Virus record (IMG/VR): IMGVR_UViG_3300001782_000005
Location: 186,001 to 250,000 of that record
Length of the DNA stretch: 64,000 nucleotides
Reading direction: 5' to 3' (one strand)
The translations under genes and the position numbers were made by a program. A model generated the notes under the pieces. It was not told the origin of the DNA, searched no databases, and saw only the letters and a program-made list of their open reading frames with translations. Shown in pieces: positions 1 through 64,000 of the stretch. Every line of letters begins with the position of its first letter. Positions within the stretch are counted from its first letter, which is position 1.

Positions 1-299
1 AGAACTTTGGCTGTATATACTAACGGATTTGTCTTCAACTCCTCTGGTTCTAGTTCTTTGGCTTTCTTACCAAACATCTTTCCCAAGGTTTCAAAGAAAC
101 CTGTTCTTTTGGTGAAGGCCACTTTTTCTTCAATCTCGGCAAGTTTGGAACTAATTTCAACTAGCTCCTCTTTAGCCTTAAGCAACCTTGCTTTGTCACC
201 ATCGGTGGCTACTCCTTGGGTGATCCGATCCTCAATTGCTGCACATTCTCGCATCAATGATGCTCGGTTTTGACGAAGTTGCTTTTCTTTTTCGTCCAT
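1..299 (-). CDS. Hypothetical coiled-coil protein, runs off window start (MDEKEKQLRQNRASLMREC...)
   Basis: Manual translation from ATG at 299 with GGAGG RBS; open to position 1; the + strand ORF 7..273 is its shadow. Confidence 0.55.
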   Translation of the reverse strand, partial: MDEKEKQLRQNRASLMRECAAIEDRITQGVATDGDKARLLKAKEELVEISSKLAEIEEKVAFTKRTGFFETLGKMFGKKAKELEPEELKTNPLVYTAKV

Positions 300-332
300 A
301 AGTAACATCCTCCTTTTTTCTTCGTTCGGTAA

Positions 333-521
333 TTATACTATTTCTTCCCTTTCAATTTCCGAACTTCCATAACCTTTAATGATTTTGAAACCATATGCGG
401 GAAATGCTACTAATCCCACAAGACCTCCTGCCGCCATTCCAAAGAAGAAGCCTATTACTGCTAAGGCTATCAAAATTAGAACGAACCCGACCACCGTCAT
501 TACGTCGATCGCCAATTGCAT
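333..521 (-). CDS. Small membrane protein
   Basis: Two hydrophobic stretches, GGAGG RBS upstream. Confidence 0.5.
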   Translation of the reverse strand: MQLAIDVMTVVGFVLILIALAVIGFFFGMAAGGLVGLVAFPAYGFKIIKGYGSSEIEREEIV

Positions 522-575
522 CTGCTAGCCTCCTTCCACAAGTAAATTTTCGACGCACAATAATTATATTCCAGT

Positions 576-590
576 AATTAATATATATAG
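576..590 (-). promoter_or_regulatory. Class-1 promoter-like motif (CTATATATATTAATT on - strand)
   Basis: AATTAATATATATAG on + strand; recurs ~35-60 nt upstream of many - strand genes. Confidence 0.6.
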
Positions 591-639
591 ACACAGATGA
601 TTAACCAAGAATCATGTGAGATAAAATTTTTGGATATGA

Positions 640-654
640 GAACATATATTAAAA
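640..654 (+). promoter_or_regulatory. Class-2 promoter-like motif (GAACAWAWTAWAAA-type)
   Basis: GAACATATATTAAAA upstream of queC; related motif precedes most + strand operons. Confidence 0.45.
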
Positions 655-670
655 ATGAAGGGAGAAACGA

Positions 671-1270
671 ATGGTGAATATTGGACCAATAAGTGAAGAA
701 GTTAGGGATCTATTGATACTTTATAGTGGCGGAGCAGACAGTCGATTGATGTTAGAAATTGCTCTTAGATTGGGCAGAAAACCACATTGCCTATTAATTC
801 ATTATGGTCAACTACATAAAGAGGAACTTGATTTTGCAATAAATCAACTTGATAAACTTAAGGTTCCGTGGCAGATGGTTACGGTCCAAGGACTTTTGTA
901 TGAGAGTGCATTAACAGGTAGTGGCGAGCAAGGTACATTCGGAGATAAAGACGAGATTAGTATATGGCATGTTCCTGGTCGAAATACAATGTTCGCTGGA
1001 ATTGCATTGGGAATTGCTGAAAATAAAAGGATTGATGAAATATGGCATGGGGCTGATTTTTCAGATCGTCTAAATTTATTTCCAGATTGTTACCAAGAAT
1101 ATGTTGTCAAAGTAAATGAATTATTTGCAATTGCTGGCCCAAAACCAATTAAATATATGGCACCTTTAGCCGGTATGACAAAAGAGATGATAATAGGTTT
1201 GTTGAAAGAGTATGAAATTTCTGAGCATGAAATCTTTTCAGGATATGGGGATATACAGGCAGAAGTTTAG
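671..1270 (+). CDS. queC: 7-cyano-7-deazaguanine synthase QueC-like
   Basis: LYSGGADS PP-loop, VPGRN, FPDC motifs; C-terminal Zn-binding Cys cluster absent. Confidence 0.85.
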   Translation: MVNIGPISEEVRDLLILYSGGADSRLMLEIALRLGRKPHCLLIHYGQLHKEELDFAINQLDKLKVPWQMVTVQGLLYESALTGSGEQGTFGDKDEISIWHVPGRNTMFAGIALGIAENKRIDEIWHGADFSDRLNLFPDCYQEYVVKVNELFAIAGPKPIKYMAPLAGMTKEMIIGLLKEYEISEHEIFSGYGDIQAEV

Positions 1271-1295
1271 ACAAAAAAATAAATCGAAGAAAAAC

Positions 1296-1325
1296 AAAAA
1301 GGCATTAGAGTTAATATGCCTTTTT
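1296..1325. terminator. Bidirectional intrinsic terminator
   Basis: AAAAAGGCAT...ATGCCTTTTT between convergent genes. Confidence 0.65.
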
Positions 1326-1362
1326 GACTATCTGGTTCATTGGAAGATTTCAACAGATAGTT

Positions 1363-1923
1363 TTAGTAGAATTCTCGCCAACGATTATTTTTCCACATAA
1401 GTTGACGATCAGCCTGGATGCTTGTATTTTTGGTTTTGGCAACATTTGCTGCCATCAGACCGATTGAATCATGACGATGGTGTGTGAAAGTATGACCAAG
1501 TTCATGAGCAGTGACAATACCACTACCTCTCATGGTCGACCTAATCAGAATATAGCGACCAGCACATTTTGCCATGAATGGTCTATTTGGAAGGTTCAGA
1601 TAGGCGATTGCAACATCAAAAGGATATTTCTTCTCGAAGCGTTTGGCCTTATGCTTAAGTTGGACCATTAACCTTGATCCCACTTTTTTGTTCCAATGAA
1701 CCTTCTTGACCGCCACGATTTCGAGATCCATATAGACTTGACCTTCCATGATTCTACTTGCATTTGAAATCGCTTGGTAAATCCGATCTTGTTTAAATAC
1801 ACCATCAGTCAGTACCAGAACCTTTAAGGTTCGGACATTGAAGTTCTCAGCGAGCACTGGACTTGCTAAACTAAGAACTAACACTATAGCCAATAGCCAC
1901 CTTAACATTGTTTTTTGTTTCAT
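1363..1923 (-). CDS. Secreted zinc metallopeptidase (metzincin-like)
   Basis: Signal peptide ending VLA; AHELGHTFTHHRH zinc motif followed by GLM Met-turn. Confidence 0.65.
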   Translation of the reverse strand: MKQKTMLRWLLAIVLVLSLASPVLAENFNVRTLKVLVLTDGVFKQDRIYQAISNASRIMEGQVYMDLEIVAVKKVHWNKKVGSRLMVQLKHKAKRFEKKYPFDVAIAYLNLPNRPFMAKCAGRYILIRSTMRGSGIVTAHELGHTFTHHRHDSIGLMAANVAKTKNTSIQADRQLMWKNNRWREFY

Positions 1924-1955
1924 GATATTATCCTCCTTTTAGGTCATGGCCTGAC

Positions 1956-2363
1956 CTATTTCTTTTTCTTTTTTGCAGGTTTACAACTTCCTTTACCTTT
2001 CTCAGCTGTTACATTACCAGTTGATTGATCGTATAGGAAAGAATATCCTTGACCATCAATATCAGCAGTTGCACAATTACCACTATCTACCCAATTGAGT
2101 TCTAGACCAGAAAGACTTATACGATTCTTTAAGTCTGAAGTTTCTGGGTAGATTGGAGGGCTGTTGCCCTTTACAGCACTCTCGATATATCCGAAAGATG
2201 CAGCGGTGGTTATTGTTACAATTATTTGGTTTACCTTTCCTTCTCTAACTTCGTCTCTTAAATCAAGATATGCAGGAAAGGCTATAGCTGCTAACATGCC
2301 AAGGAGTGCAATCACTAAAACGATCTCGAGAAATGTGAAACCATTTTTGTTTCTTATATTCAT
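1956..2363 (-). CDS. Type IV pilin-like protein
   Basis: Prepilin cleavage/methylation motif KNG-FTFLEIVLVIALLGMLAAIAFP; C-terminal Cys pair. Confidence 0.85.
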   Translation of the reverse strand: MNIRNKNGFTFLEIVLVIALLGMLAAIAFPAYLDLRDEVREGKVNQIIVTITTAASFGYIESAVKGNSPPIYPETSDLKNRISLSGLELNWVDSGNCATADIDGQGYSFLYDQSTGNVTAEKGKGSCKPAKKKKK

Positions 2364-2409
2364 CTTAATTACCTCCTTTCAAAAACACCAAACATTTCGC
2401 CCTATCATT

Positions 2410-2424
2410 AATTAATATATATAG
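2410..2424 (-). promoter_or_regulatory. Class-1 promoter-like motif
   Basis: Exact AATTAATATATATAG, 47 nt upstream of pilin start. Confidence 0.6.
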
Positions 2425-2440
2425 TAGTGAATCTTTATAT

Positions 2441-2827
2441 ATGGTGGCAAAAATGGACCCAACTAAACCAGGAAAGATCATTGGTATTATTGGTACAAGA
2501 CGAAGAAATAGTTTCAATGACTATAAAGCGGTCGAAGAAGCATTCTTTAAAATCTATGAAGAAGGAGATTGGATTTGCTCAGGGGGATGTCCGAGGGGTG
2601 GAGATAGATTTGCTGAGAAGATTGCAAAAAAATATGGGATACCAATTCTTATATTCTACCCAAATTGGACAAAGTATGGTAGAGGTGCGGGTATTGTGAG
2701 GAATACATATATTGCAGCAATATCTAATATTCTTATTGCTTGTGTTGCAGAAGATCGGACTGGTGGTTCTGAAGACACCATTGAAAAATTTGAGAGACAT
2801 AGAAAAAGAAAGGCAGTATTGGTATGA
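2441..2827 (+). CDS. SLOG-superfamily (YspA/DprA-like) protein
   Basis: IGIIGTRR, SGGCPRGGD, AGIVRN motifs. Confidence 0.75.
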   Translation: MVAKMDPTKPGKIIGIIGTRRRNSFNDYKAVEEAFFKIYEEGDWICSGGCPRGGDRFAEKIAKKYGIPILIFYPNWTKYGRGAGIVRNTYIAAISNILIACVAEDRTGGSEDTIEKFERHRKRKAVLV

Positions 2828-3645
2828 GATTAAGAGTGTATCTAGCTGGTCATGCCCTTGAGGAAGAATATAGAGAAATTGTCAAGAAGCAATATGGAGA
2901 ACAGTTTGACCTTATTGATCCGGTTTTAAAAGCTAAGTTAGAAGAAACTGATCCAATGGATATTCCCCCAATAGATAAAGCATTAATTCTTACTTGTCAT
3001 GTTCTTGTTGCATATATTAGAAAAGCAACTTTTGGGACAGCTATGGAAATCATATTTGCTTATATGCACGGAATACCTGTCATATTAATAGACGTAACTA
3101 ACGGGGAAATTGCAAAAGATATCTGGGTTGCCTATCATATAAGAGGAGTATTTTATTCAATCCGATCTTGCTTTGATTACTTATTGAGTCATCAATTAGA
3201 ATATATAGAACAAAAAATAAAAAAGGAGTCGGTAATGGAACCTAAAGTTGCAACGAAACTGTTGGGCAAAGAACATTCACCAATGATTATTAGAAAGACA
3301 AACAAATTTGGTTTTCCTTTATTTGTTAGTCTTATTTGTGATGCTGATTTATCTAATTTAGATGAGATTATTATGGTGAGTATTAGTAATGCTATCCATG
3401 AGAGGTTTAATGGTGAAGAAGAAAAAGTTTATGAGAATCCCCAGAATTTAAGAAATCTTGTCGGTGAAATATCAGAAAGAATTAAGAAGAATTATGAGAA
3501 GGTAAAAGAAGGTTGTGTTGAAGGAATTGCTGTCATTCTTTATGCTGATAAGTGTTTTATCTCCTCGTTATGGGGAGATTTTATGAATCATGGTATGTGC
3601 AGAGAAGAACTTTACTTTGCTCTAAACTTTATGACTGGAGTTTAG
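2824..3645 (+). CDS. Nucleoside 2-deoxyribosyltransferase-like N-terminal domain plus unknown C-terminal domain
   Basis: VYLAG, D-x-LVAY, FGTAMEIIFAYMHGIPV pattern. Confidence 0.6.
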   Translation: MRLRVYLAGHALEEEYREIVKKQYGEQFDLIDPVLKAKLEETDPMDIPPIDKALILTCHVLVAYIRKATFGTAMEIIFAYMHGIPVILIDVTNGEIAKDIWVAYHIRGVFYSIRSCFDYLLSHQLEYIEQKIKKESVMEPKVATKLLGKEHSPMIIRKTNKFGFPLFVSLICDADLSNLDEIIMVSISNAIHERFNGEEEKVYENPQNLRNLVGEISERIKKNYEKVKEGCVEGIAVILYADKCFISSLWGDFMNHGMCREELYFALNFMTGV

Positions 3646-3646
3646 T

Positions 3647-4006
3647 ATGGAAATTGAAGTGAATACAGTAGAAGGTGCAGAATTAAAACCTGTTAAATAT
3701 AATGTACCTGATGGGTTAGTTCCTGGAGAAATTGCTAACCATCTTGAGTTTACTGAAAATGTCCATCAATTTATTGAACCTCCGTTTCCATTTGGTATAC
3801 TAATTAGCAGGAGAGAAGATAGGAATGAATTCTTTATTTCGATTGAGGCCTTTGGAACTTGTGAGTATTTCAAAGTATACTCAGTTAAAGATCTGATGAT
3901 TCTATTTGCTAAAACATTAAGTCCTTTTCTTGTTCCTTTCTATCTTGAGCATTTTTATAGAGCATTGAGGGGGATACAGCAACAAGGCAATAGACCAGGG
4001 AGATAA
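3647..4006 (+). CDS. Hypothetical protein
   Basis: Coupled ORF in operon. Confidence 0.55.
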   Translation: MEIEVNTVEGAELKPVKYNVPDGLVPGEIANHLEFTENVHQFIEPPFPFGILISRREDRNEFFISIEAFGTCEYFKVYSVKDLMILFAKTLSPFLVPFYLEHFYRALRGIQQQGNRPGR

Positions 4007-4008
4007 TA

Positions 4009-4296
4009 ATGGCGAGAGAACATATCAGAGATTTAGTTAAAGATCCTCAATGGCAAAAAGTACGAGAGAGTTTGTTAGGTCAGTGGAAGGAGAGACCAGA
4101 GTGGTGTTGTGCCCAATTAAACAAATACTTGGGTTCAATTTCGAGTGCCTCTAATAAGAAAATTAGAATAGTCATGAATTATCTAACTGGAACCGGGTTC
4201 CGTACAGGCAGAATCACTCACTCCTGTATAACCAAAATAAGGACTCAATTATCTGCTGAAGTAAAGAAGAGAAAAGCAAAGAGAACTTGGGAATAA
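4009..4296 (+). CDS. Hypothetical basic protein
   Basis: Coupled ORF, GGGAG RBS. Confidence 0.6.
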   Translation: MAREHIRDLVKDPQWQKVRESLLGQWKERPEWCCAQLNKYLGSISSASNKKIRIVMNYLTGTGFRTGRITHSCITKIRTQLSAEVKKRKAKRTWE

Positions 4297-4322
4297 AACA
4301 AAAAAAATAATTGGGTTTAAAA

Positions 4323-4347
4323 AGAAAAAGGGTCAAATCCCCTTTTT
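4323..4347. terminator. Intrinsic terminator hairpin
   Basis: GAAAAAGGG-7nt-CCCTTTTTC between convergent genes. Confidence 0.55.
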
Positions 4348-4365
4348 CCCCTGGTGGTTCCAGGA

Positions 4366-4536
4366 TTAGATTTTTAGAGTCTCTGCGACTTCTATGACCC
4401 AGTCAGGTAGTTCATCCCTGTTGATTATCTGTCCATCAAGGTTCCACTTGACTGTGTATCCTCCAATATTACCCTTGAGGTAGTCGCCGCAGAAATCTAG
4501 AGAAATGGATTCTCCGCTCTCAAATACTGCTTGCAC
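4366..4536 (-). CDS. Hypothetical protein (start moved to GTG 4536)
   Basis: GGAGGTGA RBS upstream of GTG; removes most overlap with upstream gene. Confidence 0.45.
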   Translation of the reverse strand: MQAVFESGESISLDFCGDYLKGNIGGYTVKWNLDGQIINRDELPDWVIEVAETLKI

Positions 4537-4732
4537 GACTCTCACCTCCTTTGAATTTGTCAAAGGCCTTTTCAAAGAGGAAGTCGTCACACTTCTTACA
4601 GGAGCATACATGATCACGAATGAGTTGAGAAACTTCGTCGTCGAGTTCTCCGTTGAGATAACTCTCCATCTCAACTTTGATAAGTTGGCAACCAGCGTTT
4701 TGATCTAATTCTCCATCTAGTTCAAAAACCAT
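4520..4732 (-). CDS. zf-HC2 anti-sigma-factor-like zinc-binding protein
   Basis: C-x7-YLNGEL-x8-HVCSCKKC matches ZAS pattern; GGAGG RBS before ATG 4732. Confidence 0.65.
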   Translation of the reverse strand: MVFELDGELDQNAGCQLIKVEMESYLNGELDDEVSQLIRDHVCSCKKCDDFLFEKAFDKFKGGESRASSI

Positions 4733-4742
4733 GATAACCTCC

Positions 4743-4976
4743 TTATTTTTGATTTCCGTAATGTTTCTTGGTACTTTCAATTTGCTGCCAATAACCAGCA
4801 CCCTCTAGTGTCATTTTGAATTCTTCTTCTCTCTTCCTTCTCTTTCTTTTAGATTCGAATGGGTCACTATTTCTCCACATCCAAACTAAGTAGTAGAGGA
4901 TTGAGAGTGCTAGAAACGATACCACGATAATATCAAGCAAACTCATTCCTTTAAACATGGCCGTGTCCTCCTTCAC
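4743..4976 (-). CDS. Small single-TM protein
   Basis: N-terminal TM helix, basic tail. Confidence 0.5.
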   Translation of the reverse strand: MKEDTAMFKGMSLLDIIVVSFLALSILYYLVWMWRNSDPFESKRKRRKREEEFKMTLEGAGYWQQIESTKKHYGNQK

Positions 4977-5230
4977 TTTCTGTAATAAGATTTGATTCTT
5001 TGTTGACGTTCTTGTTCTTGTATTTCTCTTTCTATGACTTCTGCCTTTCTCTTCTTCTCATGTTTCCGGTCAAGAATGAAGAACTTTACCATTATGATCC
5101 AAGCGGTAATCATTATCAAAAGCGCAGGAATCTTCGTAAAGAGACTTGTTGACTGTGAGTGAGTATATATTGCTATTATCATTATTAGTGAATATAATAT
5201 GCTCCACCTAAGAAATTTTTCTGATTTCAT
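4973..5230 (-). CDS. Small two-TM protein
   Basis: Two hydrophobic helices, charged tail. Confidence 0.55.
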   Translation of the reverse strand: MKSEKFLRWSILYSLIMIIAIYTHSQSTSLFTKIPALLIMITAWIIMVKFFILDRKHEKKRKAEVIEREIQEQERQQRIKSYYRK

Positions 5231-5248
5231 AGCCCTAAACCCTCCTTG

Positions 5249-5653
5249 TTAGTAATTAGAATTGTCCTCGACTTCTACTTTTCTAAGTTTGGCGATAGCA
5301 AGGACAATCTCTTTGAAAGCAATTAATTGACCCTCTCCCCAGTATTTGTGCTTTATAGTTATTGTGAAGAATTCTCCCTTTACTCTATGGTAAGTCCAGC
5401 AGTCATTCAACTCTTCATCACCGTACTCATTGATATCCATAAAAGCATAAGTGGGAGAAAGTAAGGATACTATTGCTCTCAAAGTATTTGTAGTTACATA
5501 AATCTGATATGGCTGATTTATATATTTCTTAAATATGAAGGTAGCTATTTCTCCTCGGCGATCATACTTATCCTGAATCTCATGAAAAACTACCTTCACC
5601 AAATCAGCTAGAGATGATGATAAAGAAACCTTAATCCCTTGTGGTAGTCCCAT
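5249..5653 (-). CDS. Hypothetical protein
   Basis: Coupled ORF. Confidence 0.55.
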   Translation of the reverse strand: MGLPQGIKVSLSSSLADLVKVVFHEIQDKYDRRGEIATFIFKKYINQPYQIYVTTNTLRAIVSLLSPTYAFMDINEYGDEELNDCWTYHRVKGEFFTITIKHKYWGEGQLIAFKEIVLAIAKLRKVEVEDNSNY

Positions 5654-5877
5654 TATTTACCCCTCCAGTTTGGTGGAATTTTGCCTACTGGAATTACGCT
5701 TGAACAGACATGGCATTTAACCTGGTCATCTCCAAGATGTGTGAAACCCCAATAGTTACACTCTAATTTTTGAGCATCAACTATTGATAAACAACATGGG
5801 CATTGAACCTCATTGAGATCAGTATGATTTCTGGAATGAAATGTCTGTGTGGTTCCATAAGTATCATACCTATCCAT
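5653..5877 (-). CDS. Small zinc-ribbon protein
   Basis: CPCC and CHVC pairs; GGAGGA RBS. Confidence 0.55.
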   Translation of the reverse strand: MDRYDTYGTTQTFHSRNHTDLNEVQCPCCLSIVDAQKLECNYWGFTHLGDDQVKCHVCSSVIPVGKIPPNWRGK

Positions 5878-5916
5878 TATCTATCCTCCTCTAAAAGTAT
5901 AAAATCATTACCCGAT

Positions 5917-5931
5917 AATTAATATATATAG
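5917..5931 (-). promoter_or_regulatory. Class-1 promoter-like motif
   Basis: Exact AATTAATATATATAG, 40 nt upstream of 5877 start. Confidence 0.6.
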
Positions 5932-5949
5932 ACACTTTTTTTATATATG

Positions 5950-5964
5950 GTAACAAAATAAAAA
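5950..5964 (+). promoter_or_regulatory. Class-2 promoter-like motif
   Basis: GTAACAAAATAAAAA before deacetylase operon. Confidence 0.45.
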
Positions 5965-5982
5965 GGAAAGGAGTCACAGAAA

Positions 5983-6453
5983 ATGGCTGGAGATCAAATT
6001 ATTATTGCTCCTCATTGTGACGATGAGATCATCGGTTGTTTTGAAATTCTAAATAAGAATACTATAGTTGTTTATACTGAACCCGCTGATCAAAAGAGAA
6101 GAGATGAGGCGGCGAAATTATTAAAAGATCACCAATTAGTTAAGGGTCAATTATTCTTTAAAGATATTCCCAGTACTATTATGTCACCTAAGAATATTTT
6201 TTATTTCCCTGATCCAGCCTATGAAATTCATCCTGCCCACAGAAAATGGGGATCAGTAGGTGAAGCGATGCTTAGAAGTGGATTCGATGTTATTTTCTAT
6301 TCTATTCAAATGAACGCTCCGTATATTCATGAAACCAAAGAACCTGGCGAGAAGAAAAGATTGTTAGATTTAGTTTATCCAAGTCAAATTAATCTATGGT
6401 TGAATGATGCAAAATATTATCTTTTTGAAGGAAGATGTAAATGGATAATGTAG
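5983..6453 (+). CDS. PIG-L/LmbE-family N-acetyl deacetylase
   Basis: IAPHCDDE metal motif and HPAH motif. Confidence 0.75.
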   Translation: MAGDQIIIAPHCDDEIIGCFEILNKNTIVVYTEPADQKRRDEAAKLLKDHQLVKGQLFFKDIPSTIMSPKNIFYFPDPAYEIHPAHRKWGSVGEAMLRSGFDVIFYSIQMNAPYIHETKEPGEKKRLLDLVYPSQINLWLNDAKYYLFEGRCKWIM

Positions 6454-6908
6454 AGAGACCTAGTTGGAATAAATACTTTATGGAAATGGCCCATTTAGCT
6501 AAGAGCCGTTCAACTTGACTAAGGAGAAAAGTTGGAGCTGTCCTAGTTAAGGATCGGCAAGTAATAGCGACAGGGTATAATGGAGCACCGACTGGACAAA
6601 AGCATTGTCTCGATATAGGGTGTTTAAGAGAAGAGTTAAATATTCCATCTGGTGAAAAGCATGAGTTATGTAGAGCTGTACATGCCGAGCAAAACCTAAT
6701 CGCTCAAGCATCAAAACGTGGCATATCCAGTGAAGGTGCGACTGTTTATTGTACAACATTTCCATGTTTTATATGTTCTAAACTTCTAATAAACTCAGGT
6801 ATATCAGAGATATACTATGAAGAGTACTACAATGCTCCAGAGACAAAAGAGATGCTCGAAGAAGCGAATATTAGGTTAATTCATTGGAAAGGAGAAGAGG
6901 GTGAGTAG
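6441..6908 (+). CDS. dCMP deaminase (ComEB-like) with in-frame TGA at codon 26; absent from ORF track
   Basis: Manual translation [37 protein letters not shown]...GYNG...HAEQN...PCFIC...GE; TGA 6516-6518 sits at the usual RSTC cysteine. Confidence 0.85.
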
Positions 6909-7848
6909 ATTATTTTTTGTTCCACAATTGCCAATAAAGATGAGATATCAGGAATGGTGGTTCACACAGATTCCAGAGCAATTATCTAAGTATTTTGATA
7001 AAATTATTGTAGTGGGTGAACAATATGCTTTTACTGAGGGTGTTTCTAGCGGCAAGGATTTCTCAAATATTGAAAGAGCAATTAAATTTGAATGTAAACA
7101 AGTCAATGAGTTTTTAAATTATGACTTAGGAGATAGCGATTTTCTACTTCACGCGGATCTTAGTTTTCCTGGTATATTTCATAACGTATTGCATCATAAA
7201 CAGGTCAAGAACGCATTTGTGATGTGTCACGCCACTTCAAAGAACAAACTTGATTACTTTACCCCAGTCAGAAACAGTAAAGAGGCAGTTGAGTGTGGTC
7301 ATGCGAGATCATATAAAAAAGTATTTGTTGCTAGTGAATACCATAAGAAAAAATTGGGGTGGACAAATGTTGTAAATTTAGGAGCATTACCTAATCCTTC
7401 ATTTAAGGGTTGTAACTCCGAGAAGGTTTATCCTATTGTCTCAGTTGCTAGACACTCTGTTCAAAAAAGGACTAAGTCAATTGAAGACGCCGTAAGAAAG
7501 AGATATGGAGAAATAATTGATGCTCCTCAATTTTTAGAATGGTATGGTTATTATGATTTTCTAGGGAGCTCGGAGTGTATGTTAATTACTAGTAAGGAAG
7601 AGTGTTATGGTTACCAAGTTATTGATGCGGTAATAAATAATTGTATACCAATTGCTCCTAGAGGTTTTTCATATCCTGAGCTATTACCAGATGAATATCT
7701 TTATAGTGGAATAGATGAGTTATTCGAAATTCTAAGATGGACTGATGGGAAGGGAGTTAGAGGTTTAAAAGTTCCCAAGCTTCTTAATCAAGAAAAGATT
7801 GACAACTTTTATCAAAACCTTGTAATGGAGATGAAAGATGCCGTTTAA
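6901..7848 (+). CDS. GT-B fold glycosyltransferase (GT4-like)
   Basis: C-terminal [12 protein letters not shown]...PIAP...YPEL pattern. Confidence 0.7.
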
Positions 7849-8347
7849 GATATTCAATAAATGGCTCTTCGATGGAAATAAAAAATCAAAAATTGATCCC
7901 AGTTTATTGAAATATAATTCACCAATTACTAATATGTATGTTATGGGTCTATTTCAGAGAAGTGGGAAATTAAATCATTATTTAGATAAGTATTTTAATA
8001 ATATGGGTCTATATTATTTAGATAAGGAGGAGTTCTTTAACTTCATTAAGAAGTGCGTAATAGACTTTAGGATTAATCGAAGGAATATAACATTCTTTCC
8101 CAGAAAACCAAGCGATGATTTATTTAATGCACTAAGGAATCGAGTGGCTACATTGAAAAGTGATGACCTTGATTTATTAACTCAATTGGTAAATAAATCT
8201 GATGATAAAGAAGCAATCTATAGTTCTCTTGGTATTGATAAAAAACCAAAAGCATGTAAAATTCCAAACCGTTCAATGAAGCAAAAAAATAAAGTTAGTT
8301 TAGAAGAGTTTATGGAGAATTTCACCACCATAGAGATAGGAAAATAG
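7838..8347 (+). CDS. Hypothetical protein
   Basis: Coupled ORF; no diagnostic motif recognised. Confidence 0.55.
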   Translation: MPFKIFNKWLFDGNKKSKIDPSLLKYNSPITNMYVMGLFQRSGKLNHYLDKYFNNMGLYYLDKEEFFNFIKKCVIDFRINRRNITFFPRKPSDDLFNALRNRVATLKSDDLDLLTQLVNKSDDKEAIYSSLGIDKKPKACKIPNRSMKQKNKVSLEEFMENFTTIEIGK

Positions 8348-8359
8348 TACCTATCTCTA
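8331..8359. terminator. Hairpin at convergent gene junction
   Basis: TAGAGATAGG-9nt-CCTATCTCTA. Confidence 0.5.
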
Positions 8360-8373
8360 CGGCGGGACAGAGT

Positions 8374-9003
8374 TTAAATATCTGTCAACTTTTTTGCAAT
8401 ATCTTCTGTTAAGACTGGAGTAGAAACTGTTATTGGTTTTTTTCCCACTCCTTTGCACCTTTTGCACCTAATTACCTCCTTGATTTTTCCTGTATTTACT
8501 GGTCTTGATTTATTACCAGATCCTAAGCAAGACTTGCATTTTATTACTCTTTTTCTTTTGATAGTTTTTCTGTACTCGTATATTCCTTTACCCTCACAGG
8601 TTCGACAAGTCTTTGTACCAACCTTACCTGTGCCTTCACACCTCTTACATTTACTTCTGGCTATACCTGTGCCATCACATAATTTACATGGAAGCACAAG
8701 GATATCATAATGAAAATCGGGTCTGAATCCTTTTCCCCTACAATTCGGGCAAGGATTATTTATGGGGATTCTAATGTAATATCTAGATTTTTCAGCTAGT
8801 TGATCCTCGATTATTGCTGCTATTAGTGTATTTTTTGCAGTGATAATCTTCTCTGTCCCGTCCTTGTCTCCTTTTAGATCTTCGAGTAAATTGACAAAGG
8901 ATGCTATAATGATTTTCTCATCAAGTTCATCAATTTTATTAACGAGATCTAATGCCCATATAGCATTGTCTATCATATCTTGCTCAATACATGATTTAAT
9001 CAT
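8374..9003 (-). CDS. DnaJ-type zinc-finger repeat protein
   Basis: Six CxxCxGxG repeats; no J-domain HPD motif. Confidence 0.7.
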   Translation of the reverse strand: MIKSCIEQDMIDNAIWALDLVNKIDELDEKIIIASFVNLLEDLKGDKDGTEKIITAKNTLIAAIIEDQLAEKSRYYIRIPINNPCPNCRGKGFRPDFHYDILVLPCKLCDGTGIARSKCKRCEGTGKVGTKTCRTCEGKGIYEYRKTIKRKRVIKCKSCLGSGNKSRPVNTGKIKEVIRCKRCKGVGKKPITVSTPVLTEDIAKKLTDI

Positions 9004-9083
9004 GACCCCCTCCCCCCTCTATTCCATATTGTTACCTCCCATTCAAAAAAAGTTGCCCGAAGGCAACATACTATTCTGGAGCT

Positions 9084-9296
9084 CTAGAATATATAATCTA
9101 GAGTCTTCTTTCTCCCTTTATAGAATTTATAAATTGACCAACCAACCCAGATTACAGGTATGATATATACTGCGCGTCTGAAATGGTTTAGGAGGAGAAG
9201 GTCTATCATACATAGTATCCATATTACTATGCTGAGCAAAGCAATTGCACGTATTAGCGGATTAAATATTGTAAGTAATCTGAAAAATCTTCTCAT
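9084..9296 (-). CDS. Small two-TM protein
   Basis: Hydrophobic helices. Confidence 0.5.
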   Translation of the reverse strand: MRRFFRLLTIFNPLIRAIALLSIVIWILCMIDLLLLNHFRRAVYIIPVIWVGWSIYKFYKGRKKTLDYIF

Positions 9297-9348
9297 TTTA
9301 CTAACCCCCTTTCATAATTTTTAAAAACACAAACCCACCGCCTTCAAA

Positions 9349-9363
9349 TATTTATATATATAG
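9349..9363 (-). promoter_or_regulatory. Class-1 promoter-like motif (variant)
   Basis: TATTTATATATATAG upstream of 9296. Confidence 0.45.
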
Positions 9364-9405
9364 AAAAATTCTCAATTCTAAATGGGTATCTATTTTTATA
9401 GAAGG

Positions 9406-9419
9406 GAACAAAATAAAAA
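9406..9419 (+). promoter_or_regulatory. Class-2 promoter-like motif
   Basis: GAACAAAATAAAAA upstream of polymerase. Confidence 0.5.
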
Positions 9420-9436
9420 TTGATTTGTAATGGAGT

Positions 9437-12400
9437 ATGTTTATGTTTAGCATTAAGAACTCTTTTGCTGACTGTATGTCTTGCCCTCTCCTTGATGCCC
9501 CATCATGTATTCTTGAAACTAATTGTTCAGATAACCTAAAGGATATTGAAGTTGTATTTGTATCCGAAAATCCCGGAAAAAATGAGGTCAAGAAAAAGAG
9601 ACCTTTAATAGGAAGAGCGGGAAGAACATTCAGGAAACCATTTGATTTATATATTAGAGATAAATTCAAGTGGTTATTAACAAATTGTGTTTTATGTTGT
9701 ACGTTATTACCAGACGGTAAGACAGGTAACCCAACGCCAGAAATTATTGAGAGATGTAAAGAGAATGCTTTTAATATAATCGAAGCGTGTAGTCCGAAAT
9801 TGATTGTGGCTATGGGTGCAAGTCCAATGTCTGCTTTTGGTTTTGCAAAAACAGGTATAACTGATTTGAGAGGCCAAGTATTTAAATGGAGAGATTATGA
9901 TGTTCTCCTAACTGTTCATCCATCTTTTGTAAATAGAAATCAAAGTTATAAAGGTAAGTTTGAAAGGGATATACAAACTGCTGCAGTAATGCTTGGTGCA
10001 GAACTTGAAGTGAAAGCAGAGAAAGGGATGAATGCTGTAGGAACAGGAAAATATCGTTATAAAATTCCAGAGGAATTCTATAGTCCAGACTATAGACTTG
10101 TTGATGTCCAATTTTTACATAAGACAAATGAAGTTATACATATCTTTAGAGATAAGGATAATAATAAAATTTATCATAAGGAAAATGATGATTATTTCTG
10201 CTATAGAGTTCCAGAAGGTATTGAGAATAAACATCTTGTAGAATATGATAAATTGGAGATAATCAAAGTTCCATATAAACAAAAATCAGCACTAGATCCA
10301 GAAAGAACATACGAAGGTGATATAAGAATATCAGTAAAGTATGCCCAAGATTACTATCACTTTAGTAAGGGCGAACCATCAGAAAAAGAATTAAATATAA
10401 TGTTCTTGGATATTGAGACATACAGTAAAACAAAGGAATTTCCAAATGTTGAAGATGCGGATCATCCGATTTGTCTTATAACATACTATTATCATGGAAA
10501 ATACATAACATATGTAGTCGATAACAAGATTCTATTAAATGATAGAAATGCTCCAGATATTATAACAACTAAAGAGGATCCTATTCATATTTTTAAATCT
10601 GAGCGTGAAATGATCCTTAAATTTATAAAAGATTTGAGAACATTGGAACCAGACTTTCTCGTGGGTTGGAATGTAATTGGGTTTGACCTTTATTATATTT
10701 ATAACAGATGCAGAAAACTAAGAATAAAGCAAGAATCACTCTCAAAATTTAATGAAGTATCATTCTCAATTGATGAGAAAAGACAATATTGTGAGATTGC
10801 TGGGTTAGTAGTTCTTGATCTGCTTAGATTATATAGAAGCTTCACATTTACACAGAAAGAAAATTATCGTCTTGGAACAATCGCTCAGGAGGAGTTGGGA
10901 GAAGAGAAAACAGATGTTGGTGAGAACTTCTCGGAGAAATATGAGAAAGATATTAATGGAGCAATTGACTATAACATAAAAGACGTTGAATTGATTCTAC
11001 GAATAGATAATAAACTCCGACTTATAGTTTTAGAAAATGAAATTAGAAAAATTGGTAGCTCTAGTTTTGCTGGAGCATTTAGTAATCTTGGGAAACTTGA
11101 CAGCTTAGTGATTTCATTTTTGAAAGATAAAGGTTTTGCTTCAAGGAATGCAAATGTCCATAAAGTAAAAGAAGCTTCAATTCCTGGAGCATTTGTCAAG
11201 GAACCGAGAACAGGTATACATGAGTATATTGTTGATTTTGATTTCACATCCCTATATCCAAGTCTAATCTTAACCTATAACATTGGGATAAACACATTTG
11301 TTGCAAAGTTTAAAGATCATACGTTAGGATATGACTTTGTATATCAACTGGATAATCTCCCGGAAGAGTTCACTATAATCTATGATCCTGGTTTTCTTAA
11401 TAAAGAAATGACAGTCAAGAAAGAGGATTTTATTAAGAAGGTCAAAGATGCAAACCTTACATATACAATAAATGGATGTTTCTATAAACCACATGATAAA
11501 GAGGTTTCCGTTTATTCGGAGGTTTTGGACCATTTACTGATTTCTAGAAAAGAATATAAAGACAAAATGTTTGATGCCAAACAAGCAGGGGAAGATCATT
11601 TACATGATATGTACTATGGTCGTCAATTAGTTTACAAAGTTTTAGCTAACGCTTTATATGGAATTCTTACAAACCATTTCTTTAGATTCTACCATGACGA
11701 TCTCGGAAGTAGTATCACTCTAAGTGGTCAAGAAGCTTTGAAAACCTCAATCATTCATGGAAATAATTATGTTGATATGATTAAAAAGAAAGCTTCTAAA
11801 TACGAAGCTCCTGAACCACTGACAAAGCAAGAAATGTATGGTGATGTTACAAGAGATACTGAGTTTATCATTACGGGAGATACTGATAGTTTATTTGTAT
11901 CATTTGATGATATTGTAGATAAAAATAAATCAGAAGATGAGTTAATGAAGCAAATTGAAAGTTGGTGTGATGAAATTCAATTATTTTTGAACAATAAGAT
12001 CATTATGCCATTAGTTACTAATCATAATGTTCCTCTAGAAAGAAATCGTCTTGAGTTAAAGAATGAGCTAGTTATTAAGAGAGGTTTGTTTTTAGCTAAG
12101 AAACATTATGCAATTTATGTAACTTCGCAAGAGGGAAGGAAAACAGATGAAATAGTAAATATGGGTATTGCAACGAAACGAAGTGATTATCCGAGCTATA
12201 CAAAACAATCTCTAAGTGATTTATTGGATCTAATTCTGAAGTCAGAAGAAGTATCATTAAAGAAAATTATGGATTTTATTCACTCAAGAAAAACTTCATT
12301 TATTCATAAGATAAGAGCAGGTGATAAAAGAGTCGCTCGCCCTTCTGCATTTACGAGGAGATTAGATCATTATAAAAAAGTACCTCCTGGAGTAATCTCA

Positions 12401-12700
12401 ATGTTAAATTGGAATGAATTGGAGTATAAGATTTTTGATGTTGGTTCAAAAGGTTATCTATTCAAATTAAATGGCATAGACCTCATGAAAGCTCCTCCAG
12501 ACGTAGCTGAAAAATATAACCAAAAATTCTTAGCAAATGGTAGGAAATTGGACTATATATCTCTTCCAGATGAGGAAATATCTCTACCGTCATATTATGT
12601 AGTTGATGTTAGTGCAATGTTAAAATTTGCATGGGAGGATAGATTTAGTTTAATATTAGAACCAGTAATGAGTCCGAAGCAGGAACTAATGACAATCTAG
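9437..12700 (+). CDS. polB: Family B DNA polymerase with N-terminal family-4 uracil-DNA glycosylase domain
   Basis: UDG: CxxCPL, SENPG, GRAG, HPS; PolB: FLDIET exonuclease, DFTSLYPS, KVLANALYG, GDTDS. Confidence 0.93.
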   Translation: MFMFSIKNSFADCMSCPLLDAPSCILETNCSDNLKDIEVVFVSENPGKNEVKKKRPLIGRAGRTFRKPFDLYIRDKFKWLLTNCVLCCTLLPDGKTGNPTPEIIERCKENAFNIIEACSPKLIVAMGASPMSAFGFAKTGITDLRGQVFKWRDYDVLLTVHPSFVNRNQSYKGKFERDIQTAAVMLGAELEVKAEKGMNAVGTGKYRYKIPEEFYSPDYRLVDVQFLHKTNEVIHIFRDKDNNKIYHKENDDYFCYRVPEGIENKHLVEYDKLEIIKVPYKQKSALDPERTYEGDIRISVKYAQDYYHFSKGEPSEKELNIMFLDIETYSKTKEFPNVEDADHPICLITYYYHGKYITYVVDNKILLNDRNAPDIITTKEDPIHIFKSEREMILKFIKDLRTLEPDFLVGWNVIGFDLYYIYNRCRKLRIKQESLSKFNEVSFSIDEKRQYCEIAGLVVLDLLRLYRSFTFTQKENYRLGTIAQEELGEEKTDVGENFSEKYEKDINGAIDYNIKDVELILRIDNKLRLIVLENEIRKIGSSSFAGAFSNLGKLDSLVISFLKDKGFASRNANVHKVKEASIPGAFVKEPRTGIHEYIVDFDFTSLYPSLILTYNIGINTFVAKFKDHTLGYDFVYQLDNLPEEFTIIYDPGFLNKEMTVKKEDFIKKVKDANLTYTINGCFYKPHDKEVSVYSEVLDHLLISRKEYKDKMFDAKQAGEDHLHDMYYGRQLVYKVLANALYGILTNHFFRFYHDDLGSSITLSGQEALKTSIIHGNNYVDMIKKKASKYEAPEPLTKQEMYGDVTRDTEFIITGDTDSLFVSFDDIVDKNKSEDELMKQIESWCDEIQLFLNNKIIMPLVTNHNVPLERNRLELKNELVIKRGLFLAKKHYAIYVTSQEGRKTDEIVNMGIATKRSDYPSYTKQSLSDLLDLILKSEEVSLKKIMDFIHSRKTSFIHKIRAGDKRVARPSAFTRRLDHYKKVPPGVISMLNWNELEYKIFDVGSKGYLFKLNGIDLMKAPPDVAEKYNQKFLANGRKLDYISLPDEEISLPSYYVVDVSAMLKFAWEDRFSLILEPVMSPKQELMTI

Positions 12701-12774
12701 AAAAAAAAGGGAGTGGGCATCGTCACTCCCTATACTGAGTTGGGGGAAGGTAATTAAAATGCCTAACTCAGTAT
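12701..12774. terminator. Two adjacent hairpins between convergent genes
   Basis: GGGAGTG/CACTCCC and ATACTGAGTTGGG/CCTAACTCAGTAT. Confidence 0.6.
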
Positions 12775-12785
12775 TTCGATAATCA

Positions 12786-13028
12786 CTATTTTAGAAATTG
12801 TGGGATAAAGGCTATCACAATAATCGCACCTGCTAAATATCCACCAATTCCTATAAAGGTTCTGGTAAATGTTTTCCATGTAAAACCCTCTTTTATATCT
12901 GCTGCAAACAAACCAATTGCTAGTGCTGATATAATTAAGCTAGTAATTGCTAAACCAGAAGTTTTACATGATAATAGAGAAATCATTCCAATCAAACCTG
13001 TTAAAAAACATAAGAGATTTCTTTTCAT
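12786..13028 (-). CDS. Small membrane protein, paralog 1
   Basis: RNLLCFLTG; three TM segments. Confidence 0.6.
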   Translation of the reverse strand: MKRNLLCFLTGLIGMISLLSCKTSGLAITSLIISALAIGLFAADIKEGFTWKTFTRTFIGIGGYLAGAIIVIAFIPQFLK

Positions 13029-13037
13029 GCTCTTCTC

Positions 13038-13253
13038 CTATATTACTACGTAAGCAATAAGGTATCCGCCCATGAAGGATATGAACTCAACACCTTTACT
13101 TTTTACACCGATAAAAATACCTATCATAAGGAGAATAATCATTATTGGAACTTGAGAAACTCCAAACTTTGACCTGGCTATATTAATAATCAGAAAAATA
13201 ATTACTCCAGCAGCAAACGATAGTAAATTTCTAAAAATTGTTTTTATATCCAT
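13038..13253 (-). CDS. Small membrane protein, paralog 2
   Basis: RNLLSFAAG; three TM segments. Confidence 0.6.
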   Translation of the reverse strand: MDIKTIFRNLLSFAAGVIIFLIINIARSKFGVSQVPIMIILLMIGIFIGVKSKGVEFISFMGGYLIAYVVI

Positions 13254-13271
13254 TTATCTTCTCCTGAAGTA

Positions 13272-13308
13272 ATGGAATGGAGAGGATATCAATCCCTCTC
13301 CATTCCAT
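13272..13308 (-). terminator. Hairpin between paralogs
   Basis: ATGGAATGGAGAGG/CCTCTCCATTCCAT perfect 14-bp stem. Confidence 0.55.
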
Positions 13309-13314
13309 CTGGTT

Positions 13315-13578
13315 TTACAACATGACGAAGATGTAGGTAAGAACGAAACCACTTACGGTTGAAAAGACCTCAGCGGTCTTATTCATTCTTGCTACAAGGA
13401 CCCCTGTTCCTATGAGTATTACAGGACCAAAGAGTTCCGGAAACGGAACACCTTTCATTCCCATGTAGACAATCACTAGAAACACTGATACGCCAAGTGC
13501 AAAAGCAATAGCGTTCCTGAGAAGACCGCCTATGAAAATGAAAATGCTTTTGAAAAGTTTCTTTAGAAAATTCTTCAT
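13315..13578 (-). CDS. Small membrane protein, paralog 3
   Basis: RNAIAFALG; three TM segments; GGAGGA RBS. Confidence 0.6.
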   Translation of the reverse strand: MKNFLKKLFKSIFIFIGGLLRNAIAFALGVSVFLVIVYMGMKGVPFPELFGPVILIGTGVLVARMNKTAEVFSTVSGFVLTYIFVML

Positions 13579-13618
13579 GATTATCCTCCTTTAAAAGACA
13601 TAGCCAATTTCTCTTTAA

Positions 13619-13633
13619 AATTAATATATATAG
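13619..13633 (-). promoter_or_regulatory. Class-1 promoter-like motif
   Basis: Exact AATTAATATATATAG. Confidence 0.6.
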
Positions 13634-13668
13634 CAACTTTAGATATGAGAAAAAGAACTTGAGATTGA

Positions 13669-13682
13669 GAACAAAATAAAAA
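13669..13682 (+). promoter_or_regulatory. Class-2 promoter-like motif
   Basis: GAACAAAATAAAAA upstream of queE. Confidence 0.5.
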
Positions 13683-13697
13683 ACAGAAAGGAGTCAA

Positions 13698-14369
13698 ATG
13701 AAACGGAGAATCAAAGCAATCGAATGTATTCAAACATGGCAGGGCGAAGGACCAGATACTGGTAAATCAATGCTTCTTATCAGATTTAAACATTGCGATC
13801 GAGTTGATCATAAGAACCCTTGTAATTGGTGCGATACATTAGTTAAGATGAGAGTTAGTCCAGAAGCAGAATATTCCTTACAAGAATTACAAAATATAAT
13901 AGATGATCAGAAATGTGGTTTGATGATAACTGGTGGAGAACCCACATGGGATCCACATTATAAAGATACGATTCTATTATTGAGGATGTTAAAGTATAAA
14001 TCTGCAAACGTTGAAACAAATGGTTATCGCTTAAGAGACCTCTATAAACAAAGTACACAAGATAATATCAACTATATTTACTCTCCTAAGATGTTTTATC
14101 CACATGAAGTAGATGATGCAGTTGAGATGACTAAATGGGCTAAAACTCGTAAAAATGTTTATATAAAAGTTGTATATAACAGGACTCGTGAGGATTATAA
14201 TTTTATTGAAAAGATTTCTGATATGGATATCAATGATAGGATCTATTTGATGCCACAAGGATGCAATAGAGAAGAACTATTAAAGAATACACCATTTGTA
14301 TTGGATATGGCTGAAAAGTTTAAAGTAAACATTTCAACGAGAATGCATTTAATGTTCGAATTTATCTAA
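13698..14369 (+). CDS. queE: 7-carboxy-7-deazaguanine synthase QueE-like radical SAM enzyme
   Basis: QGEG, IRFxxC-x8-CxxCDT, ITGGEP, VETNG, YSPK, LMPQG. Confidence 0.85.
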   Translation: MKRRIKAIECIQTWQGEGPDTGKSMLLIRFKHCDRVDHKNPCNWCDTLVKMRVSPEAEYSLQELQNIIDDQKCGLMITGGEPTWDPHYKDTILLLRMLKYKSANVETNGYRLRDLYKQSTQDNINYIYSPKMFYPHEVDDAVEMTKWAKTRKNVYIKVVYNRTREDYNFIEKISDMDINDRIYLMPQGCNREELLKNTPFVLDMAEKFKVNISTRMHLMFEFI

Positions 14370-14383
14370 GAGAGGAGAAGAGA

Positions 14384-14647
14384 ATGATTCAAGCAGTGAT
14401 GGATAAAGTGGTAGTTGAAGTTCTAAAAGAAGAACCAAAAACTGAAGCTGGAATAATTGTTCCTGATACAGCCACTAAAAATCCACAAATTAATGGAAAA
14501 GTAATGTCTGTTGGAGAAACAATTGAGACGATTAAACCCAATGATATTATTATGTGCCATAGGGCCGGAGGGCAAGATATTCTTTATAAAGGAAAACTTT
14601 ATAAAGTATTAGCATATGGTGAAATCTATGGAGTTGTAAGAGAGTAA
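14384..14647 (+). CDS. groES: Co-chaperonin GroES
   Basis: DKVVV...KTEAGIIVPDTA...GKVMSVG...EIYGVV. Confidence 0.9.
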   Translation: MIQAVMDKVVVEVLKEEPKTEAGIIVPDTATKNPQINGKVMSVGETIETIKPNDIIMCHRAGGQDILYKGKLYKVLAYGEIYGVVRE

Positions 14648-15195
14648 TGCTTAAGAAAGTAAAAGAGAAGATTAGAAAAGCAAAAGAGGCCCTTAATGGA
14701 GGACCAGTAAATTCCCAAGTGGTTTCTCATAACCATAGTATGGGTCATGGTCATTCCTATACTGGAGTTACGCAAGGTCATACTCATGCGGTACCGGGGC
14801 ATAGTCATAGCCATAGTTTTAGTACAGCATGGCCTTATGATCCTTCTACTGGACCTCTAGCAGAAACCCTTGAATGGTTTCACAAAGTTTTTTGTCCTTG
14901 TGGCAGTATTGAATGGATAGAAGTTGTGCGTAAATGGTCATGGAGTCATATAAAGGGTGATAATGTAAATAAAAAATTGGTTATTTGTAAGGAGTGTGAA
15001 AAGGTTACAATAGTTGATGATGACGAGATTGTTGAGCAAAGAGACCCAATTGATATAGATGATAAGTTTGAATTCTTTGAAAAAATACAGGAATTAAGAA
15101 TAGATTTTGAGAAAAATCAGTTTCCCAGAACAACTACCACATGGCCTGCTACTTCAACAACGAGTACAACTCCACCGCCTAGGAGCTGGCGATGA
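14647..15195 (+). CDS. Hypothetical His-rich, Cys-pair protein
   Basis: HxH repeats, CxC and CxxC, Thr/Pro tail. Confidence 0.55.
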   Translation: MLKKVKEKIRKAKEALNGGPVNSQVVSHNHSMGHGHSYTGVTQGHTHAVPGHSHSHSFSTAWPYDPSTGPLAETLEWFHKVFCPCGSIEWIEVVRKWSWSHIKGDNVNKKLVICKECEKVTIVDDDEIVEQRDPIDIDDKFEFFEKIQELRIDFEKNQFPRTTTTWPATSTTSTTPPPRSWR

Positions 15196-16055
15196 ATATA
15201 GTGAAAATAGAAGCAACAACACTCGAAGATGCATGGTTTAGAACATTATTTGAAATGATTGAAAATGGGCGAGTTTTCAAGATTGACCAAGGCTCATATG
15301 CTGGTCAGAAGCGACTTGAATTTGATTATGTTGTAGTTGGAATAAAAGATCCAGGAAATAAAGAACATATGTATTTACCCGATAGTAGTAGATTACTCCC
15401 TAGGATACCAGAGCAATATGGGATACCTAATCCTGTTGCTGATGATTATTTAGATGACTACTTACCATATTTAATGACTGATTTAGTTTCTGAGAAAGAA
15501 TCATATACTTACGGACAGAGAATAAATAAAGTCTCTATGCCTCTTGATTACTACTATAGAAGAAAAGAGTTTTTAGACGGTCATAAAACAGATGAAGAGT
15601 GTTTAGTCTATACTGATGCTTGTTGGGATAATCGAGAGGTTGTTCCTTTAGAATTTGATTCTCGAGGAAATGAGATGTGGTTTTTGAGTCAAGTTAATTG
15701 GGTAATATGGACTTATAAAAATAAAGGTCATAGAAATAATCAGATGGTTTTACAGGTTGCTAGTCCAAGTGATATTGTTTTAAAAGATCCACCGTGTTTA
15801 AGACATATTGATACAAGAGTTCAAGACAATAAGTTACATTTTTTCCCTTATTTTAGATCGTGGGATTTATGGAATGGTTTCCCTGCAAACTTAGCAGCGA
15901 TCCAATTATTGAAAGAATATATGGCAGCAGAAATTGGAGTTGACGATGGAGAAATAGTTTGTGCATCTAAAGGTCTCCATATTTATGATTATGCTTTTGA
16001 TCTGGCCAAATGCGTCAGAATGAAAGAAGAGGGTTTTATGTTTAAGGGGGAATAA
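15192..16055 (+). CDS. thyA: Thymidylate synthase (ThyA-type)
   Basis: YTYGQR, PPCL, FRSWDLWNGFPANL, HIY; dUMP-specifying Asn retained. Confidence 0.85.
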   Translation: MNIVKIEATTLEDAWFRTLFEMIENGRVFKIDQGSYAGQKRLEFDYVVVGIKDPGNKEHMYLPDSSRLLPRIPEQYGIPNPVADDYLDDYLPYLMTDLVSEKESYTYGQRINKVSMPLDYYYRRKEFLDGHKTDEECLVYTDACWDNREVVPLEFDSRGNEMWFLSQVNWVIWTYKNKGHRNNQMVLQVASPSDIVLKDPPCLRHIDTRVQDNKLHFFPYFRSWDLWNGFPANLAAIQLLKEYMAAEIGVDDGEIVCASKGLHIYDYAFDLAKCVRMKEEGFMFKGE

Positions 16056-16169
16056 TTATGATTAAAGGCACAATGTTACAAAGATTAATTGCACCACATT
16101 TAAGCGGCCCTCCTTATTTGCTTAAAGAGATTGAAGAGAATATTCAAAAGTACAACGAAAGGAAAAAGA

Positions 16170-16631
16170 ATGAACGAAATAGTGGCAGACATGTTCAGCG
16201 AAAAGGTGGTCAAACTCGCTGATGCAATATGTCTTACCACAAATGGATTTGTAAAAAAGAATGGTTGTTGTGTAATGGGAGCTGGAAACGCTAAACAAGC
16301 AAGAGATAAATTTGATGGTATTGATAAATCCTTGGGAGGTTTAATTAAAGAGAAAGGAAATATAGTTCAGATTATTTGGAAATTAGAGAATACATTCATT
16401 TTATCTTTTCCAGTTAAACATAATTGGTGGGAGAAAGCAGATATAAATCTGCTTGAATCTTCAGCAAAACAACTTGTAAAATTGACCGATGAAATGGGTT
16501 GGCAAAAAGTGATCCTACCAAGACCTGGTTGTCACAATGGAAAACTTAAGTGGCTTTCCGAAGTGAAACCGATCCTTAGGAAATATCTCGACAATAGGTT
16601 CTATATTATAAATCTTCCTGGTAAGTACTAA
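16170..16631 (+). CDS. Macro-domain (ADP-ribose binding/hydrolase) protein
   Basis: TTN...VMGAGNAK, FPVK, LPRPGCHNG. Confidence 0.75.
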   Translation: MNEIVADMFSEKVVKLADAICLTTNGFVKKNGCCVMGAGNAKQARDKFDGIDKSLGGLIKEKGNIVQIIWKLENTFILSFPVKHNWWEKADINLLESSAKQLVKLTDEMGWQKVILPRPGCHNGKLKWLSEVKPILRKYLDNRFYIINLPGKY

Positions 16632-16657
16632 CCCGTTAAACCTATTCCATTTTATGC

Positions 16658-16686
16658 TTGACTTACCAAGAATATTTTTTTATAAT
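16658..16686 (+). promoter_or_regulatory. Sigma70-type promoter
   Basis: TTGACT-17 bp-TATAAT upstream of 16723; class-2 motif follows at 16690-16703. Confidence 0.75.
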
Positions 16687-16722
16687 ATGGAACAAATAAA
16701 AAAATCGAGATAGGAGTGTAAT

Positions 16723-18129
16723 ATGCGGTCAGATTATATTTGTGCGGGTGTCCAAACTCTAAATAATATATTAGAGAATTTCTATAGGGACCCTGAGAGA
16801 GGTTTTGATAATCATTTCACTCGTGATACTTTATCCGATTTCTTTGATAAAACCTGCAATACATTTCTGCATTCTTTTGGTCAAAACCTTCGAAAAAGAA
16901 AGAATATGAAGGGATATGCTGATAATGAAGCAGAAATGTTAAGAGGTATGAAACAGGGTACAATATTTGGCCACTCTGAATTAGTTGTAGACTCTGGTGG
17001 ATTTCAGGTTAGTGTGGGAGATTTGGATTTAGAGCAAACGAAAGGACTTTTTGAGATATATCATGACTTCTTAGAAAGACATCAAGATGTCTATGATCGA
17101 GCATTTGTATTAGACCTACCTCCTGGTCAAGGGGGTCATCCAAAATTCTTTGAGACGTTTGATGATATCTATAAGTGGAATTATATGTCTTATACTAAGG
17201 CCGCCAGTTTTCCAAAGGCTATAAGAAATAAGTTAATTTATATTCACCATTTTAGAACTCCTGCTCTTTGGGATATATTTATGAAAATTATGCGGGATGA
17301 TAATTTATTTGTTGAATTTGAGCACCATGGAACTGGAGGTATGGTTGCAAACCTTTCATCTGATTCTGTCACTCCATGTATCACTTATATTATTCCTTTA
17401 ATTCCTCTACTAAACGAAGCAAAAAGAAATAAAAGGAATTATTTACATTTTCATGTTCTTGGAATTGGAAATCCTAGAGATATATTTTTCTATGAGTTCT
17501 TCAAAACTCATGTTAAGAAGGTTCATAATATAGATCTAACTATATCATACGATTCAGCTGGAGCGGCCTTTAAACAGTTGAATAGAGCAAGGTATATATT
17601 AGTTTATGATAGGGTTAATGATATGGTTGTAAAGATGTATATAAAAACATCCTATCTCAATAGAAGATTCGGTAGGAATAACAGACGAGTAATTGATGCT
17701 TATAGTACAGAATTAAATAATATGGCCAATAGATATGGTTTCAAACAATTATCTCTAAATGAAGCCTCAGATATTTATCAAAAAGATGGAGAGGGAACTT
17801 TTCACGACGTTGTAAAAATCTACTCTATGTTGTACTCCTTAGAATCAATGAGACAAATACAAGAAGTTTCAAAACAACGCACAGATGAATTATATCCACT
17901 ATATGAGGCCAGACAGTTGGAAGAGTTTAATAGGGGTGTAGAATTAGTAACGAGAAAGTTTAATCATGAAAGAATAACAAGAAAGCAGAAAGCAAAGACA
18001 AACAGTTTAATAAGGTCTCTAGATATGCTAACAACTCTTGATGAAGAATATTGTGAATACGTAGTCAAAAGATTTCTAGCAAAAGATGAATTTATTCACC
18101 TAGATTCATCTTGTCCATTGAGGTTCTAA
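16723..18129 (+). CDS. TGT-fold transglycosylase, DpdA-like (7-deazaguanine insertion into DNA)
   Basis: VDSGGFQ, VLDLPP, HVLGIG, YDSAG motifs; QueC/QueE nearby. Confidence 0.65.
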   Translation: MRSDYICAGVQTLNNILENFYRDPERGFDNHFTRDTLSDFFDKTCNTFLHSFGQNLRKRKNMKGYADNEAEMLRGMKQGTIFGHSELVVDSGGFQVSVGDLDLEQTKGLFEIYHDFLERHQDVYDRAFVLDLPPGQGGHPKFFETFDDIYKWNYMSYTKAASFPKAIRNKLIYIHHFRTPALWDIFMKIMRDDNLFVEFEHHGTGGMVANLSSDSVTPCITYIIPLIPLLNEAKRNKRNYLHFHVLGIGNPRDIFFYEFFKTHVKKVHNIDLTISYDSAGAAFKQLNRARYILVYDRVNDMVVKMYIKTSYLNRRFGRNNRRVIDAYSTELNNMANRYGFKQLSLNEASDIYQKDGEGTFHDVVKIYSMLYSLESMRQIQEVSKQRTDELYPLYEARQLEEFNRGVELVTRKFNHERITRKQKAKTNSLIRSLDMLTTLDEEYCEYVVKRFLAKDEFIHLDSSCPLRF

Positions 18130-18512
18130 TGAGACCTTTTGTAGATAAAGTAAACCCAAATATAAATCTCCAAAAGGGTGAATATTTGTGTAAACCATGT
18201 AATGGTTGGGGGCGTATTCTAAATGAGGATGAATTGCTTCGTACTCCTTTCCTTAAATGTCCAGTGTGTCTTGGACACGGGAAACTCGATTGGATTGAAA
18301 ATATAGTTGGAAAAAGAGAAGAGAATAGAAGTGATGATTGTGATTGGAGACCAAGAGCAGTAACCGGTATCATAGCTGGAGATCCCCCACCAAAACTAGA
18401 GGAGGGGACAGCATTCTATGATAAGGATAAGGACGTTCTTAAAATCTATAATGGAAAAACTTGGTTTACGCTCGCAAACCCAAAAGAAGGAGCAAAAAAT
18501 GGCAGATTTTGA
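18129..18512 (+). CDS. Double CxxCxGxG zinc-finger protein, paralog 1
   Basis: GEYLCKPCNGWG...CPVCLGHGKLDWIENIVG. Confidence 0.7.
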   Translation: MRPFVDKVNPNINLQKGEYLCKPCNGWGRILNEDELLRTPFLKCPVCLGHGKLDWIENIVGKREENRSDDCDWRPRAVTGIIAGDPPPKLEEGTAFYDKDKDVLKIYNGKTWFTLANPKEGAKNGRF

Positions 18513-19086
18513 CAAGGCATTTGAAGTGACAATGGGTCACGAAGGCGGATATGTGCATGATCCAGATGATCCAGGTGGAGAGACTTATAAAGGTGTTGCA
18601 AGAGATCGTCATCCAACTTGGAGAGGTTGGGCAGTAATTGACAAGAAGAAAAATGAACCCAACTTCCCAAAGAATCTAGATGGTGATGAAGATTTACAAG
18701 AATGCATCAAAGAATTTTATAAGATAACTTTCTGGGATCATCTTTGTGGAGATTTGATTCCAGATGATGATATTGCAATTGAGATGTTTGATACTGGGGT
18801 GAATATGGGAGTTTATTGGGCATCAATGTTTCTACAACAGACTCTTAACCTTCTAAATAGAGAAGGTCATCTTTATGCAGATATTTCTGAAGATGGAGAT
18901 GTTGGCAAGAATACAATTAAGGCTCTTAAAACTCTTTTAAGTTATGATCCGCCTGAATTAGTTCTTCTGTGGTTGAATGTATTTCAGGGAGCTAGATACG
19001 CAAGCATATCCAAGAATAATCCAAAGTTGGAAAAATATATGAGAGGATGGTCTAAGCGCCTTAAAGTAGCGAAACAATATGGTTAA
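18499..19086 (+). CDS. GH108 lysozyme/endolysin with peptidoglycan-binding C-terminus
   Basis: HEGGYVHDPDDPGGETYKGV; FDTGVNMG; GW C-terminal motif. Confidence 0.9.
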   Translation: MADFDKAFEVTMGHEGGYVHDPDDPGGETYKGVARDRHPTWRGWAVIDKKKNEPNFPKNLDGDEDLQECIKEFYKITFWDHLCGDLIPDDDIAIEMFDTGVNMGVYWASMFLQQTLNLLNREGHLYADISEDGDVGKNTIKALKTLLSYDPPELVLLWLNVFQGARYASISKNNPKLEKYMRGWSKRLKVAKQYG

Positions 19087-19372
19087 AGTAAAAAAGTATC
19101 GAGTAAAAAGGATAAGACCTCGCCTAGAAATAGGCGAGGTTTTTTGTGATCATTGTGATGGTAGTGGTTTGGTAAAGGAGAAGCAATTCCGTTCTCCTCT
19201 TACAGATGGTCTATGTAAATTTATTGAGGAAGATTGCTATATAGTTGATAAACAATGCCCTACTTGTAAGGGGGAGGGTAAATTAGATTGGGTTGAGAAT
19301 GTTGTGGGGAAACATGATAGTGACAAACCAAGAAGAGTCAAAAAACGATTTAAGATTATCTCAGAATCATAA
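19079..19372 (+). CDS. Zinc-finger paralog 2
   Basis: GEVFCDHCDGSG...CPTCKGEGKLDWVENVVG. Confidence 0.7.
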   Translation: MVKVKKYRVKRIRPRLEIGEVFCDHCDGSGLVKEKQFRSPLTDGLCKFIEEDCYIVDKQCPTCKGEGKLDWVENVVGKHDSDKPRRVKKRFKIISES

Positions 19373-19382
19373 AGAAAATAAG

Positions 19383-19664
19383 ATGGAGTCAGTTTGCTCA
19401 CTTAAAGCAACTGGACTTGATTTAGAAGAAGGTGAATTAATATGTGATACTTGTAATGGTTGGGGAGTTATCCAAAAAAGGAAAGGTGAATGGCCGTATA
19501 CTCAACCATATGTTAGAAGTTACTGGGTCAAGGATTGTGAGAAATGTAATGGAGCAGGAAAACTAGATTGGGTCGAGAATGCTGTAGGTAAGAGGCAAAG
19601 ACCCAAATATGGGAGTGTTTTTAAATATGACAGAGAAACAGGAAAAGTCAAAAGAGTCGATTAA
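19383..19664 (+). CDS. Zinc-finger paralog 3
   Basis: GELICDTCNGWG...CEKCNGAGKLDWVENAVG. Confidence 0.7.
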   Translation: MESVCSLKATGLDLEEGELICDTCNGWGVIQKRKGEWPYTQPYVRSYWVKDCEKCNGAGKLDWVENAVGKRQRPKYGSVFKYDRETGKVKRVD

Positions 19665-20085
19665 GGACGATGCCGCTAGATATTTTGCAGAAAAGATAGC
19701 CGGGTCAAAAAATTATGATAATCCCTTCTACTATTTATGGTCAGAATTCCTTGGAGGTCTTGCTTTAGTATCTTTCAAATTCTGGATTATGTACTTGACA
19801 AATGAAGAAGGGTTTAGAGAAGGTCTTGAAGATAGTCCAAAAGCTATTATAGATGCAGTATTGCAAATGTGGAGGGTAAGAGTTATAAGTGAAATTGATA
19901 AAGAGATGGAAAAGCATGAAGAAATGATGAAAACTCCATACGCAAAAATATTTGGAAATTTAATGACTCCTCCTGATGAAGCACGAAAAGAGATATATAA
20001 AACCATAGAAGAAGTAGAGGCGAAAGCGAGGCAGGCTCTTTATGATGGTATCGTTGTGGCGGTGGATAAAGTTAAAACTGAATGA
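19609..20085 (+). CDS. Hypothetical helical protein
   Basis: ORF within operon. Confidence 0.55.
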   Translation: MGVFLNMTEKQEKSKESIKDDAARYFAEKIAGSKNYDNPFYYLWSEFLGGLALVSFKFWIMYLTNEEGFREGLEDSPKAIIDAVLQMWRVRVISEIDKEMEKHEEMMKTPYAKIFGNLMTPPDEARKEIYKTIEEVEAKARQALYDGIVVAVDKVKTE

Positions 20086-20317
20086 GGGCGAACTTATCTG
20101 CCCGTATTGCAAAGGTTCCGGTTATATATATCGAAAACCCAAATGGGGAGTTAAGGAAACACTTTCTTGTCCCCTTTGTGGTACTGCTGGAAAGGTTGAC
20201 TGGATTAGAAATATAGTTGGACCTGATCCTAGAATGCCTCAGCAATATTGGCGAGACAAATCATACGCAAGAAAGATCTTCGACTGGTTACATAGGATGA
20301 TATATGAACGAGTATGA
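20042..20317 (+). CDS. Zinc-finger paralog 4
   Basis: GELICPYCKGSG...CPLCGTAGKVDWIRNIVG. Confidence 0.7.
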   Translation: MMVSLWRWIKLKLNEGELICPYCKGSGYIYRKPKWGVKETLSCPLCGTAGKVDWIRNIVGPDPRMPQQYWRDKSYARKIFDWLHRMIYERV

Positions 20318-20663
20318 GAGATATAAGTGTGATAAATGTGATGGTACAGGAATGTACTACCGCTGTAATAAGAATAATCAAGCTTTTCTATCTATGTGTC
20401 CAAAGTGCGACGGAGATGGACATCTGGATTGGGTCGAGAATATTGTTGGAAAGAGAAGAAAGGTAAATATAGATACTTCCGGAGTCATTGATATAAAGAC
20501 AAAAGGAGTTGCTATTAATTATCCAAGGATGCACGGAAAAACAACGTTTCTAAAAGCACAAGTAGATATTGAAAAAGAAATTATTCAAGCAATGAGTAAC
20601 AAAATTGCAATGGAGATTGATGAAATGATAATTTCAGAATTGCTTGGGAAGGAGAAAGGATGA
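20304..20663 (+). CDS. Zinc-finger paralog 5
   Basis: CDKCDGTG...CPKCDGDGHLDWVENIVG. Confidence 0.7.
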   Translation: MNEYERYKCDKCDGTGMYYRCNKNNQAFLSMCPKCDGDGHLDWVENIVGKRRKVNIDTSGVIDIKTKGVAINYPRMHGKTTFLKAQVDIEKEIIQAMSNKIAMEIDEMIISELLGKEKG

Positions 20664-22171
20664 TAACAGAGGCATTTCTTAATGTTTGCTTCTCAGTATT
20701 ATTTTGCAAATCTCCCGAAGGAACAAAAGTTAGAAGAGATAATACAATATCTCGAGACATTTTAGAGATTCTCGATTTCTTCGAAGGGAAAGATAATACG
20801 GGTATCCCAGTTACCTCAAGAAATAAATGGGATTGTCTTAAGAGAGTTTGCTCACTTAGACTTGAAGGAAGGAGTAATGATGCAATAATCTCTAGCCTGA
20901 CTGGTATGGGTAAGAAATATTCAGGTTTAAAAGATTTTCTCGAAGCAAAGTCTAGTGAAGAACTGGTTAGTCAAGAGATTGCAAGAAATATAGATCATAT
21001 AAGAATACATAGAAAAGCAGCCTCAATGTTTTCAAATTATAATGAACTAGTTAGATTAGTTGAGTTAATTAAAGATGGTTCTTTCGAAGCAATTGATGAT
21101 TTAGTAACGAATTATGAGGGTGAGATAAAAAGATTATATGTAAATGTAATGGAACACAGTCGAAGTTCAGATATTGAAGCATCTGCTTCTCTAGATTTTA
21201 TTAAAGATGATCATACTCCTATCTTAGAAGAGATAGTTGATAAATATACAAGTAAGAATAAAGTTTCAACTGGTTTTAGAGTTTTTGATGCTGATGTTAT
21301 GAATGGAGGTTTTGAGACAGAAAGATTATATATTTTTGGTGGGGGGACCAGTGCAGGGAAATCAACTTTAATAAATAACATGATAATTAATTCTGCAACC
21401 ATATTTGATCCCGTATTAGATGGATGTTATCAAGGAGATGAGATCGAAAGGGTTTATATTTATATCACTCTTGAGAATTCTTTGAGTGATGCATATTTAA
21501 GAACATATCAACCATTATATGATAGAACAACTGCGCAAGCAGTTGATGATGTGAAGAAGGGGATGGATATAAGGAAAGCAATAATTGAAAAACTCAAGCA
21601 AAAAGGCAGTACAATAATTATGAAATTCTTTCCTGCATATTCAATTACCCCTAATGATCTCATGCCTATTGTGAATGATGCAATTTCTGAATATGGTCAG
21701 GAATCTATTAAAGGTTTATATGTTGATTATCTTGATTTGCTCAGACCAGATCGTAGACATGAATATTATAGGATAGAGTTAGGTCACATTGCTCTATCTC
21801 TTAAAGGTATCTCAAGTTATTATAAAATTCCAGTAATTACAGCTAGTCAATTGGGTCGTCAAGTTTATGATGGAATAAACAATGCAAGAGAGCTTCATCT
21901 TGGTATGATATCTGAGTCAATCAAGAAAGTCGAGCATGCTGATTTTGTGGCATTACTTGCTAGAAATGTTACAGAGGAAAGCAAAGTTCATGTATTTGTT
22001 GGAAAAAACAGAAGTGGAAAATCAAATGTAGCTATAGACTTTCATGCTAATTTTGATAAATATAAATTTGTAAATGGAAACGTTGTTGCTGTATCAAAGG
22101 AAGAAAGAGCAGAATCTCGTATTGGTACAACTCCTATGGATGACATTGCTTTCCAGGGTATGACAATATGA
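20660..22171 (+). CDS. DnaB/gp41-like replicative helicase
   Basis: Walker A GGTSAGKST, YVDYLDLL, PVITASQLGR, KNRSG. Confidence 0.85.
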   Translation: MITEAFLNVCFSVLFCKSPEGTKVRRDNTISRDILEILDFFEGKDNTGIPVTSRNKWDCLKRVCSLRLEGRSNDAIISSLTGMGKKYSGLKDFLEAKSSEELVSQEIARNIDHIRIHRKAASMFSNYNELVRLVELIKDGSFEAIDDLVTNYEGEIKRLYVNVMEHSRSSDIEASASLDFIKDDHTPILEEIVDKYTSKNKVSTGFRVFDADVMNGGFETERLYIFGGGTSAGKSTLINNMIINSATIFDPVLDGCYQGDEIERVYIYITLENSLSDAYLRTYQPLYDRTTAQAVDDVKKGMDIRKAIIEKLKQKGSTIIMKFFPAYSITPNDLMPIVNDAISEYGQESIKGLYVDYLDLLRPDRRHEYYRIELGHIALSLKGISSYYKIPVITASQLGRQVYDGINNARELHLGMISESIKKVEHADFVALLARNVTEESKVHVFVGKNRSGKSNVAIDFHANFDKYKFVNGNVVAVSKEERAESRIGTTPMDDIAFQGMTI

Positions 22172-22277
22172 GATTATATCTTACTGCAAATACCAACCAA
22201 ATAAAGAACAAAAAATAAACAATTTGAGAAGATAATAAAACCTTTGAGGAGGAAAAAAAGATTAGGGAGGAATTATT

Positions 22278-23159
22278 ATGAGCGAGAAAAAAACTAAAAA
22301 GGTATCGTATGCTAACTTACTGAAGGAGGCTCTTTCGGATTATACCGATACTCCGAAAAATGTAGATACGTTGGGTCCATTCCTCGATCCTATACTCAGT
22401 TATAAGGGCGATGGCGAACTACCCACCCACAAAGATGCCGCATCAATCCTTGAAAGGTATTATTTTAAGCAGGAACAGGATGAAGGCGTTACCATATCCC
22501 TTGATGAAGAAGAGTCTGTCGTCAATAAGGATATTGTGACTGTGGGCAAGGACAAAGCTGCTCTTGCCGATGAACCAGAATCAGTCAAAAAGTCCAAAGA
22601 TGATACTGAAGATGCGATGGCTATGGAGCAGGAAGAAATGGATGTGGAAGAGGAAGAGGAAGAGACTGAGGAAGTAGAAGAGCAAATGGTTCCCGAGGAG
22701 CCTGCTGGTCTTTCTGGAGATGAAAAAGAACTTCCGCCACGTAAAGGTAAAGATGGTGAGGGGCAAGTTGAGCCTGCAAAACTAGAGTCACAGGTCGTCG
22801 AGGAAGATGACTCAGTTGAAAATGCAGTTATCGAAAAGCTGATCTCTGAGATGGAAGAGGAAGAAGCAGACGAGGAAGCAGAGGAAGAGGAAGCTGCACC
22901 CGTCGCTGAGCAGGATGAAGAAGCGGAGGAAGAGAAAGAAGAGGAAGAAGAAGAGTTAGACGTCGACAAAGAAATGGAAGAAGAAGAGGAAGAGGAAGAG
23001 GAAGCTATTGAAGAGCAAATTCCTATTCAAAAGATAGCTGGTGCAGGCGGATTGGATAAAGAAGAGATGGAAGAGATGTATGAGTCCTTTCAAATCTTCA
23101 AAGAGCAAATTGAGGAAGATGACACTCCTGACATTAGCTCAGATGAAGTAATTGTCTAG
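22278..23159 (+). CDS. Very acidic low-complexity protein (possible head core/scaffold)
   Basis: Long Glu tracts; own class-2 motif at 22206-22219 and terminator. Confidence 0.6.
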   Translation: MSEKKTKKVSYANLLKEALSDYTDTPKNVDTLGPFLDPILSYKGDGELPTHKDAASILERYYFKQEQDEGVTISLDEEESVVNKDIVTVGKDKAALADEPESVKKSKDDTEDAMAMEQEEMDVEEEEEETEEVEEQMVPEEPAGLSGDEKELPPRKGKDGEGQVEPAKLESQVVEEDDSVENAVIEKLISEMEEEEADEEAEEEEAAPVAEQDEEAEEEKEEEEEELDVDKEMEEEEEEEEEAIEEQIPIQKIAGAGGLDKEEMEEMYESFQIFKEQIEEDDTPDISSDEVIV

Positions 23160-23166
23160 AACTTAA

Positions 23167-23219
23167 ATAGAACTCAACAGTGGAGGTCAGTCTTCCTTCA
23201 CTGTTGAGTCTATTTTTTT
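23167..23219 (+). terminator. Intrinsic terminator
   Basis: CTCAACAGTGGAGG/CCTTCACTGTTGAG stem plus T-tract. Confidence 0.75.
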
Positions 23220-23225
23220 GGATTT

Positions 23226-23534
23226 TTGGAAAATGCCATGAAAAAAGAAAAACGAAGAGTGAAGATTCATGAAGCGAATCATGTAATAATATTTAGAGGT
23301 CGGCCAGTAAGAACTCCAGTTACTTTGGATGTTACCGATAAAGAATTCGATTTTATTATGATGAATATACAGTCTAGAGGAATTATGAAATATGAAGTTG
23401 AAGACATAATTAAGAATGAGGCGCCTTTCGAAGAAAGTTTAGTTATGAAAGTCCCTCAGGATATTGAAGAAGTAGTTGGTGTCGAAGAGTTCGAGGGCCA
23501 GTCAACCCTTGATAGAATTTTGGAAGAAAAATGA
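23226..23534 (+). CDS. Hypothetical protein
   Basis: Operon ORF. Confidence 0.55.
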   Translation: MENAMKKEKRRVKIHEANHVIIFRGRPVRTPVTLDVTDKEFDFIMMNIQSRGIMKYEVEDIIKNEAPFEESLVMKVPQDIEEVVGVEEFEGQSTLDRILEEK

Positions 23535-23809
23535 AGGTTATTAAAATAATCCACGAAAATGCGGACCCTATTGAAGTTCACGACAACGATGAAAGAGATT
23601 TGGTATCATATGCCGAGAACCTTTCAAAACTTCTTGAAGCTAGTAATGTAACAATATTAGAGACCACTTCGGGGTCAGTTATAGTTAGGCCATCGCGAGT
23701 GTGCTCAATTGTAGTCTCCGAAGTAAATGATGAAGGTGAACTAGTTAAAGAAACTGTGACTGAAACCGAAAGTATAGAAAGCGAGGACGTCGTTACTGAC
23801 GGAGAATAA
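23531..23809 (+). CDS. Hypothetical acidic protein
   Basis: Operon ORF. Confidence 0.55.
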   Translation: MKVIKIIHENADPIEVHDNDERDLVSYAENLSKLLEASNVTILETTSGSVIVRPSRVCSIVVSEVNDEGELVKETVTETESIESEDVVTDGE

Positions 23810-23810
23810 T

Positions 23811-24254
23811 GTGTCACCATACATCCCTGTAGGTTTAGCTTCTATAGCATTTTGTGCACTATTGTTTCTATTCAATAGATATCAAGATTCAAGAAAGAGA
23901 ATGGAGGCAATAAAAAATTTCCCATCGTATGCTACTACACTTGGTTATCATTTAGAAAAAGCATATGAGATAATTCATAAAGACAGAATGCTTGTCTATT
24001 CTCTTGAAGCAACGAGAGTTCCAGATGAGCAGTTTAATGTTATTACAAAAGATTTTATAGGTTTAGTACTTAAATTAATGGGCCCTAAATTGACAAAAGA
24101 GTTCACTTATATTTATGGAAATCTCGATACTCTTATCTTTAATATAACTGAGTTCTTTAATACTAAATATGAAGATGATGAGATAAGGCGAGATGCCATG
24201 ACAGCAATGATTGAAAAAGAAATTGACGAGGGCGAGGAAACTACCGGAGAATAA
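23811..24254 (+). CDS. Hypothetical protein with N-terminal TM
   Basis: Hydrophobic N-terminus. Confidence 0.55.
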   Translation: MSPYIPVGLASIAFCALLFLFNRYQDSRKRMEAIKNFPSYATTLGYHLEKAYEIIHKDRMLVYSLEATRVPDEQFNVITKDFIGLVLKLMGPKLTKEFTYIYGNLDTLIFNITEFFNTKYEDDEIRRDAMTAMIEKEIDEGEETTGE

Positions 24255-24256
24255 AT

Positions 24257-26158
24257 ATGCCACTCAGTGATACATTTGATAAATTAAAATCGTCAGTCCT
24301 TGGAGTAAAAACTACAAAGATTGATAAAACATTAGATAAAGCGGTTCGAGACATTTCAATGTATAAGTCTCAATCCGGAAGAAATGGATATATAGACTTA
24401 GTGCGTTCTGTTATTGCTAAGAGTGGTCAAATAGATATTGGTACTGGTGGACAAGGTTTATTTGGACAAGCAGCAACTCCTGCAATGATGGGTCAAGGTG
24501 GGAGGTTAATGCGCTATAGAACATATGAAGCAATCGTCTCAAATATAAGTTATTGTTTCAGGGCCCTAAGTGTTTTAACAGATAATATTCTTTCACCAGA
24601 TGACATTACAAAAATTTCTCTTGATATTAAACCAATTGAACAAATAACAGATGAAATATCGACTGAGACAATAGTGAATCTTGTAGAGGAGATTATCAAG
24701 AGGGTAAAACTTGAGCAACATTTAACTAGGATAGTTAGAAACACTTTAAAGTTTGGTGATTATTTTTGCGAGATTGCAGATACAAAAACAGCATTGACAT
24801 CTAGAGCCATAATTGCAGAATATCACCAGTATTTAGATGCAAATAAGATAAATACAGATAAGGAAACTATAGTAATAGAAAGTGATGAATTTAAGAAGTC
24901 TGATTTTAATACAAAAATTACTATTGATTATTCTGCCTTTACAGAAGCAGAAGTATCAGAAGAGGGAGAAAAAAGTAAAGATGATGATGAAGAAGATGAA
25001 ATGAATTTAAATGATGTACATTTAGTTTACCATGAACCAAAATTTGTAGTAAAACTTCAAAGCGATCTTTTTCCTCTCTGTTTTGGTTATTTAATATTTC
25101 CTAGAGCACTGTCAATTCCTCAATTAGCAATTCAAGATCAAATAGTTAATAACATCTGTCTTGCAATCCTAAAAAACATTGAGAAAAGAATTCCTCAAGC
25201 AAAAGAATTACAAGATAACGAGGACTTGAAAGATATTATTAGAACAATGATAAAAACCTCAGATTTTTCTAGATCGTTAAATATTAGGTTTGTACCTGCT
25301 GACAAAATAGAACACTTTCATATTCCATCAGATAAATATTTTCCATACGGAGAATCCATATTTGATGCATGCCAATATAATGCAAAAGTCTTGATTGCTT
25401 TGGAAACTGCTTTAGCAATCCACAGATTAACAAGATCTATTGAGAAGAGAAAAGTTGCAATAGAGATTGGATTGCCGCGTGATGCTAAGAAAGCAATTGA
25501 GAAAATGAAAGAGGAGTTTAGAAAGAGAAAAATTAGTTTAGATTCATTTGGTACAGTTGATACTATTCCAAGCATGATTACTACATTTGAAGATATTTAT
25601 ATTCCTCAGAAAGATGGGAAAGCATTCGTTGACGTTAGTACTTTTAATGAAGGTGGTGTGGATGTTAGGGGTAAGGTTGATGAGTTGAAGTTTATGAGAG
25701 ATAGTATTGTTGCGTGTCTTGGAGTTCCTGCTAGTTTTCTAAATATTGAGGAAAATCTCTCAAGTAAAGCTGCTCTATCAGAAGAGAATATTTTATTTGC
25801 GAGGACGATTGTTGGTCATCAAAAATATTTTACTCATCAAATAAATAACTTGTTATATAAGGTCATAACTCTTGTTAAACCGGATATTGCACTGGAGTTA
25901 TTAGATACAGTTCTAATAGCTCTCGCTCCACCCAAATCTCTACAATTTGAAAGAGAAGCAAGGTACCTAAGTGATCTAGCGAATATGATTGATACAATGG
26001 ATAGAATAGGCATACCAAAAGAATATGCCAAGAAGAAATATCTTAGTCAAATTGACTGGTCTGAAATTGAGAAATATAAGGTTGATGAGGATATTGATAA
26101 AGGGATGGGTACTGAGAAAGAAGAGGAAACTCCAGGATTTGGTGGAGGCGCATTCTAA
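24257..26158 (+). CDS. Portal protein (T4 gp20-like)
   Basis: PYGESIF, IHRLTRSIEKR, EDIYIP, DELKFMR..I.ACLGVP, EENILFARTI. Confidence 0.85.
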   Translation: MPLSDTFDKLKSSVLGVKTTKIDKTLDKAVRDISMYKSQSGRNGYIDLVRSVIAKSGQIDIGTGGQGLFGQAATPAMMGQGGRLMRYRTYEAIVSNISYCFRALSVLTDNILSPDDITKISLDIKPIEQITDEISTETIVNLVEEIIKRVKLEQHLTRIVRNTLKFGDYFCEIADTKTALTSRAIIAEYHQYLDANKINTDKETIVIESDEFKKSDFNTKITIDYSAFTEAEVSEEGEKSKDDDEEDEMNLNDVHLVYHEPKFVVKLQSDLFPLCFGYLIFPRALSIPQLAIQDQIVNNICLAILKNIEKRIPQAKELQDNEDLKDIIRTMIKTSDFSRSLNIRFVPADKIEHFHIPSDKYFPYGESIFDACQYNAKVLIALETALAIHRLTRSIEKRKVAIEIGLPRDAKKAIEKMKEEFRKRKISLDSFGTVDTIPSMITTFEDIYIPQKDGKAFVDVSTFNEGGVDVRGKVDELKFMRDSIVACLGVPASFLNIEENLSSKAALSEENILFARTIVGHQKYFTHQINNLLYKVITLVKPDIALELLDTVLIALAPPKSLQFEREARYLSDLANMIDTMDRIGIPKEYAKKKYLSQIDWSEIEKYKVDEDIDKGMGTEKEEETPGFGGGAF

Positions 26159-26170
26159 GGAGATAATGTT

Positions 26171-27097
26171 ATGTCCGAAAGACTTCAAAAAATACTCGAT
26201 GAATTAACAACTACGATGAATAGTACAATGTTCTGGGGTCCACATGGTTTTAGGCGTCAATCACAAGATGTAATAACTTATTATGACCCTAGAGCAGCTA
26301 CTGGATGGGAAGATTATGCAACTTATACTGCGATTGGACCTATTGTGCCCCCTACAACTGCAATTGGTAGTACAATACCAGTAGAAGGTTATGGTCTGAC
26401 AAATAAAAAAGTTGAAGAACAAGAAGAGGAAGAAAAGGAGCATGAAAAATTAGCAACTGAGCAACCCGTTCCTTTACAGCAGCCTCCTTCTGTTGGTGAG
26501 TTTGATGAAGATACTGAGGATAAAGAAAAGGAAGAAAAGATAAAAAAGGTTGATATATTACCAAGAAAGATAAGTGAACAACCCGAAGAAGAGGAAGAAC
26601 CTGTCGAAGAACCTGCGGGTGGTGAAGAAGATATACCAGGTATGCCGGGAGAAGAGATGCCAGGTGAAGAAGAAGGTATACCGGGTATGCCAGGTATACC
26701 AGGTATGCCAGGTGAGGAAGATACAGGACCTGAAACACCAGGAGAAGTTGGTCGTATTTATGAATTAAAGAAGATATATGCGAGATTAATTTCTCTTGAT
26801 CATCATCTGTCTTCATCTACTGATGAAGTTCTCCTAAAGTTACGTCATATAGTATCTCAATCAATTGAAGTCTTCCGAGTTATGATTGCAAATGTTGATT
26901 TGTTTAAGGATAAGATGAATAGTATAATTGTTCTATATTATGAATTTCTTGAGAGAGTATATACTCTACTAAAGAAATATTATAATGCAAAGACTAAAGA
27001 GGAGAGACGGGATGCCAAGATTGAGGATAAACCAGAGAGGGTTTCTCCTGAATACGGGCCACAGTCAAGTGAGAACCCCCTGTATAATAGAGCTTAA
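26171..27097 (+). CDS. Acidic Pro/Gly-rich hypothetical head-module protein
   Basis: IPGMPG repeats, helical C-terminus. Confidence 0.6.
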   Translation: MSERLQKILDELTTTMNSTMFWGPHGFRRQSQDVITYYDPRAATGWEDYATYTAIGPIVPPTTAIGSTIPVEGYGLTNKKVEEQEEEEKEHEKLATEQPVPLQQPPSVGEFDEDTEDKEKEEKIKKVDILPRKISEQPEEEEEPVEEPAGGEEDIPGMPGEEMPGEEEGIPGMPGIPGMPGEEDTGPETPGEVGRIYELKKIYARLISLDHHLSSSTDEVLLKLRHIVSQSIEVFRVMIANVDLFKDKMNSIIVLYYEFLERVYTLLKKYYNAKTKEERRDAKIEDKPERVSPEYGPQSSENPLYNRA

Positions 27098-28010
27098 TGA
27101 TTTTAACCGAGATTTAATTTTTAATCAATTGAGATCAGCAGGTATTTCAAATTATATTATTGATATTCCTGTGGTAATTCAAAGACCTGGCGAGAAAAAA
27201 AGAACACAGTCATTTCCATACTCTCTCAATTATAAACCAGACCCTCTTGACATGAGAGATTATAGAATTTCTAAACTTATTGATAAACCACTCTCTTATT
27301 CTCTATCCGTAGATCACACAAGTAAAATGTCTCCAGTAAAAGATCAAGGTCAAAAAGGTTCTTGCGTTGGTTTTGCAGTTGTTGCGATGAAAGAATGGCA
27401 AGAACAAAAAGAACATATTAATGAAATAATAAAGGGAAAGGTATATAGAAGGAAAGCTAAACACTACGATTTATCAGAGCAATGGTTATATCATAAGACA
27501 AAAGAAATTGATGCTTGGCCAAACCAAGAGGGTACAAGTTTTAGATATGCTCTTAAGATTCTTCAAAAAATGGGAGTTCCGCCTGAAAAAGCATGGCCAT
27601 ATAGTGATAGAACTTTAGGTAGTCCAAAAAGGTGGGCTAAAATGATTGCCCTTTGGACTATGTGTGGTCACTATTATAGACTAGAAGGCATAAAGCAGAT
27701 TGAATGGACATTGAGTAATATTGGACCATGTGTTGCTGGGATTGGTTGCTATGAAGAGATATTCTTCGTTGGTAATGATGGATATGTGCCATATCCAGCA
27801 AGATCAGATATCCTCTATGGTGGTCATGCCATATGTCTCGTTGGTTATGATTCTAAAAAGAAATTAGTTAAATTTAAGAATTCATGGGGAACAAATTGGG
27901 GAGAAAAGGGTTACGGTTATCTCTCTTATGATTATATCAATGATTTCTGTTGGGATGCTTGGGCGGTAAAAGATATTAATGTTACAAAGGAGATGCTTAA
28001 AAGCAAATAA
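26985..28010 (+). CDS. Papain-family (C1) cysteine peptidase; true start uncertain
   Basis: PVKDQGQKGSCVGFA, GGHAICLVGY, KNSWGTNWGEKGY. Confidence 0.9.
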   Translation: MQRLKRRDGMPRLRINQRGFLLNTGHSQVRTPCIIELNDFNRDLIFNQLRSAGISNYIIDIPVVIQRPGEKKRTQSFPYSLNYKPDPLDMRDYRISKLIDKPLSYSLSVDHTSKMSPVKDQGQKGSCVGFAVVAMKEWQEQKEHINEIIKGKVYRRKAKHYDLSEQWLYHKTKEIDAWPNQEGTSFRYALKILQKMGVPPEKAWPYSDRTLGSPKRWAKMIALWTMCGHYYRLEGIKQIEWTLSNIGPCVAGIGCYEEIFFVGNDGYVPYPARSDILYGGHAICLVGYDSKKKLVKFKNSWGTNWGEKGYGYLSYDYINDFCWDAWAVKDINVTKEMLKSK

Positions 28011-28021
28011 GAGGTGCTGCT

Positions 28022-28690
28022 ATGTCACACTTTTTTATTGAAAGTGCAATTATGCAAGAAGCTAAGTTAATGAGAGAAGAACCGGGTAAAGCAATATTTC
28101 GTATGGTTCTTCAAACTGCCGATCAAGTCAACCAGAATAAGAGGTTATATCCACAAGCTGTCCTAGCTGAGGGAATGAAAGAAGTTGAGAATCGTATGAG
28201 TCGACGCGCATTTTTGGGCGAGTTAGATCACCCGGTTCCTACAGGAAATCAGTTTGATGAAGTCAGACAAACAACAGTTATGCTAAAAGAGGTATCTCAT
28301 CTAATTCGTGATTATGATTGGAGGGGGAAGCAACTAATAGGAGAATTAGAGACGACCAATACTCCCAACGGAGCAATCCTTTTAGGTCTATTAAAAGATC
28401 GTTCTGGTATTGGAATGAGTATGAGGGGAATGGCATCCTTAAAAAGGATGAGAGAATATAATGAGGTTGAAGGTCCGTTAATGATCATTACTTATGACTC
28501 CGTATCCCTACCTAGTCATTCATCTGCAGTAGTTGACTTTAAAGAGATGAAGTTTGAGAATAAATCTTTGTTAATTGAAAACTGTGATTGTGAAACTGTC
28601 TGTACAGCAGACGGTACTTGTTATTTAGCAAATTATTTTGATAAATTAGTTGAGACTCGAATGATTCAATTCTTCAAGACTTGGGTATAA
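28022..28690 (+). CDS. Prohead core protease (T4 gp21-like)
   Basis: NQNKRLYP, GELDHP, SHLI, GMSMRG, ITYDSVSLPS. Confidence 0.88.
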   Translation: MSHFFIESAIMQEAKLMREEPGKAIFRMVLQTADQVNQNKRLYPQAVLAEGMKEVENRMSRRAFLGELDHPVPTGNQFDEVRQTTVMLKEVSHLIRDYDWRGKQLIGELETTNTPNGAILLGLLKDRSGIGMSMRGMASLKRMREYNEVEGPLMIITYDSVSLPSHSSAVVDFKEMKFENKSLLIENCDCETVCTADGTCYLANYFDKLVETRMIQFFKTWV

Positions 28691-28742
28691 GATTCTATCT
28701 TCCTACTGTTTTCCGCTTAGATAGAATCTGGGGATTTAGCTT

Positions 28743-29057
28743 ATGCAAATTAAAAAAACTAGTTTAGGTAAAAAGTTAGAACAAAACAAAAATCCATCCT
28801 CCGAGAACTTTATCTCGGAAGTCGTAGACAGAATTTTCCTAATTTGTATGAATGATGAAAATTTTCAAGCACGGGAAAAACTGCAGTCAGTTGAAAACCA
28901 AGTTGAAATTCAACAAAAGAAGGTTACTAAACAAGAGAACCTTCTAAAAGAAGCAACGAAAATTAGAACCGAAGTAACTGAAAAAATATCTAATATCGAA
29001 GAAGAGACGATGAGTCTCAGAGAAATGCTTCTCGAATCTTTAGGAAGTGAACTATGA
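28743..29057 (+). CDS. Coiled-coil hypothetical protein
   Basis: Between protease and capsid. Confidence 0.5.
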   Translation: MQIKKTSLGKKLEQNKNPSSENFISEVVDRIFLICMNDENFQAREKLQSVENQVEIQQKKVTKQENLLKEATKIRTEVTEKISNIEEETMSLREMLLESLGSEL

Positions 29058-29470
29058 AAATAGTTGAAACTTCAATTCCTGACGTTGATCTAAAAAACAT
29101 CAATAAATCGAAATTACATCTTGCTGAAAAAATAGTTGAGGGCGTTCATCCTTTACTCGACGATATTTATCGAGAAAAGGCAAATCAACTTGAGGAATTG
29201 AAGGAGCGTTATAAAAACCTCAGAAAAAGAATTTATAAAGAAAAAGAAGAACTAGAACAATTAATGAAGGAGCACAAGAGAAAGAAGAAGGTGAAAACTC
29301 TAGTTGAAAGAATTGCAAAATTGGTTTCAACTGGGTTAGTTCATGAAGGGGCTATGAGGAACCAGATGGTGGTTCTTTTAAAAATAGTCGATAATTTATC
29401 AGAGGAAAAGTTAAATCATCAGTTGAGAGAAATAACAAATATGGTAAGTAAGAGATTTTCAAGAGTGTAG
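29054..29470 (+). CDS. Coiled-coil hypothetical protein (possible scaffold)
   Basis: Charged helical protein directly before capsid gene. Confidence 0.55.
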   Translation: MKIVETSIPDVDLKNINKSKLHLAEKIVEGVHPLLDDIYREKANQLEELKERYKNLRKRIYKEKEELEQLMKEHKRKKKVKTLVERIAKLVSTGLVHEGAMRNQMVVLLKIVDNLSEEKLNHQLREITNMVSKRFSRV

Positions 29471-29500
29471 GACTACATTAATGAGACAAGGAGGTAGTAT

Positions 29501-30955
29501 ATGAAAGAACTCTTAATGGAATGCTACAGGACTACGAAGAAGATTTCCGGTATTGATCCATCAAAACCTGGAAATCTGAAGGCCGTACTTGTAGATGATT
29601 CCGCGTTTGAGGCTTATGTTACAAGTCTTGCTGAGTCCATTGAGGATAAGAAAGACCGCAAGAACTTCCTACAATTGGCTGAGAACACCAGGATCAACCT
29701 CCTGGAAAATTCAATGTTTCAGATCAACCCATATGAAACTTTGACTCTGCCAATTCTGCGCGTGTTTTATCCGAAGCTGATCGCTAAGGAACTTATCACT
29801 GTTTCGCCGATGGACAAACCGGAAACAATCAAGGCCTTCTTGACCGCCACCTTTTACAGACATGGTGACGCAACTGGGTACCCAGCACCCGCGCAGGCCA
29901 CTGATATTTCGCAGGGTCCAGCTGTTGGTACTCCTGTGGCAGCCACGATGCCTGTTCCAAGTAAGGCATACGATGTCCTGGCATTGATCGGTCTAACCAG
30001 CACAGAAGTTCACATTGAACGTGACTTCGAAATCACCGCTGTTAGCGCGGATGGTACTGCTTGGACCGAAGTTTCAATCATCCCTGCCGTTGAGGGTCAC
30101 TTCTCTGGCGGAGTAACAGTCACTGGTGTTGGTGATGACGTAATCTCCGGTAAAGTTGACTATCTCAATGGTACTGTTGACATTTCCAGTGCTACTGGAG
30201 TTGTCACCGTTATCAGGTTTACCTGCACTACTTCACTTGAAGAGAATAGGGTAAATCCATACGTCAAGCTGAATGTTGACAAGGTACGCCTCTATGCTAG
30301 GGATCGCCAGATCTCTGCAAACTGGACGATTAATATGGAGCAGGACATGAGAGCTCTGTTTGATCTGTCCATGCAGGCTGAAATCGTCAATATCCTTGGT
30401 CAACAGATCGCCCTTGACATTGATAGGGAGATTATCAATGCCTTGATTACGGGCAACACAAGGCTGAACCCAGCAACTCACCAGGATACCTTCAACCGTA
30501 CTCCACCTGTAGGATATACTTGGGGTACTAAGTATTGGCATGAGAATATTATTCCAGTTCTGAATGTGCTGTCTGCCCAGATCTACACAGACACTAATAT
30601 TGAAGCAGGTAACACCATTGCGGCCAACCCGCTTGATGTTGCTATTCTGGAAGATATTCAGACTTTCAATTACACTGGAACCTCAACTGTTGACGGTGAC
30701 TTCGGCTATCGCTCTGCTACTGTTGCAGGTGGCAAGTGGCGAGTTCTAACCAGTGCCGTTGTTCCACAAGGTACCATGGTCATCGTTTACAAACCAGTGG
30801 AAGAACTGAAGGTTGTCTACTACTACTGTCCATACGTTCCTGCCGTGTTGCATCCATACCCACTTGGATATACTCCATCTCTGACCATCTTGAGTCGTTA
30901 TGCGACTTCGTTGGTCAGGCCACTGGGTATTGCTACACTGACAATTGGAGCGTAA
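29501..30955 (+). CDS. Major capsid protein (T4 gp23-like)
   Basis: YPKLIAKELITVSPM, RQISANWTINMEQD...EIVNIL.QQIALDIDREII, YYCPYVP, TILSRYA. Confidence 0.9.
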   Translation: MKELLMECYRTTKKISGIDPSKPGNLKAVLVDDSAFEAYVTSLAESIEDKKDRKNFLQLAENTRINLLENSMFQINPYETLTLPILRVFYPKLIAKELITVSPMDKPETIKAFLTATFYRHGDATGYPAPAQATDISQGPAVGTPVAATMPVPSKAYDVLALIGLTSTEVHIERDFEITAVSADGTAWTEVSIIPAVEGHFSGGVTVTGVGDDVISGKVDYLNGTVDISSATGVVTVIRFTCTTSLEENRVNPYVKLNVDKVRLYARDRQISANWTINMEQDMRALFDLSMQAEIVNILGQQIALDIDREIINALITGNTRLNPATHQDTFNRTPPVGYTWGTKYWHENIIPVLNVLSAQIYTDTNIEAGNTIAANPLDVAILEDIQTFNYTGTSTVDGDFGYRSATVAGGKWRVLTSAVVPQGTMVIVYKPVEELKVVYYYCPYVPAVLHPYPLGYTPSLTILSRYATSLVRPLGIATLTIGA

Positions 30956-30978
30956 TTCGACAAAAAAATAACAACAAA

Positions 30979-31017
30979 AATAACCCTCGGGTGATTCACA
31001 CTCGGGGGTTATTTTTT
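30979..31017 (+). terminator. Intrinsic terminator after capsid gene
   Basis: AATAACCCTCGGGTG/CACTCGGGGGTTATT stem plus T-tract. Confidence 0.8.
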
Positions 31018-31023
31018 CGTTTT

Positions 31024-31257
31024 TTAGTCTTTCCATGTTCCTCCCTGTCTCCTCCAAGGAATCATACTCTCTTTAATGAAGGCGACTTTAGGGGAAATTG
31101 GTTTTTCCTCAACCTCTTCCTTTTTCTCCTCTGTAGAAAACCAGGCCAATAGAAAGCAGCACACCATTAATATTAAAGGAAGATAAACTGCAAGATACTT
31201 CATTAGATCCTCCTTTCTATTTCTGAAATTTCGATTTCTGGGGGACTTGCATCCCAA
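31024..31257 (-). CDS. Small single-TM protein
   Basis: Likely start MKYLAVY with GGAGGA RBS. Confidence 0.45.
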   Translation of the reverse strand: MGCKSPRNRNFRNRKEDLMKYLAVYLPLILMVCCFLLAWFSTEEKKEEVEEKPISPKVAFIKESMIPWRRQGGTWKD

Positions 31258-31339
31258 AACCAGGTTATTAATCTAAAACCCAAGATGATAAGGATAAGGA
31301 GGAGGGAAACCAAAGTGGCAATTAATCCCTTTAATGTTT

Positions 31340-31693
31340 TCATTTGATATCCCTCCATCTGATAACACCGGTCTCCTTATCGGGTTTGACGTTTTTCCAT
31401 TCAATTTTTGATTTCTTGTTATCCTCGGGTAAGAGATCGAAGATTTCTCTAAAACTTAGAGTCTTTACACCGCTGTCTGAAAAGTAATATAGGACCACCT
31501 TATCTAGAGTTCCTCCACGAGTTGCTGCATGCTTCTTTGCTTCATCGCTTTTAATTAAATTGAGGTACTCCATAGCAACAGCGAGTTTTGACGATAAATA
31601 TACATGCTCATCTGTTAAGTCCTCAGGTCCCATTCTTTTATTGAGACAGAATTCACCAACGACTGCCAAAGCGGCTTCTTTTTTTGTAAGCAT
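31340..31693 (-). CDS. Hypothetical protein
   Basis: Operon ORF with GGAGG RBS. Confidence 0.55.
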   Translation of the reverse strand: MLTKKEAALAVVGEFCLNKRMGPEDLTDEHVYLSSKLAVAMEYLNLIKSDEAKKHAATRGGTLDKVVLYYFSDSGVKTLSFREIFDLLPEDNKKSKIEWKNVKPDKETGVIRWRDIK

Positions 31694-31696
31694 AGG

Positions 31697-31999
31697 TTAC
31701 CCCTCCTTTTTCCCTAACCCACGACAGCAAAGATCGTGGTAGTTACAATCATCTCTTCCACACACCTCGACAGCTCGTTTGAAGCAATCTTCGAATCCGT
31801 TCTTTATCTGCTTTGCTCGTACATAGTCAGTGATACATTGATCACAGAGACCTCCTGATAGATGGTGGTTATTATTGCCTTTGGTAAAAATCTTATTTAT
31901 CCATTTTTCTTGCAGATTAAGAAGGAATATTTTGACGAGGCTATGATTCTCAACGTTAACCGACCAAGTATATTTACATTTTACACATACGTACTTCAT
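31697..31999 (-). CDS. Cys-rich zinc-binding hypothetical protein
   Basis: CxxC pairs; start moved to ATG 31999 after GGAGG. Confidence 0.55.
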   Translation of the reverse strand: MKYVCVKCKYTWSVNVENHSLVKIFLLNLQEKWINKIFTKGNNNHHLSGGLCDQCITDYVRAKQIKNGFEDCFKRAVEVCGRDDCNYHDLCCRGLGKKEG

Positions 32000-32036
32000 A
32001 AATAATAACCTCCTTTCCAAAATGTTTTATCTTAAT

Positions 32037-32051
32037 AAGTTATATATATAG
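32037..32051 (-). promoter_or_regulatory. Class-1 promoter-like motif (variant)
   Basis: AAGTTATATATATAG. Confidence 0.5.
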
Positions 32052-32072
32052 CAGGAGGTTTTTTATATAACC

Positions 32073-32112
32073 AAAAAAAAGACCTCAAGTATATTAATAA
32101 CTTGGGGTCTTT
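32073..32112 (-). terminator. Terminator downstream of tasA
   Basis: AAGACCCCAAGT/ACTTGAGGTCTT stem followed by T8 on - strand. Confidence 0.7.
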
Positions 32113-32134
32113 AAGGAAAGTGAGAAATGGTGAC

Positions 32135-33298
32135 TCACCTAGAATGTACGATACCCAATTTTTCTTCTTCATATGGAGCGGATATCGGTAGTCCTTCTAA
32201 CTCCCTCCACTTCCTCCAGAAGTCAAGAAGAAATATTTTGAGCATATAGCGAATACTCATATTCTTTATATGGTTATCGCTTATGATATTACTCAAGACA
32301 AACTTCTTTGCTTCTTTTAGAGTTGGTTGTTTTTTCTGTTTTGCCAACCATTTCTTACATAACTCATATTTCTCAGAGTTAATGGTCAGGGTTCCCTCAG
32401 AATCATGGGGGTCTTTTTTATAGAGGATTTGTTTTTGCCTTAGAGCTCTTATGAAGAACTCCCTTCTTCCCTGCATTCTAGTTCTGTAATCATAGAAAAT
32501 AGGTGAATAAATATTATCTTGCTTACGAAGGAAACTGGTTGCCAGGACATGGAGTTTTGTTTTTAGGTATGGGGAATATGTTATACTCTTCTTTGTTTTG
32601 GTTTTACCAGACTTATCTGTATATTCCCTATCGACTAAGTGGTGAGATTTCTTACTTCTACCTTCTCCTCTGACAACCTCTTCACCTTCGATCTCATCTA
32701 GAGTCCATACCACGTCAAGACCAGCATAACTCCAAAATGCGGTGACATGGTTTGCCCTATGAGGATCAAGTTCGCTCACAAGAACGCCGCCCATTGTAGG
32801 ACCAACTCCTTCAAGTCCTTTCAGGAATTCTGTCCAGATTGGAAACTCATCAAGAAATTTCTCAATTTGCTTATTGATCTTGTACTCCTGTTTGACAAGA
32901 GATATATAGGTGTCAACAAATATAAACATAATTTCACCAGAGATTATACCAGGGTGTGCATCCTTCATAATCTTAGGAATCTCTTTCATGTTTATCACAA
33001 CACCGTCAGTGATTCTCTTGTATTCTCTAGAGATAAGTCCCATTAACTCTTTTGGGAGACCATAAAGACCTTCTTTCTTTTCTCCCGGTTTTAGTCCAAA
33101 GCGACGATATAGATTACCAAGAATCCTATTTCCCATCCTGATCCTATCCCTCTGAATATCGTCATATCCTCTAATTAATCCTCTCAATTCAATCTTTGGA
33201 CTCCACAACTCAGGTACAGGTTGCACAGGTATGCTAAAACCTCTGCCCTTGAAAACATCTGCGATTGATTTTATAGGTTCTAAAACTTCCTTAGCCAT
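32135..33298 (-). CDS. tasA: TasA-like Nop/IS110-related RNA-binding protein without recognisable nuclease domain
   Basis: Coiled coil LRGLIRGYDDIQRDRIRMGNR, then IWTEFLKGLEGVGPTMGG, AFWSYAGL, YSPYLKTKL, RYMLKIFLLD; no N-terminal DEDD RuvC, no IS110 SG catalytic loop, no HNH motif seen; abuts dual-repeat array. Confidence 0.8.
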   Translation of the reverse strand: MAKEVLEPIKSIADVFKGRGFSIPVQPVPELWSPKIELRGLIRGYDDIQRDRIRMGNRILGNLYRRFGLKPGEKKEGLYGLPKELMGLISREYKRITDGVVINMKEIPKIMKDAHPGIISGEIMFIFVDTYISLVKQEYKINKQIEKFLDEFPIWTEFLKGLEGVGPTMGGVLVSELDPHRANHVTAFWSYAGLDVVWTLDEIEGEEVVRGEGRSKKSHHLVDREYTDKSGKTKTKKSITYSPYLKTKLHVLATSFLRKQDNIYSPIFYDYRTRMQGRREFFIRALRQKQILYKKDPHDSEGTLTINSEKYELCKKWLAKQKKQPTLKEAKKFVLSNIISDNHIKNMSIRYMLKIFLLDFWRKWRELEGLPISAPYEEEKLGIVHSR

Positions 33299-33310
33299 AA
33301 CACTTCTCCT

Positions 33311-34838
33311 TGGTTCACTATATATATATGGGATTCTTTAATTCGATGGTTCACTCTACGTGCCGGTACGTCTCGATTCTTTGGAATCGGAAACACGCTT
33401 CTCTTGGTACACTACAATTTATTGATTTTTCTTATTCCTTGGTACACTTTTTCTTCTAGATTTTTTAAGAGATATAGGTTCACTCATGTTCGTTGGATAC
33501 TGCGGACTTCTGGTTCACTCCGGATGTTTGAATTTTATCAAATGATGGTTCACTGCCAACAAATGGTTTTTCCTTGCCAATACGGTTCACTTTTGAGTTC
33601 TGATTTTTTTGTGCTTGAAGGTCCACTTTATAGAAATGGGTTGCTGTAATTACATGGTTTACTAACACCCACAGGATTTCTCCCAATTCTAGGTTCACTT
33701 TTTTCTTCGGAATATTCTCCCCCACCTGGTTCACTTATCGTCTTAGGTTGTTTATCCATTCCGGGTTCACTCGGCAATTGGGTTTTTACTACGTAACTTG
33801 GTCCACTCCAACGCGCTGGGTTTCTGCGAGAGGACGGTTCACTCTTTTTTCAGGTTAATCTCCCCCACTTGGTTCACTCAAATTTTTGGGTTTCTGACAT
33901 TTTATGGTCCACTCCGTGTCGCTGGATTCCTCTGCTCCCTGTTGGTTCACTATTCAAAAATTGGTTTTTTTCCTTAGATTGGTTCACTCCGGCGCACTGG
34001 GTTTCTGTTGCTGGGTGGTTCACTTGGTGAATGTGAATTATTACAGGGGAATGGTCCACTTTATCATATTAGATTTTTTTCGTCGTTGGTTCACTTTGAA
34101 AAATGGGTTTGCATGACTTTTTGGGTTCACTCAGTCATCATGAATAACTGCCTTCAACTGGTTCACTGCAGCTCCCAGGTTTTCTCCGGGCTTATTGGTT
34201 CACTGGACTATAATGGTTTAGCTGTAGACTTTGGTTCACTTTCATGTACGGGATTTTCTAGCCAACGTAGGTACACTCCTTGCATCGGTTACCTGATATG
34301 CTATGGTTCACTTAACAATGATGATTTTTTGTGTCTTTATCTGGTTCACTTTCCAACGATGGGTTACTTCGCCAAAACGGTCCACTCAAAAATCCTGGTC
34401 TTCTGGCCTCGCTTGGTTCACACTAATTTCGGATTGGTACACTCTAAGGTGCCCTGCACCGACTGGTTTTTTACACTTTCCTTGAATGGTTTTCTCGCCC
34501 AGACCGGTTCATTCCCGTTTTCTGGTTATTATCCTCACTTCTGATTCACTCGCCACGTCTGAGTTTTTTGATCACTACTGGTTCACTTTCGTCATTTGAT
34601 TTCTGCTCAATTTTGGTTCACTTAAGATTCTTAGATACTTCTTTATCTTGGTTCACTAGACTGATTGGATTAATTGTACCACAGGTTCACTCGGCGGGTA
34701 TGAATTTTTCTGGATGCATGGTTCACTCATTCTGTTTAGATACTGATAAAGTTAGGTTCACTGAGGTTAGGAGGGTTCCTATTTCTCTCCTTTGGTTCAC
34801 TCTCTCGCTCAGGTAATCTGTTTCACGATGGTTCACTT
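33311..34838 (-). repeat. TIGR-type dual-repeat guide RNA array, about 42 edge repeats and ~36-nt units
   Basis: - strand unit = AGTGAACCA + ~9 nt spacer A + AGAAACCCA-like loop repeat + ~9 nt spacer B; e.g. + strand 33980 TGGTTCACT-CCGGCGCAC-TGGGTTTCT-GTTGCTGGG-TGGTTCACT 34024. Confidence 0.88.
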
Positions 34839-34854
34839 TGCAGAATAAATTACT

Positions 34855-34887
34855 AAAAAAAAGTACTCATAACGAGTACCTTTTTTT
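34855..34887. terminator. Bidirectional hairpin between tRNA-like RNA and array
   Basis: A8-GTACTC-ATAAC-GAGTAC-C-T7. Confidence 0.7.
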
Positions 34888-34895
34888 CTAAAGGG

Positions 34896-35038
34896 TGGTA
34901 GGGGGTGGGAATCGAACCCAAAGACGGTATTGGCAGTTGAAAGGAGGAAAGACCGCCAACTTTGGAAAAGAGTCCTCCCGACCGTCTTGGATGGTGGTAG
35001 AACAACCATCCAGCATTCCGGTTGCCATTCCCCCTACC
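34896..35038 (-). ncRNA. tRNA-like RNA with 9-bp acceptor, 4-bp T-stem and very long branched variable arm
   Basis: GGTAGGGGG/CCCCCTACC-A, TGGG-TTCGATT-CCCA T-arm, GGATGG/CCATCC arm, AGACGGT/ACCGTCT variable stem. Confidence 0.7.
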
Positions 35039-35076
35039 ATTAGAGTTTCCTGTGTATCTCTCATATGCGCCTCTCT

Positions 35077-35385
35077 CTAATTATAGGAAGAACGGCCTTC
35101 GGATTTGCTGTCTATTAGTCCGATATCCGAAAGTTCCAAATCAATCTCTGCTTCGATTCTTAATAATTCTAACTTATTATGGTACTTTATGTACACTTTT
35201 GTGGAAACAATTATTAGTGATATTCCACATAATATCGAAATGACTGTAATACTATACCAATAGTATCCCAGTCTACTTACATGGATAAGGAGACCAATGA
35301 CTGAACCAACAAACATTGATAACAGTCCAGTTATCCATGCGGCAACAGCTACTGCTGTGAGCACCACGTGTCTAAGTTTAAACAT
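35077..35385 (-). CDS. Two-TM membrane protein
   Basis: Hydrophobic helices. Confidence 0.55.
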   Translation of the reverse strand: MFKLRHVVLTAVAVAAWITGLLSMFVGSVIGLLIHVSRLGYYWYSITVISILCGISLIIVSTKVYIKYHNKLELLRIEAEIDLELSDIGLIDSKSEGRSSYN

Positions 35386-35592
35386 AACATCCTCTCCCCT
35401 CCCTAGAAAACGGAGAAGCCCCCGTCTGTCTCCTTAGTTATTGTAAAAGTACCATGGTCTCTGGTACCGACTAACCAACTGTTAGAGGTCTTGAGATCAA
35501 TTTTAATTACTTCAACTTTCTCGTTAAGATGTCTCCCTATCACATCTTCAAAGACTTTTCTCATGTTAATTAGCATATTATTCCTCTACAAA

Positions 35593-35961
35593 TTAGATGT
35601 TGACTCTTGCTTCTCTGATCTTCTTTGACAAATATTCCTTATTATTTGTTCTAAAGAAGATATCGAACCATTCATTGTCCAAATTTAAATTACTATAAAA
35701 ATGACAGACAGTAAGGTTGTTTTGTCTTGCTCTCATGAGAAATCCACCAAGACTTGTAAGCAACCCTGAGGTTCCAAATGCTTTAGCAGCTTCTTCATCT
35801 GTAGTAGGCCACATTTCATTCTTTAATGCCTCTATTGTAAGTCTGACATTCTCAACATCATCTTCTGTATAGGTAAATACAGAATCAACATGATAAATCA
35901 ATTCTCCTGTTTCAAGACTTTTACGTTCGTTAACTCGTAAACCAATTAGGTAGTGATACAT
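35593..35961 (-). CDS. Hypothetical protein
   Basis: ORF only. Confidence 0.55.
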
Positions 35962-36013
35962 AGCTAACTCCAGAACAAAATATAAATGCTCAAATCGAGA
36001 AAGGAGAAACTCA

Positions 36014-36718
36014 ATGAAATATCCCGAATTTAGCGAGAAGGGTGAAGTAATTTGTCAAGAGTGTGGAGGAGCCTACAAAGTATTAACTGGATCCCACACT
36101 CGGAGAAAACACAACATGTCTATTGATGAATATAAGGCGAAATATCCTGATGCACCAACTTCTGGAAAGATGTTCTCCTTAACAATGTCACAGGTACAAT
36201 CTAAACCTGAGATTTTCAAAGAGAAACCTGTTGAAGTTGATTTAAACCAAACCGGTGAAGACGACGTAATTACTGACGACGAAGTATTAGATGATGAGCA
36301 TGCCCCGACAATTGAAGAAATTCAAGAAAAACTTCAAGATACAGATCTAAGCGATCTCTTCCAAAGTGATGAAGTTAAGGATCCTGAACCATATAATGTT
36401 GAGGATGAAGATGTTCGAAGTCCAAGAGATAAAATTCAAATTCTCAAATTTTTGAGACAGAAGTATCCCTTTATTCAGAACAACTATCTGATAAAGAAAT
36501 TCCTCATGACAAATCATCTTGAATATGAATTTATCACAGATATGGCTGACCCTATAAATAAGATCGACTTTGAATTCCCAAATGCCTTTTGGCACAACAG
36601 GATGGCCTTTGAAGATCCTCGTAGAAATGAAAAATTGAAACGAGATGGTTGGAAGATTATCACTGTCAACTCAAGGGTTCCAAAGGTTAGTGAGGTTCAG
36701 AAACTAATTTCCAAATAA
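36014..36718 (+). CDS. MucR/Ros-like zinc finger plus Vsr/DUF559-like endonuclease domain
   Basis: [27 protein letters not shown]; C-terminal FWH...D..R...[10 protein letters not shown]; class-2 motif at 35973-35986. Confidence 0.55.
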
Positions 36719-36778
36719 GTGTAGAACAAATAACAAATTACTATCTCACTTAACGAGAAGAATTTACCACTCAGTTAC

Positions 36779-36813
36779 GGGGTGATGCTAAAAGGGCGTC
36801 ACCCCAATTTTTT
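36779..36813. terminator. Terminator between convergent genes
   Basis: GGGGTGATGC/GCGTCACCCC stem plus T-rich tail. Confidence 0.65.
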
Positions 36814-37374
36814 CGTTATCACGTTGTTAGCTTTAGTATGTTTTAATTTCTTATGACTCTCAATGGCAGAGTCTATACATGCCTCTTTTGTTTCCTTATC
36901 TATAAGTTCAAGAACCTCTGTTTCCTTCAATATGAGTTCATCCGAATTAGAAGCTGTATTTACAGAATAAACCATTGAGAGGTTCTGAATCGTTATATAC
37001 CTTGCTACCTCAGGATCTTGTTCTACTTCCCTGCAATAAATGTATGCCCAGTAAGAGTCCGTTATATACTTTCTTACCTCTGGGCGATTTTCGATCTCTT
37101 TACAATAATAGTATGCATCCTCTGGTTCGGTTATATATTTTCGTATGGTTGGATAATCCACACAGAACCTACAATAGAAATAGGCATATTCGGAGGCAGT
37201 TATTCGACGCCTGATTCTAATATCATCTTTAACCCACCTACAGTATTCATATGCCCACTTTGGAGATGTAATTAAATTAGCGACTTCAAATAGGTTCTTT
37301 ACATCTCTGCAATATTCATATGCCCACTTAGAAATCTGTTCTTCTTCTAACCAAAGGTTCATAATGTCGTCCAT
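36799..37374 (-). CDS. 22-aa tandem repeat protein
   Basis: Five repeats of AYxYCRxVxDxPxIRKYIT. Confidence 0.7.
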   Translation of the reverse strand: MDDIMNLWLEEEQISKWAYEYCRDVKNLFEVANLITSPKWAYEYCRWVKDDIRIRRRITASEYAYFYCRFCVDYPTIRKYITEPEDAYYYCKEIENRPEVRKYITDSYWAYIYCREVEQDPEVARYITIQNLSMVYSVNTASNSDELILKETEVLELIDKETKEACIDSAIESHKKLKHTKANNVITKKLG

Positions 37375-37391
37375 AAAAAAAATTAAAGTTG

Positions 37392-37426
37392 CCCTACTGA
37401 CGAGCAGAGAAGACTCGTCAGTAGGG
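37392..37426 (-). terminator. Terminator of secreted-protein operon
   Basis: CCCTACTGACGAG/CTCGTCAGTAGGG 13-bp stem, T-tract shortly after on - strand. Confidence 0.65.
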
Positions 37427-37448
37427 GTTAATTGTCATATGAAGCTGG

Positions 37449-38231
37449 TTACTCCGCTAAAGGCTTCAGAGCAAACATTTGAATCCAGGGTTTACTCCTA
37501 TATCCAGCCTCACCGCCGGAGAATCCGAAACCACCGGAACCAACACCACCACTGTTCTGATTGTTTTTGGCAGTCTCAATCCATGCCTGAGTGTAGCTAA
37601 AACCAACGCCCCACCCGAAGGCCTTGATTACACGAGAATAACCTTCTGCAGTCAGAAACAACGTTTTGGCTCCCATGTCTAGAGCGGAAAGAGCAGCAGC
37701 CGCCAATACCTCCATTGAGGTTGAGTCTACATTCTTGCTTGATACATAAATAAGACCAACCTGCTGAACGGGGTATGAAGGTCGCTTAATTATAATCTCA
37801 ATGGTATCCTCAGCAGCTTTCTCGTCCTTCTTCTTTATAGGAACTAAGGATTTCGCATTGATCTTGATCCTACCGCCTGCCATGGCCTCCAGTTCAGCAC
37901 GAGTCCACACCTTCTTGAAGAGCAACATAACGCCTGCTTTCTGGAAGTTGTAGTCCTCTGTGGGCTGACCGAAGTACTGTGGATATCCGGGGTAATTAAC
38001 ATCGCCCGGTACCGGGAAGCTTCTGGGAATCTCCGAACCATACGTAGTGATGGTTGCACTAGGACTCCCACCTATCTGAAGTTGCGACTGCTCATTGTTG
38101 CTAAGGTTCTGGTTATCAACTTCATTAGCGTTGGAGTTGTCACCATTTGCAATAGCATCAGCGAAAACAGCAGGCGCACTCAGCACCAAGCAGGAAAGTA
38201 GTGCGACCAGAATGAATAGCTTACGCCTCAT
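37449..38231 (-). CDS. Secreted protein, Asn/Gln-rich N-terminus, Gly/aromatic C-terminal hairpin
   Basis: Start moved to MRRKLFILVALLSCLVLSAPAVFA (GGAGG RBS). Confidence 0.7.
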   Translation of the reverse strand: MRRKLFILVALLSCLVLSAPAVFADAIANGDNSNANEVDNQNLSNNEQSQLQIGGSPSATITTYGSEIPRSFPVPGDVNYPGYPQYFGQPTEDYNFQKAGVMLLFKKVWTRAELEAMAGGRIKINAKSLVPIKKKDEKAAEDTIEIIIKRPSYPVQQVGLIYVSSKNVDSTSMEVLAAAALSALDMGAKTLFLTAEGYSRVIKAFGWGVGFSYTQAWIETAKNNQNSGGVGSGGFGFSGGEAGYRSKPWIQMFALKPLAE

Positions 38232-38253
38232 AGGGTCTTTCCTCCTTTCCTGC

Positions 38254-39120
38254 TTAGAGACCGCCGAGTCCCTCATTATAGGTGATGGACCCGTCCAATA
38301 CCGGGACCGATCCTGCGCTGTTGATGGTGAGTTTGGTATATGACTGAGATGCCTGTTGCTGGACTCCAGAAGCTCCAACAAGGACACCTTCGCCATCAAA
38401 CACTGGCCGCTGTACCTGCTCTTGTATGAACACATTGTTCGCTTCAAGATCAAGATCAGCATCACCAACCATGCTTACTGCAGCGCCGACACATGACTCA
38501 TGACCACCACTCTGCTGCATGGCCAAGAGAACAACATTTTCCATCAACAGTTCGCCAGCTATTCCATAAGTTGGCATCCAGTCAATGTCAATGTCTATGT
38601 CAGTGTCAGAATCGAAGTCAGCCTCGACCTCGGTTTCTGATTCTGCTTCTGCTTCAGAATCGGACATAGCAAGGGCACCAGCGCCAGCAACGGCTCCTGA
38701 ACCGCTCAGGGCACCAGCACCAGCTATTTCAATAGCTTCGCCCTCTCCGCTAGTATTTGCATTAGCGGTTGCATCACTGTCTCCAGTAGCGTTTGCATTT
38801 GCATCCGCATCCGAATCAGAAGTTGCGGTAGAGTCTGCAGTGGCATCGCTGCTAGCACTGTAACTCTCGTCGATGTTGATGTCTACAATCAACTGATCAT
38901 TGAACACAGGATTCCAGCTGAGACTGAGACTCTCAATTGAGAGATCAATCATGGACTGTTCGGCACAACAGGTTTCATGGTTGTTCCAAACAATACCATC
39001 AACTCCACTGGGTTGACCAATTGTCAGAGATGCATCGAGATCCTTGGGCGGATCAGCGAGAGACGGTACCGCAAAGGAGACCAGTGCAACAGCCAACAGT
39101 ATAGCTAAGACTTTCTTCAT
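38254..39120 (-). CDS. Secreted acidic Ala/Ser/Asp low-complexity protein
   Basis: Signal peptide MKKVLAILLAVALVSFAVPSLA; alternating beta-type pattern. Confidence 0.75.
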   Translation of the reverse strand: MKKVLAILLAVALVSFAVPSLADPPKDLDASLTIGQPSGVDGIVWNNHETCCAEQSMIDLSIESLSLSWNPVFNDQLIVDINIDESYSASSDATADSTATSDSDADANANATGDSDATANANTSGEGEAIEIAGAGALSGSGAVAGAGALAMSDSEAEAESETEVEADFDSDTDIDIDIDWMPTYGIAGELLMENVVLLAMQQSGGHESCVGAAVSMVGDADLDLEANNVFIQEQVQRPVFDGEGVLVGASGVQQQASQSYTKLTINSAGSVPVLDGSITYNEGLGGL

Positions 39121-39150
39121 GTCTTTTGCCTCCTTAATGTTTATGTAGGG

Positions 39151-39603
39151 TTAGTTAGTTGACGTTGATACAACTGAACTGGTGGATGTTTGTGTACTAG
39201 TTCCCGTTTGAACTCCGATATATCCGTTAGCTGCAAGACCAACTTGATTCTGCACATTGGTCTGATAAGCGTTAGCACCACCGGATGTAAACACACGAGT
39301 CTTATCTGTACAGTTGAGATCAGTTGTTGATTGGATTACCTGAATGACTTCCTGATCGGAAATCTGACTCATTTCTGCATCAGCGGGCATGGCCCAATAC
39401 TTAGCATCATAATCCAAACCGACATCTTCAGCTGTTACCGTAAGACCCTGAGCACGATTTTCAAGACGTGTGCTCTGATCGTACTCTTGATATATGACCT
39501 GCTTAGCATCCGTATTGGCATTGGTGGCACCATCGTCCGCATAGACGGAACTAGTGAGTACGAAGACCAACACGAGAACTAGAAAGACTATTGTCTTCCT
39601 CAT
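39151..39603 (-). CDS. Secreted Thr/Gln/Asn-rich protein
   Basis: Signal peptide ending VYA. Confidence 0.75.
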   Translation of the reverse strand: MRKTIVFLVLVLVFVLTSSVYADDGATNANTDAKQVIYQEYDQSTRLENRAQGLTVTAEDVGLDYDAKYWAMPADAEMSQISDQEVIQVIQSTTDLNCTDKTRVFTSGGANAYQTNVQNQVGLAANGYIGVQTGTSTQTSTSSVVSTSTN

Positions 39604-39635
39604 GTGGTCACTCCTTTCTCAGTGATCGGAGGTTC

Positions 39636-40622
39636 TTATCGAGGGACGTTACATTCTAACACACCAGCTGCAGTGAAACTGCTAACTGACCCTGCTTGGT
39701 AACCGCCTTGAACCTGGCCAGCCACAACACCGTCTCCAGCCCAACTAAGGGTGGTACCACGGTGAGTTTCGAAAGAGCAGTTTTCAGCATAGGATCCGCT
39801 CATGGCCAAGGTTTCTGACTTAGTCTTGGTCTCATCCTTGGTCTCGGTCACACTCTTGTCCCAGCTCTCTGACTTATCTTTGGTCTCAGTTACACTTTTA
39901 TCCCAAGATTCAGATGAGCTACCGGAACCTGAGAGATCGCCGGAGAAGGTGTGAGTATCTGTCTCGGTGACTGACTCTGACTTATTATAGTCACAGTCAG
40001 GGCAGTCAGAGTCTTCCTGAGTGTCGTTGTCAGTGAATGTCCCAGTTGAGGTTTCTGTCACAGTTTCCTCATCCGTACACTCTGCATTCGCAGCGATTTC
40101 AAATGAACCCTCACTGGAGGAGTCCTCATCGACTACTTTGGTCTCAGTCTTTGACTCGACGTAATCTTCATCGACAACCTTGGTCTTTTCCTTGGACTCG
40201 GTCTTCGTTTCATCATACTGCTTGTCGAACGACCAAGTACCATCTTTGGAACTTTCCATGGTGAAGTATTTGTCAATGTTGATTGAACCCTCACCCAAAG
40301 TGGCAAGTTGACCTTGACCATCAAACTGCATGGCCTCACCCTGAGCGCTCTGCATGGTGAAACCACCCACAACAGCATCTTCACAGTCTTCACAGTCGAT
40401 GGTTGCGGAGGTATCAGCCTCAAGCAGCATCTCTTTCTTGGATGATTGGAGCATTTCTCCACCGATAGTATCTCCACCCTCATTCTGAATGGCCTGGGCA
40501 CCCTGGAATTGCTCATCAGTCATGCCCTGGTAGAGTTCGGCCGAACCACTGATATCTGCCAGCGCCGGGCCGGCAAAAATCAGCAGAACGATGGAAAGTA
40601 ATACAATAACTTTCGTCTTCAT
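39636..40622 (-). CDS. Secreted Thr/Glu/Ser-rich protein with internal duplications
   Basis: Signal peptide ending ALA; ESWDKSVTETKD x2, TKVVDED x2, CxxC pairs. Confidence 0.75.
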   Translation of the reverse strand: MKTKVIVLLSIVLLIFAGPALADISGSAELYQGMTDEQFQGAQAIQNEGGDTIGGEMLQSSKKEMLLEADTSATIDCEDCEDAVVGGFTMQSAQGEAMQFDGQGQLATLGEGSINIDKYFTMESSKDGTWSFDKQYDETKTESKEKTKVVDEDYVESKTETKVVDEDSSSEGSFEIAANAECTDEETVTETSTGTFTDNDTQEDSDCPDCDYNKSESVTETDTHTFSGDLSGSGSSSESWDKSVTETKDKSESWDKSVTETKDETKTKSETLAMSGSYAENCSFETHRGTTLSWAGDGVVAGQVQGGYQAGSVSSFTAAGVLECNVPR

Positions 40623-40735
40623 GTCTTTGTTCCTCCTTTCAAAGGGGAATTTAATTAGTTTGAAAAGTAAATACCTCTACCTCTAAAACCTACTTATGAC
40701 CACCCCCTTCCATGTTTAGATTTGATCGCTGTTGA

Positions 40736-41278
40736 TCATTGAGAGAAGGATTGTTCCTTCTTGGGTTGTCTTACTTTATAATATGCATCACCAATAGCAA
40801 CTAAAGGAAGCCCTTGGTTATCATAAAGGATGGCTCTCAATTTTACAGTAGAACCAGGATCAACAGGACCATAGATGGTGACATAATTATTAAGTTTGCT
40901 AGTGGGTCCACTAACATACTCAACCTTCCTGGTGCGCCCCTTAAAGGGTTTAGACACGTCTAGCCACGATTGAACTTTATACTCAATGTTTTTCGGATTT
41001 TTGATCCAGGCATTGAGTGTTACGCCCTTGACATTCTCAGGAAGATACATTTTTTCGTTGACCTTGAAATAGATTGGATATGGTTCTAACTCCTCTCCTC
41101 CAAGATCTTTCATTATCCACCCTGCAGCATAATACTGAACCCTTATATCTACCTCTGGATCCGGGACCCTTAGATATTCTTGCTCATTACTCATAGGGTA
41201 TCCGTCGACCAAAACAGTCATATTTGGCGCACAGGAGACAGCAACAAAAATAAGTAACACATACATCTTACGCCACAT
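40736..41278 (-). CDS. Lipoprotein
   Basis: Short signal peptide with lipobox-like VAVSC. Confidence 0.65.
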   Translation of the reverse strand: MWRKMYVLLIFVAVSCAPNMTVLVDGYPMSNEQEYLRVPDPEVDIRVQYYAAGWIMKDLGGEELEPYPIYFKVNEKMYLPENVKGVTLNAWIKNPKNIEYKVQSWLDVSKPFKGRTRKVEYVSGPTSKLNNYVTIYGPVDPGSTVKLRAILYDNQGLPLVAIGDAYYKVRQPKKEQSFSQ

Positions 41279-41302
41279 AGGCGTCCTCCTTCCATTTTTT
41301 TG

Positions 41303-41932
41303 CTATCTCGGTTGTACTTCGTTTCTTGGACTACCCGTTGATGGTGAGGATGCATAAGAACCGTTGCTGCCCTGGTTTGGTTGAGATGAACTATTTACAG
41401 ATTGACCATTAGATGGTCCACTACCCGGGTAACCTTTTGGGCAACCTGGACATACTACTTGTACTTGTGGGCAACAGGTAGTATGGCGTTCAAGCCAAAT
41501 TTTGGTTATTCCTCCAACCTCTTGATGATCGGTTTTGGGATATTGAAGAGAAAACAGTTCATCCCTTGATTCTTCAACCTCGTCGTCATCTTCGGATTTT
41601 GGTTGATCTATGCATCTCGCTCGCATTGCTTGATCATATTGAGAGAGTGCAACCCCAGCCTTTTCTTTCTTGTCAATCGCTGCGAAGACTTGATCGCAGG
41701 TTGGAGTATTGTCAACGACAATCTTAGTGTCGATATCCGGGTCTTTGGTGTCATATTTGCCTGGTGGCAAACTTATGTTCTCGCCCGGATTGTCCATGGT
41801 AGGACTGTCTGCTTTCAATGGCAACTCAATCAACTCTATACCTGGGTCATGTACATTGTCTTCGGCTAAGGTAAAAGTTGATATTAATGCAATTGAAAGA
41901 ATGATAAAAAATACTAGTAAGATTCTCCTCAT
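41303..41932 (-). CDS. Secreted/membrane-anchored Cys-containing protein
   Basis: Signal peptide ending TLA; Ser/Pro/Gly tail. Confidence 0.65.
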   Translation of the reverse strand: MRRILLVFFIILSIALISTFTLAEDNVHDPGIELIELPLKADSPTMDNPGENISLPPGKYDTKDPDIDTKIVVDNTPTCDQVFAAIDKKEKAGVALSQYDQAMRARCIDQPKSEDDDEVEESRDELFSLQYPKTDHQEVGGITKIWLERHTTCCPQVQVVCPGCPKGYPGSGPSNGQSVNSSSQPNQGSNGSYASSPSTGSPRNEVQPR

Positions 41933-41966
41933 ACACTACCTCCTTTCATTTGTGGAAAAACTATAT

Positions 41967-42045
41967 AAAAAATTGGGTGGGGTAACTCCAATGGCGCGGT
42001 GCCGGAATTAATGGTTATGAATCGGGGAGCCCCCACCAATTTTTT
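41967..42045. other. Long imperfect inverted repeat (terminator/attenuator) upstream of secreted operon
   Basis: AAAAAATTGG.GTGGGG...CCCCACCAATTTTTT arms. Confidence 0.5.
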
Positions 42046-42047
42046 CG

Positions 42048-42239
42048 CTACTTACAAGCGTCTTTTACAGCCTGGTTGATGATGTCTGTTGGTGTCATAA
42101 AAGACATCGTTGTGATAGGTTTCTCGATACCTGGGCTGTAGAACTCAATACATTCCCTTTCAAAATTTACTTTGATTAAATCATTTGATTTAATCATCTC
42201 AATGATCTCAGGATCAAGATCTTGAATGTATGGTGACAT
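42048..42239 (-). CDS. Hypothetical protein
   Basis: GAGG RBS; class-1 motif at 42300-42313. Confidence 0.5.
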   Translation of the reverse strand: MSPYIQDLDPEIIEMIKSNDLIKVNFERECIEFYSPGIEKPITTMSFMTPTDIINQAVKDACK

Positions 42240-42343
42240 CGTATAACCTCTCTTTTTACGGTTTTTAAAGAAAACATCAACCCTGGTCTAATTATTAGTA
42301 ATTAATATATATAAGGATTAATTTAATAATAAAAAGAGAAGGT

Positions 42344-42378
42344 AGGCGAAGAGAGTAAAAACTAGTCCCTCTTCGCCT
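42344..42378 (-). terminator. Hairpin/terminator downstream of candidate ncRNA
   Basis: AGGCGAAGAG/CTCTTCGCCT 10-bp stem. Confidence 0.55.
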
Positions 42379-42393
42379 TTAGTTTGTGTGGAA

Positions 42394-42503
42394 CTCTGGA
42401 GGCCACGACTCCCCCGCCGAATGCCCATTATGGCGGGCGCACCACTTCCCAGCGGCAGGTTCCTCCCACCGATTATGTGCATCCTACTGCACCACCTCCA
42501 GAG
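42394..42503 (-). ncRNA. GC-rich multibranch structured RNA of unknown class
   Basis: CTCTGGAGG/CCTCCAGAG closing stem, internal GTGCA/TGCAC, CGGTGGG/CCTGCCG, CCCGCC/GGCGGG hairpins; class-1 motif at 42539-42553 upstream. Confidence 0.55.
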
Positions 42504-42659
42504 ACACTAAAAAAACGAAACAAACCCACTACTCTAGAAATTAATATATATAGAACATATACTAAATACAAAAAATTAGATTATGCTGACAATAGATATT
42601 AATTAGAACAAATTTTAAAACCACAATAGACTTTATCCTAAGAGGGGAGATTAGGTAAG

Positions 42660-43907
42660 ATGGGTAATCCGACTCCAAGTCAAGAGAGAATAGTTGACCC
42701 TTATGCATCTTATCATAGCAATGTTGTAAACAGACTAACCCGGATGATAACTACCGGACTCAATTGTTTATTTGGTACACATTCAATTGAAGTCACACAA
42801 TTATCAACCACGGAAGTCGAATGCTCAGAGGGTCAATGTTTTAAGGATGACGTACTGATTCAAACGACTGCTACCCTAACAGTTGATTTTGAAGATGAGG
42901 ATTTTTATGTTGATCCATCTGGAGGGTGGTGGAACGAAATAGGATATTACTATGTTGTCCTTGATTATGTTTATACAAAATCTAGACCCGCCCCAGAAGC
43001 TACCATCAAAATTATCCTACCAAGTCAAACTGCAACATTATTTAATTCTGATAGATATTTATTTCTAAAAGCAGTTGAAGTATCATGGAGCGGATCCGCA
43101 TTTGAAATTGATGATGTGTGGGATTTTGACCCAGCAACTCCAACAAATAGACGAGTCTATGCTCCTCTCTTTGCAGGTGTTCAAGATACAGTTCCGGCAT
43201 TTGATCAGGATGAACATGAGGCTAGAATTATCTACGTAAGGTCGACTGACAGATTATATTGGGGCACGTCTGCTCGTTGGGAAACATTTAATGCAATTAG
43301 AGATAATATTGATACAATTGGAATGACTGTTGGTCAATTAGGTTATGTTGATGCAGGTGGTGCTATGCAACCTGCTATTGCCGATTCTATTGACCATCAA
43401 GCAGACGCAGTTATTATTCAAGTTGGTTATGAGGCCGATGGCAGCGGTAAAGTTAGAATGGCCGGTCGTGCTGATGACGTACCAGTTGAAACTGGAGTTA
43501 CAGTTGCTATTGGTGATACTCTTTATTTATCTACAACCGAAGCAGGTACAGTCACAAATGTTGTACCGCCTGCTTTTCGCCAGACAGTTGGAACAGCAAT
43601 AAGTGCAGCAACAGGTCCAAGTACAATTAGTATATGGTTTTTCCCTGGTAATATGTATTTCGTTGCTGGTGCAAGTATTGTTAGAGATAACATTACTGCA
43701 CCAGGTGATTGGACCCTAAGCGCTGGGAATTATTATTATGATGTTGATATTTCTTCCCTTGGAGGTCTACAGGTAACTAGTGCATTTTTTGATGGGGTTG
43801 ACAAAATCTATCCCATGCATGAAGAACTCATCACTGTCCCGCCTTATAAACTCAGAGTATGGATGCCAGTGAATACCGTATCTCTCGACGCTATCATAAT
43901 AGGTTAA
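42660..43907 (+). CDS. Virion structural protein (tail/baseplate region)
   Basis: First gene of structural operon (class-2 motif 42606-42619); DUF2190-like GDTLYLS..AG.VT..P..F.Q.VG segment. Confidence 0.6.
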   Translation: MGNPTPSQERIVDPYASYHSNVVNRLTRMITTGLNCLFGTHSIEVTQLSTTEVECSEGQCFKDDVLIQTTATLTVDFEDEDFYVDPSGGWWNEIGYYYVVLDYVYTKSRPAPEATIKIILPSQTATLFNSDRYLFLKAVEVSWSGSAFEIDDVWDFDPATPTNRRVYAPLFAGVQDTVPAFDQDEHEARIIYVRSTDRLYWGTSARWETFNAIRDNIDTIGMTVGQLGYVDAGGAMQPAIADSIDHQADAVIIQVGYEADGSGKVRMAGRADDVPVETGVTVAIGDTLYLSTTEAGTVTNVVPPAFRQTVGTAISAATGPSTISIWFFPGNMYFVAGASIVRDNITAPGDWTLSAGNYYYDVDISSLGGLQVTSAFFDGVDKIYPMHEELITVPPYKLRVWMPVNTVSLDAIIIG

Positions 43908-43920
43908 CGGAGGATTCTAA

Positions 43921-45123
43921 ATGAGTAAAAATTATGGAACCCAGATGGAAGGTCCGTTTATTGGACAACGAGTACCAACTCTTCCAGTATGGACTCCAGC
44001 AGATGAAGGAAGAGAAATCTATACAGAAGATACTAGATTAAGATACTACGGTACTGATACAGGTTGGAGAGAGTACGGTGCAGGTGGAGGCGGCGGTTCT
44101 GAGTTTGATATGTACGCCGATATGCTTGGTCGGTCGATATATCTTAATTGTGGTTGGGATGGGTTTCTTGATGAATCATTTGTTGACCTTTTAAACTCTA
44201 CAATGACATATGATGCCACAGACAATAAGTATACTTTTACTCCTGGTCAAGTATTACAGAGTTTAAATTTCTATGATCCTTTACTAGGAATAACAATAAC
44301 AGAATGTATGGTTTATATTGATTATGACGACACAGTATCTCCTACAATAGAAGTTACAGCAGATGGTGGAGCAAATTGGGAAACTACTGCTAATGGAGGA
44401 GTTCATATATTTTCAAACACTGGAACAGATCTAAGAATGCGAATTACTGGGGGCGGAAATGGAGAGGTTAGGAGTTGGGGTGTATTCTATAATCCAGACC
44501 CAACAGCAAACCAATTACTTAATGTAGTCCCCTCTGGTACAGTTACGATGTTTGCTGGAATCGCCGCTCCTCCTGGTTGGTTATTATGTGATGGCAGTCC
44601 ATATCTTGTAGCAGATTATCCGGAGCTACACTCAGCCATAGGTTATATTTGGGGTGGGGCGGGAGCAACCTTTAATGTACCCGATCTTCGCCAAAGAGGT
44701 CCATATGGTCCTGGTGGTGGTCGAGCTGTAGGTGATACAGGCGGCAGCGAAACAAAAGATGTATCACATACTCATTCCTTCGATGATGGTGGTCATACAC
44801 ACACAATTGCGAGTGACGGCGATCATACACATGACGTTACTGTTTACGCAAGTGATAAAACTGGAGTTATTGTTCCTCATAAACCTGAGCCTCTAACAGT
44901 ATTTCAGGATAGTATTAGCGTTGATCAAGATTGGGCTGGTTTGTCAAAACCTGGTGTTTTTTCTGGAGTAGGAAAGATTGAAACAAGCGACGTAGACGGT
45001 GATCATGATCACGGCGGATCAACAGGATCAGCAAATGCTTCTGGAACAACCGATTCAGGTGGATCTGCAAGTCAAGATGTCTTAAACCCGATTGCAGTTG
45101 TTAATTTTATTATTAAGTTCTAA
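43921..45123 (+). CDS. Tail fibre protein with tail-collar domain
   Basis: PSGTVTMFAG..APPGWLLCDG...YPEL...IG..W.....FNVPDLR; HTH repeats; VNFIIK end. Confidence 0.85.
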   Translation: MSKNYGTQMEGPFIGQRVPTLPVWTPADEGREIYTEDTRLRYYGTDTGWREYGAGGGGGSEFDMYADMLGRSIYLNCGWDGFLDESFVDLLNSTMTYDATDNKYTFTPGQVLQSLNFYDPLLGITITECMVYIDYDDTVSPTIEVTADGGANWETTANGGVHIFSNTGTDLRMRITGGGNGEVRSWGVFYNPDPTANQLLNVVPSGTVTMFAGIAAPPGWLLCDGSPYLVADYPELHSAIGYIWGGAGATFNVPDLRQRGPYGPGGGRAVGDTGGSETKDVSHTHSFDDGGHTHTIASDGDHTHDVTVYASDKTGVIVPHKPEPLTVFQDSISVDQDWAGLSKPGVFSGVGKIETSDVDGDHDHGGSTGSANASGTTDSGGSASQDVLNPIAVVNFIIKF

Positions 45124-45141
45124 TATGAGGGAGTATACCAA

Positions 45142-45963
45142 ATGTCAATTGTCAAAGAAACGTCTAGTGGAGAGCACTATTTAGAGAAAATTACGACGGA
45201 AGGAGATGCACCTTATATCTCTGGTCTTCAATTGTATCAGAGAAATGTAGGTTCTGATGGAGCATCTGGTAATACTGTCTTTACTCTCACTAAACCTTAT
45301 TCTCCAGGATCAAATACTCTTTTTGTCTATTTAAATGGTCAGAAATGTACTTTGGAAGCAGCTCCAAGTCTTCCAAATGAGTATGAAGAAACTGATCCAG
45401 TTACAGTTACATTTGGTGCTTCCCTTCTTGCAAGTGACATTATTGAGTTTATTGTAGTTGGTGCTTATGTACTTGACGAAACTGAGGCAGAAAATATTCT
45501 TGGTATTGTAACAGGAACTAAAATGTATTTTTATCAGGCTGCTGCTCCAACTGGTTGGACAATTGACGCTACCCTTGGAGATGCAGTATTGGCAGTTCAT
45601 GGTTCTTCAAGTTATGCTGGTTCAGGTAGTGGTGGAGTGCAAGCAGGCACATGGACCCAACCGAATCATAACCATTCAATCACTGGTGAATCTGACCATA
45701 CTCACGATGTTACAATCTATGCAAGTGATAAAACTGGAACTATTGTCACTCATAAAGCAGAATCAGTAACAGCTATTATAACTGACGCGGTTGATGTTGC
45801 TTGGATCTCTACCTCAGGTCCAGCTAGTTATACTGGAGCAGGTAAAATTGAAACGAGTGAGGCGGAAGGTGCACATGATCATGGTGGAGTAACAGGAAAT
45901 GCAGCAACAACAAGTACCTGGCGCCCATTTGCTAATGTAGGTATTATAGCAACCAGAAATTAG
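45142..45963 (+). CDS. Tail fibre-related protein
   Basis: FYQAAAPTGWT collar-like start, HxH repeats, WRPFANVGIIA end. Confidence 0.7.
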   Translation: MSIVKETSSGEHYLEKITTEGDAPYISGLQLYQRNVGSDGASGNTVFTLTKPYSPGSNTLFVYLNGQKCTLEAAPSLPNEYEETDPVTVTFGASLLASDIIEFIVVGAYVLDETEAENILGIVTGTKMYFYQAAAPTGWTIDATLGDAVLAVHGSSSYAGSGSGGVQAGTWTQPNHNHSITGESDHTHDVTIYASDKTGTIVTHKAESVTAIITDAVDVAWISTSGPASYTGAGKIETSEAEGAHDHGGVTGNAATTSTWRPFANVGIIATRN

Positions 45964-45973
45964 GAGAATCTAG

Positions 45974-46306
45974 ATGACTGTTTATTATAAGGTTTTTGAT
46001 GAAGAAGGAAACTTTTCCCACTTCTCAAAATTTCCTACAAAAAAAGGGGATGAACCATATGCTTCTGATCACCCTGAAGTTATAACTGAGAGAAAGAGAT
46101 CTATCAAAGATACTCTAAATCCTGATGAGAATTTATTTACTCACAGGGAGAAGAGGGGACCTGAATATCCTAATCATAAAGATCAATTAGATTATATTAT
46201 GAAAGGGTTTAAATATCTGTATGACCAAGGGATTGATGTCGGGCCAGATATTAAAGAGTGGCTCAATAAGTGTTTGGCAGTAAAGGAGAAATATCCAAAG
46301 GAGTAA
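45974..46306 (+). CDS. Tail fibre assembly chaperone-like protein
   Basis: R..EYP...DQLD...K.KYPK pattern next to fibre genes. Confidence 0.55.
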   Translation: MTVYYKVFDEEGNFSHFSKFPTKKGDEPYASDHPEVITERKRSIKDTLNPDENLFTHREKRGPEYPNHKDQLDYIMKGFKYLYDQGIDVGPDIKEWLNKCLAVKEKYPKE

Positions 46307-46310
46307 AAGG

Positions 46311-46655
46311 ATGTACTGCGATGGAGTCTGTGAAAAGGATGGGAAGAAATGTGGTCATTATATAACCCTTACTATGCATGATACTCAGACCACGAAGACA
46401 AGTGTTATTGATCTATGTAGATTTCAAGCTATACTTGATTCTCTTCTTAGGATGGAAAAAAATCACTTAGGTATTCAGCAAGCGGTTGAGAGTCAAAGAA
46501 ATGAAGAAGTCAAAACCGGTGACAAACTTGCACAAGCAATGGATACTGGATTTAGACGAGTTGCAAAAGCAACAAAAGATTCTATAGTTTCGTTAAAACC
46601 AGAGAAGAAAAAAGTTAGCCAAAAATTACTAAGTTTTTTAAAGGGAGATAGTTAA
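46311..46655 (+). CDS. Hypothetical protein
   Basis: Operon ORF. Confidence 0.5.
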   Translation: MYCDGVCEKDGKKCGHYITLTMHDTQTTKTSVIDLCRFQAILDSLLRMEKNHLGIQQAVESQRNEEVKTGDKLAQAMDTGFRRVAKATKDSIVSLKPEKKKVSQKLLSFLKGDS

Positions 46656-47077
46656 TGGCTGATCTAAGTTCATCAAATTTTCCACCCGAAGTAGTTCAAT
46701 TTGCATCTGGTGTAAAGCAATACTTTTATCAGGCTGCTGCTCCAACTGGTTGGACAATTGACGCTACTCTTGGAGATGCTGTACTAGCTGTCCATGGTTC
46801 GTCAAGTTATGACGGTTCGGGTAGTGGTGGGGAACAGAGAGGAACATGGACCCAACCAAATCATACTCACCCTTTCAATGCCGGAACTCACGTTCATACA
46901 GGTGTGACCTCGTCAGAACTTGGCCTTGGTCCGAATTTAAAGAGTAGTGGTGATGATAGTCACTATCACACATTTACTACTGACCCCACGGGCGTTTCTG
47001 GTACGACTTCTGGTGGAGCAACTGCAAGTTCTTGGCGTCCATTCGCCAATGTAGGTATTATAGCAACAAAGGACTAA
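46655..47077 (+). CDS. Stand-alone tail-fibre tip module
   Basis: Shares 44-nt identity (46724-46767 vs 45529-45572) and C-terminal WRPFANVGIIAT with 45142 gene. Confidence 0.7.
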   Translation: MADLSSSNFPPEVVQFASGVKQYFYQAAAPTGWTIDATLGDAVLAVHGSSSYDGSGSGGEQRGTWTQPNHTHPFNAGTHVHTGVTSSELGLGPNLKSSGDDSHYHTFTTDPTGVSGTTSGGATASSWRPFANVGIIATKD

Positions 47078-47079
47078 TT

Positions 47080-47337
47080 ATGCCCATACCAGATATAAGG
47101 ATCGCTATTAAAATATTAAAGGATTTTCAGATTGGCGTAAGTGATCCTAAAGTTTTAGAAAATGCAGCATCAATTATTTATGCAAATGATATTAAACCTA
47201 TGTATGTAGTAAATGCAATTAGAAATCTGATTGACCCACCAGAAGAGGGTGGTTATGCTTATGCACAAGAATATATTGATCAGCAAATTGAAGATATAGT
47301 AAGAAGTTTACACAGACGAAAAACAGGAGTCTATTGA
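47080..47337 (+). CDS. Hypothetical protein, tandem paralog A
   Basis: MPIPD..AI.IL...AASII.ANDI.P...AQEYIDQ. Confidence 0.65.
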   Translation: MPIPDIRIAIKILKDFQIGVSDPKVLENAASIIYANDIKPMYVVNAIRNLIDPPEEGGYAYAQEYIDQQIEDIVRSLHRRKTGVY

Positions 47338-47591
47338 TGCCAGTTCCCAACCTTGAAGATGCTATTAATATCTTAAAAACTTTTAATGTTGAGACATCAC
47401 CAATTACTTTGCTGCAACAAGCAGCATCTATTGTCATGGCCAACGATATTAGACCTGTTGATATTATAAGGGCAATTCGGATCCTTAATGTCTCTGAAGA
47501 TGAAGATGATGAAGATGATGCACAAGAATATATTGATCAAGCAATTCAGGATTTAGAAAGAATAAGGGATGAGAGGCAAGGGTCTAGTTGA
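47334..47591 (+). CDS. Hypothetical protein, tandem paralog B
   Basis: Same pattern as paralog A. Confidence 0.65.
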   Translation: MMPVPNLEDAINILKTFNVETSPITLLQQAASIVMANDIRPVDIIRAIRILNVSEDEDDEDDAQEYIDQAIQDLERIRDERQGSS

Positions 47592-47922
47592 TATAAATAA
47601 AACTTATTTTCGGGAGAGGTTAATGGAAAAGACAGGGAAAATGGCTCACAAGTTTCTTCAACAACTAACTTCTGAAGATTCCAGGGAAATGTTTGAGGGT
47701 CTTGCGGATCTTGTGGAGGTATTAGAAAACAAAAATGACCCAGAACAAACCGAGATGTATCTAGTTCAAAATATCTATCATTTTTTCGAGAAATTGAAAG
47801 CTCTTGAAAATAACTTACATAGTTATGTAAGAGAGTCGGCAGGAGAACTCCCTGGAAATAAGTTGGATATGTTGTATGATGAGACTAAAAGTACTGGGTC
47901 TAGTATCCTCTATGAAGATTAA
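47569..47922 (+). CDS. Hypothetical protein
   Basis: Operon ORF. Confidence 0.55.
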   Translation: MRGKGLVDINKTYFRERLMEKTGKMAHKFLQQLTSEDSREMFEGLADLVEVLENKNDPEQTEMYLVQNIYHFFEKLKALENNLHSYVRESAGELPGNKLDMLYDETKSTGSSILYED

Positions 47923-47936
47923 ACAAAAGGATCGAA

Positions 47937-48389
47937 ATGTTACGAGATACATTTGTTGGACCCGGAGCCCAATTTAGGCAGGACAATGGTTTATTATTAT
48001 TCTATGACCTCTTTAGGTTGAAATGGATAAGTGCTGCCAGAGAAAATGTGGCTTTTGGAATCGACCATCGAAACATATCAAGTGATAGATGGATGTCCCT
48101 TATCTCTAGTATATATTCAAATGTTGTAGGTTATCGAATTCCTCGAAACGCAACAATCACTGCCGTGACCATCCAAACACAAAATCTAACTACCTGTACA
48201 TTTAGAATCCGAAAGAACAACTCACCGGCGAACATTATGAGTATAAATTTAGCAGCAGAATCAGGAAAATCGAATGACGATCTTGATATTGATCTATCTG
48301 AAAATGACTTCTTACAATGTTATTTAGAGAATATAACAGGAAATGTTGATTATCCTACTTTATTATTAGAATTGGCATGGAGAGAATAA
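47937..48389 (+). CDS. Virion-associated beta-domain protein (RIPRNATI...LAWRE family)
   Basis: Shares C-terminal domain with 48406 and 50374. Confidence 0.6.
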   Translation: MLRDTFVGPGAQFRQDNGLLLFYDLFRLKWISAARENVAFGIDHRNISSDRWMSLISSIYSNVVGYRIPRNATITAVTIQTQNLTTCTFRIRKNNSPANIMSINLAAESGKSNDDLDIDLSENDFLQCYLENITGNVDYPTLLLELAWRE

Positions 48390-48405
48390 ATAGGAGGTAT
48401 TAACT

Positions 48406-49680
48406 ATGGCAGAAATGTGGACATTACAAATTAGAAATGACTCCACTGCCGATGTGTTTATCGAAGACCTTGGCATAAATGTTCCTGCTGGGGACACAAT
48501 ACCTTTTGCTGATCAATTTACATATCCAGAAATTGCAGCATCTGACGATCTTCGAACAGCAGTAGGAGGGGGTGAATTAGTTCTCTATGGTTATGATGGA
48601 GACTTATCTGCTGCAGATGGACAAGAATATCTTGAGATGGTTCATATTTATTATCTCAAAGATAACTATTATTCTAAAACTGAATTGCAAACGTCTGGTC
48701 AAGCTGAAGTTCATTGGGACAATCTTACTAATGTTCCACCATTTGGTTTCTTTACATGGACGGAACCAGTTCAAGCTAGAGTTCTTGTAATTCAAGCAAC
48801 CCCTCCAGCAAATCCAGATACAGGTGATTTCTATGTAGATACTGATAATGATTACCTATATAAATGGGATGGTACTGCATGGATTGATATGAAGCACCTG
48901 ACTGAGGGTGATAGAGTAATCAACCTTGATTCAACTTCTGAGAACATCTTTGAACTCACAACTGGAACATGGACTGATCTTGGTCAACCAGCAGATAATA
49001 CTGCAGTCATTGTAAACTTTGATTACAATGATTTGCCAGCACTATGGGTTTATGATGACGAGATCTTGCTTGGTTGGATAAGAATAGCTGACTCTGAAAT
49101 GTTTACCGGCAATACACTAGACCAAGCATATGATCAAGGTGGACCTGGAGCAGGTAGAACCATCTATGTCGACTCTGGTGCAGTTCAATTAAGTGCTTCT
49201 GGTGGTTATGCTCCTCTTGAATTAACTGATCTAGCTTCTGCTCCAACTACTGGACTTGCTGATGGTCAATTGGCAGTGATTAATGGTCTGCTCTATGAGT
49301 ATGACGATGTTCGGACAAAGTGGTTGAGTGTCCAAAAAATAAGTCTTTTCTTTGGTCGAAGTGGTAATACAAAGAATCAATACCTTAGTTTCGGCGTTGG
49401 TACTCTAGCATCAAATAATTCAGGTTTCCGTATTCCACGTAACGCAACTATAGTTTCACTTTCTGGACAACTAGATGCATCTGGAACTTGTGATATGAGA
49501 ATAAGAAAGAATGGTACAGCAACGAATATAGCCACACTATCAATTGCCGCTGCTCAAGGTGCCCACGATAATACAATAAACGTTGACCTGTCTGCTGGAG
49601 ATTTTCTCCATTCTTATCTTGATGCTGTTGCTGGTGTTCCTGATCCAGTACTTATTGTTGAGATCGCTTGGAGAGAATAG
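48406..49680 (+). CDS. Modular virion-associated protein
   Basis: Shared N-domain (ND.T.D.F.EDLG) and shared C-domain (RIPRNATI...IAWRE). Confidence 0.65.
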   Translation: MAEMWTLQIRNDSTADVFIEDLGINVPAGDTIPFADQFTYPEIAASDDLRTAVGGGELVLYGYDGDLSAADGQEYLEMVHIYYLKDNYYSKTELQTSGQAEVHWDNLTNVPPFGFFTWTEPVQARVLVIQATPPANPDTGDFYVDTDNDYLYKWDGTAWIDMKHLTEGDRVINLDSTSENIFELTTGTWTDLGQPADNTAVIVNFDYNDLPALWVYDDEILLGWIRIADSEMFTGNTLDQAYDQGGPGAGRTIYVDSGAVQLSASGGYAPLELTDLASAPTTGLADGQLAVINGLLYEYDDVRTKWLSVQKISLFFGRSGNTKNQYLSFGVGTLASNNSGFRIPRNATIVSLSGQLDASGTCDMRIRKNGTATNIATLSIAAAQGAHDNTINVDLSAGDFLHSYLDAVAGVPDPVLIVEIAWRE

Positions 49681-49687
49681 GTGAATA

Positions 49688-50374
49688 ATGACAACATGGA
49701 AAGATATAATTGCGATCAACGATACAACGAGCGATATATTCCTGGAGGACCTGGGAGTAACTATCCCAGCGTCCTCCCAAGTTTCGCTACATGAGCAGTT
49801 CGAGTTTTCAGAAATAGCGAATGCTGATCCATTAAAAGTTGAAGTAGCAGCAGGAAATATAATCATAAATAATGGTACCTCAAATCTTTCAATATCAGAT
49901 GCTTTATACTATATAGACTATTGGGGTAAATATGAGTATAACTCTGAACAAGCATTTATTGAGGGTTATGTTTATGCGACTCAAACTTTAGTAGCGGATG
50001 ATACTTATAAGGATTTAGAAATATCAAGTTTATCAGTTACACCCAAGAATGCTGAATTAAATAGTAATACAGAAGTTAAGGCATTAATAGGAGGAATCTA
50101 TTCGATAAGTTATAAAGTTGCTTTCCTCTATACTGGTAATGCTGCAATTATTCAATATACTACAATCGCCTCTAAGAATGCAGTTGATATATCTAGGTCA
50201 AGAAGAAATGACTGGTCTCAATACTCTAATACTCGGGTTACTCTTGATTCAGGGAGGTTTTTGACAAGACTTAATGCAGATGATTTAGTAAAGATCAGAG
50301 CGAAGGTTAGTTGGAAATATGATAACGTAACTATTGAATATGCTAGCTTATTACTACAAAGGTTATATGAATAA
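49688..50374 (+). CDS. Modular virion-associated protein
   Basis: Shared N-domain plus C1q/TNF-like beta C-terminus. Confidence 0.55.
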   Translation: MTTWKDIIAINDTTSDIFLEDLGVTIPASSQVSLHEQFEFSEIANADPLKVEVAAGNIIINNGTSNLSISDALYYIDYWGKYEYNSEQAFIEGYVYATQTLVADDTYKDLEISSLSVTPKNAELNSNTEVKALIGGIYSISYKVAFLYTGNAAIIQYTTIASKNAVDISRSRRNDWSQYSNTRVTLDSGRFLTRLNADDLVKIRAKVSWKYDNVTIEYASLLLQRLYE

Positions 50375-51186
50375 TGGCAGTATACTACTACAATATAACG
50401 AATAATACTAGTAATCCAATTAGGTTGCCTAGTAATCAAGTAGTAGATGCCACTTCTACAGTTAGTTTAACTTTACTTGAGTTTAGAACTTATTGTGAAC
50501 AAGATGATGAATTTTTGGAGTATGTATATAATGGAGATATAAGTGTAAGTTTTGGTCCTGGATATCAATCAGTCCATATACCAATACCTTCAGATGGAAT
50601 TCATGAAGTATTGAGAAATACTGATAAGATAAAAGGAATTGAAGTTGATGATTCTGGTATAAACCCTAGTTATTTCTTAACCTATAGAAGTGGTAGTGGG
50701 AAAATAGAATATCAACCCGTTGCTCAGTCATCCCTAACAACTCCTGACACAACAGCGGTTCTTTGGATTGATACTTTAAATTCTCTCATATGCTTTTGGG
50801 ATGAGGCAAGAGGTAAATGGTTAGCAACAGTCAAGAACGTTTTTGCATTTGGTAAAGCTTCTCTATCAAGAAATACTTATTTGAATGTATCTGGTATTGC
50901 ACCCAGTTCAGCAAATGTGGGTTATTTTGTATTTAGGTACGCAACTATAACAGGAGTATGGTGCAAAGTAGCGAGTATGACTGGCGCTTCAGATCCCTAT
51001 ATGGAAATAAGGACTATATTAGATGGAACGTTGTTCACTTTTGAAATACCAGACCCAGGTCTTGTATATTATAATAATGAGTTGAATATTGATATAGATA
51101 AAGGGAGGGTTCTTCAATGTTGGGTTAGAGATAGGTTTGTAGACCCTGTTGTTCAAGTTGAAATGTCGTGGAGATGTGGAATATGA
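50374..51186 (+). CDS. Modular virion-associated protein
   Basis: C-domain ends DID.GR.LQCWV...VEMSWR. Confidence 0.55.
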   Translation: MAVYYYNITNNTSNPIRLPSNQVVDATSTVSLTLLEFRTYCEQDDEFLEYVYNGDISVSFGPGYQSVHIPIPSDGIHEVLRNTDKIKGIEVDDSGINPSYFLTYRSGSGKIEYQPVAQSSLTTPDTTAVLWIDTLNSLICFWDEARGKWLATVKNVFAFGKASLSRNTYLNVSGIAPSSANVGYFVFRYATITGVWCKVASMTGASDPYMEIRTILDGTLFTFEIPDPGLVYYNNELNIDIDKGRVLQCWVRDRFVDPVVQVEMSWRCGI

Positions 51187-52919
51187 GGAAATTCTTAAAA
51201 AATCCGGGAGCATCTGATTTCTTGATAGATGATATGGGTCAAGCGCTTCCTCCTGGAGATGAACTTGAGATTCTTCAACACCAACTTCATGCATATTTAA
51301 ATAGTGAAGATTTAATACAAGCAATTAGAAATGGAGATATATTAGCTGGAGATGGTTGGACATACTATACAAACCCAGTAGAGGGTGAGTTATATTTTAG
51401 AACTAGATTCGATGATGATACTTATATTGTAGATGGCACATCAGTTACACAAATTACTCCTGCAGTTGTTCAAGATCAAACAACTGGAAAAAAGGGTACA
51501 ACTCTTTATATGAATCTCATAGGCATTATGAGGGAATTATATAATGCCCCTGAGAATCCTATATACGATCCTGACTTTCAGAAGTTTATTGGTCCTGGTG
51601 GAAGAGAAGTTGAGCATCTAGCACGAACTCTGAACCTTGAAGAAATACATGATAAAACTGGGTTTCATTGGATAGAATTACATAAAGGTGGTTATTATAA
51701 ACCATTTGATCTATTAACGTATTATGGATGGTTGAATTCCTTTAACTATTCGGATAATAGCTGGAATAACGAAAGTGTTGCAAAAGATATGGCCAGATAT
51801 AATTTGATTATATTTGGTGACGGTATACAAGATCCTGGTCATGGAGATTATTCAAATACTGAGATTATAATACCAAGGGTAAAAGCATTAAATCCGTGCG
51901 CTCTTATCTTTGGATATGTAACTGCAAATCAATCTCAAGCAAATTTTGAAACCAAAGTTGATCAATGGAATGATCTTGAGGTACATGGGATCTTCATGGA
52001 TGAGTGTGGTTATGATTATGGAATAGATCGTTCCGAATTTAATACTTTAGTTGACTACATTCATTCACAGACTAGTGCAAATTTAGTTATGACAAATGCT
52101 TGGACCACGGATCATATTATTGGTACGGCTAATGATCCTTCATATCCAAATTCAACTTATAATCCAGGTTTGGTTGAATCTCATCTAACAGCAGATGATT
52201 GGATACACCTTGAAAGTTTTCCAATCAATACAACTGAATATTCAGGAAATAACGGTTATGAATCTAGAACTGAATGGGCGAGTAGAGGTGTAAAAGCAAT
52301 AGGACATAGAGATACATACGGTATTAATTTAGTTGCAGGTGGAATAATTAATAACGATAATTCGAATGGACAAGACTTATTTGATTTTGGTTTTATCTCT
52401 GCCTGTATGTTTGCTTTAGATGGATATGGAACTTCAGATACAGGTTATGGAGCAAGTTCAGCAACTGTTGAATTCTGGAATCGACCAGATGTCAAAGGAG
52501 CTGGAAGAGTATGGGCCCCTGCTCCATCTGTTCAGAATGATATTAGTGATAACCAGATCTACTGGAGATATACCGATTTTGCTAAATTTATGTTAGATTT
52601 CTCTAGTGGAGCAGAAGATAGTTCAATAACTATTTTTGGTCAAGTGACTGCTACAGCACCTCCTGGTAGCGGTCCAACTATGAAAACAGGAACAACTACA
52701 ACTAATAATCAAGGAGATGGATCGGTTACCTTTAATACCGCATTTCCGGATATGAATTATTCTATTGTGATGTCTGCACAATATCCAAACGATGTTGCTG
52801 TTTGTATGTGGCAAAATAAGACAGCTGGTGGTTTTGATATAAGAACTGAGAATGATCAAGGGAATAATGAACCAAATGTTACTGTCGACTGGGCTGCTAC
52901 TGCTCATTATGATCCTTAA
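51168..52919 (+). CDS. Glycoside-hydrolase-like TIM-barrel protein with shared N-domain and lectin-like C-terminus
   Basis: GIFMDECGYDY; C-terminal GSVTFNTAF...YSIV...KTAGGF...VDWAA. Confidence 0.6.
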   Translation: MEMWNMRKFLKNPGASDFLIDDMGQALPPGDELEILQHQLHAYLNSEDLIQAIRNGDILAGDGWTYYTNPVEGELYFRTRFDDDTYIVDGTSVTQITPAVVQDQTTGKKGTTLYMNLIGIMRELYNAPENPIYDPDFQKFIGPGGREVEHLARTLNLEEIHDKTGFHWIELHKGGYYKPFDLLTYYGWLNSFNYSDNSWNNESVAKDMARYNLIIFGDGIQDPGHGDYSNTEIIIPRVKALNPCALIFGYVTANQSQANFETKVDQWNDLEVHGIFMDECGYDYGIDRSEFNTLVDYIHSQTSANLVMTNAWTTDHIIGTANDPSYPNSTYNPGLVESHLTADDWIHLESFPINTTEYSGNNGYESRTEWASRGVKAIGHRDTYGINLVAGGIINNDNSNGQDLFDFGFISACMFALDGYGTSDTGYGASSATVEFWNRPDVKGAGRVWAPAPSVQNDISDNQIYWRYTDFAKFMLDFSSGAEDSSITIFGQVTATAPPGSGPTMKTGTTTTNNQGDGSVTFNTAFPDMNYSIVMSAQYPNDVAVCMWQNKTAGGFDIRTENDQGNNEPNVTVDWAATAHYDP

Positions 52920-52936
52920 TTCTACCGGAGGATAAT

Positions 52937-54022
52937 ATGCCAAAAAAACCAAAACCGACAGAACCACCACCACAAACAACTACTAGCACGACGACATCAA
53001 CTGTAACAACTAGTACTTTGACAACTACTATACACGCTGATTTATTTACAACCACAACTTACTTTTTTGAGGAGGAAGAAGATATGTACTTTCGACCGAA
53101 AAACCTTTTGATTTATTATGGTTGGTTGAATGCTTTTAATTCTGCCCAGAATAGTTGGGATAATGAGAAGGTTGCTAAAGACCTTGCTAAATATAATTTG
53201 ATTGTATTTGGAGATGGAGTACAAGATCCAGGTCATGGTGATTTTGCCAATACACAAGTAATCATTCCTCGAGTGAAAGAATTGAATGCTGATGCCCTCA
53301 TCTTTGGTTATGTAACTGTAAATCAGGATTATTCTGTTTTTACTACAAAAGCAAGTCAATGGAATAGTCTTGCTGTCCATGGAATCTTTATGGACGAAGC
53401 AGGATATGACTATGGGAAAAATAGACAAGAGTTTAATCAAAGAGTAGATTTTGTTCATAATCAATCAGAAGCGAATGTTTGTTTTGCAAATGCATGGAAT
53501 ATTGATCATGTCCTTGGAACTGATGAAGATGCTTCTTATCCAAACTCAACTTATAATCCAGGTTTAGTCGAATCTAACCTAGATGAGAATGACTGGTACT
53601 TGATGGAGAGTTTTCCAATCAATACAGATGCATATACGGGTGGTTATGAACCACGAGCAGATTGGAAAGTTAGAGGCGAGAAAGCAGTTGATAAGAGAAA
53701 TCAGTGCCTTATAAACCTAGCTGCTTGTGGAATTATAAATGATGATAATGTTAACGGTCAAGTAATGTTTGAGTTTGGTTTTACTTCTGCCTGTATGTTT
53801 GCTCTTGAGGCATTTGGAACTTCAGATTCATTTTATGGAGCGAGTTCTGCAAAATCTCAGTTCTGGGCAAGACCACCTACCCTTGGTATAGGAATAATCT
53901 CAAAATATGACATAACAATTGCAGATGATACTGGAGATGTCTATTGGAGATATGTCGAATTTGGAAAGTTTATGCTTGACTTTACAAGTGGAGCCGAATC
54001 AAGTAGCATAACAAAATGGTAG
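52937..54022 (+). CDS. Paralogous glycoside-hydrolase-like TIM-barrel protein
   Basis: GIFMDEAGYDY; PSYPNSTYNPGLVES-type segment shared with 51168. Confidence 0.6.
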   Translation: MPKKPKPTEPPPQTTTSTTTSTVTTSTLTTTIHADLFTTTTYFFEEEEDMYFRPKNLLIYYGWLNAFNSAQNSWDNEKVAKDLAKYNLIVFGDGVQDPGHGDFANTQVIIPRVKELNADALIFGYVTVNQDYSVFTTKASQWNSLAVHGIFMDEAGYDYGKNRQEFNQRVDFVHNQSEANVCFANAWNIDHVLGTDEDASYPNSTYNPGLVESNLDENDWYLMESFPINTDAYTGGYEPRADWKVRGEKAVDKRNQCLINLAACGIINDDNVNGQVMFEFGFTSACMFALEAFGTSDSFYGASSAKSQFWARPPTLGIGIISKYDITIADDTGDVYWRYVEFGKFMLDFTSGAESSSITKW

Positions 54023-54046
54023 AGTGTGGATCAAGGGGAATAATAA

Positions 54047-55162
54047 ATGCAGATTGGTCGTGTGGGAGATGTTATTCATGAAGATTTCACGGTTACTGAT
54101 ACTGCTGGTAATCGAATCCCCGGAATTGATTCCACTGCGTTTACATATCATATATTCGATGATACGGGGGCCGAAGTAAGTGCAACGGTCCCTGTATCTT
54201 TTACGGAATTAGGGTTTGGAAATTATAGATCTAGCTTTATCCCAAACGCAACTGGTGATTGGTATCTTATTGCTTATCATGATACCTATTTCCCTTGGGG
54301 TAAAGCGGATACTATTCAAGTGTTTGAGAATACATTTGATACTTTGGTACCTTTGCTTCAGAGGATTCTTGGCCTTGTTCAGGAAAACTTTTATATTGAT
54401 CAGACGACATTCAACGAATTTGGATGTATGATAACTGGCCGAATTAGAATCTATGACGATGCTGGAGATGTTGGAACTGATATTGGGGTAATTGAGACAT
54501 ATTGTATTACAGCAACTTATGATGCCGAGGGAAGACTGGAAACATATGAGGTTGTAACTTGTGGAAATCCCGGAAATCCAGGAAACCCTCATGGAATGCC
54601 GGTTCCACCAACTATAACTACAGTAACAACTACTACTGCTCCACCAGTAACTACAAGCACGTCAACTACAACAAGTACAACGACTACAACCACAACAACC
54701 TCAACAGCAACTACAACGAGTCCAGACTGGAGACTTTCAAAATCAATTCTTTTAAGTTCAGGAACTATTAATTCTGGAACAATTGTTAATACCTATACTG
54801 AAAATAATACATACCTTATATTAAACGAGATAGCCGGAAATCCTGGATTTGATTTTAGATTTGATTTTAATGATGTACCAACATCTAATATTGATATTTG
54901 TCTTGCTGGTTACTATCAAGGAAACCCAGCACATAATGTTAAAATTAGAGCATGGAACTTTAATACTTCTGTCTTTGACGACTTAACTGCTGCTACCACT
55001 GATTTTCCAAGTATAGTGGTGAAGAGTAGCTATAAATTTACAATTCAAAATGCTAATTATGTAAGTGGAGTTGGGCAAGCAATTATACAGATTATTCATA
55101 CATCGAATGGGTCAGCGGGTCACTTGTTCCATATTGATCATCTCTATTTGTGTGACCCATAA
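54047..55162 (+). CDS. Two-domain protein with long Thr-rich linker
   Basis: GNP x3 then ~35-aa poly-Thr tract. Confidence 0.6.
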   Translation: MQIGRVGDVIHEDFTVTDTAGNRIPGIDSTAFTYHIFDDTGAEVSATVPVSFTELGFGNYRSSFIPNATGDWYLIAYHDTYFPWGKADTIQVFENTFDTLVPLLQRILGLVQENFYIDQTTFNEFGCMITGRIRIYDDAGDVGTDIGVIETYCITATYDAEGRLETYEVVTCGNPGNPGNPHGMPVPPTITTVTTTTAPPVTTSTSTTTSTTTTTTTTSTATTTSPDWRLSKSILLSSGTINSGTIVNTYTENNTYLILNEIAGNPGFDFRFDFNDVPTSNIDICLAGYYQGNPAHNVKIRAWNFNTSVFDDLTAATTDFPSIVVKSSYKFTIQNANYVSGVGQAIIQIIHTSNGSAGHLFHIDHLYLCDP

Positions 55163-55179
55163 GTTGAGGGAACAAATAT

Positions 55180-55398
55180 ATGAATGCTACTAGTGTTGCT
55201 ACAAAGGGGATAATTTGTTGTCCCTGTCCTGGTCTTATTCCCCCAGTAGGCGGCGCGGAAGTTTTGCGTATTGAAGAAGAAGAGATTAAAAGACCTTTGG
55301 TCATGGTTAAGAAAGTTGAATTAGAAGAAACTAAAGAAAGGGAAGACCTTACAGTAATTGAAGTGACCAAAGTAAAGTTTGATAATAATAATGATTAA
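55180..55398 (+). CDS. Hypothetical protein
   Basis: Operon ORF. Confidence 0.45.
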   Translation: MNATSVATKGIICCPCPGLIPPVGGAEVLRIEEEEIKRPLVMVKKVELEETKEREDLTVIEVTKVKFDNNND

Positions 55399-55415
55399 TT
55401 AGAGAGGATATTGCT

Positions 55416-56195
55416 ATGGCACTTAAATTAAAAGTCAATGAGAAAAGAACCCTTCAATTTGAAGTTCAAATTGGCGGCATTGATTATAAGGAACTGGTCG
55501 GGACACTTCGAGTTGTAGTAGATGATATTGAATATGGATTTCCGGCCGAAGTGCGTAGTGAATCTATCTCTGTTGACTTGCCAGCATTAAATAGAGTCGT
55601 CAAGAGATCTCTAAAAGACGATGAACTGCTAATGACTAAATTAGAGATCATAGGAAATGGTTTTTATATGGATCCTTGGAGAAGTGAATTTAGGGTAGTG
55701 AACCCTGTAAAAATAGAAGCAAAGGTTATTACCGAAGAAGATGAAGAAATCAAGAAAGAGAAAAAAGAGGTTAGTGTTAAATTAATAGAAGATGAAACTG
55801 TTATCCCTAAGAAGGGAGATAAGAGAAAGATTATAATTGACGACGATGAAGATGAAGCAAGTAAGATGGTTGAGCAAAGACTAAAAAGAATGCAAAATGC
55901 TGTTGATCGCTTTCTGACTGAAGGATTTCCTTCACCAAAAAAGAGACCTGTGAAAAAGAAGAGGACTTTAAAGAAAGAAGCCAAAACGCATATTCGGCCG
56001 GATCAAATTACTGAACAAGAAGTTTATAATTTAATGGAAGAAAAGGGTATGAAGAATTCTAAAGCACAGGAGGCTCTACTTGAGAGAGCAAAAGCAATGT
56101 GTCTCAGAGAAGATATGACATCTGAACCAGATCCCTCAGATGTCTATGAGGTTATAGAGAAGATGCTCTCTCCGAGGGATATAATAGATGGATAA
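55416..56195 (+). CDS. Hypothetical protein
   Basis: GAGGA RBS; charged C-terminus. Confidence 0.6.
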   Translation: MALKLKVNEKRTLQFEVQIGGIDYKELVGTLRVVVDDIEYGFPAEVRSESISVDLPALNRVVKRSLKDDELLMTKLEIIGNGFYMDPWRSEFRVVNPVKIEAKVITEEDEEIKKEKKEVSVKLIEDETVIPKKGDKRKIIIDDDEDEASKMVEQRLKRMQNAVDRFLTEGFPSPKKRPVKKKRTLKKEAKTHIRPDQITEQEVYNLMEEKGMKNSKAQEALLERAKAMCLREDMTSEPDPSDVYEVIEKMLSPRDIIDG

Positions 56196-56607
56196 ATTCA
56201 CGTTCTATGACTTTCTGCACGTGATTATTGCAGCGATTGCTACAGGTAGTATTGCATTACTGATATGGTTGGTTCAAGACTATTTCAAATTTAAATTTAA
56301 TTATGCAAAAGAATCTCTTACAATAGAAAGGTGGGAAGAACTTTGTAAGCAGTATAGAATTACTTGTGATGCAAGAATTTGTAGAAAGTTAGAAAATTTA
56401 GTCAAGACAATGGATGGGTGTTCAATTACTTTATCTGACCTCACTCGAGAAGTGTCTATAGTTCAAACTAAAATGGAACCACAAGCAGAGAAAATAAAGG
56501 AGATAGATGCTTTAAAAGTAAATTTAGTCCGCTTAGAAACTGAATTTGAGAGATATAAGCGTGAGGTTAATAATGCTAAGAAAAATATTAGAGGTGCTGA
56601 AACCTAG
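56188..56607 (+). CDS. Single-TM coiled-coil protein (holin/hemolysin-like topology)
   Basis: N-terminal TM, coiled-coil tail. Confidence 0.45.
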   Translation: MDKFTFYDFLHVIIAAIATGSIALLIWLVQDYFKFKFNYAKESLTIERWEELCKQYRITCDARICRKLENLVKTMDGCSITLSDLTREVSIVQTKMEPQAEKIKEIDALKVNLVRLETEFERYKREVNNAKKNIRGAET

Positions 56608-56962
56608 TAAACAGAAAACTATTTTTAGCGGAGGGAAATCTCTCATAGGAGAAATTCTAGTAATGAGAGACAAGTGTACGAATGAGCAAGTTTTGGAAGC
56701 ATTGGAGCAACAGAGAATAGAAGGTGCAGGAAGGAGAATAGGAAATTTGTTGTTACTAACTTGTAACCTTAGTCAAGATGATATTAGAGAGGCCCTTGAG
56801 ATTCAGTCATATCTCCGAGAAGAAGTTTGTGCAAATAAATCTATGAAGAAACTTGAAGAGGCCACAAAGAACTTCATAATGCAGAAAGAGATTTTTCTAG
56901 AATCTCTACAAAATGTTCATAATACTCTCGATGAAGCAAATGGTACATTGGACAATATATAA
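56546..56962 (+). CDS. MshEN-like tandem-motif protein (possible c-di-GMP receptor)
   Basis: LIGEILV-x9-VLEALEQQ and RIGNLLL-x9-IREALEIQ follow the 24-aa RLGxxLxxxG...LxxxLxxQ spacing. Confidence 0.55.
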   Translation: MRDISVRLIMLRKILEVLKPSKQKTIFSGGKSLIGEILVMRDKCTNEQVLEALEQQRIEGAGRRIGNLLLLTCNLSQDDIREALEIQSYLREEVCANKSMKKLEEATKNFIMQKEIFLESLQNVHNTLDEANGTLDNI

Positions 56963-57016
56963 GTGATTTTATTGTTCAAACAGAACATATTATAAATTAA
57001 GATAGGAGTACAGATA

Positions 57017-57385
57017 ATGAAACTTGACAAGTATCTAAATCAGCTCAATGAGCAAAAGGTAAAGATTCCGGTTGAGCACCCTGGTATTCTTGAAGTTCCT
57101 GAGGGAAAGAATGTTGAAGATCTTCCAATGTCCCATTTTCAGGATCTAATTAAGAAAAAAGGATGGGTAGAAATTTCAAAAGCTCTTATTAACTTGAAAG
57201 TCTGGAATCGTGAAAGAGATAAACCCCTTTCTAGCTGGGCTGATGGCATGCAAGAGAAACTTGCAAAGTGGGTTGAGAGTCAGAGAGAAAAGGGAGAGAT
57301 GAAAGAAGATGTTAAGCTTTCAACCTTCTCATATGTTAACTTGCTTAAAGAGCAAGCTAAGAGACAATTAAAACGTCCTCGCTAA
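57017..57385 (+). CDS. Hypothetical protein
   Basis: Class-2 motif at 56983-56996; AGGAG RBS. Confidence 0.6.
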   Translation: MKLDKYLNQLNEQKVKIPVEHPGILEVPEGKNVEDLPMSHFQDLIKKKGWVEISKALINLKVWNRERDKPLSSWADGMQEKLAKWVESQREKGEMKEDVKLSTFSYVNLLKEQAKRQLKRPR

Positions 57386-57396
57386 CGGAATCAGAT

Positions 57397-57681
57397 ATGA
57401 ATCCGATAGTCGAAAGGTATTTGAAAATAATACAAAGATTGCCCTCCACATACAATCGCTTGAAGGAGATTGAGAAGGATGTAAGTGGTAGGATAGTTAG
57501 AAGTTTGACTAATCCTCAATTAATTGAGTTACATAGAAAATGTCATATGCTTTATGGAGCATGGACAAAGAAGGGAAATGTGAAGAGAGAAGCATTTGAA
57601 TTTCTTTTCAATGTACATGAAAAAATAGTAGAAGAAATGCTTCGTCGAAAAATAAATCACAATACTCCGCTGGAGATTTAA
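57397..57681 (+). CDS. Hypothetical protein
   Basis: Operon ORF. Confidence 0.55.
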   Translation: MNPIVERYLKIIQRLPSTYNRLKEIEKDVSGRIVRSLTNPQLIELHRKCHMLYGAWTKKGNVKREAFEFLFNVHEKIVEEMLRRKINHNTPLEI

Positions 57682-57693
57682 AAATGAATACAC

Positions 57694-57761
57694 GCGGAGG
57701 CCGGGTGGCCGGGATGGACCTTCCAAGTCCAGAAGGGGTTCGACTCCTCTCCCCCGCTCCA
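57694..57761 (+). tRNA. tRNA-Gly(TCC), 68 nt, with reduced D-arm
   Basis: GCGGAGG/CCCCCGC acceptor, U discriminator, encoded CCA, TGGAC-CTTCCAA-GTCCA, AGGGG-TTCGACT-CCTCT. Confidence 0.75.
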
Positions 57762-57769
57762 AAAAATCT

Positions 57770-58161
57770 CTCCACTATGCTACAAAAATCCCTCCGATCT
57801 CAGCATAGTGGTTGGTGCGAGTCCAGCCCATGCCGTCTGCGAATCTGCGGCCCTAGACACAGTTCGCACCAGAAAATCCTGACTGTGACTAGCCGACTCC
57901 GAGGGAAGATGTGGTTTGAGGAGCCCACCCCTTTTTAACAAGATTCGCATCTCCTCGATGCTATTGCCGCTGCCTTTACCTCTGATCTGCCGGGGGTTTG
58001 TGTGGTGTTTTGAGTCATGTCAATTCGTGTCTGCGGCCCTGCACGTGGTAGAGTTCGGTCCACACTAGAAAAAGGCCGCTGAACTCGTCCTCCTTTGGGA
58101 TAGATGTGGCTGAGGGGGTCCACTCCTTTTTTAAAAGGGTCGCAACCCCCTCAATTTTTTT
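57770..58161 (+). ncRNA. GC-rich structured non-coding region ending in terminator-like hairpin
   Basis: CCACTATGCT/AGCATAGTGG, TGGTGCGA/TCGCACCA, GAGTTC/GAACTC, TGAGGGGGT/ACCCCCTCA plus T7. Confidence 0.45.
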
Positions 58162-58179
58162 CGTTTATAGAAGGAGTGA

Positions 58180-58608
58180 ATGATGAATAAAATTGATGAG
58201 TTGAAAAAATGGTTCGAAGAAATTGCTAGATACTGTCGAGTTGATAGGTTTCTAGAAGTCGTTGAAGATGAGGGAGAAGGAGATGGGAAAGGTTATGAGC
58301 ATCGACTACGAGTTAGGTTATATACAAATGATCATAAATATGCCATAGTTGCTCATGACCGCAGTAAGGACAAAGGTTACCTTGGTTGTGTAGTATCCAC
58401 AAGAAAACCAAGAGCTGGAGAAGACTGGACTCGTGGTAACGATTTAGCGGATGGCCCTTTTGAGAAGGAGACGTGGGAAAGAATTAAGAATGATATTATT
58501 GCTTATGAATTGGTTCCTATTACACTAAAAGTTGAAGCTAAGGCAGATATTCCAGTAGAGGGGCCTTCAATTGAACCAGGAAATGAGGTTCAGGATGTTG
58601 GATGCTGA
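58180..58608 (+). CDS. Hypothetical protein
   Basis: AGGAG RBS. Confidence 0.65.
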   Translation: MMNKIDELKKWFEEIARYCRVDRFLEVVEDEGEGDGKGYEHRLRVRLYTNDHKYAIVAHDRSKDKGYLGCVVSTRKPRAGEDWTRGNDLADGPFEKETWERIKNDIIAYELVPITLKVEAKADIPVEGPSIEPGNEVQDVGC

Positions 58609-58780
58609 AACGTGGGTAAAATTCTGTGAGAAACTTTTTCCAGGATATAGGAATCTTACGAAAGAGGAAGCAGAGACCCACCATAACTTTCTATACAATT
58701 TCTTTGAGGAACAGAAAGATCCTGATCCAGAAATTCAGGAGGTTATCAATAATCATTTTTGGGAATTATTTGAGGATTAA
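58571..58780 (+). CDS. Hypothetical protein
   Basis: Likely start MLDAETW. Confidence 0.5.
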   Translation: MNQEMRFRMLDAETWVKFCEKLFPGYRNLTKEEAETHHNFLYNFFEEQKDPDPEIQEVINNHFWELFED

Positions 58781-58783
58781 CAA

Positions 58784-59038
58784 ATGAAAATTGTAAGGTG
58801 TTTATTTCGACATAGGTTTGTTAGCCTCAATATGTGTGAGAGAGAAATAGCAACCTGTAGATACCGTGGATCAAGAGTATGGGGAACTATATATGAGTTG
58901 TCTGGGCAATTGTCAAAGAATCCTAGTGAAGTAGATGTTATCAAACCAATGAAATGTAGAAACTTTATAAAACTAGAGGGTTATAAGAGGAATAGAAATG
59001 ACAGGAACTATGATCTTAGGCACGTGCGCAAAATGTGA
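58784..59038 (+). CDS. Cys-containing hypothetical protein
   Basis: CLFRH.F N-terminus. Confidence 0.5.
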   Translation: MKIVRCLFRHRFVSLNMCEREIATCRYRGSRVWGTIYELSGQLSKNPSEVDVIKPMKCRNFIKLEGYKRNRNDRNYDLRHVRKM

Positions 59039-59231
59039 TGACCATGAAGTAAGGAGCGATCGGAGTTATTGTAAAAAAGAAAGTTGTTACTCTGAGATCT
59101 CGAAGTGTATTACAGTTGAGGCATTGAGGTTATTTTTAAAACAAGACAGAATTCTATCGGTACATATAATCAATGAAATCAAAAAAGGCAAAAAATATAT
59201 ACCAAAACAAGGCATTGCTCAAGTCGATTAG
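58998..59231 (+). CDS. Cys-rich hypothetical protein
   Basis: CxxC...C...C...C. Confidence 0.45.
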   Translation: MTGTMILGTCAKCDDHEVRSDRSYCKKESCYSEISKCITVEALRLFLKQDRILSVHIINEIKKGKKYIPKQGIAQVD

Positions 59232-59254
59232 AAAAGGTCGGAGGCAAATGCGAA

Positions 59255-60229
59255 ATGGCGAAAAGTGGAGAACTCACAAACAAGTCTTTGGCAAAAAGAA
59301 TTGATAAATTTATAGATAACCGAATTTTAGTTGTTGGTGATATAATAGTAGATGAATTTATATGGGGTCATGTCAAAAGAGTTTCCCCCGAAGCTCCAGT
59401 CCCAATAGTTAATGTTGAAAGGCGATCCATGATGCTCGGAGGCGCCGGAAACGTAGTACATAACATTATTTCTTTGGGGGGAAATGCTACAATCTGTGGA
59501 GTAATCGGGAGTGATTCTACAGGATGGAAGTTACGAGAAATGCTTATAAGCATAAGCAGCCCTACCGACTATATTATAATAGATGAAGGAAGACCAACTA
59601 CTGTAAAAACTAGAGTAGTAGCTCACTCTCAGCAAGTTGTTCGAGTCGACCTGGAAGATACAAAACCTATTAGCTCAGAATATACCAAGAAAATTCTAGA
59701 TGCAATTACTGACCAATTACCAATACTACACGCTATTATAATTGCTGATTATGGAAAGGGTGTTGTTACTCAAGAGCTTATGGACGGAATTCGCTCAATT
59801 ATACCTAATGATCTTATTTTAGCAGTAGATCCTAAGGTACAGAATATAGAATTATATAAAGGGGCCACACTAATTACTCCTAATTCTTATGAAGCTAAAC
59901 TTATGGCAAATACAGATACTATAGATGAAGCTGGTCGATTACTACTCGATAAACTTAATTGTAAGACAGTATTAATAACACGTGGGGAAAAGGGAATGAC
60001 CCTTTTTGAAGATAATCAAATTATCCAAATACCTACAATAGCAAGAAAGGTTTTTGATGTATCTGGAGCGGGTGATACTGTAATTAGTACCTTTACTCTA
60101 TCGTTAGTCTCTGGACTAAACTCAAAGCAGGCAGCAATACTTGCAAATGCTGCAGCCGGTTTGGTGGTTGCAGAGGTTGGTACTGCTGCTATATCAGCAA
60201 CTAGATTAAAACAATTTTTATTGGAGTAA
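59255..60229 (+). CDS. rfaE1: D-glycero-beta-D-manno-heptose-7-phosphate kinase (RfaE/HldE domain I)
   Basis: VVGDIIVD, RVSPEAPVP, GGAGNV, TTVKTRV, DVSGAGDTV. Confidence 0.9.
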   Translation: MAKSGELTNKSLAKRIDKFIDNRILVVGDIIVDEFIWGHVKRVSPEAPVPIVNVERRSMMLGGAGNVVHNIISLGGNATICGVIGSDSTGWKLREMLISISSPTDYIIIDEGRPTTVKTRVVAHSQQVVRVDLEDTKPISSEYTKKILDAITDQLPILHAIIIADYGKGVVTQELMDGIRSIIPNDLILAVDPKVQNIELYKGATLITPNSYEAKLMANTDTIDEAGRLLLDKLNCKTVLITRGEKGMTLFEDNQIIQIPTIARKVFDVSGAGDTVISTFTLSLVSGLNSKQAAILANAAAGLVVAEVGTAAISATRLKQFLLE

Positions 60230-60272
60230 GAGATGGATTATTATGAGACAATAATTGAAAAAGGATTAGAGA

Positions 60273-60773
60273 ATGCTGAACGATCAAGAAAAGAGAAGTC
60301 CGAAGATGGTGATAATGTGCGGACTACCGAAGAGCGGGAAATCGACAATAGTGGACCGAGAATTGCGGGAGTACCAAGTCATTTGTGGTGATGATATTAG
60401 ACTTGCACTTGGAGTTGAATTTGATCCAAGACTAGAAGAATTTGTGTGGGGTACATTTAATACAATGGTAAGAGCTAGTCTAATTAGAGGATTAGATGTA
60501 GTTCTTGATGGAACACATACAACAAGATTTAGAAGAGAAAGAGTTATTAATTTAGGGAAAGAATATGGAGCAGATATAACAATCATCCATGTAAAAACTC
60601 CATATGAAACTTGTATCAAAAGAGCAATCGAATCAGACTTTCCACTAGCTGTCATGGAAAGGATGCGAGCTAATCTAGAGCTTGAACCTCCATCGGAAGA
60701 AGAAGGTGTAGAAGTAGTTGAGAAGAGTGTTGAAATTATTCACGGAGCTGTTGTAATAACTGGATACAATTAA
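60273..60773 (+). CDS. P-loop kinase (AAA_33/PNK-like)
   Basis: CGLPKSGKST, ICGDDIR, VVLDGT. Confidence 0.8.
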   Translation: MLNDQEKRSPKMVIMCGLPKSGKSTIVDRELREYQVICGDDIRLALGVEFDPRLEEFVWGTFNTMVRASLIRGLDVVLDGTHTTRFRRERVINLGKEYGADITIIHVKTPYETCIKRAIESDFPLAVMERMRANLELEPPSEEEGVEVVEKSVEIIHGAVVITGYN

Positions 60774-60790
60774 TTAATTAGAGGATTATA

Positions 60791-61126
60791 ATGGTATATT
60801 GGATTACAGGTAGATCTGGGGCTGGTAAAACAACTTTAGCAAAGCGTATTGCAAAACAAACAAATGGAATTATTTTAGATGGAGATAAAATAAGGGAATA
60901 TTTTCCCTCTGATTTTACAGACGAGGGAAGAGAAAACAATATAATGCTTATAGCAAAATTTGCTACGTTATTAGAGGAACAGGGGTTTACAGTTGTAGTC
61001 GCTTGTGTTAGCCCAAAAAGAGAATGGAGGAGGAAGGCACAATCATTACTTAACGAATGTCTTGAAATTTGCCTTCCCTTTGGAGAATTATGGGAAGGAA
61101 CTGACTATGAAGAACCAGAATATTAA
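60791..61126 (+). CDS. cysC: Adenylyl-sulfate (APS) kinase-like, lid-less short form
   Basis: WITGRSGAGKTT, LDGD.IR, F..E.R..N, YEEP. Confidence 0.75.
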   Translation: MVYWITGRSGAGKTTLAKRIAKQTNGIILDGDKIREYFPSDFTDEGRENNIMLIAKFATLLEEQGFTVVVACVSPKREWRRKAQSLLNECLEICLPFGELWEGTDYEEPEY

Positions 61127-61778
61127 AGTAGTAATTGCACCGTGGGGTGGTCATGCGACATCCCATATCCGTAGATTCATGGATGCGTATATGCGACCTG
61201 ATGTGGTTCTTGGTGCTAATGGTGACATATGTCATATGCCAAAACCGACCATGCAAAAAGCATGGAAACATCGTACAGGAACCGATCTTGATATGAGTAT
61301 CACTCTTAATGACAATTTAGTAAGATTTATTCATAACTCAAAAAAGCCAATTTTATTGAGTGGCGGAGTTTCCAAATTTAGTCCGTTTCTAACAATAAAC
61401 TCAGTTAAAGCAATGTGTATTGTACGCAACCCTGTATATGCTTATTGTTCAATGTATAGTCGAAGGCATCCAGAAAAAGCTGAACCTTTTGGGGGAATAG
61501 ATACAAAAGAATTAGCTATTTGGTATACAACTAGATGGAATAATATCGTGTATGACTTTCTTGAATCAGGAAATCCTATTATCAGGTTTGAGCATTGGAC
61601 TGATGATATGAAGCGCCAAGACGTTGGCCAATTTAGAAAACTAATAAATTCTATAGATCATAGGAGAGCATCTACTAAAAAACCAATAAGTAAAGAAATA
61701 GAAGATTTAGTTATTAAAAGAACCAGAGAATTATATGGAGAAATTAATAAATTTCATAAGCGCCTAAGAGGGAGATAA
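61107..61778 (+). CDS. Sulfotransferase-like protein (divergent)
   Basis: IVRNP..AYCS and IRFE motifs; degenerate 5'-PSB loop. Confidence 0.55.
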   Translation: MKNQNIKVVIAPWGGHATSHIRRFMDAYMRPDVVLGANGDICHMPKPTMQKAWKHRTGTDLDMSITLNDNLVRFIHNSKKPILLSGGVSKFSPFLTINSVKAMCIVRNPVYAYCSMYSRRHPEKAEPFGGIDTKELAIWYTTRWNNIVYDFLESGNPIIRFEHWTDDMKRQDVGQFRKLINSIDHRRASTKKPISKEIEDLVIKRTRELYGEINKFHKRLRGR

Positions 61779-61780
61779 TA

Positions 61781-62476
61781 TTGGGAGTAAAGATATTAGT
61801 AGTTGGTTTTCCAAGGAGTGGAACTACCCTTACATACAGAGTTTGTAAGAAACATCCCCAAGTGGCGGGCATGTTTAATGAAGAACATATTCTAAGAAGT
61901 AGATCTTTACCGGGATTTCGATTTGTGAATAAGCAGTATTTATATAATAGGTACCCGAAATTCAAACTTAATTATGGAGAAAAACTAATTTATGAGAAAG
62001 GAGTTTTGGGTAAAAGGCATATATCAAATGTTACTGTAGTTGACTATTGTAAACAGTGGAATAAAACATTTGGAAAAGATTCAAGAATAATTCAAATAGT
62101 GAGACACCCCTTTGATTCTTGGAATTCAATTATAAGGTTTAAATATAGGAGTCGAAGAATAGAGAAAGAAATACCAAGAATGTTTGATCAGTATCTTAAA
62201 TGTATACCTAATTATACACAAGAAATTTCAGAATTGAAGACATGCTTAACTATCAAGTACGAGAATTTAGTTTTAAATTTTAAAGAGATCACTGCAAATA
62301 TATATAAGCACTGTAATCTAGATCCCTTTAATTATAGCGAAGTTGTAAGGACAGGAAGAGCCTTTAACTACAAGAGAAATGGTTTTGGACTAAAGGTTGA
62401 TTCAAGACTTAATAAAGTTATTGATGTATTCAATAGATTCGATGGACCAAAATATGAGTTAGGAGATTCATCTTGA
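61781..62476 (+). CDS. Sulfotransferase
   Basis: GFPRSGTT, IVRHPFDSWNS, IKYENL. Confidence 0.85.
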   Translation: MGVKILVVGFPRSGTTLTYRVCKKHPQVAGMFNEEHILRSRSLPGFRFVNKQYLYNRYPKFKLNYGEKLIYEKGVLGKRHISNVTVVDYCKQWNKTFGKDSRIIQIVRHPFDSWNSIIRFKYRSRRIEKEIPRMFDQYLKCIPNYTQEISELKTCLTIKYENLVLNFKEITANIYKHCNLDPFNYSEVVRTGRAFNYKRNGFGLKVDSRLNKVIDVFNRFDGPKYELGDSS

Positions 62477-63261
62477 AATTTCCAGACTTTATAATAGCAG
62501 GTTTTATGAAATGTGGAACAACACAACTATTTCTAAATTTAAATAAACACCCTGACGTAACAATGTGCAAACCAGCAGGGCCAATAAGACCAGGAGTCAG
62601 TGGTGGTACAGAAATGAGATTCTGGGGTTTAAATAATTGGAAGAGAGGAGTCGACTGGTATAAAAGTAGATTTCAGGGTGATATTTGTGGTGAGAAAAGT
62701 CCAGATTATGCAGGTTATAAAAAGTGTATGAGACTTATGTCTCAACATTCTCCAGACACTAAGCTATTAATAGGTATTAGAAACCCAATTGATCGAGCAT
62801 ATTCACATTATCAGATGAATCTCCAGCAGAGAAAATTAAGTTGGCCATTTAGTCTTGATAATTGTAAAAGTCAACCTAGGGGAAAACTCTATTTACAGTT
62901 GGGTATGTATCATAAGCTACTTACAAATAATGTTCTATTATTTTTCCCAAGAGAACAGATTTATATATACATTTGTGAGAGGATGAAAGTTAATTTAACT
63001 GAGGAGATGAAAAAGATATATAATTTTATTGGAGCTAAACTAATTGAATTGCCAACTGAGAGAATACCTACGTCTAAGAGGTATAATAAAAAGACAGATG
63101 ATATGTACGAGGATAGTCAGGAAAAAGTATATAAAGTTTGGTCAAGAAAATATGAACCTATAAAGAAAAAGGATAAAAGAGAGTTTAATGATTTTTATAA
63201 AGAACATAATGAAAAGTTATTTGACCTTCTAGGATACAGAATAGAGGAATGGGAGAATTAA
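62473..63261 (+). CDS. Sulfotransferase (heparan-sulfate ST-like)
   Basis: PDFIIAGFMKCGTT, GEKSPDY, RNPIDRAYSHY. Confidence 0.88.
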   Translation: MKFPDFIIAGFMKCGTTQLFLNLNKHPDVTMCKPAGPIRPGVSGGTEMRFWGLNNWKRGVDWYKSRFQGDICGEKSPDYAGYKKCMRLMSQHSPDTKLLIGIRNPIDRAYSHYQMNLQQRKLSWPFSLDNCKSQPRGKLYLQLGMYHKLLTNNVLLFFPREQIYIYICERMKVNLTEEMKKIYNFIGAKLIELPTERIPTSKRYNKKTDDMYEDSQEKVYKVWSRKYEPIKKKDKREFNDFYKEHNEKLFDLLGYRIEEWEN

Positions 63262-63262
63262 T

Positions 63263-63634
63263 ATGGAAACAATGGCTAAAATTATGACCTTTATAAAAGA
63301 TTTTGGGATTGTCATACTAGCAGTCATCATAGGTATTATATTCTTCAGCATGAGAACTGAAACGTCAGAAATGTTAAGAAATCAATTCGAATATAATATG
63401 AGGCAACAGGAGAATATATATAAGCTAGTTGACAGTCTACAAAATTTGGCTAAAGCACAGCAAGATTTTGTGACCAAATTCGAACAAAGAAAAGAAGTGG
63501 TACAAGAAATAAAAGTTGACTTAGGTAGATCAATACGAACGCTTAACAGAAGTGTTAAGGAGCTAAAAAATGTTCAAGATCCTAAAGAATCCTATACTCT
63601 TCTTGCTAATTCTTGGAGTTGGAGTCCTAACTAG
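63263..63634 (+). CDS. Inner-membrane spanin-like (Rz-type) protein
   Basis: N-terminal TM plus coiled coil; overlapped by downstream lipoprotein. Confidence 0.55.
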   Translation: METMAKIMTFIKDFGIVILAVIIGIIFFSMRTETSEMLRNQFEYNMRQQENIYKLVDSLQNLAKAQQDFVTKFEQRKEVVQEIKVDLGRSIRTLNRSVKELKNVQDPKESYTLLANSWSWSPN

Positions 63635-64000
63635 TTGTGCAGGAGCACAAAAATTCGAACCTCCTGATGAATTTAAACCAATTGAAGTAGAGGAAAGATT
63701 TACTAAACCATTTAAACTTAGAATAGACAAATTAGCTGAAATTTTGGAGAAGGTTCACAAGATGGATAAACCTGTTCCAATCTATCTTGTGAGAAAGGGG
63801 AATACTAGTGACTTTGATTGGGAAGGGGAAATTCCCGATGATGCTCAGATAATCGGTTACCTTGTGAAAGAGCATAATAAGATAGTTGCTAAAATAGAGC
63901 AAGGTAAGATGATGACTGAGATTGCTGACCTTCTTGTACAAAGAGTTCAAGTTGAAGTAGAACTTTATAACTCAATGCTAGAACTAGTCAAACTCCAAGA
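63570..64000 (+). CDS. Lipoprotein, outer-membrane spanin-like; runs off window end, absent from ORF track
   Basis: Manual translation MFKILKNPILFLLILGVGVLTSC-AGAQ; lipobox LTSC; AAGGAG RBS. Confidence 0.65.
   Translation, partial: MFKILKNPILFLLILGVGVLTSCAGAQKFEPPDEFKPIEVEERFTKPFKLRIDKLAEILEKVHKMDKPVPIYLVRKGNTSDFDWEGEIPDDAQIIGYLVKEHNKIVAKIEQGKMMTEIADLLVQRVQVEVELYNSMLELVKLQ

What the first reader, a model, noticed from the sequence alone, without database searches (positions are those of the whole stretch)
6441..6908. dCMP deaminase with in-frame UGA at a conserved cysteine: candidate phage selenoprotein
Seen: an otherwise intact 155-codon gene (RPSW..YF, VGAV, GYNG, HAE, PCxxC) has TGA at codon 26 where the family has Cys (RSTC, likely structural Zn ligand). 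The TGA lies at the base of a hairpin (TTGACTA-A-GGA...TCC-TAGTTAA, 6515-6550) with a small upper stem AGT-TGGA-GCT starting 11 nt after the codon, loosely like a bacterial SECIS. Other genes end normally at TGA, so this is not genome-wide recoding. Inference: Sec insertion by the host machinery. Alternatives: a one-base TGY to TGA nonsense mutation or a sequencing error.
Basis: partly seen in the sequence, partly recalled or inferred. Interest (0 to 1): 0.75.

Follow-up and report, generated by a model that had tools for sequence, protein, structure and literature searches.

The report
Phage dCMP deaminase with translated UGA
A family of giant marine-sediment phages keeps a stop codon (UGA) exactly where all related dCMP deaminases have an invariant cysteine. 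The gene is still under strong selection on both sides of it, so the UGA is being read, most likely as selenocysteine, which would make this the first phage selenoprotein.

Summary
Window 6441-6908(+) is a complete dCMP deaminase gene (HAE, PCxxC, GYNG) with TGA as codon 26.

It is not a sequencing error or a recent nonsense mutation:
- The same TGA stands in at least 10 distinct sequences (79-98% nt identity) from independent metagenomes.
- These sequences form one clade.
- pN/pS is about 0.11-0.13 on both sides of the TGA, and the frame is kept.
- All 119 nearest full-length homologues (58-69% identity, many labelled Desulfobacterota) have Cys at that position.

The 277-kb phage otherwise uses the standard code. 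This is its only credible in-frame TGA. It encodes no tRNA-Sec, suppressor tRNA, SelA, SelB or SelD.

A different hairpin (6538-6556, loop AGUUA, 26 nt after the UGA) is present in all 10 TGA-type sequences. It meets the published bacterial SECIS consensus and is absent at the same place in 8 Cys-type homologues. That consensus is also met at about 20% of random positions, and covariation is weak.

Best reading: host-dependent, SECIS-type recoding of UGA to selenocysteine (about 0.5). Rivals are SelB*/tRNA-Cys(UCA) recoding to Cys and SECIS-independent leaky readthrough. No phage selenoprotein turned up in the literature I searched.

The parts
6441..6908 (+). dCMP deaminase gene (ComEB/T4 Cd type), 155 codons plus stop, interrupted only by TGA at codon 26
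   Evidence: PDB relatives are 2HVV/2HVW, 4P9C, 1VQ2 and 2W4L, found via a Cys-type homologue.
6441..6515 (+). N-terminal 25 codons (helix 1, ..[20 protein letters not shown]), in frame with the rest
   Evidence: Conserved in all relatives with synonymous differences. Pooled pN/pS is 0.11 over the 19 alignable codons. The frame is kept despite a 3-nt indel in L004.
6516..6518 (+). In-frame TGA at the position of an invariant Cys (aligns with T4 Cd Cys19); the proposed recoded codon
   Evidence: TGA in the window, L002-L004, L021, L024, L025, L027, L029, L036, L049 and L053-L060. Cys in 119 of 119 nearest full-length homologues. Followed by C in 9 of 10 distinct sequences and by G in L049.
6519..6905 (+). 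C-terminal 129 codons (VGAV, GYNG, loop-3 Cys/His, HAE, PCFIC). No in-frame ATG/GTG/TTG for 111 codons after the TGA.
   Evidence: dN/dS is 0.032 against L004; pooled pN/pS is 0.126.
6538..6556 (+). Conserved hairpin ('hairpin 2'): stem 6538-6544 / 6550-6556, loop AGUUA 6545-6549, 26 nt between the UGA and the loop. Best SECIS candidate.
   Evidence: Meets the bSECIS consensus of PMC13188914 in all five TGA-type sequences run through the scan. 95.7% of cells are paired, against 29-59% when the partner is slid. Energy is -4.2 to -10.4 kcal/mol in 10 of 10 TGA-type sequences and +0.2 to +5.4 in 8 of 8 Cys-type. Weak points: about 20% of random positions in this genome meet the consensus, and the covariation shuffles are not significant (111 of 500).
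6537..6568 (+). Alternative, mutually exclusive hairpin ('hairpin 3') using the same 5' strand (6537-6544) paired with 6560-6568
   Evidence: RNAalifold consensus on 10 sequences. Energy is -8.2 to -9.7 kcal/mol in 8 of 10, but -4.5 in the window and +1.7 in L004. It has no G in the first two loop positions, so it does not fit the bSECIS consensus.
6515..6550 (+). Real in this sequence but not conserved.
   Evidence: Only the UGACU/AGUUA core persists, and both of those strands are invariant coding sequence.

Best explanation
The gene encodes a functional dCMP deaminase whose codon 26, UGA, is translated rather than terminating. The most likely mechanism is bacterial-type selenocysteine insertion supplied entirely by the host. 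In that model SelB carrying Sec-tRNA(Sec) is recruited by the conserved hairpin that starts 19 nt after the UGA (apical loop AGUUA), and Sec takes the place of an otherwise invariant cysteine. That cysteine is one of six invariant non-catalytic Cys/His residues. It probably binds the secondary, loop-3 zinc of dCMP deaminases. The full-length enzyme would then supply dUMP for thymidylate, or modified-base, synthesis during infection. Shown: the UGA is conserved, it aligns with an invariant Cys, it is flanked by equally constrained coding sequence, it is unique in the genome, and a clade-specific hairpin follows it. Inferred: that the hairpin is a SECIS, that the host has selABCD, that the inserted residue is Sec, and that the residue is a zinc ligand. 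The confidence of 0.5 is for Sec specifically; that the UGA is decoded at all I put at about 0.9.
For: 1. The UGA is conserved in at least 10 distinct sequences of 79-98% nt identity, taken from IMG/VR, JGI, ENA and Logan assemblies. A 26-member protein cluster consists only of 115-aa truncated gene calls. The nine member loci whose DNA was fetched all carry the TGA.
2. Purifying selection acts on both sides. dN/dS is 0.06 overall at dS 0.97 against L004. Pooled pN/pS is 0.11 upstream and 0.13 downstream. No start codon exists that could express the downstream part alone.
3. It is a Sec/Cys pair: 119 of 119 nearest full-length homologues have Cys. No full-length homologue above 69% identity appeared among the 120 best hits listed, so no Cys revertant within the clade was seen there.
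4. The TGA type forms one clade, SH-aLRT 97, nested among Cys types.
5. Hairpin 2 fits the published bSECIS consensus (PMC13188914) in all five TGA-type sequences scanned. It has negative energy in all 10 TGA-type sequences and is unstable at the homologous place in 8 Cys-type genes.
6. The nearest cellular homologues are labelled Desulfobacterota and the samples are marine sediment or seawater. The one top-ranked organism with a phylum label visible in BSepDB's Table 2 is a Desulfobacterota.
7. There is no genome-wide TGA recoding and no other credible in-frame TGA.
Against: - The host is unknown, so the presence of selABCD is untested. The phage encodes no tRNA-Sec, SelA, SelB wing domain or SelD-type domain.
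- The bSECIS consensus is permissive: about 20% of random in-frame positions in this genome satisfy it.
- Covariation in the hairpin rests on one compensatory pair plus wobble-tolerant transitions, and 111 of 500 shuffles do as well.
- A competing hairpin is about equally conserved.
- All TGA-type sequences are one clade, so the TGA-hairpin association is a single evolutionary event.
- The residue is not an obvious redox-active catalytic Cys, which is where Sec usually sits.
- No TGA-type dCMP deaminase was found in 185,579 species genomes with the motif used, and 'deaminase' occurs nowhere in the main text of the four selenoprotein papers searched.
- Invariance of the third base of the codon is only weakly informative on its own, because 9 of 42 fourfold sites are also invariant.
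Confidence: 0.5

Rival explanations
1. The UGA is recoded to cysteine, not selenocysteine, by the SelC* tRNA-Cys(UCA) / SelB* / CysS* system described in Desulfobacterales and Syntrophobacterales. It would use the same kind of downstream hairpin.
For: PMC5389517 describes this system in exactly the lineages whose deaminases are nearest to this one. The position needs Cys in every homologue. A hairpin follows the UGA.
Against: The natural function of SelC*/SelB* is itself unproven. The host is unknown. Nothing here distinguishes Cys from Sec. If plain Cys were the product, TGY would do the same job at no cost, so retention of TGA would need a regulatory reason.
Confidence: 0.1
2. This is SECIS-independent leaky termination. 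UGA in a weak context (UGA-C) is read at low frequency by a near-cognate tRNA (Trp-CCA or Cys-GCA), possibly by the phage's own tRNA-Trp and tRNA-Cys. That would give a small, perhaps deliberately throttled, amount of full-length enzyme.
For: UGA is followed by C in 9 of 10 sequences. From my own knowledge, not tested here: UGA-C is the weakest terminator in E. coli (Poole et al. 1995), and phage Qbeta uses UGA readthrough for its A1 protein. The phage carries only four tRNAs, and two of them are the near-cognates of UGA. They are adjacent, Cys(GCA) and Trp(CCA). The hairpin evidence is statistically weak.
Against: In bacteria the usual near-cognate product is Trp, and the site is Cys in 119 of 119 homologues. 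One relative has UGA-G. UGA-C is also typical of genuine Sec codons (my own knowledge). The short product is only 25 aa, so there is no useful two-product ratio as in classical readthrough. The clade-specific hairpin would be unexplained. The tRNAs show no suppressor anticodon.
Confidence: 0.25
3. The gene is a dead or dying pseudogene inherited by a group of closely related phages, or the TGA is an assembly or sequencing error.
For: A single TGY-to-TGA change would produce it. Gene callers treat it as broken and give 115-aa calls.
Against: dS is about 1 with dN/dS 0.03-0.06, and constraint is equal upstream and downstream of the TGA. There are no further stops or frameshifts in 10 diverged copies. 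The same base appears in independent assemblies from several studies.
Confidence: 0.04
4. The host or phage uses a genetic code in which TGA is a sense codon (code 4 or 25, or a late-gene recoding phage with a suppressor tRNA).
For: Such phages exist (my own knowledge).
Against: The standard code gives 91.5% ORF coverage, and TGA ends 23% of long ORFs. The only in-frame TGA with coding sequence on both sides is this one; the 11 other candidates are shadows of long ORFs on the opposite strand. There is no UCA-anticodon tRNA.
Confidence: 0.02

Closest known systems
Bacterial selenoprotein genes with an in-ORF SECIS (for example E. coli fdhF), as summarised by the bSECIS consensus in PMC13188914
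   Same: In-frame UGA aligned with Cys in homologues. A hairpin lies immediately downstream inside the ORF, with a 5-nt loop, G at loop position 2 followed by U, a 5-8 bp stem and 26-nt spacing.
   Different: The gene is encoded by a phage that carries none of the machinery. The protein family (zinc-dependent dCMP deaminase) does not appear in the selenoprotein papers I could search. The residue looks like a secondary-zinc ligand rather than a redox catalytic residue. Selenium incorporation is untested.
Poxvirus selenoproteins (molluscum contagiosum GPx1-like, fowlpox GPx4-like; PMC8310308)
   Same: A virus-borne gene whose UGA must be redefined by the host's Sec machinery. In fowlpox the SECIS lies in the coding region.
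   Different: Those are eukaryotic viruses with eukaryotic SECIS elements, and the genes are captured versions of known cellular selenoproteins. Here the cellular homologues all have Cys, so the UGA arose within the phage lineage.
SelC* tRNA-Cys(UCA) / SelB* opal recoding in Desulfobacterales and Syntrophobacterales (PMC5389517)
   Same: UGA at a Cys/Sec position could be read as Cys by a SelB-like factor. This is the same bacterial lineages as the nearest homologues.
   Different: No link to such a host has been shown, and no selC*-like tRNA with a UCA anticodon is present in the phage.
Qbeta coat/A1 UGA readthrough (own knowledge)
   Same: A phage gene in which a UGA is read through by host translation.
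   Different: In Qbeta both products are functional and the identity of the inserted residue is unimportant. Here the short product is a 25-aa stub and the position is an invariant Cys.
Solved dCMP deaminases: S. mutans 2HVV/2HVW, cyanophage S-TIM5 4P9C, T4 Cd 1VQ2
   Same: Same fold family by sequence: HAE/PCxxC catalytic zinc, GYNG allosteric motif, and a secondary zinc associated with loop-3 (PMC4683357). The TGA aligns with T4 Cys19.
   Different: All of these have Cys at the site. I could not retrieve the ligand assignment for the secondary zinc; it rests on memory and on the conservation pattern.

Membership tests
dCMP deaminase (Pfam PF00383, ComEB / T4 Cd type) | Profile match above the curated cut-off | tested here: met
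   74.9 bits against a cut-off of 25 for the 129-aa piece; PHROG 174 at 4e-43.
dCMP deaminase (Pfam PF00383, ComEB / T4 Cd type) | Catalytic zinc motifs H-A-E and P-C-x-x-C, and the G-Y-N-G allosteric motif | tested here: met
   All are present in the translation. The motifs are as defined in PMC12088426.
dCMP deaminase (Pfam PF00383, ComEB / T4 Cd type) | Deaminase activity on dCMP | not testable with these tools
   Needs expression and an enzyme assay.
Bacterial-type selenoprotein gene | In-frame UGA conserved among homologues, with coding constraint on both sides | tested here: met
Bacterial-type selenoprotein gene | Sec/Cys pair: homologues carry Cys at the UGA position | tested here: met
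   119 of 119; viral homologues L005-L010 and L015 have TGC/TGT.
Bacterial-type selenoprotein gene | Downstream SECIS meeting the bSECIS consensus (3-9 nt loop, 4-16 bp stem, G in the first two loop positions, 16-37 nt spacing, MFE <= -7.5) | tested here: inconclusive
   Met by the same hairpin in all five TGA-type sequences scanned and absent in Cys types. However, about 20% of random positions also pass, covariation is not significant, and a rival fold exists.
Bacterial-type selenoprotein gene | selA, selB, selC and selD available in the translating cell | not testable with these tools
   The phage has none. The host is unidentified; the only hint is that the nearest homologues are Desulfobacterota.
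Bacterial-type selenoprotein gene | Selenium in the protein | not testable with these tools
   Needs 75Se labelling or mass spectrometry.
Programmed stop-codon readthrough (Qbeta A1 type) | Two useful products in a set ratio, with the inserted residue unimportant | tested here: not met
   The short product is 25 aa, and the position is an invariant Cys in homologues.
Genome-wide TGA reassignment or suppressor-tRNA recoding phage | Many in-frame TGAs, TGA avoided as a stop, and a suppressor tRNA | tested here: not met
SelC*/SelB* Cys recoding | A host carrying tRNA-Cys(UCA) with an 8/4 structure and a selB paralogue | not testable with these tools
   Host unknown; the system is described in PMC5389517.

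The most novel reading that the evidence does not exclude
This is the first bacteriophage-encoded selenoprotein, and the first selenocysteine in a zinc-dependent nucleotide deaminase. The Sec sits at a secondary-zinc ligand rather than a redox centre, and it arose from Cys within a phage lineage. The phage's dTTP (or modified-base) supply would then depend on the host's Sec machinery and on selenium availability. That would be a new kind of host-range and nutrient dependency for a virus of bacteria.
Probability: 0.45. Interest if true: 0.85.

Novelty: new variant of a known kind. Interest (0 to 1): 0.72.

Why it matters
UGA recoding to selenocysteine is known in cells and in two poxviruses. 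The selenoprotein reviews and databases I could search do not mention phages or deaminases.

If the reading is right, it shows three things. Phages can evolve their own selenoprotein genes and exploit host SelB. Sec can replace a probable structural-zinc ligand. Standard gene callers also miss such genes systematically: here they produced 26 truncated 115-aa 'dCMP deaminases' in public databases.

Even if the residue turns out to be Cys or Trp, this is still a conserved, selected, single-gene stop-codon redefinition in a phage nucleotide-metabolism enzyme. It can be tested directly with a small reporter.

Tried and rejected
- Megablast and blastn of the region against 50,697 GenBank phages: no match.
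- Rfam at gathering threshold on the whole window: nothing.
- tRNA search in related records: only the near-identical record holds the tRNA region, so it was uninformative.
- First motif scan (RST-TGA-x-RRKVGAV) found only the closest relatives. Relaxing it found the LRRQ group in metagenomes. Eleven of those 17 hits, and the single genome-contig hit (a Nitrospira MAG), were chance matches.
- Scan for CxxU/UxxC-type TGAs elsewhere in the genome: 112 noisy hits and nothing credible.
- Exact copies of the hairpin loop motif elsewhere in the genome: none.
- Zinc-ligand check by co-folding a Cys-type homologue with Zn: the tool does not fold this kind of complex.
- Papers giving the secondary-zinc ligands (Marx & Alian 2015 and others) are not held.
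- ARAGORN with introns allowed gave only a forced, unconvincing call for the tRNA-like element.
- The SD-like AAGGAG just after the TGA is an Arg-Arg codon choice and is not conserved in relatives. I rejected it as a signal.
- Synonymous-site suppression around the hairpin: not distinguishable from the rest of the gene.

Full report
**The observation.** Window 6441-6908(+) reads as a 155-codon dCMP deaminase. It carries all the family motifs: RPSW..YF, VGAV, GYNG, HAE and PCFIC. TGA is codon 26, at 6516-6518. The 129 codons after the TGA hit Pfam PF00383 at 5e-21 and the PHROG dCMP deaminase family at 4e-43.

**The genome.** The window is bases 186,001-250,000 of a 277,131-bp IMG/VR virus record with direct terminal repeats and 36.7% G+C, that is, a jumbo phage.
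- The standard code gives 91.5% coverage by ORFs of at least 100 aa, and TGA terminates 52 of 226 long ORFs.
- I scanned for in-frame TGAs with coding-like sequence on both sides and no nearby restart codon. This gave 12 candidates. Eleven are shadows of long ORFs on the opposite strand, and only the deaminase is real.
- The phage has four tRNAs: Pro, His, Cys(GCA) and Trp(CCA). It has no tRNA-Sec and no suppressor tRNA. It has no SelA, SelB wing domain or SelD-type AIRS_C domain.
- Genome-wide recoding is therefore excluded, and any Sec machinery must come from the host.

**Is the TGA real and maintained?**
- Logan contigs from three runs of marine sediment or seawater match the window exactly across the codon. 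These are assemblies, and two may be the source sample.
- The same TGA appears in related contigs: L002 and L003 (identical protein), L004 (84% nt identity), and a further group found by a degenerate motif scan of metagenomes, namely L021, L024, L025, L027, L029 and L036.
- The protein database holds a 26-member cluster of 115-aa 'dCMP deaminases' that all start at the GTG of QVIATG. I take these to be truncated gene calls of TGA-type genes. I fetched DNA for the representative and three further members (L049, L053-L060). Every copy has TGA at the codon and an open frame on both sides.
- In total there are 10 distinct sequences around the TGA. Nine are full length, at 79-98% nt identity, and 33 of their 42 fourfold-degenerate sites vary.

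**Is the gene translated across the TGA?**
- Against L004, dS is 0.97 and dN/dS is 0.06, and 0.032 downstream of the TGA.
- Pooled over all pairs, pN/pS is 0.112 for the 19 alignable codons upstream and 0.126 for the 129 codons downstream. Both halves are under the same purifying selection, in one frame. A 3-nt indel near the N-terminus of L004 keeps the frame.
- In the window there is no in-frame ATG, GTG or TTG for 111 codons after the TGA, so the downstream part cannot be expressed on its own.
- Pseudogene, recent nonsense mutation and sequencing error are therefore rejected. The UGA is decoded.

**What should be there?**
- The 119 nearest full-length homologues (58-69% identity) all have Cys at this position, mostly as RSTC.
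- In the same set H55, C56, C61, H74 and C77 are also invariant, besides the catalytic H81, C109 and C112. Five of those six non-catalytic Cys/His residues lie in loop-3. Marx et al. describe loop-3 as the site of the secondary zinc of dCMP deaminases (PMC4683357).
- The TGA aligns with Cys19 of T4 Cd. I infer that residue 26 is a ligand of that secondary zinc.
- Many of the nearest named homologues are from Desulfobacterota: Dissulfurimicrobium, Desulfofervidus, Desulfobacterales, Syntrophobacterales and Desulfonauticus. There the gene sits in a housekeeping SHMT-dCD-NrdR-RibD context.
- In a quick maximum-likelihood tree the TGA type is a single clade (SH-aLRT 97) nested among Cys types. The careful search did not finish.
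- No full-length homologue above 69% identity appears among the 120 best hits listed, so I saw no Cys revertant within the clade.
- A motif scan of 185,579 species genomes found no TGA-type deaminase.

**The RNA signal.**
Only the UGACU/AGUUA core persists, and both of its strands are invariant coding sequence. GGA/UCC breaks in 6 of the 10 sequences. The upper AGU/GCU stem loses a pair in L004. The energy of the whole structure is about 0 to +2.5 kcal/mol in 7 of 10 relatives.
- A different hairpin is conserved: stem 6538-6544 / 6550-6556 with loop AGUUA at 6545-6549.
- It meets every item of the published bacterial SECIS consensus: a 3-9 nt loop, a 4-16 bp stem, G in the first two loop positions (usually followed by G or U), 16-37 nt spacing, and MFE of -7.5 or below (PMC13188914). 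In all five TGA-type sequences scanned it does so with 26-nt spacing and constrained MFE of -8.2 to -13.4.
- Across 10 sequences 95.7% of cells are paired, against 29-59% when the 3' partner is slid. Three pairs vary on one side only. One pair is compensatory: U-A in eight sequences, G-C in L004, and a U·C mismatch in the window.
- The same columns have positive folding energy in 8 of 8 Cys-type genes, four cellular or metagenomic and four viral, but -4.2 to -10.4 kcal/mol in 10 of 10 TGA-type genes.

**Caveats on the hairpin.**
- About 20% of random in-frame positions in this genome pass my implementation of the consensus, and about 12% do so with a stem of at least 5 bp.
- The column-shuffle control is not significant (111 of 500).
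- G and U on the 5' strand make transitions on the 3' strand pair-preserving by default.
- Synonymous variation in the region is not visibly suppressed.
- RNAalifold on 10 sequences prefers a mutually exclusive longer hairpin (6537-6544 with 6560-6568) that is about as well conserved.
- All TGA-type genes are one clade, so 'TGA goes with the hairpin' is a single event.

**Interpretation.** A conserved in-frame UGA under selection, paired with an invariant Cys in homologues and followed by a clade-specific hairpin of SECIS geometry, is the standard signature by which bacterial selenoprotein genes are called (PMC12013277). I therefore rank host-dependent Sec insertion first, at about 0.5.

Two related readings remain.
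- The SelC* tRNA-Cys(UCA)/SelB* system of Desulfobacterales and Syntrophobacterales could insert Cys at such a codon (PMC5389517).
- SECIS-independent near-cognate readthrough is favoured by the UGA-C context in 9 of 10 sequences. The phage also carries adjacent tRNA-Cys and tRNA-Trp genes, which are the two near-cognates of UGA. Against this reading, the usual bacterial product would be Trp at an invariant Cys, one relative has UGA-G, and the short product is a 25-aa stub.

**Comparison with what is known.**
- By mechanism it resembles bacterial in-ORF SECIS recoding (fdhF type).
- By biology it resembles the poxvirus GPx selenoproteins, the only viral selenoproteins named in a 2021 recoding review (PMC8310308).
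- The prokaryotic selenoproteome review and BSepDB mention neither phages nor deaminases, and the two other selenoprotein papers searched mention no deaminase. BSepDB's supplementary family list is not held, so I cannot fully exclude a prior listing.
- I class it as a new variant of a known kind.

**What is not shown.** Four things remain untested: the identity of the host, the availability of Sec machinery, the inserted residue, and the role of residue 26. The decisive experiments are ordinary ones: mass spectrometry or 75Se labelling, a reporter with hairpin and selB mutants, and host identification.

Noticed in passing
G000:C1:80243-80346 (-), = L038:1501-1604; outside the window: A tRNA-like element about 1.4 kb from the tRNA-Cys/Trp pair. 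It scores best against Rfam tRNA-Sec (29.8 bits, under the 47-bit cut-off). It has an 8-bp acceptor stem, a 5-bp T stem, a long variable arm, and a 9-bp anticodon-like stem with the 7-nt loop UAUUAUU, but an over-long D region. ARAGORN does not call it. It resembles the irregular 'allo-tRNA' class of PMC5389517. It has no UCA anticodon, so there is no evident link to the UGA.
   Followed up: partly
window 34897-34983 (-): A second tRNA-like element (tRNA-Sec model 22.3 bits, E = 0.05). It has a good T arm and an 8-bp stem capped by the 14-nt loop CUUUCCUCCUUUCA. A perfect 15-bp terminator-like hairpin follows immediately at 34855-34887. Function unknown.
   Followed up: partly
G000:C1:78662-78817 (-); outside the window: The phage's four tRNAs include adjacent tRNA-Cys(GCA) and tRNA-Trp(CCA), the two near-cognate decoders of UGA. 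The tRNA-Cys has an unusual C1-G72 first pair with U73. The near-identical relative (the record holding L003) carries the same set.
   Followed up: partly
window 5983-6453 (+), 6901-7848 (+), 7838-8347 (+), 8374-9003 (-): The gene order is conserved in all relatives: a 156-aa protein with an HCDDE motif (its end overlaps the deaminase start by 13 nt), the deaminase, a roughly 300-315-aa protein (GTG start overlapping the deaminase stop in the window), a roughly 170-aa protein, and a CXXCXGXG zinc-finger protein. In L049 a family-B DNA polymerase with a UDG domain follows. The first, third and fourth have no Pfam or PHROG match. This may be a nucleotide or DNA-modification module.
   Followed up: partly
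L049:2730-2903, L053:1194-1403, L059:1230-1403: In the LRRQ-type relatives an extra 57-69-aa ORF lies between the 156-aa gene and the deaminase. The deaminase then starts about 60-100 nt further on. The window and L004 lack this ORF.
   Followed up: no
L053-L055 (deaminase codon 74): One TGA-type lineage has Asp in place of His74, which is otherwise invariant (ERDELC instead of ERHELC), and Ser in place of Leu57. So the putative secondary-zinc site is not completely fixed within the clade.
   Followed up: no
window 6521-6526: A perfect Shine-Dalgarno-like AAGGAG lies directly after the TGA. It comes from Arg-Arg codon choice (AGG AGA), is lost in about half of the relatives, and is followed by no in-frame start codon.
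   Followed up: yes

Follow-up and report, generated by a model that had tools for sequence, protein, structure and literature searches.

The minus strand of the window (the whole 64 000-nucleotide stretch of viral DNA that was analysed) carries a dual-repeat TIGR array followed by tasA, the gene of a Tas protein that has no nuclease domain. We judge it likely (probability roughly 0.8) that the locus is the TIGR-TasA system of a ∼ 277 kb phage, whose nuclease-less ribonucleoprotein (RNP) would block transcription or replication by multiplexed, guided binding. The TIGR-Tas family was described by Faure et al. 2025 (PMC12045711), and RNA-guided DNA binding with reversible transcriptional repression by TasA has been reported in 2026 preprints (10.64898/2026.09.09.750476, 10.64898/2026.08.11.744272), so that the view of TasA function as largely open, taken in the original prediction, is outdated. 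Since both the family and TasA-mediated repression are already published, the locus is a long, well-preserved new example of a described family and not a new kind of system. Its features are:

32070–32112, minus strand: intrinsic terminator downstream of tasA, a hairpin followed by U8.
32135–33298, minus strand: tasA, 387 aa, with predicted coiled coil, Nop domain and Y376/H385 dyad, and no nuclease domain.
33306–33310, minus strand: AGGAG Shine-Dalgarno sequence of tasA, 7 nt before the ATG at 33298.
33311–34837, minus strand: dual-repeat TIGR array with 42 edge repeats, 39 regular units of 34–39 nt and two irregular elements.
33356–33413, minus strand: hairpin-bearing unit of 58 nt, whose would-be spacers form an outer stem by pairing around an inner hairpin.
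34423–34477, minus strand: non-canonical, conserved 55-nt element within the array.
34855–34887, no strand assigned: terminator-like bidirectional hairpin with U-runs, 17 nt upstream of the first edge repeat.

At ≤ 1 mismatch the edge repeat, AGTGAACC(A), was found 42 times, always on the minus strand and at intervals of ∼ 36 nt, with most spacings between AGTGAACC copies falling at 34–39 nt. At the same tolerance the whole 64-kb window contains 86 matches versus 44 expected, and the surplus is the array cluster. Each unit consists of the edge repeat, a 9-nt spacer A, an A-rich loop repeat ending in YCA and a 9-nt spacer B. Per-position information content, computed from the 18 units of exactly 36 nt (the modal length), is ∼ 2 bits at each of positions 1–8, the edge repeat, with position 9 mostly A. 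It is ∼ 0 bits at positions 10–18 (spacer A) and 28–36 (spacer B), and positions 19–27 form the loop repeat A-R-A-A-A-N-Y-C-A, in which the C at position 26 is invariant. The loop repeat is degenerate and the spacers are unconserved between units; when both spacers are fixed at 9 nt, the loop repeat (7–12 nt) absorbs the variation in unit length from 34 to 39 nt. In all, the array comprises 39 regular units, one hairpin-bearing unit, one 55-nt irregular element and a terminal edge repeat. Guides were parsed for 38 of the 39 regular units, the 39th being the first 36 nt of a 70-nt stretch. These counts and the edge/9 nt/loop/9 nt profile bear out what had been predicted from the letters, namely a TIGR array of ∼ 42 repeats with alternating edge and loop and about 40 two-part guides.

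The edge repeat reads AG-UGAA-CCA, with box D (AG) and box C (CCA) separated by 4 nt; the end bases of this gap, U and A, are complementary, satisfying the published TIGRFinder rules. Box D, the 4-nt gap and box C are present in the loop repeat as in the edge [AG/AA-(A-rich)-YCA], and AG-type edges were found again in other viral TasA arrays. Tandem Repeats Finder missed the array, as is expected when roughly half of the unit varies from copy to copy. Rfam gave no match to the array either, as expected for variable content with no curated family. CRISPR-Cas was ruled out: the array alternates two different repeats of 8–12 nt with 9-nt spacers, whereas CRISPR has one repeat of 25–36 nt with spacers of similar size, and a Pfam scan of eight neighbouring ORFs of the window found no cas family.

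TasA matches the NCBIfam model TIGR_Tas_endo (NF052498) with 116.5 bits (curated cut-off 100), covering profile positions 1–215 of 215. Searches of the PDB retrieved TasR and TasH both by sequence (9mty, E = 3e-13; TasH, 1e-5) and by profile (6e-25 and 2e-18); the profile search did not reach IS621. With an AlphaFold model of the monomer (pLDDT 88.7, pTM 0.84), the top 10 Foldseek matches are all TasR or TasH at probability 1.0, the best being TasR 9mty, and below these rank IS621 (E ∼ 2e-3) and then Nop5 (E ∼ 0.6). The structural comparison that the original prediction had proposed thus finds the Nop-fold similarity. Where Tas proteins have their coiled coil, the model has long helices (34–66 and 122–149). 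The Nop core begins at about residue 38–43 and residues 1–37 form one short helix. Because only ∼ 40 residues precede the core, there is no RuvC or HNH domain and we assign the protein to the TasA subtype; a Pfam scan of TasA found Transposase_20 only, and neither RuvC nor HNH. The earlier reading as a nuclease-less TasA is upheld by these results.

In alignments of 24 and 120 sequences, Y376 shows little or no variation and ≥ 90% of the sequences have H385. The SpTasH counterparts are the catalytic Y289 for Y376, E292/K293 for E379/K380 and R278 for R365. H385, however, lies two residues beyond the position of SpTasH H296, which directly follows the KLG motif. The Y/H dyad has been published for relatives, as have 36-nt tigRNA processing and two-strand targeting. 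Compared with most relatives (∼ 285–325 aa), the 387 residues of TasA include clade-specific additions: an N-terminal extension of ∼ 30 residues, an extension of the wedge hairpin (residues 197–209) and a helical insertion of ∼ 55 aa (∼ 280–335). The last is near the 'insertion 2' site, which is already known as variable among dual-repeat Tas proteins.

The Transposase_20 match raises the alternative that the locus is an IS110-type mobile element, or the decayed remnant of one, and that the repeats have no guide function. The match (PF02371) scores 26.4 bits, and both the homologue in phiRSL1, the only one in a cultured phage, and the PHROGs family of the protein are labelled 'transposase'. 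However, the match is limited to profile positions 3–42 of 87 and ends after YAGLDV; slightly further on, TasA relatives have a nearly invariant G-x-G-R-S, and the lack of the IS110 'SG loop' claimed in the original prediction stays a tentative one. The NCBIfam IS110 model (NF033542) gives 30.6 bits versus a cut-off of 140, over model positions 122–261 only, and the DEDD/RuvC domain is absent. Moreover, the ORF is unbroken, the assemblies that cover the array agree on it fully, spacers are conserved more than loops (see below) and the syntenic position is constant across diverged phages. The mobile-element reading is already contradicted by the present evidence, and we regard it as extremely improbable. 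What the locus shares with IS110/IS621 (PDB 8WT6) is a homologous RNA-binding C-terminal domain (Foldseek E ∼ 2e-3; PF02371) and a guide in two parts that pairs with both DNA strands; the DEDD RuvC, the catalytic serine, the single bridge RNA in place of an array and the mobility belong to IS110/IS621.

Among known systems, the locus resembles, by published description, that of FpTasA from Flavonifractor plautii (PMC12045711). With dual-repeat TIGR-TasA systems of this type it shares a Tas protein that stands alone, with a Nop domain and a (here predicted) coiled coil, the alternation of edge and loop, two 9-nt spacers, units of ∼ 36 nt, box C CCA, the absence of adaptation genes alongside and the occurrence in phages. 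It differs from them in that the array is upstream of tasA, adjoining its ribosome-binding site, and that the loop repeats are variable (7–12 nt). The array has ∼ 40 units, compared with 'most often 5 to 15' in Faure et al. (PMC12045711) and an average of ∼ 16 tigRNAs per array in a later catalogue (65,635 tigRNAs in 4,126 arrays). TaTasR (PDB 9MTY), the best PDB match by both sequence and structure, combines a coiled coil with the Nop domain, as TasA is predicted to do, and works with dual-repeat tigRNAs of 36 nt, but carries an N-terminal RuvC of ∼ 118 residues that is absent here, and its box D is UG, versus AG in both edge and loop here. SpTasH of Salicola phage CGphi29 (PDB 9W03, 9W04, 21KL) shares the Nop fold (Foldseek probability 1.0), with a sequence match over the C-terminal domain; its N-terminal HNH nuclease, which cuts DNA, is missing from TasA. 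MbTasA and PlTasA are likewise nuclease-less, and RNA-guided DNA binding and reversible transcriptional repression, the activity that we propose for TasA, have been demonstrated for these two; they are stem-loop systems, whereas the present locus has a dual-repeat array and a protein with the Y/H loop retained. Repression has been shown for stem-loop TasA (MbTasA), and for dual-repeat FpTasA the published data are limited to binding of RNA and an activation assay with a VPR fusion. The archaeal box C/D sRNP protein Nop5 (PDB 3PLA) shares a distant Nop fold and, by prediction, a coiled-coil dimer (the structural match is weak, E ∼ 0.6), but TasA has no L7Ae or fibrillarin partners and would target DNA, not RNA.

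On its gene content, the host element is an uncultured ∼ 277 kb phage with T4-like head genes. Neighbours of the locus include a gp23-like capsid protein, a T4 portal, an S77 protease, a DNA polymerase and DnaB, and the IMG/VR viral contigs that carry the locus reach 277 kb, in agreement with the earlier proposal that the system is phage-encoded. Four full-length and two partial contigs cover the array, and they show no difference in it. Related phages have arrays of 45–57 units, and the syntenic position of the locus is the same in diverged phages. The most distant relative with the protein insertion, P0007, is represented by a 4.1-kb contig without an array.

Guides can be compared between these phages. 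Counterparts at ≤ 3/18 differences were found in one related phage for 11 of the 38 window guides (∼ 30%), where neutral drift would leave ∼ 1 and shuffles gave 0. In this phage, the third codon positions of tasA are 59% identical to those of the window tasA. Within matched units, divergence is 2.4-fold higher in loop repeats than in spacers (16.8% versus 7.1%, Fisher p = 1e-7), a comparison in which apparent spacer conservation is inflated because homologous guides were recognized by spacer similarity. Loop length is unequal in 25 of 69 matched unit pairs, and differences between guides cluster at the ends of the spacers. That ∼ 30% of the guides are shared despite 59% identity at third positions of tasA points to selection on the spacers. 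TIGR-Tas is a recently described, compact, PAM-free class of RNA-guided systems that target DNA. The locus adds no new principle, yet as a natural case it is unusually well suited to finding what phage TasA binds, because it offers ∼ 40 guides, a near-complete genome of ∼ 277 kb recovered repeatedly with an identical array, and at least three diverged relatives that allow comparison guide by guide. As some guides are conserved far beyond neutral expectation, these are the first ones to examine.

By analogy with published work on relatives, we propose the following course for processing, dimerization, two-strand targeting and repression. The array and tasA lie on one strand, flanked by two terminator-like hairpins, and probably form a single transcription unit. 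TasA would dimerize via its coiled coil, and the Nop domains would recognize both repeats, edge and loop, through box C (CCA or YCA) and box D (AG). The C-terminal Tyr376/His385 dyad is predicted to cut inside each edge repeat, yielding ∼ 39 tigRNAs of ∼ 36 nt. The target of each RNP would be an 18-bp site, one strand paired with spacer A and the other with spacer B (9 nt each). By homology to IS621, the top strand of the target should consist of spacer A and then spacer B in reverse complement; the geometry first suggested for these guides agrees with that of the homologous IS621 bridge RNA. Since TasA has no nuclease domain, binding would not be followed by cutting, and steric block of transcription (or replication) could amount to a multiplexed natural 'CRISPRi-like' programme.

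TasA might instead act as a targeting adaptor that recruits or positions another factor (a nuclease, an integrase or a ParB-like partition protein) and not as a simple roadblock. Faure et al. report occasional ParB-like neighbours and speculate on help to integrases through a 180-degree DNA bend, and the extra ∼ 55-aa helical insertion and N-terminal extension of this clade have no assigned roles. We consider such an adaptor highly unlikely: ORFs scanned at ∼ 31.3–38.5 kb contain no nuclease, integrase or ParB domain, TasA loci typically stand alone, and the insertion is at a site known to vary in dual-repeat Tas proteins.

For the preferred reading, a guided roadblock, the targets would lie beyond the 64-kb window; the chromosome of the host and competing mobile elements are the likeliest places, and the host-defence or competitor genes named in the original prediction are purely conjectural targets. 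The searches with guide 18-mers that had been suggested at the outset returned chance-level matches or none. In the 64-kb window there are zero self-targets at ≤ 2 mismatches in either contiguous geometry and no match to the 13-nt core pattern of the guides, and counts with gaps of 0–3 nt and up to 3 mismatches equal those of shuffled controls. A single match of rc(A) + 2 nt + B with one mismatch, at 20065–20084, was taken as chance because of its p of ∼ 0.03 (an estimate) and a geometry unlike the known mechanism. Exact 18-mer scans of IMG/VR with four conserved guides gave no match for two of them; the other two had 16 and 24 matches, which fall into ∼ 5 and ∼ 11 unrelated sequence families and are at chance level because the patterns are 8-fold degenerate. 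In the same scans the contigs of the phage itself were not matched, and IMG/VR includes the full 277-kb contig. In GTDB genomes, guide 16 had 37 matches versus a rough chance estimate of ∼ 68, and these were not counted as evidence; 12 of the 37 are one enoyl-CoA hydratase gene in Acidobacteriota-like MAGs of 52–56% GC.

These searches bear directly on whether the guides control the phage's own genes, with TasA RNPs on the phage genome timing early, middle and late expression or replication. Regulation of the viral life cycle is named as a possibility by Xu et al., guides common to diverged phages would fit conserved phage sequences as targets, and the mismatch-tolerant search covered 64 kb of ∼ 277 kb. 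Against this, the window has no site at ≤ 2 mismatches or with the 13-nt core in either geometry, its 3-mismatch counts are those of shuffled controls, and the exact IMG/VR scans with the four conserved guides miss all contigs of the phage. Control of the phage's own genes therefore appears unlikely to us.

The array also holds elements other than guides. The last edge repeat (33311–33319) is directly followed by AGGAG (33306–33310), so that the Shine-Dalgarno sequence of the 387-aa gene occupies the 'spacer A' position; the adjacency noted in the original prediction is exact. The same arrangement occurs in relatives, including for an ORF inserted within their arrays. The hairpin-bearing unit is kept in four phages via compensatory changes. 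The 55-nt element is invariant in sequence, in contrast to the spacers, and one relative has three copies of it. We raise, as a less likely possibility, that the arrays of this jumbo-phage clade are a selected programme of 40–57 guides for host takeover or silencing of competitors, combining a conserved guide core, conserved non-guide RNA modules (the covarying hairpin unit and the invariant 55-nt element), translation coupling and a loop-tolerant TasA. As part of this joint suggestion, TasA binding or cleavage at the 'spacer A' slot that holds the Shine-Dalgarno sequence of tasA and of the inserted ORF might feed back on their expression, and the clade-specific ∼ 55-aa insertion might permit loops of variable length.

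No sigma-70-like promoter was found before the array, and the motif TAATTTAT, which relatives have in their leaders, shows no enrichment in the window. ARAGORN reports zero tRNAs in the window; a tRNA-like RNA was seen upstream.

The 387-aa protein encoded next to the array is TasA. Pfam reports only Transposase_20 (profile positions 3–42 of 87). The NCBIfam model TIGR_Tas_endo matches end to end at 116.5 bits (curated cut-off 100); with the corresponding IS110 model the protein reaches 30.6 bits, where 140 is required. The best PDB sequence matches are 9MTY (TIGR-TasR) and TasH entries, which rise to 6e-25 (TasR) and 2e-18 (TasH) when a family profile is used. An AlphaFold2 model calculated with 120 relatives as input is confident (pLDDT 88.7, pTM 0.84). 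Its top ten Foldseek matches are all TasR or TasH chains (probability 1.0), followed by the IS621 and ISCro4 recombinases and then, more weakly, by archaeal Nop5, an order that mirrors the published relationships. The Nop core begins at about residue 38–43 and therefore leaves no space for the N-terminal RuvC or HNH of TasR and TasH. Together with the 116.5-bit match, this bears out the original prediction of a TIGR-TasA system without a nuclease; its further statement, that the function of TasA is largely open, has become less true with the 2026 preprints on TasA repression and TasA structures.

Relatives keep the motif P-Y-x-E-x-K-L-G-x-x-H at the C-terminus. In an alignment of 24 sequences Y376 is invariant; across 120 relatives its conservation is at least 90%, and H385 reaches at least that level in both sets. 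Y376, E379, K380 and R365 align with Y289, E292, K293 and R278 of SpTasH, all of which have been shown to be necessary for pre-tigRNA processing. The histidine differs in position, since H385 lies two residues further along than H296 of SpTasH. Relatives of TasA are mostly 285–325 aa long. Three additions are common to TasA and its closest relatives (P0002, P0004 and P0007):

N-terminus: about 30 extra residues
Residues 197–209: 13-residue extension of the wedge hairpin
Residues ~280–335: helical insertion of ~55 aa, near the 'insertion 2' site

The 'insertion 2' site is longer in dual-repeat Tas proteins and has been suggested to act as a molecular ruler (Xu et al.). For P0007, the most distant relative with this insertion (46% identity), no array could be recognised on the 4.1-kb contig, which covers ∼ 1.1 kb before and 1.8 kb after the tasA homologue.

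Both strands of the locus region were read. The edge repeat AGTGAACC, searched for with up to one mismatch, has 42 copies at 33312–34837; every copy is on the minus strand, and neighbouring copies are in most cases 34–39 nt apart. Information content per position was computed on the 18 units of exactly 36 nt. Positions 1–8 are almost invariant (AGTGAACC) and position 9 is mainly A; positions 10–18 carry zero information; positions 19–27 read A-R-A-A-A-N-Y-C-A, with an invariant C at 26; and positions 28–36 again carry zero information. This edge, spacer A, loop, spacer B anatomy is that of the dual-repeat TIGR array (Faure et al., 2025). With both spacers fixed at 9 nt, the loop repeat (7–12 nt) is the seat of all variation in unit length. 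According to the published detection rules, box C is followed by a 9-nt spacer, then box D and a gap of 4 nt, which in the edge repeat should have complementary ends. Here the edge repeat reads AG-UGAA-CCA and the loop repeat AG/AA-(A-rich)-YCA, so that both repeats have CCA as box C and AG as box D, and the gap in the edge repeat begins with U and ends with A. The terminal edge repeat (33311–33319) is followed directly by AGGAG, 7 nt and the ATG of the 387-aa ORF (32135–33298). Neither Tandem Repeats Finder nor Rfam reported the array at the locus, as expected because half of it is variable. The spacers are purine-rich (56–60%) and C-poor (13–22%) in all four arrays, that of the window and those of relatives, compared with 47% purine on the same strand of the window; possible reasons are the greater stability of RNA-purine/DNA-pyrimidine hybrids or the avoidance of spurious CCA boxes.

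Two elements depart from the regular unit. In one, the would-be spacers pair with each other in an outer stem of ∼ 7 bp around an inner 6-bp hairpin, and 5 of its 15 pairs show compensatory two-sided changes across four phages. This hairpin-bearing unit (58 nt in the window, 58–63 nt overall) may signal processing or punctuate the array, or it may serve as a decoy. It lies at:

33356–33413 (-), the window
4279–4338, related phage contig L004
4772–4834, related phage contig L012
5595–5652, related phage contig L013

The other is a 55-nt non-canonical element within the array (34423–34477, minus strand), whose sequence, in contrast to the spacers, is invariant. L004 and L012 have one copy each and L013 has three, and the edge repeat that follows begins with TGTG in every case. 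The element holds a small GGTGC/GCACC hairpin; its opposite strand reads as a hairpin followed by a T-run. The arrays of L004 (5046–5318), L012 and L013 also contain an ORF of 90–91 aa directly after an edge repeat and AAGGAGG. This inserted ORF matches no Pfam family and lacks a homologue in the window. It echoes the edge/Shine-Dalgarno/ATG junction of tasA and suggests coupling of processing and translation.

Seventeen nucleotides separate the first repeat from an upstream, terminator-like bidirectional hairpin with flanking U-runs, and a hairpin with U8 lies downstream of tasA; no promoter was recognised. Just upstream of the terminator-like hairpin that precedes the array is a tRNA-like structured RNA (∼ 34890–35044, minus strand), whose T-arm reads GGTTCGATTCC and which has ∼ 10 bp in its acceptor stem and ∼ 68 nt in an extra arm. 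It is missed by ARAGORN, reaches 22 bits with the Rfam tRNA-Sec model (threshold 47) and has a folding z-score of -3.3. Relatives have it in the same position with ∼ 82% identity and compensatory changes.

The array is base-for-base identical in all assemblies that cover it (four full-length and two partial contigs). Three relatives with 75–84% identical TasA carry the locus in the same syntenic place, with longer arrays of about 45–57 units. L004 and L005, two related contigs with identical TasA, differ by a clean indel of exactly two units, one of them the homologue of window guide 9, which shows that these arrays have changed recently by whole units. Eleven of the 38 window guides have an L004 counterpart with at most 3 differences in 18 positions; the others are unrecognisable there and intermediates are nearly absent. 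Third codon positions of tasA are only 59% identical between the two phages, a divergence at which ∼ 1 of 38 guides would be expected to keep three or fewer differences; spacer shuffles gave none. In homologous units, which were picked out by their spacers so that the comparison is biased, spacers differ at 7.1% of positions and equal-length loop repeats at 16.8% (Fisher p = 1e-7). Loop length is unequal in 25 of 69 homologous pairs, and the spacer differences cluster at the ends (A8–9, B1–2, B9). Recombination between arrays would yield the same pattern. Despite this alternative and the spacer-based selection of units, the comparison points to cassette turnover with purifying selection on a core set of guides, as would be expected of functional guides with conserved targets. 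At 76 other viral TasA loci a crude count, which yields 27 for the 42-unit window array, gives a median of ∼ 12 units and a maximum of 30, and dual-repeat arrays average ∼ 16 units in the published catalogue; the clade is thus at the long end rather than of a different kind.

The target site is expected to consist of spacer A and, after it, spacer B in reverse-complemented form; this and the opposite arrangement were both searched. The 64-kb window contains no site with up to two mismatches in either contiguous arrangement, its 3-mismatch counts equal those of shuffled controls, and the 13-nt core (tolerant end positions omitted) has no match in it. An exact scan of IMG/VR with four conserved guides gave zero matches for two of them and 16 and 24 for the others, spread over ∼ 5 and ∼ 11 unrelated families, with none on the phage's own contigs. 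Guide 16 matched 37 times against one genome per species, where a rough estimate predicts ∼ 68 by chance; 12 of the 37 fall in a single enoyl-CoA hydratase gene. We do not regard these matches as evidence for any target, and the scans agree with the published remark that 18-nt guides produce many false matches. A separate site, 20065–20084 (+), at the 3′ end of ORF 19609–20085, reads as the reverse complement of spacer A, 2 nt and spacer B of guide 3 with one mismatch. With p ∼ 0.03 estimated over all configurations tried, and a geometry unlike the known contiguous 18-bp target, it is probably a chance match.

In published relatives, arrays are processed to 36-nt tigRNAs at a site formed by a Y/H dyad, a coiled-coil dimer carries one tigRNA, and the guide pairs in tandem with both DNA strands; nuclease-less TasA binds DNA and represses transcription reversibly. 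Carried over to this locus, the same steps of processing, dimer formation, two-strand pairing and repression would apply. Because of these precedents and of what the locus itself displays (the array anatomy, family membership, lack of a nuclease domain, the dyad and selective retention of spacers), we take it to be a multiplexed RNA-guided DNA-binding system, presumably a repressor. Its targets would lie beyond the window, and the host or competing elements are the likeliest place for them. The kind of system is already known, the TIGR-Tas family having been described in 2025 (Faure et al., 2025) with 20 096 tas loci catalogued so far, and the contigs carrying this locus are public.

Among the gene products of the window are a gp23-like major head protein, a T4-type portal and an S77 prohead protease, together with a family-B-like DNA polymerase and a DnaB helicase. 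Identical TasA is encoded on metagenomic contigs and on viral contigs in IMG/VR, the longest of 277 kb. The phage is remote from cultured phages (capsid identity no higher than 26%), whose sole TasA homologue, from Ralstonia phage phiRSL1, is 31% identical and annotated as a transposase. A domain scan of the ORFs neighbouring tasA found no nuclease, integrase, ParB or Cas-like domain. ORF 36014–36718 (+), which lies ∼ 1.2 kb upstream of the array, has a ROS/MucR-type zinc-finger DNA-binding motif (28.3 bits, cut-off 25.4) and is conserved in the same place in relatives. In the head module, a papain-like Peptidase_C1 gene (26985–28010, plus strand) lies between the portal and major head protein genes and adjoins that of the S77 prohead protease (28022–28690).

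Follow-up and report, generated by a model that had tools for sequence, protein, structure and literature searches.

Does a phage encode a guide RNA that is directed at its own promoters? The question is raised by a 45-nt unit lying directly upstream of a tas gene in the window, by which we mean the whole 64,000-nucleotide stretch of DNA that was analysed (positions 186,001 to 250,000 of IMG/VR record IMGVR_UViG_3300001782_000005). A first-pass annotation had noticed that the two spacers of this unit, once joined, spell a motif recurring in the window, and had proposed that TasA with this guide acts as a switch for a whole promoter class. Our analysis favours, tentatively, the reading that the unit is a genuine tigRNA gene of a nuclease-free TIGR-TasA system of the phage and would guide TasA to block the promoter class of its own group; we place this reading slightly below the point at which we would call it probable. 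The source of the window is a large T4-like phage. A Gp23-type capsid gene is found at 29501-30955, and the sequence is also present in IMG/VR contigs of 142-277 kb. Searches for a DNA relative in the INPHARED phage set and for an Rfam match at gathering score gave none.

The product of the tas gene passed the NCBIfam TIGR-Tas model NF052498 (E=1.6e-33, 116.5 bits for a cut-off of 100) and matched the PDB structures of TasR (9mty, E=3e-13) and TasH (E=1e-5). No HNH or RuvC domain was detected in it by Pfam or NCBIfam, Transposase_20 being the only Pfam match. Just 37 residues lie N-terminal to the Nop-type core, and a search of the protein for a Cys/His-rich motif found none. The score on the NCBIfam IS110 model was 30.6 bits for a cut-off of 140, so that the protein does not qualify as an IS110 recombinase (DEDD/RuvC plus Tnp); its likeness to IS110 is limited to the shared C-terminal helix-hairpin region. 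Since it passes the TIGR-Tas model, has a short N-terminus and carries neither HNH nor RuvC, the protein is, by these comparisons, a TasA with insertions.

The array upstream of tas contains 42 edge repeats, spaced at 36 nt in 18 cases and at 35-37 nt in 34. Its per-position information profile showed 9 variable, 9 conserved and again 9 variable positions, corresponding to 9-nt spacers and a 9-nt loop. With the edge repeat read as AGUGAACCA and the loop as AGAAAxCCA, a box C (CCA) precedes each spacer and a box D (xG/UGA) follows it. By every feature testable from sequence, the locus belongs to the dual-repeat TIGR-TasA family. The coordinates of its parts, and those of the motif copies discussed below, are collected in Table 1.

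Table 1. Features of the TIGR-Tas locus and copies of the promoter-like motif, by position in the window
Feature	Position	Strand	Remarks
Motif copy, + strand AATTAATATATATAG	576-590	-	promoter-like, fires toward - strand
Motif copy	2410-2424	-	47 nt from start of - strand gene 1956-2363
Motif copy	5917-5931	-	exact match
Motif copy	13619-13633	-	best own-genome match of terminal guide
Variant motif copy, + strand AAGTTATATATATAG	32037-32051	-	between tas terminator and next - strand gene; conserved in all lineages examined
Hairpin and T-run after tas	32073-32110	-	judged an intrinsic terminator by eye; consensus scan of the region did not list the site
tas gene, 387 aa, TasA type	32135-33298	-	Nop-type core with insertions, no HNH or RuvC domain
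tas RBS AGGAG	33306-33310	-	abuts last edge repeat; layout common to relatives
Tas-proximal (terminal) TIGR unit, complete	33311-33355	-	edge, spacer A, loop, spacer B, edge
Edge repeats of terminal unit, AGTGAACCA	33355-33347 and 33319-33311	-	
Spacer A, TCGAATTAA	33346-33338	-	
Loop repeat of terminal unit, AGAATCCCA	33337-33329	-	
Spacer B, TATATATAT	33328-33320	-	
Non-repeat segment, 49 nt	33356-33404	-	separates terminal unit from main array; small hairpin 33389-33374
Dual-repeat TIGR array, ~40 units	33311-34845	-	edge repeat AGTGAACCA, loop repeat AGAAAxCCA
Strong terminator	34855-34887	-	terminator scan; just upstream of TIGR array
Motif copy	42300-42314	-	after hairpin; ~60 nt upstream of - strand ORF 42048-42239
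Motif copy	42539-42553	-	~57 nt upstream of - strand ORF 42318-42482, RBS GGAGG

For comparison we used 13 further loci (designated by L numbers) from at least five lineages, with Tas proteins 90, 84, 83, 75 and 46% identical to that of the window. Reading the - strand, we found the terminal unit to have the sequence given in the first-pass annotation, AGTGAACCA/TCGAATTAA/AGAATCCCA/TATATATAT/AGTGAACCA, after which come AGGAG and, at 33298, the ATG of tas; the last edge repeat ends 12 nt ahead of this ATG on the same strand. Fusion of the last full edge repeat to the tas RBS (33306-33319, - strand) was observed in every lineage. Because of this fusion, excision of the last tigRNA would generate the 5' terminus of the tas mRNA, so that Tas translation would be linked to maturation of the guide. 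The segment of about 49 nt that sets apart one to four tas-proximal units from the main array (3' end ACCGGCACGYAG) was also found in L004 (9790-9834), L129, L131 and L140, and is missing from L210 and L216. Its 6-bp hairpin is kept in relatives, with one compensatory change. Decay of the array in the window lineage was considered and rejected, repeat integrity being 71% as against 73% and 84% in relatives.

Several other elements were observed in and around the array. A second aberrant stretch within it (34422-34513, - strand) forms a hairpin GGTGC-AGG-GCACC and is kept in L004 and L130/L131. The arrays of L004 (9390-9665), L129, L140, L206-210 and L216 contain a 91-aa ORF with its own RBS (PHROG 16275, function unknown), for which a tblastn search of the window found no match. 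A tRNA-like element of about 145 nt (34894-35038, - strand), with an acceptor-like stem, a GGTTCGATTCC T-arm, TATAAT before it and the strong terminator after it, is a conserved feature ahead of the array in every lineage; ARAGORN returned nothing for this element and Rfam only a weak tRNA-Sec match (22 bits, E=0.22). Further upstream, the block of - strand genes at 36800-42000 has a GC content of 0.44-0.48, compared with about 0.35 elsewhere, and encodes proteins without family matches.

As the first-pass annotation had stated, a 17-mer, TCGAATTAATATATATA, results when spacer A and the reverse complement of spacer B are joined so that they have one base in common, and its last 14 nt are the motif AATTAATATATATA. 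This motif, the most prominent dispersed repeat in the window, occurs there exactly six times, always on the + strand, for 0.08 occurrences expected from shuffles. At all six sites the 17-mer has two or three mismatches, every one of them within its first three bases: A1-A3 of the spacer disagree everywhere, save for A1 at one site, so that these three distal bases match own-genome sites at 1 of 18 positions. The best own-genome site is the 13619 copy, where 15 of 17 bases match starting at 13616. We then drew random spacer pairs from the 9-mers of the window, allowing any of four offsets and both orientations. Three mismatches or fewer at five or more of the six sites were obtained in 1 of 20,000 trials, that is 5e-5 per unit, or about 2e-3 across 39 units. 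Spacer B is of low complexity; with it fixed as TATATATAT, a random spacer A succeeded in 0.9% of trials.

The other 38 units of the array gave no comparable match in the window, none being within one mismatch of any site, and spacer 9-mers were not enriched there (64 versus 65.7). Matches of units with two mismatches in about 170 kb of group DNA showed no global excess either (8 versus 5.4). Judged from the figures for the motif, the relationship between guide and promoter is real rather than due to chance. The 14-nt core matched by the guide is free of G and C. QueC-like, GTP-binding and QueE-like genes lie at 671-1270, 2441-2827 and 13698-14369, which suggests 7-deazaguanine modification of the phage DNA. 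Another unit, at 33627-33663 (- strand), TGTAATTAC / TTTCTATAA(G), is conserved in three lineages (window, L140 and L210); it is 12/18 identical to the terminal unit and 13/17 to motif copies 576 and 42300, which is chance level when taken alone.

All copies of the motif are intergenic and read CTATATATATTAATT on the - strand. They lie 40-60 nt upstream of - strand ORFs with an RBS, and two of them follow hairpins or terminators, in agreement with the earlier claim that the motif serves - strand genes as a predicted promoter. Relatives L004, L131, L132 and L208-210 carry a copy between the upstream terminator and the first TIGR repeat, where the window has a gap of only 17 nt; in L205, which lacks an array and whose Tas is 46% identical, a copy precedes the tas ATG by about 65 nt. 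Given its intergenic position, fixed orientation, placement before ORFs with an RBS and after terminators or hairpins, and its presence ahead of the array or of tas in relatives, the motif is most simply taken for a promoter that fires in the direction of its AATTAA side and whose -10 hexamer is probably TATATT. The 17 bp matched by the guide would then span this hexamer and the stretch just downstream. A variant of the motif in opposite orientation (+ strand CAATAGATATTAATT) is present at 42591-42607, about 55 nt before the + strand gene 42660-43907, and is kept in L050. Together with the 42539 copy it forms a putative divergent promoter pair, and the terminal guide matches it at 14/17 positions, with one internal mismatch.

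The order in which the spacers had been joined corresponds to the published target geometry: in Table S3 of Faure et al. (Science 2025), which lists TaTasR tigRNA1 and its target oligonucleotides, the target strand is spacer A followed by the reverse complement of spacer B. In that paper, the rule is abutting spacers with gaps of 1-2 bp tolerated, and its authors judged overlap unlikely because they saw no covariation of A and B in their arrays. In our arrays the orientation fits the published order, the terminal unit needs a 1-nt overlap and the L210 unit described below fits a gap of 0.

Overlap is backed by a signal that runs through the arrays. The arrays concerned are those of the window (33311-34845), L004, L129, L131, L132 and L140. 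Among 119 distinct units of this array family, the last bases of the two spacers (A9 and B9) were Watson-Crick complementary in 60, as they are in the terminal unit (A and T), whereas the other 80 pairs of A and B positions were complementary in 15-37%. Permutation gave a mean of 30.7 (sd 4.7) and never reached 60 in 100,000 runs. The signal persisted after homologous units were collapsed (47/90), was replicated in the L140 array, which was added later (12/25), and disappeared in a wrong-frame control (26/120); the arrays of the distant TasA loci L202, L204 and L205 were too short to widen the test. In the target, A9 and B9 come together at the centre, where a 1-nt overlap calls for just this complementarity. 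The overlap put forward in the first-pass annotation thus has some support from the arrays; it departs from the published rule of abutting spacers with a gap of 0-2 bp. The identical site would be predicted if the two bases paired as RNA in the middle of the complex and the target were of the form 8+1+8; as a test of such pairing, G-T combinations at A9:B9 were not enriched (7/90), and we consider it a less likely cause of the signal. The pair types were skewed (C-G 22, T-A 15, A-T 7, G-C 3). In units common to several lineages the pairing was often lost in one of them, so A9:B9 complementarity may be a birth mark of spacer-pair acquisition rather than a maintained constraint. It has implications for target geometry and perhaps for the way in which spacer pairs arise.

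The arrays are collinear across lineages and turn over fast, about 9 of 39 units being shared. Tas-proximal units are lineage-specific everywhere, and the terminal unit of the window is absent from L140 (Tas 90% identical), L004/L132 (83%), L129, L214 and L216-219 (84%), and L131/L206-209 (75%). Relatives without it keep the motif wherever there is sufficient sequence to check. Comparison of L210 (5700-5932) with L216 (2870-3000), whose Tas proteins are at least 90% identical, revealed two extra units in L210 directly before the tas RBS, which points to gain or loss of units at the tas end.

Two units in relatives resemble the terminal unit in their match to the motif. The penultimate unit of L210/L215 (Tas 84%) reads AATTTATTA / loop / TATATATAT. 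The 18-mer obtained by abutting its spacers finds its best match at the 2410 copy of the window (16/18), where a 13-nt core is shared; in our own alignment the same guide matches its own leader at 14/18, below the value for the window site. The window and L210 units are identical in the bases that match the motif, namely spacer B and the final five of spacer A; in the 5' bases of spacer A, which do not match it, they are wholly different. In L140, a mid-array unit, AAGTTATAT / CTCTATATA, produces an overlap 17-mer that matches 15/17 bases of the promoter just downstream of tas (the 32037-32051 variant). Over the whole group, 3 of 172 distinct units match TA-run sites of the motif class with two mismatches, the next best unit having four. 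In a null of 200 cross-paired runs the mean was 0.33, with counts of 0 in 141 runs, 1 in 52, 2 in 7 and never 3. At three mismatches or fewer the group-wide count was not enriched (3 versus a null mean of 1.9). Exact scans of IMG/VR with the 17-mer, its 16-mer core, the L210 18-mer and the L140 17-mer gave no perfect target in the phage group and hit unrelated AT-rich viruses only. We also considered whether the motif had been lost from the array leader of the window because a guide targeting it had been gained; this was rejected, L210 having both.

A match of AT-rich short spacers to an AT-rich motif could be a chance resemblance. A 17-mer allowed up to three mismatches should indeed turn up 0.8 times in the window, some match with two mismatches exists in about 170 kb for about 5 of 140 cross-paired units, and spacers are not generally enriched in the phage genome. 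The match nevertheless falls on the single dominant dispersed motif (p ~5e-5 per unit), and the two further units in relatives match the same class likewise, so that we regard chance as quite improbable. Still less credit, very little in fact, can be given to the alternative offered in the first-pass annotation, namely that the TA run is a cis element, an internal tasA promoter with a -10 TATAGT formed together with the edge repeat, the AATTAA in spacer A being a coincidence. The motif fires toward its AATTAA side, and the G-side orientation at the unit is the wrong one; a consensus scan gives no sigma-70-like site there, and the AATTAA match would still have p ~0.009. The tas genes of L004, L129, L131, L140 and L216 have no TA run before them, the TA unit of L210 is penultimate and comes with a leader promoter, and the motif-matching unit of L140 lies mid-array. 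These relatives weaken the alternative, although ATATATATAG occurs eight times in the window with its sole - strand copy in the terminal unit, 19 nt before the tas ATG, and the window lineage, unlike its relatives, has no motif-type promoter ahead of the array.

More weight is due to the idea that the match records where the guide came from, which we consider unlikely but well short of negligible. The pair would have been captured from, or selected against, a motif-type promoter of a competing relative with TCG beside the core, and the three distal mismatches would spare the phage's own sites; the guide would then serve inter-phage competition or be a relic. Fast turnover of the arrays and gain or loss of units at the tas-proximal end are in line with this idea, as are the 1/18 agreement of the three distal bases with own sites and the better fit of the L210 guide to the window site than to its own leader. 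The Science 2025 paper also favours a role of TIGR systems in competition between mobile elements. Against it, no IMG/VR contig of the group holds a perfect target, a non-cutting TasA that silences one foreign promoter would be a weak weapon, and the core matches own sites as well, so that discrimination would rest on three bases.

Under the reading that we prefer, repression of the phage group's own promoter class, the array and tas would be co-transcribed, and the last tigRNA would be cut out to leave a tas mRNA beginning just before its RBS. The two 9-nt spacers, with their central base shared, would recognise the all-A/T core of the promoter class, CTATATATATTAATT, including the likely -10 hexamer TATATT. 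A TasA dimer carrying the terminal tigRNA would open the promoter core, spacer B pairing with the template strand of the TA run and spacer A with the other strand over AATTAA, and RNA polymerase would be blocked. The small - strand genes driven by this promoter class would thereby be shut off, whether in the phage itself, in a co-infecting relative with the same motif, or in both. The anatomy, the match, the geometry signature and the motif's promoter-like position are seen in the sequence itself; expression, processing, binding despite two or three distal mismatches, and the direction of the effect are the steps that we infer. The purpose may be to shut off own genes, to exert feedback on the TIGR locus or to keep out co-infecting relatives.

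Published work bears on this mechanism from both sides. TasA has been described as an RNA-guided transcription repressor in E. coli, shown for MbTasA only (bioRxiv 10.64898/2026.09.09.750476). In the Science 2025 paper, a natural E. coli site that TaTasR engaged is matched by spacer B at 9/9 and by spacer A at 6/9 positions; this is the pattern of the terminal guide on the motif and was counted in favour of the mechanism. Spacer positions 3-4 are given as seed positions in TaTasR, and A3 is mismatched at own sites; double edge mismatches are also reported to have impaired TasR, and SpTasH to be very sensitive to mismatches. The promoter-class switch of the first-pass annotation therefore stands in part: the genuine unit, the geometry, the promoter-like motif and the guides of relatives speak for it, and the two or three mismatches at all own sites, the lack of a perfect target in the group's IMG/VR contigs, the low complexity of spacer B, the unenriched group-wide count at three mismatches or fewer and the absence of the unit from most relatives that keep the motif speak against it. 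We find functional repression of these promoters by the terminal guide plausible, with the balance tipping faintly to the negative side. A broader proposal is that TasA, together with tigRNAs dedicated to this role, gives the phage programmable global control over its own promoter class, in the form of a temporal shut-off or superinfection-exclusion switch with 17-bp targets, one central base pair being read by both spacers. We think this rather unlikely as a whole; the promoter class concerned also precedes the TIGR locus itself in relatives.

The natural targets of TIGR-Tas were described as unknown in a 2026 preprint and, with the biological roles of these systems, figure as open questions in the discussion of the Science 2025 paper; among the roles that the preprint suggests is control of the viral life cycle. 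What is already known is RNA-guided repression by TasA in a heterologous setting; what would be new here is a candidate natural target and the overlap signature. The locus offers a test case, with one TasA, one 36-nt RNA and a 15-bp promoter core in many copies. If the proposal is true, TIGR-Tas would have its first natural target class, and for the first time a phage would be seen to control an entire class of promoters through a guide RNA.

Regulators derived from CRISPR systems provide a parallel, as in Francisella scaRNA-Cas9, long-form tracrRNA autorepression of Cas9 operons and CreR/CreT-type guides: a guide linked to an array is directed by partial complementarity to a promoter of its own genome and binding occurs without cleavage. 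The phage locus differs from these in its effector family, in the use of two short spacers on opposite strands and in being matched to a promoter class instead of a single promoter. In the core of the IS110 bridge RNA, opposite strands of the DNA are read by guide segments around one central position common to both. Here there is neither recombinase nor donor loop, but a central base pair read by both spacers would, if the proposal is true, echo the IS110 core. The Science 2025 paper states the structural kinship of the RNA-binding domains of Tas and IS110. Its Table S3 gives the TaTasR repeats as UGCGAGCCA and UGAAACCCA, and the loop repeat listed there agrees with our loop consensus at 8/9 positions. 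At the E. coli wcaD site, TaTasR combined a full match of spacer B with 6/9 of spacer A (Science 2025, Fig. 3), as the terminal guide does on the motif; that site was, however, a fortuitous off-target of an over-expressed nuclease with abutting spacers, whereas the phage guide has no nuclease, a 1-nt overlap and at least six sites.

The system with most in common is the dual-repeat TIGR-TasA represented by FpTasA, MbTasA and PlTasA (Faure et al., Science 2025; bioRxiv 10.64898/2026.09.09.750476 and 10.64898/2026.08.11.744272). It shares with the phage locus a nuclease-free Nop-type Tas, alternating edge and loop repeats, 9-nt spacers, a 36-nt period, an array adjoining tas, and, in the predicted target, the order of spacer A followed by the reverse complement of spacer B. 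In this family TasA (MbTasA) was shown to bind DNA and to repress transcription under RNA guidance. The phage Tas is about 90 aa longer than a typical TasA (387 versus ~290 aa), its array is split by a conserved non-repeat hairpin segment and its last repeat is fused to the tas RBS. The locus differs further from these systems in its A9:B9 signature, which was not seen by the 2025 authors in their arrays, and in having a candidate natural target in the phage's own promoters.
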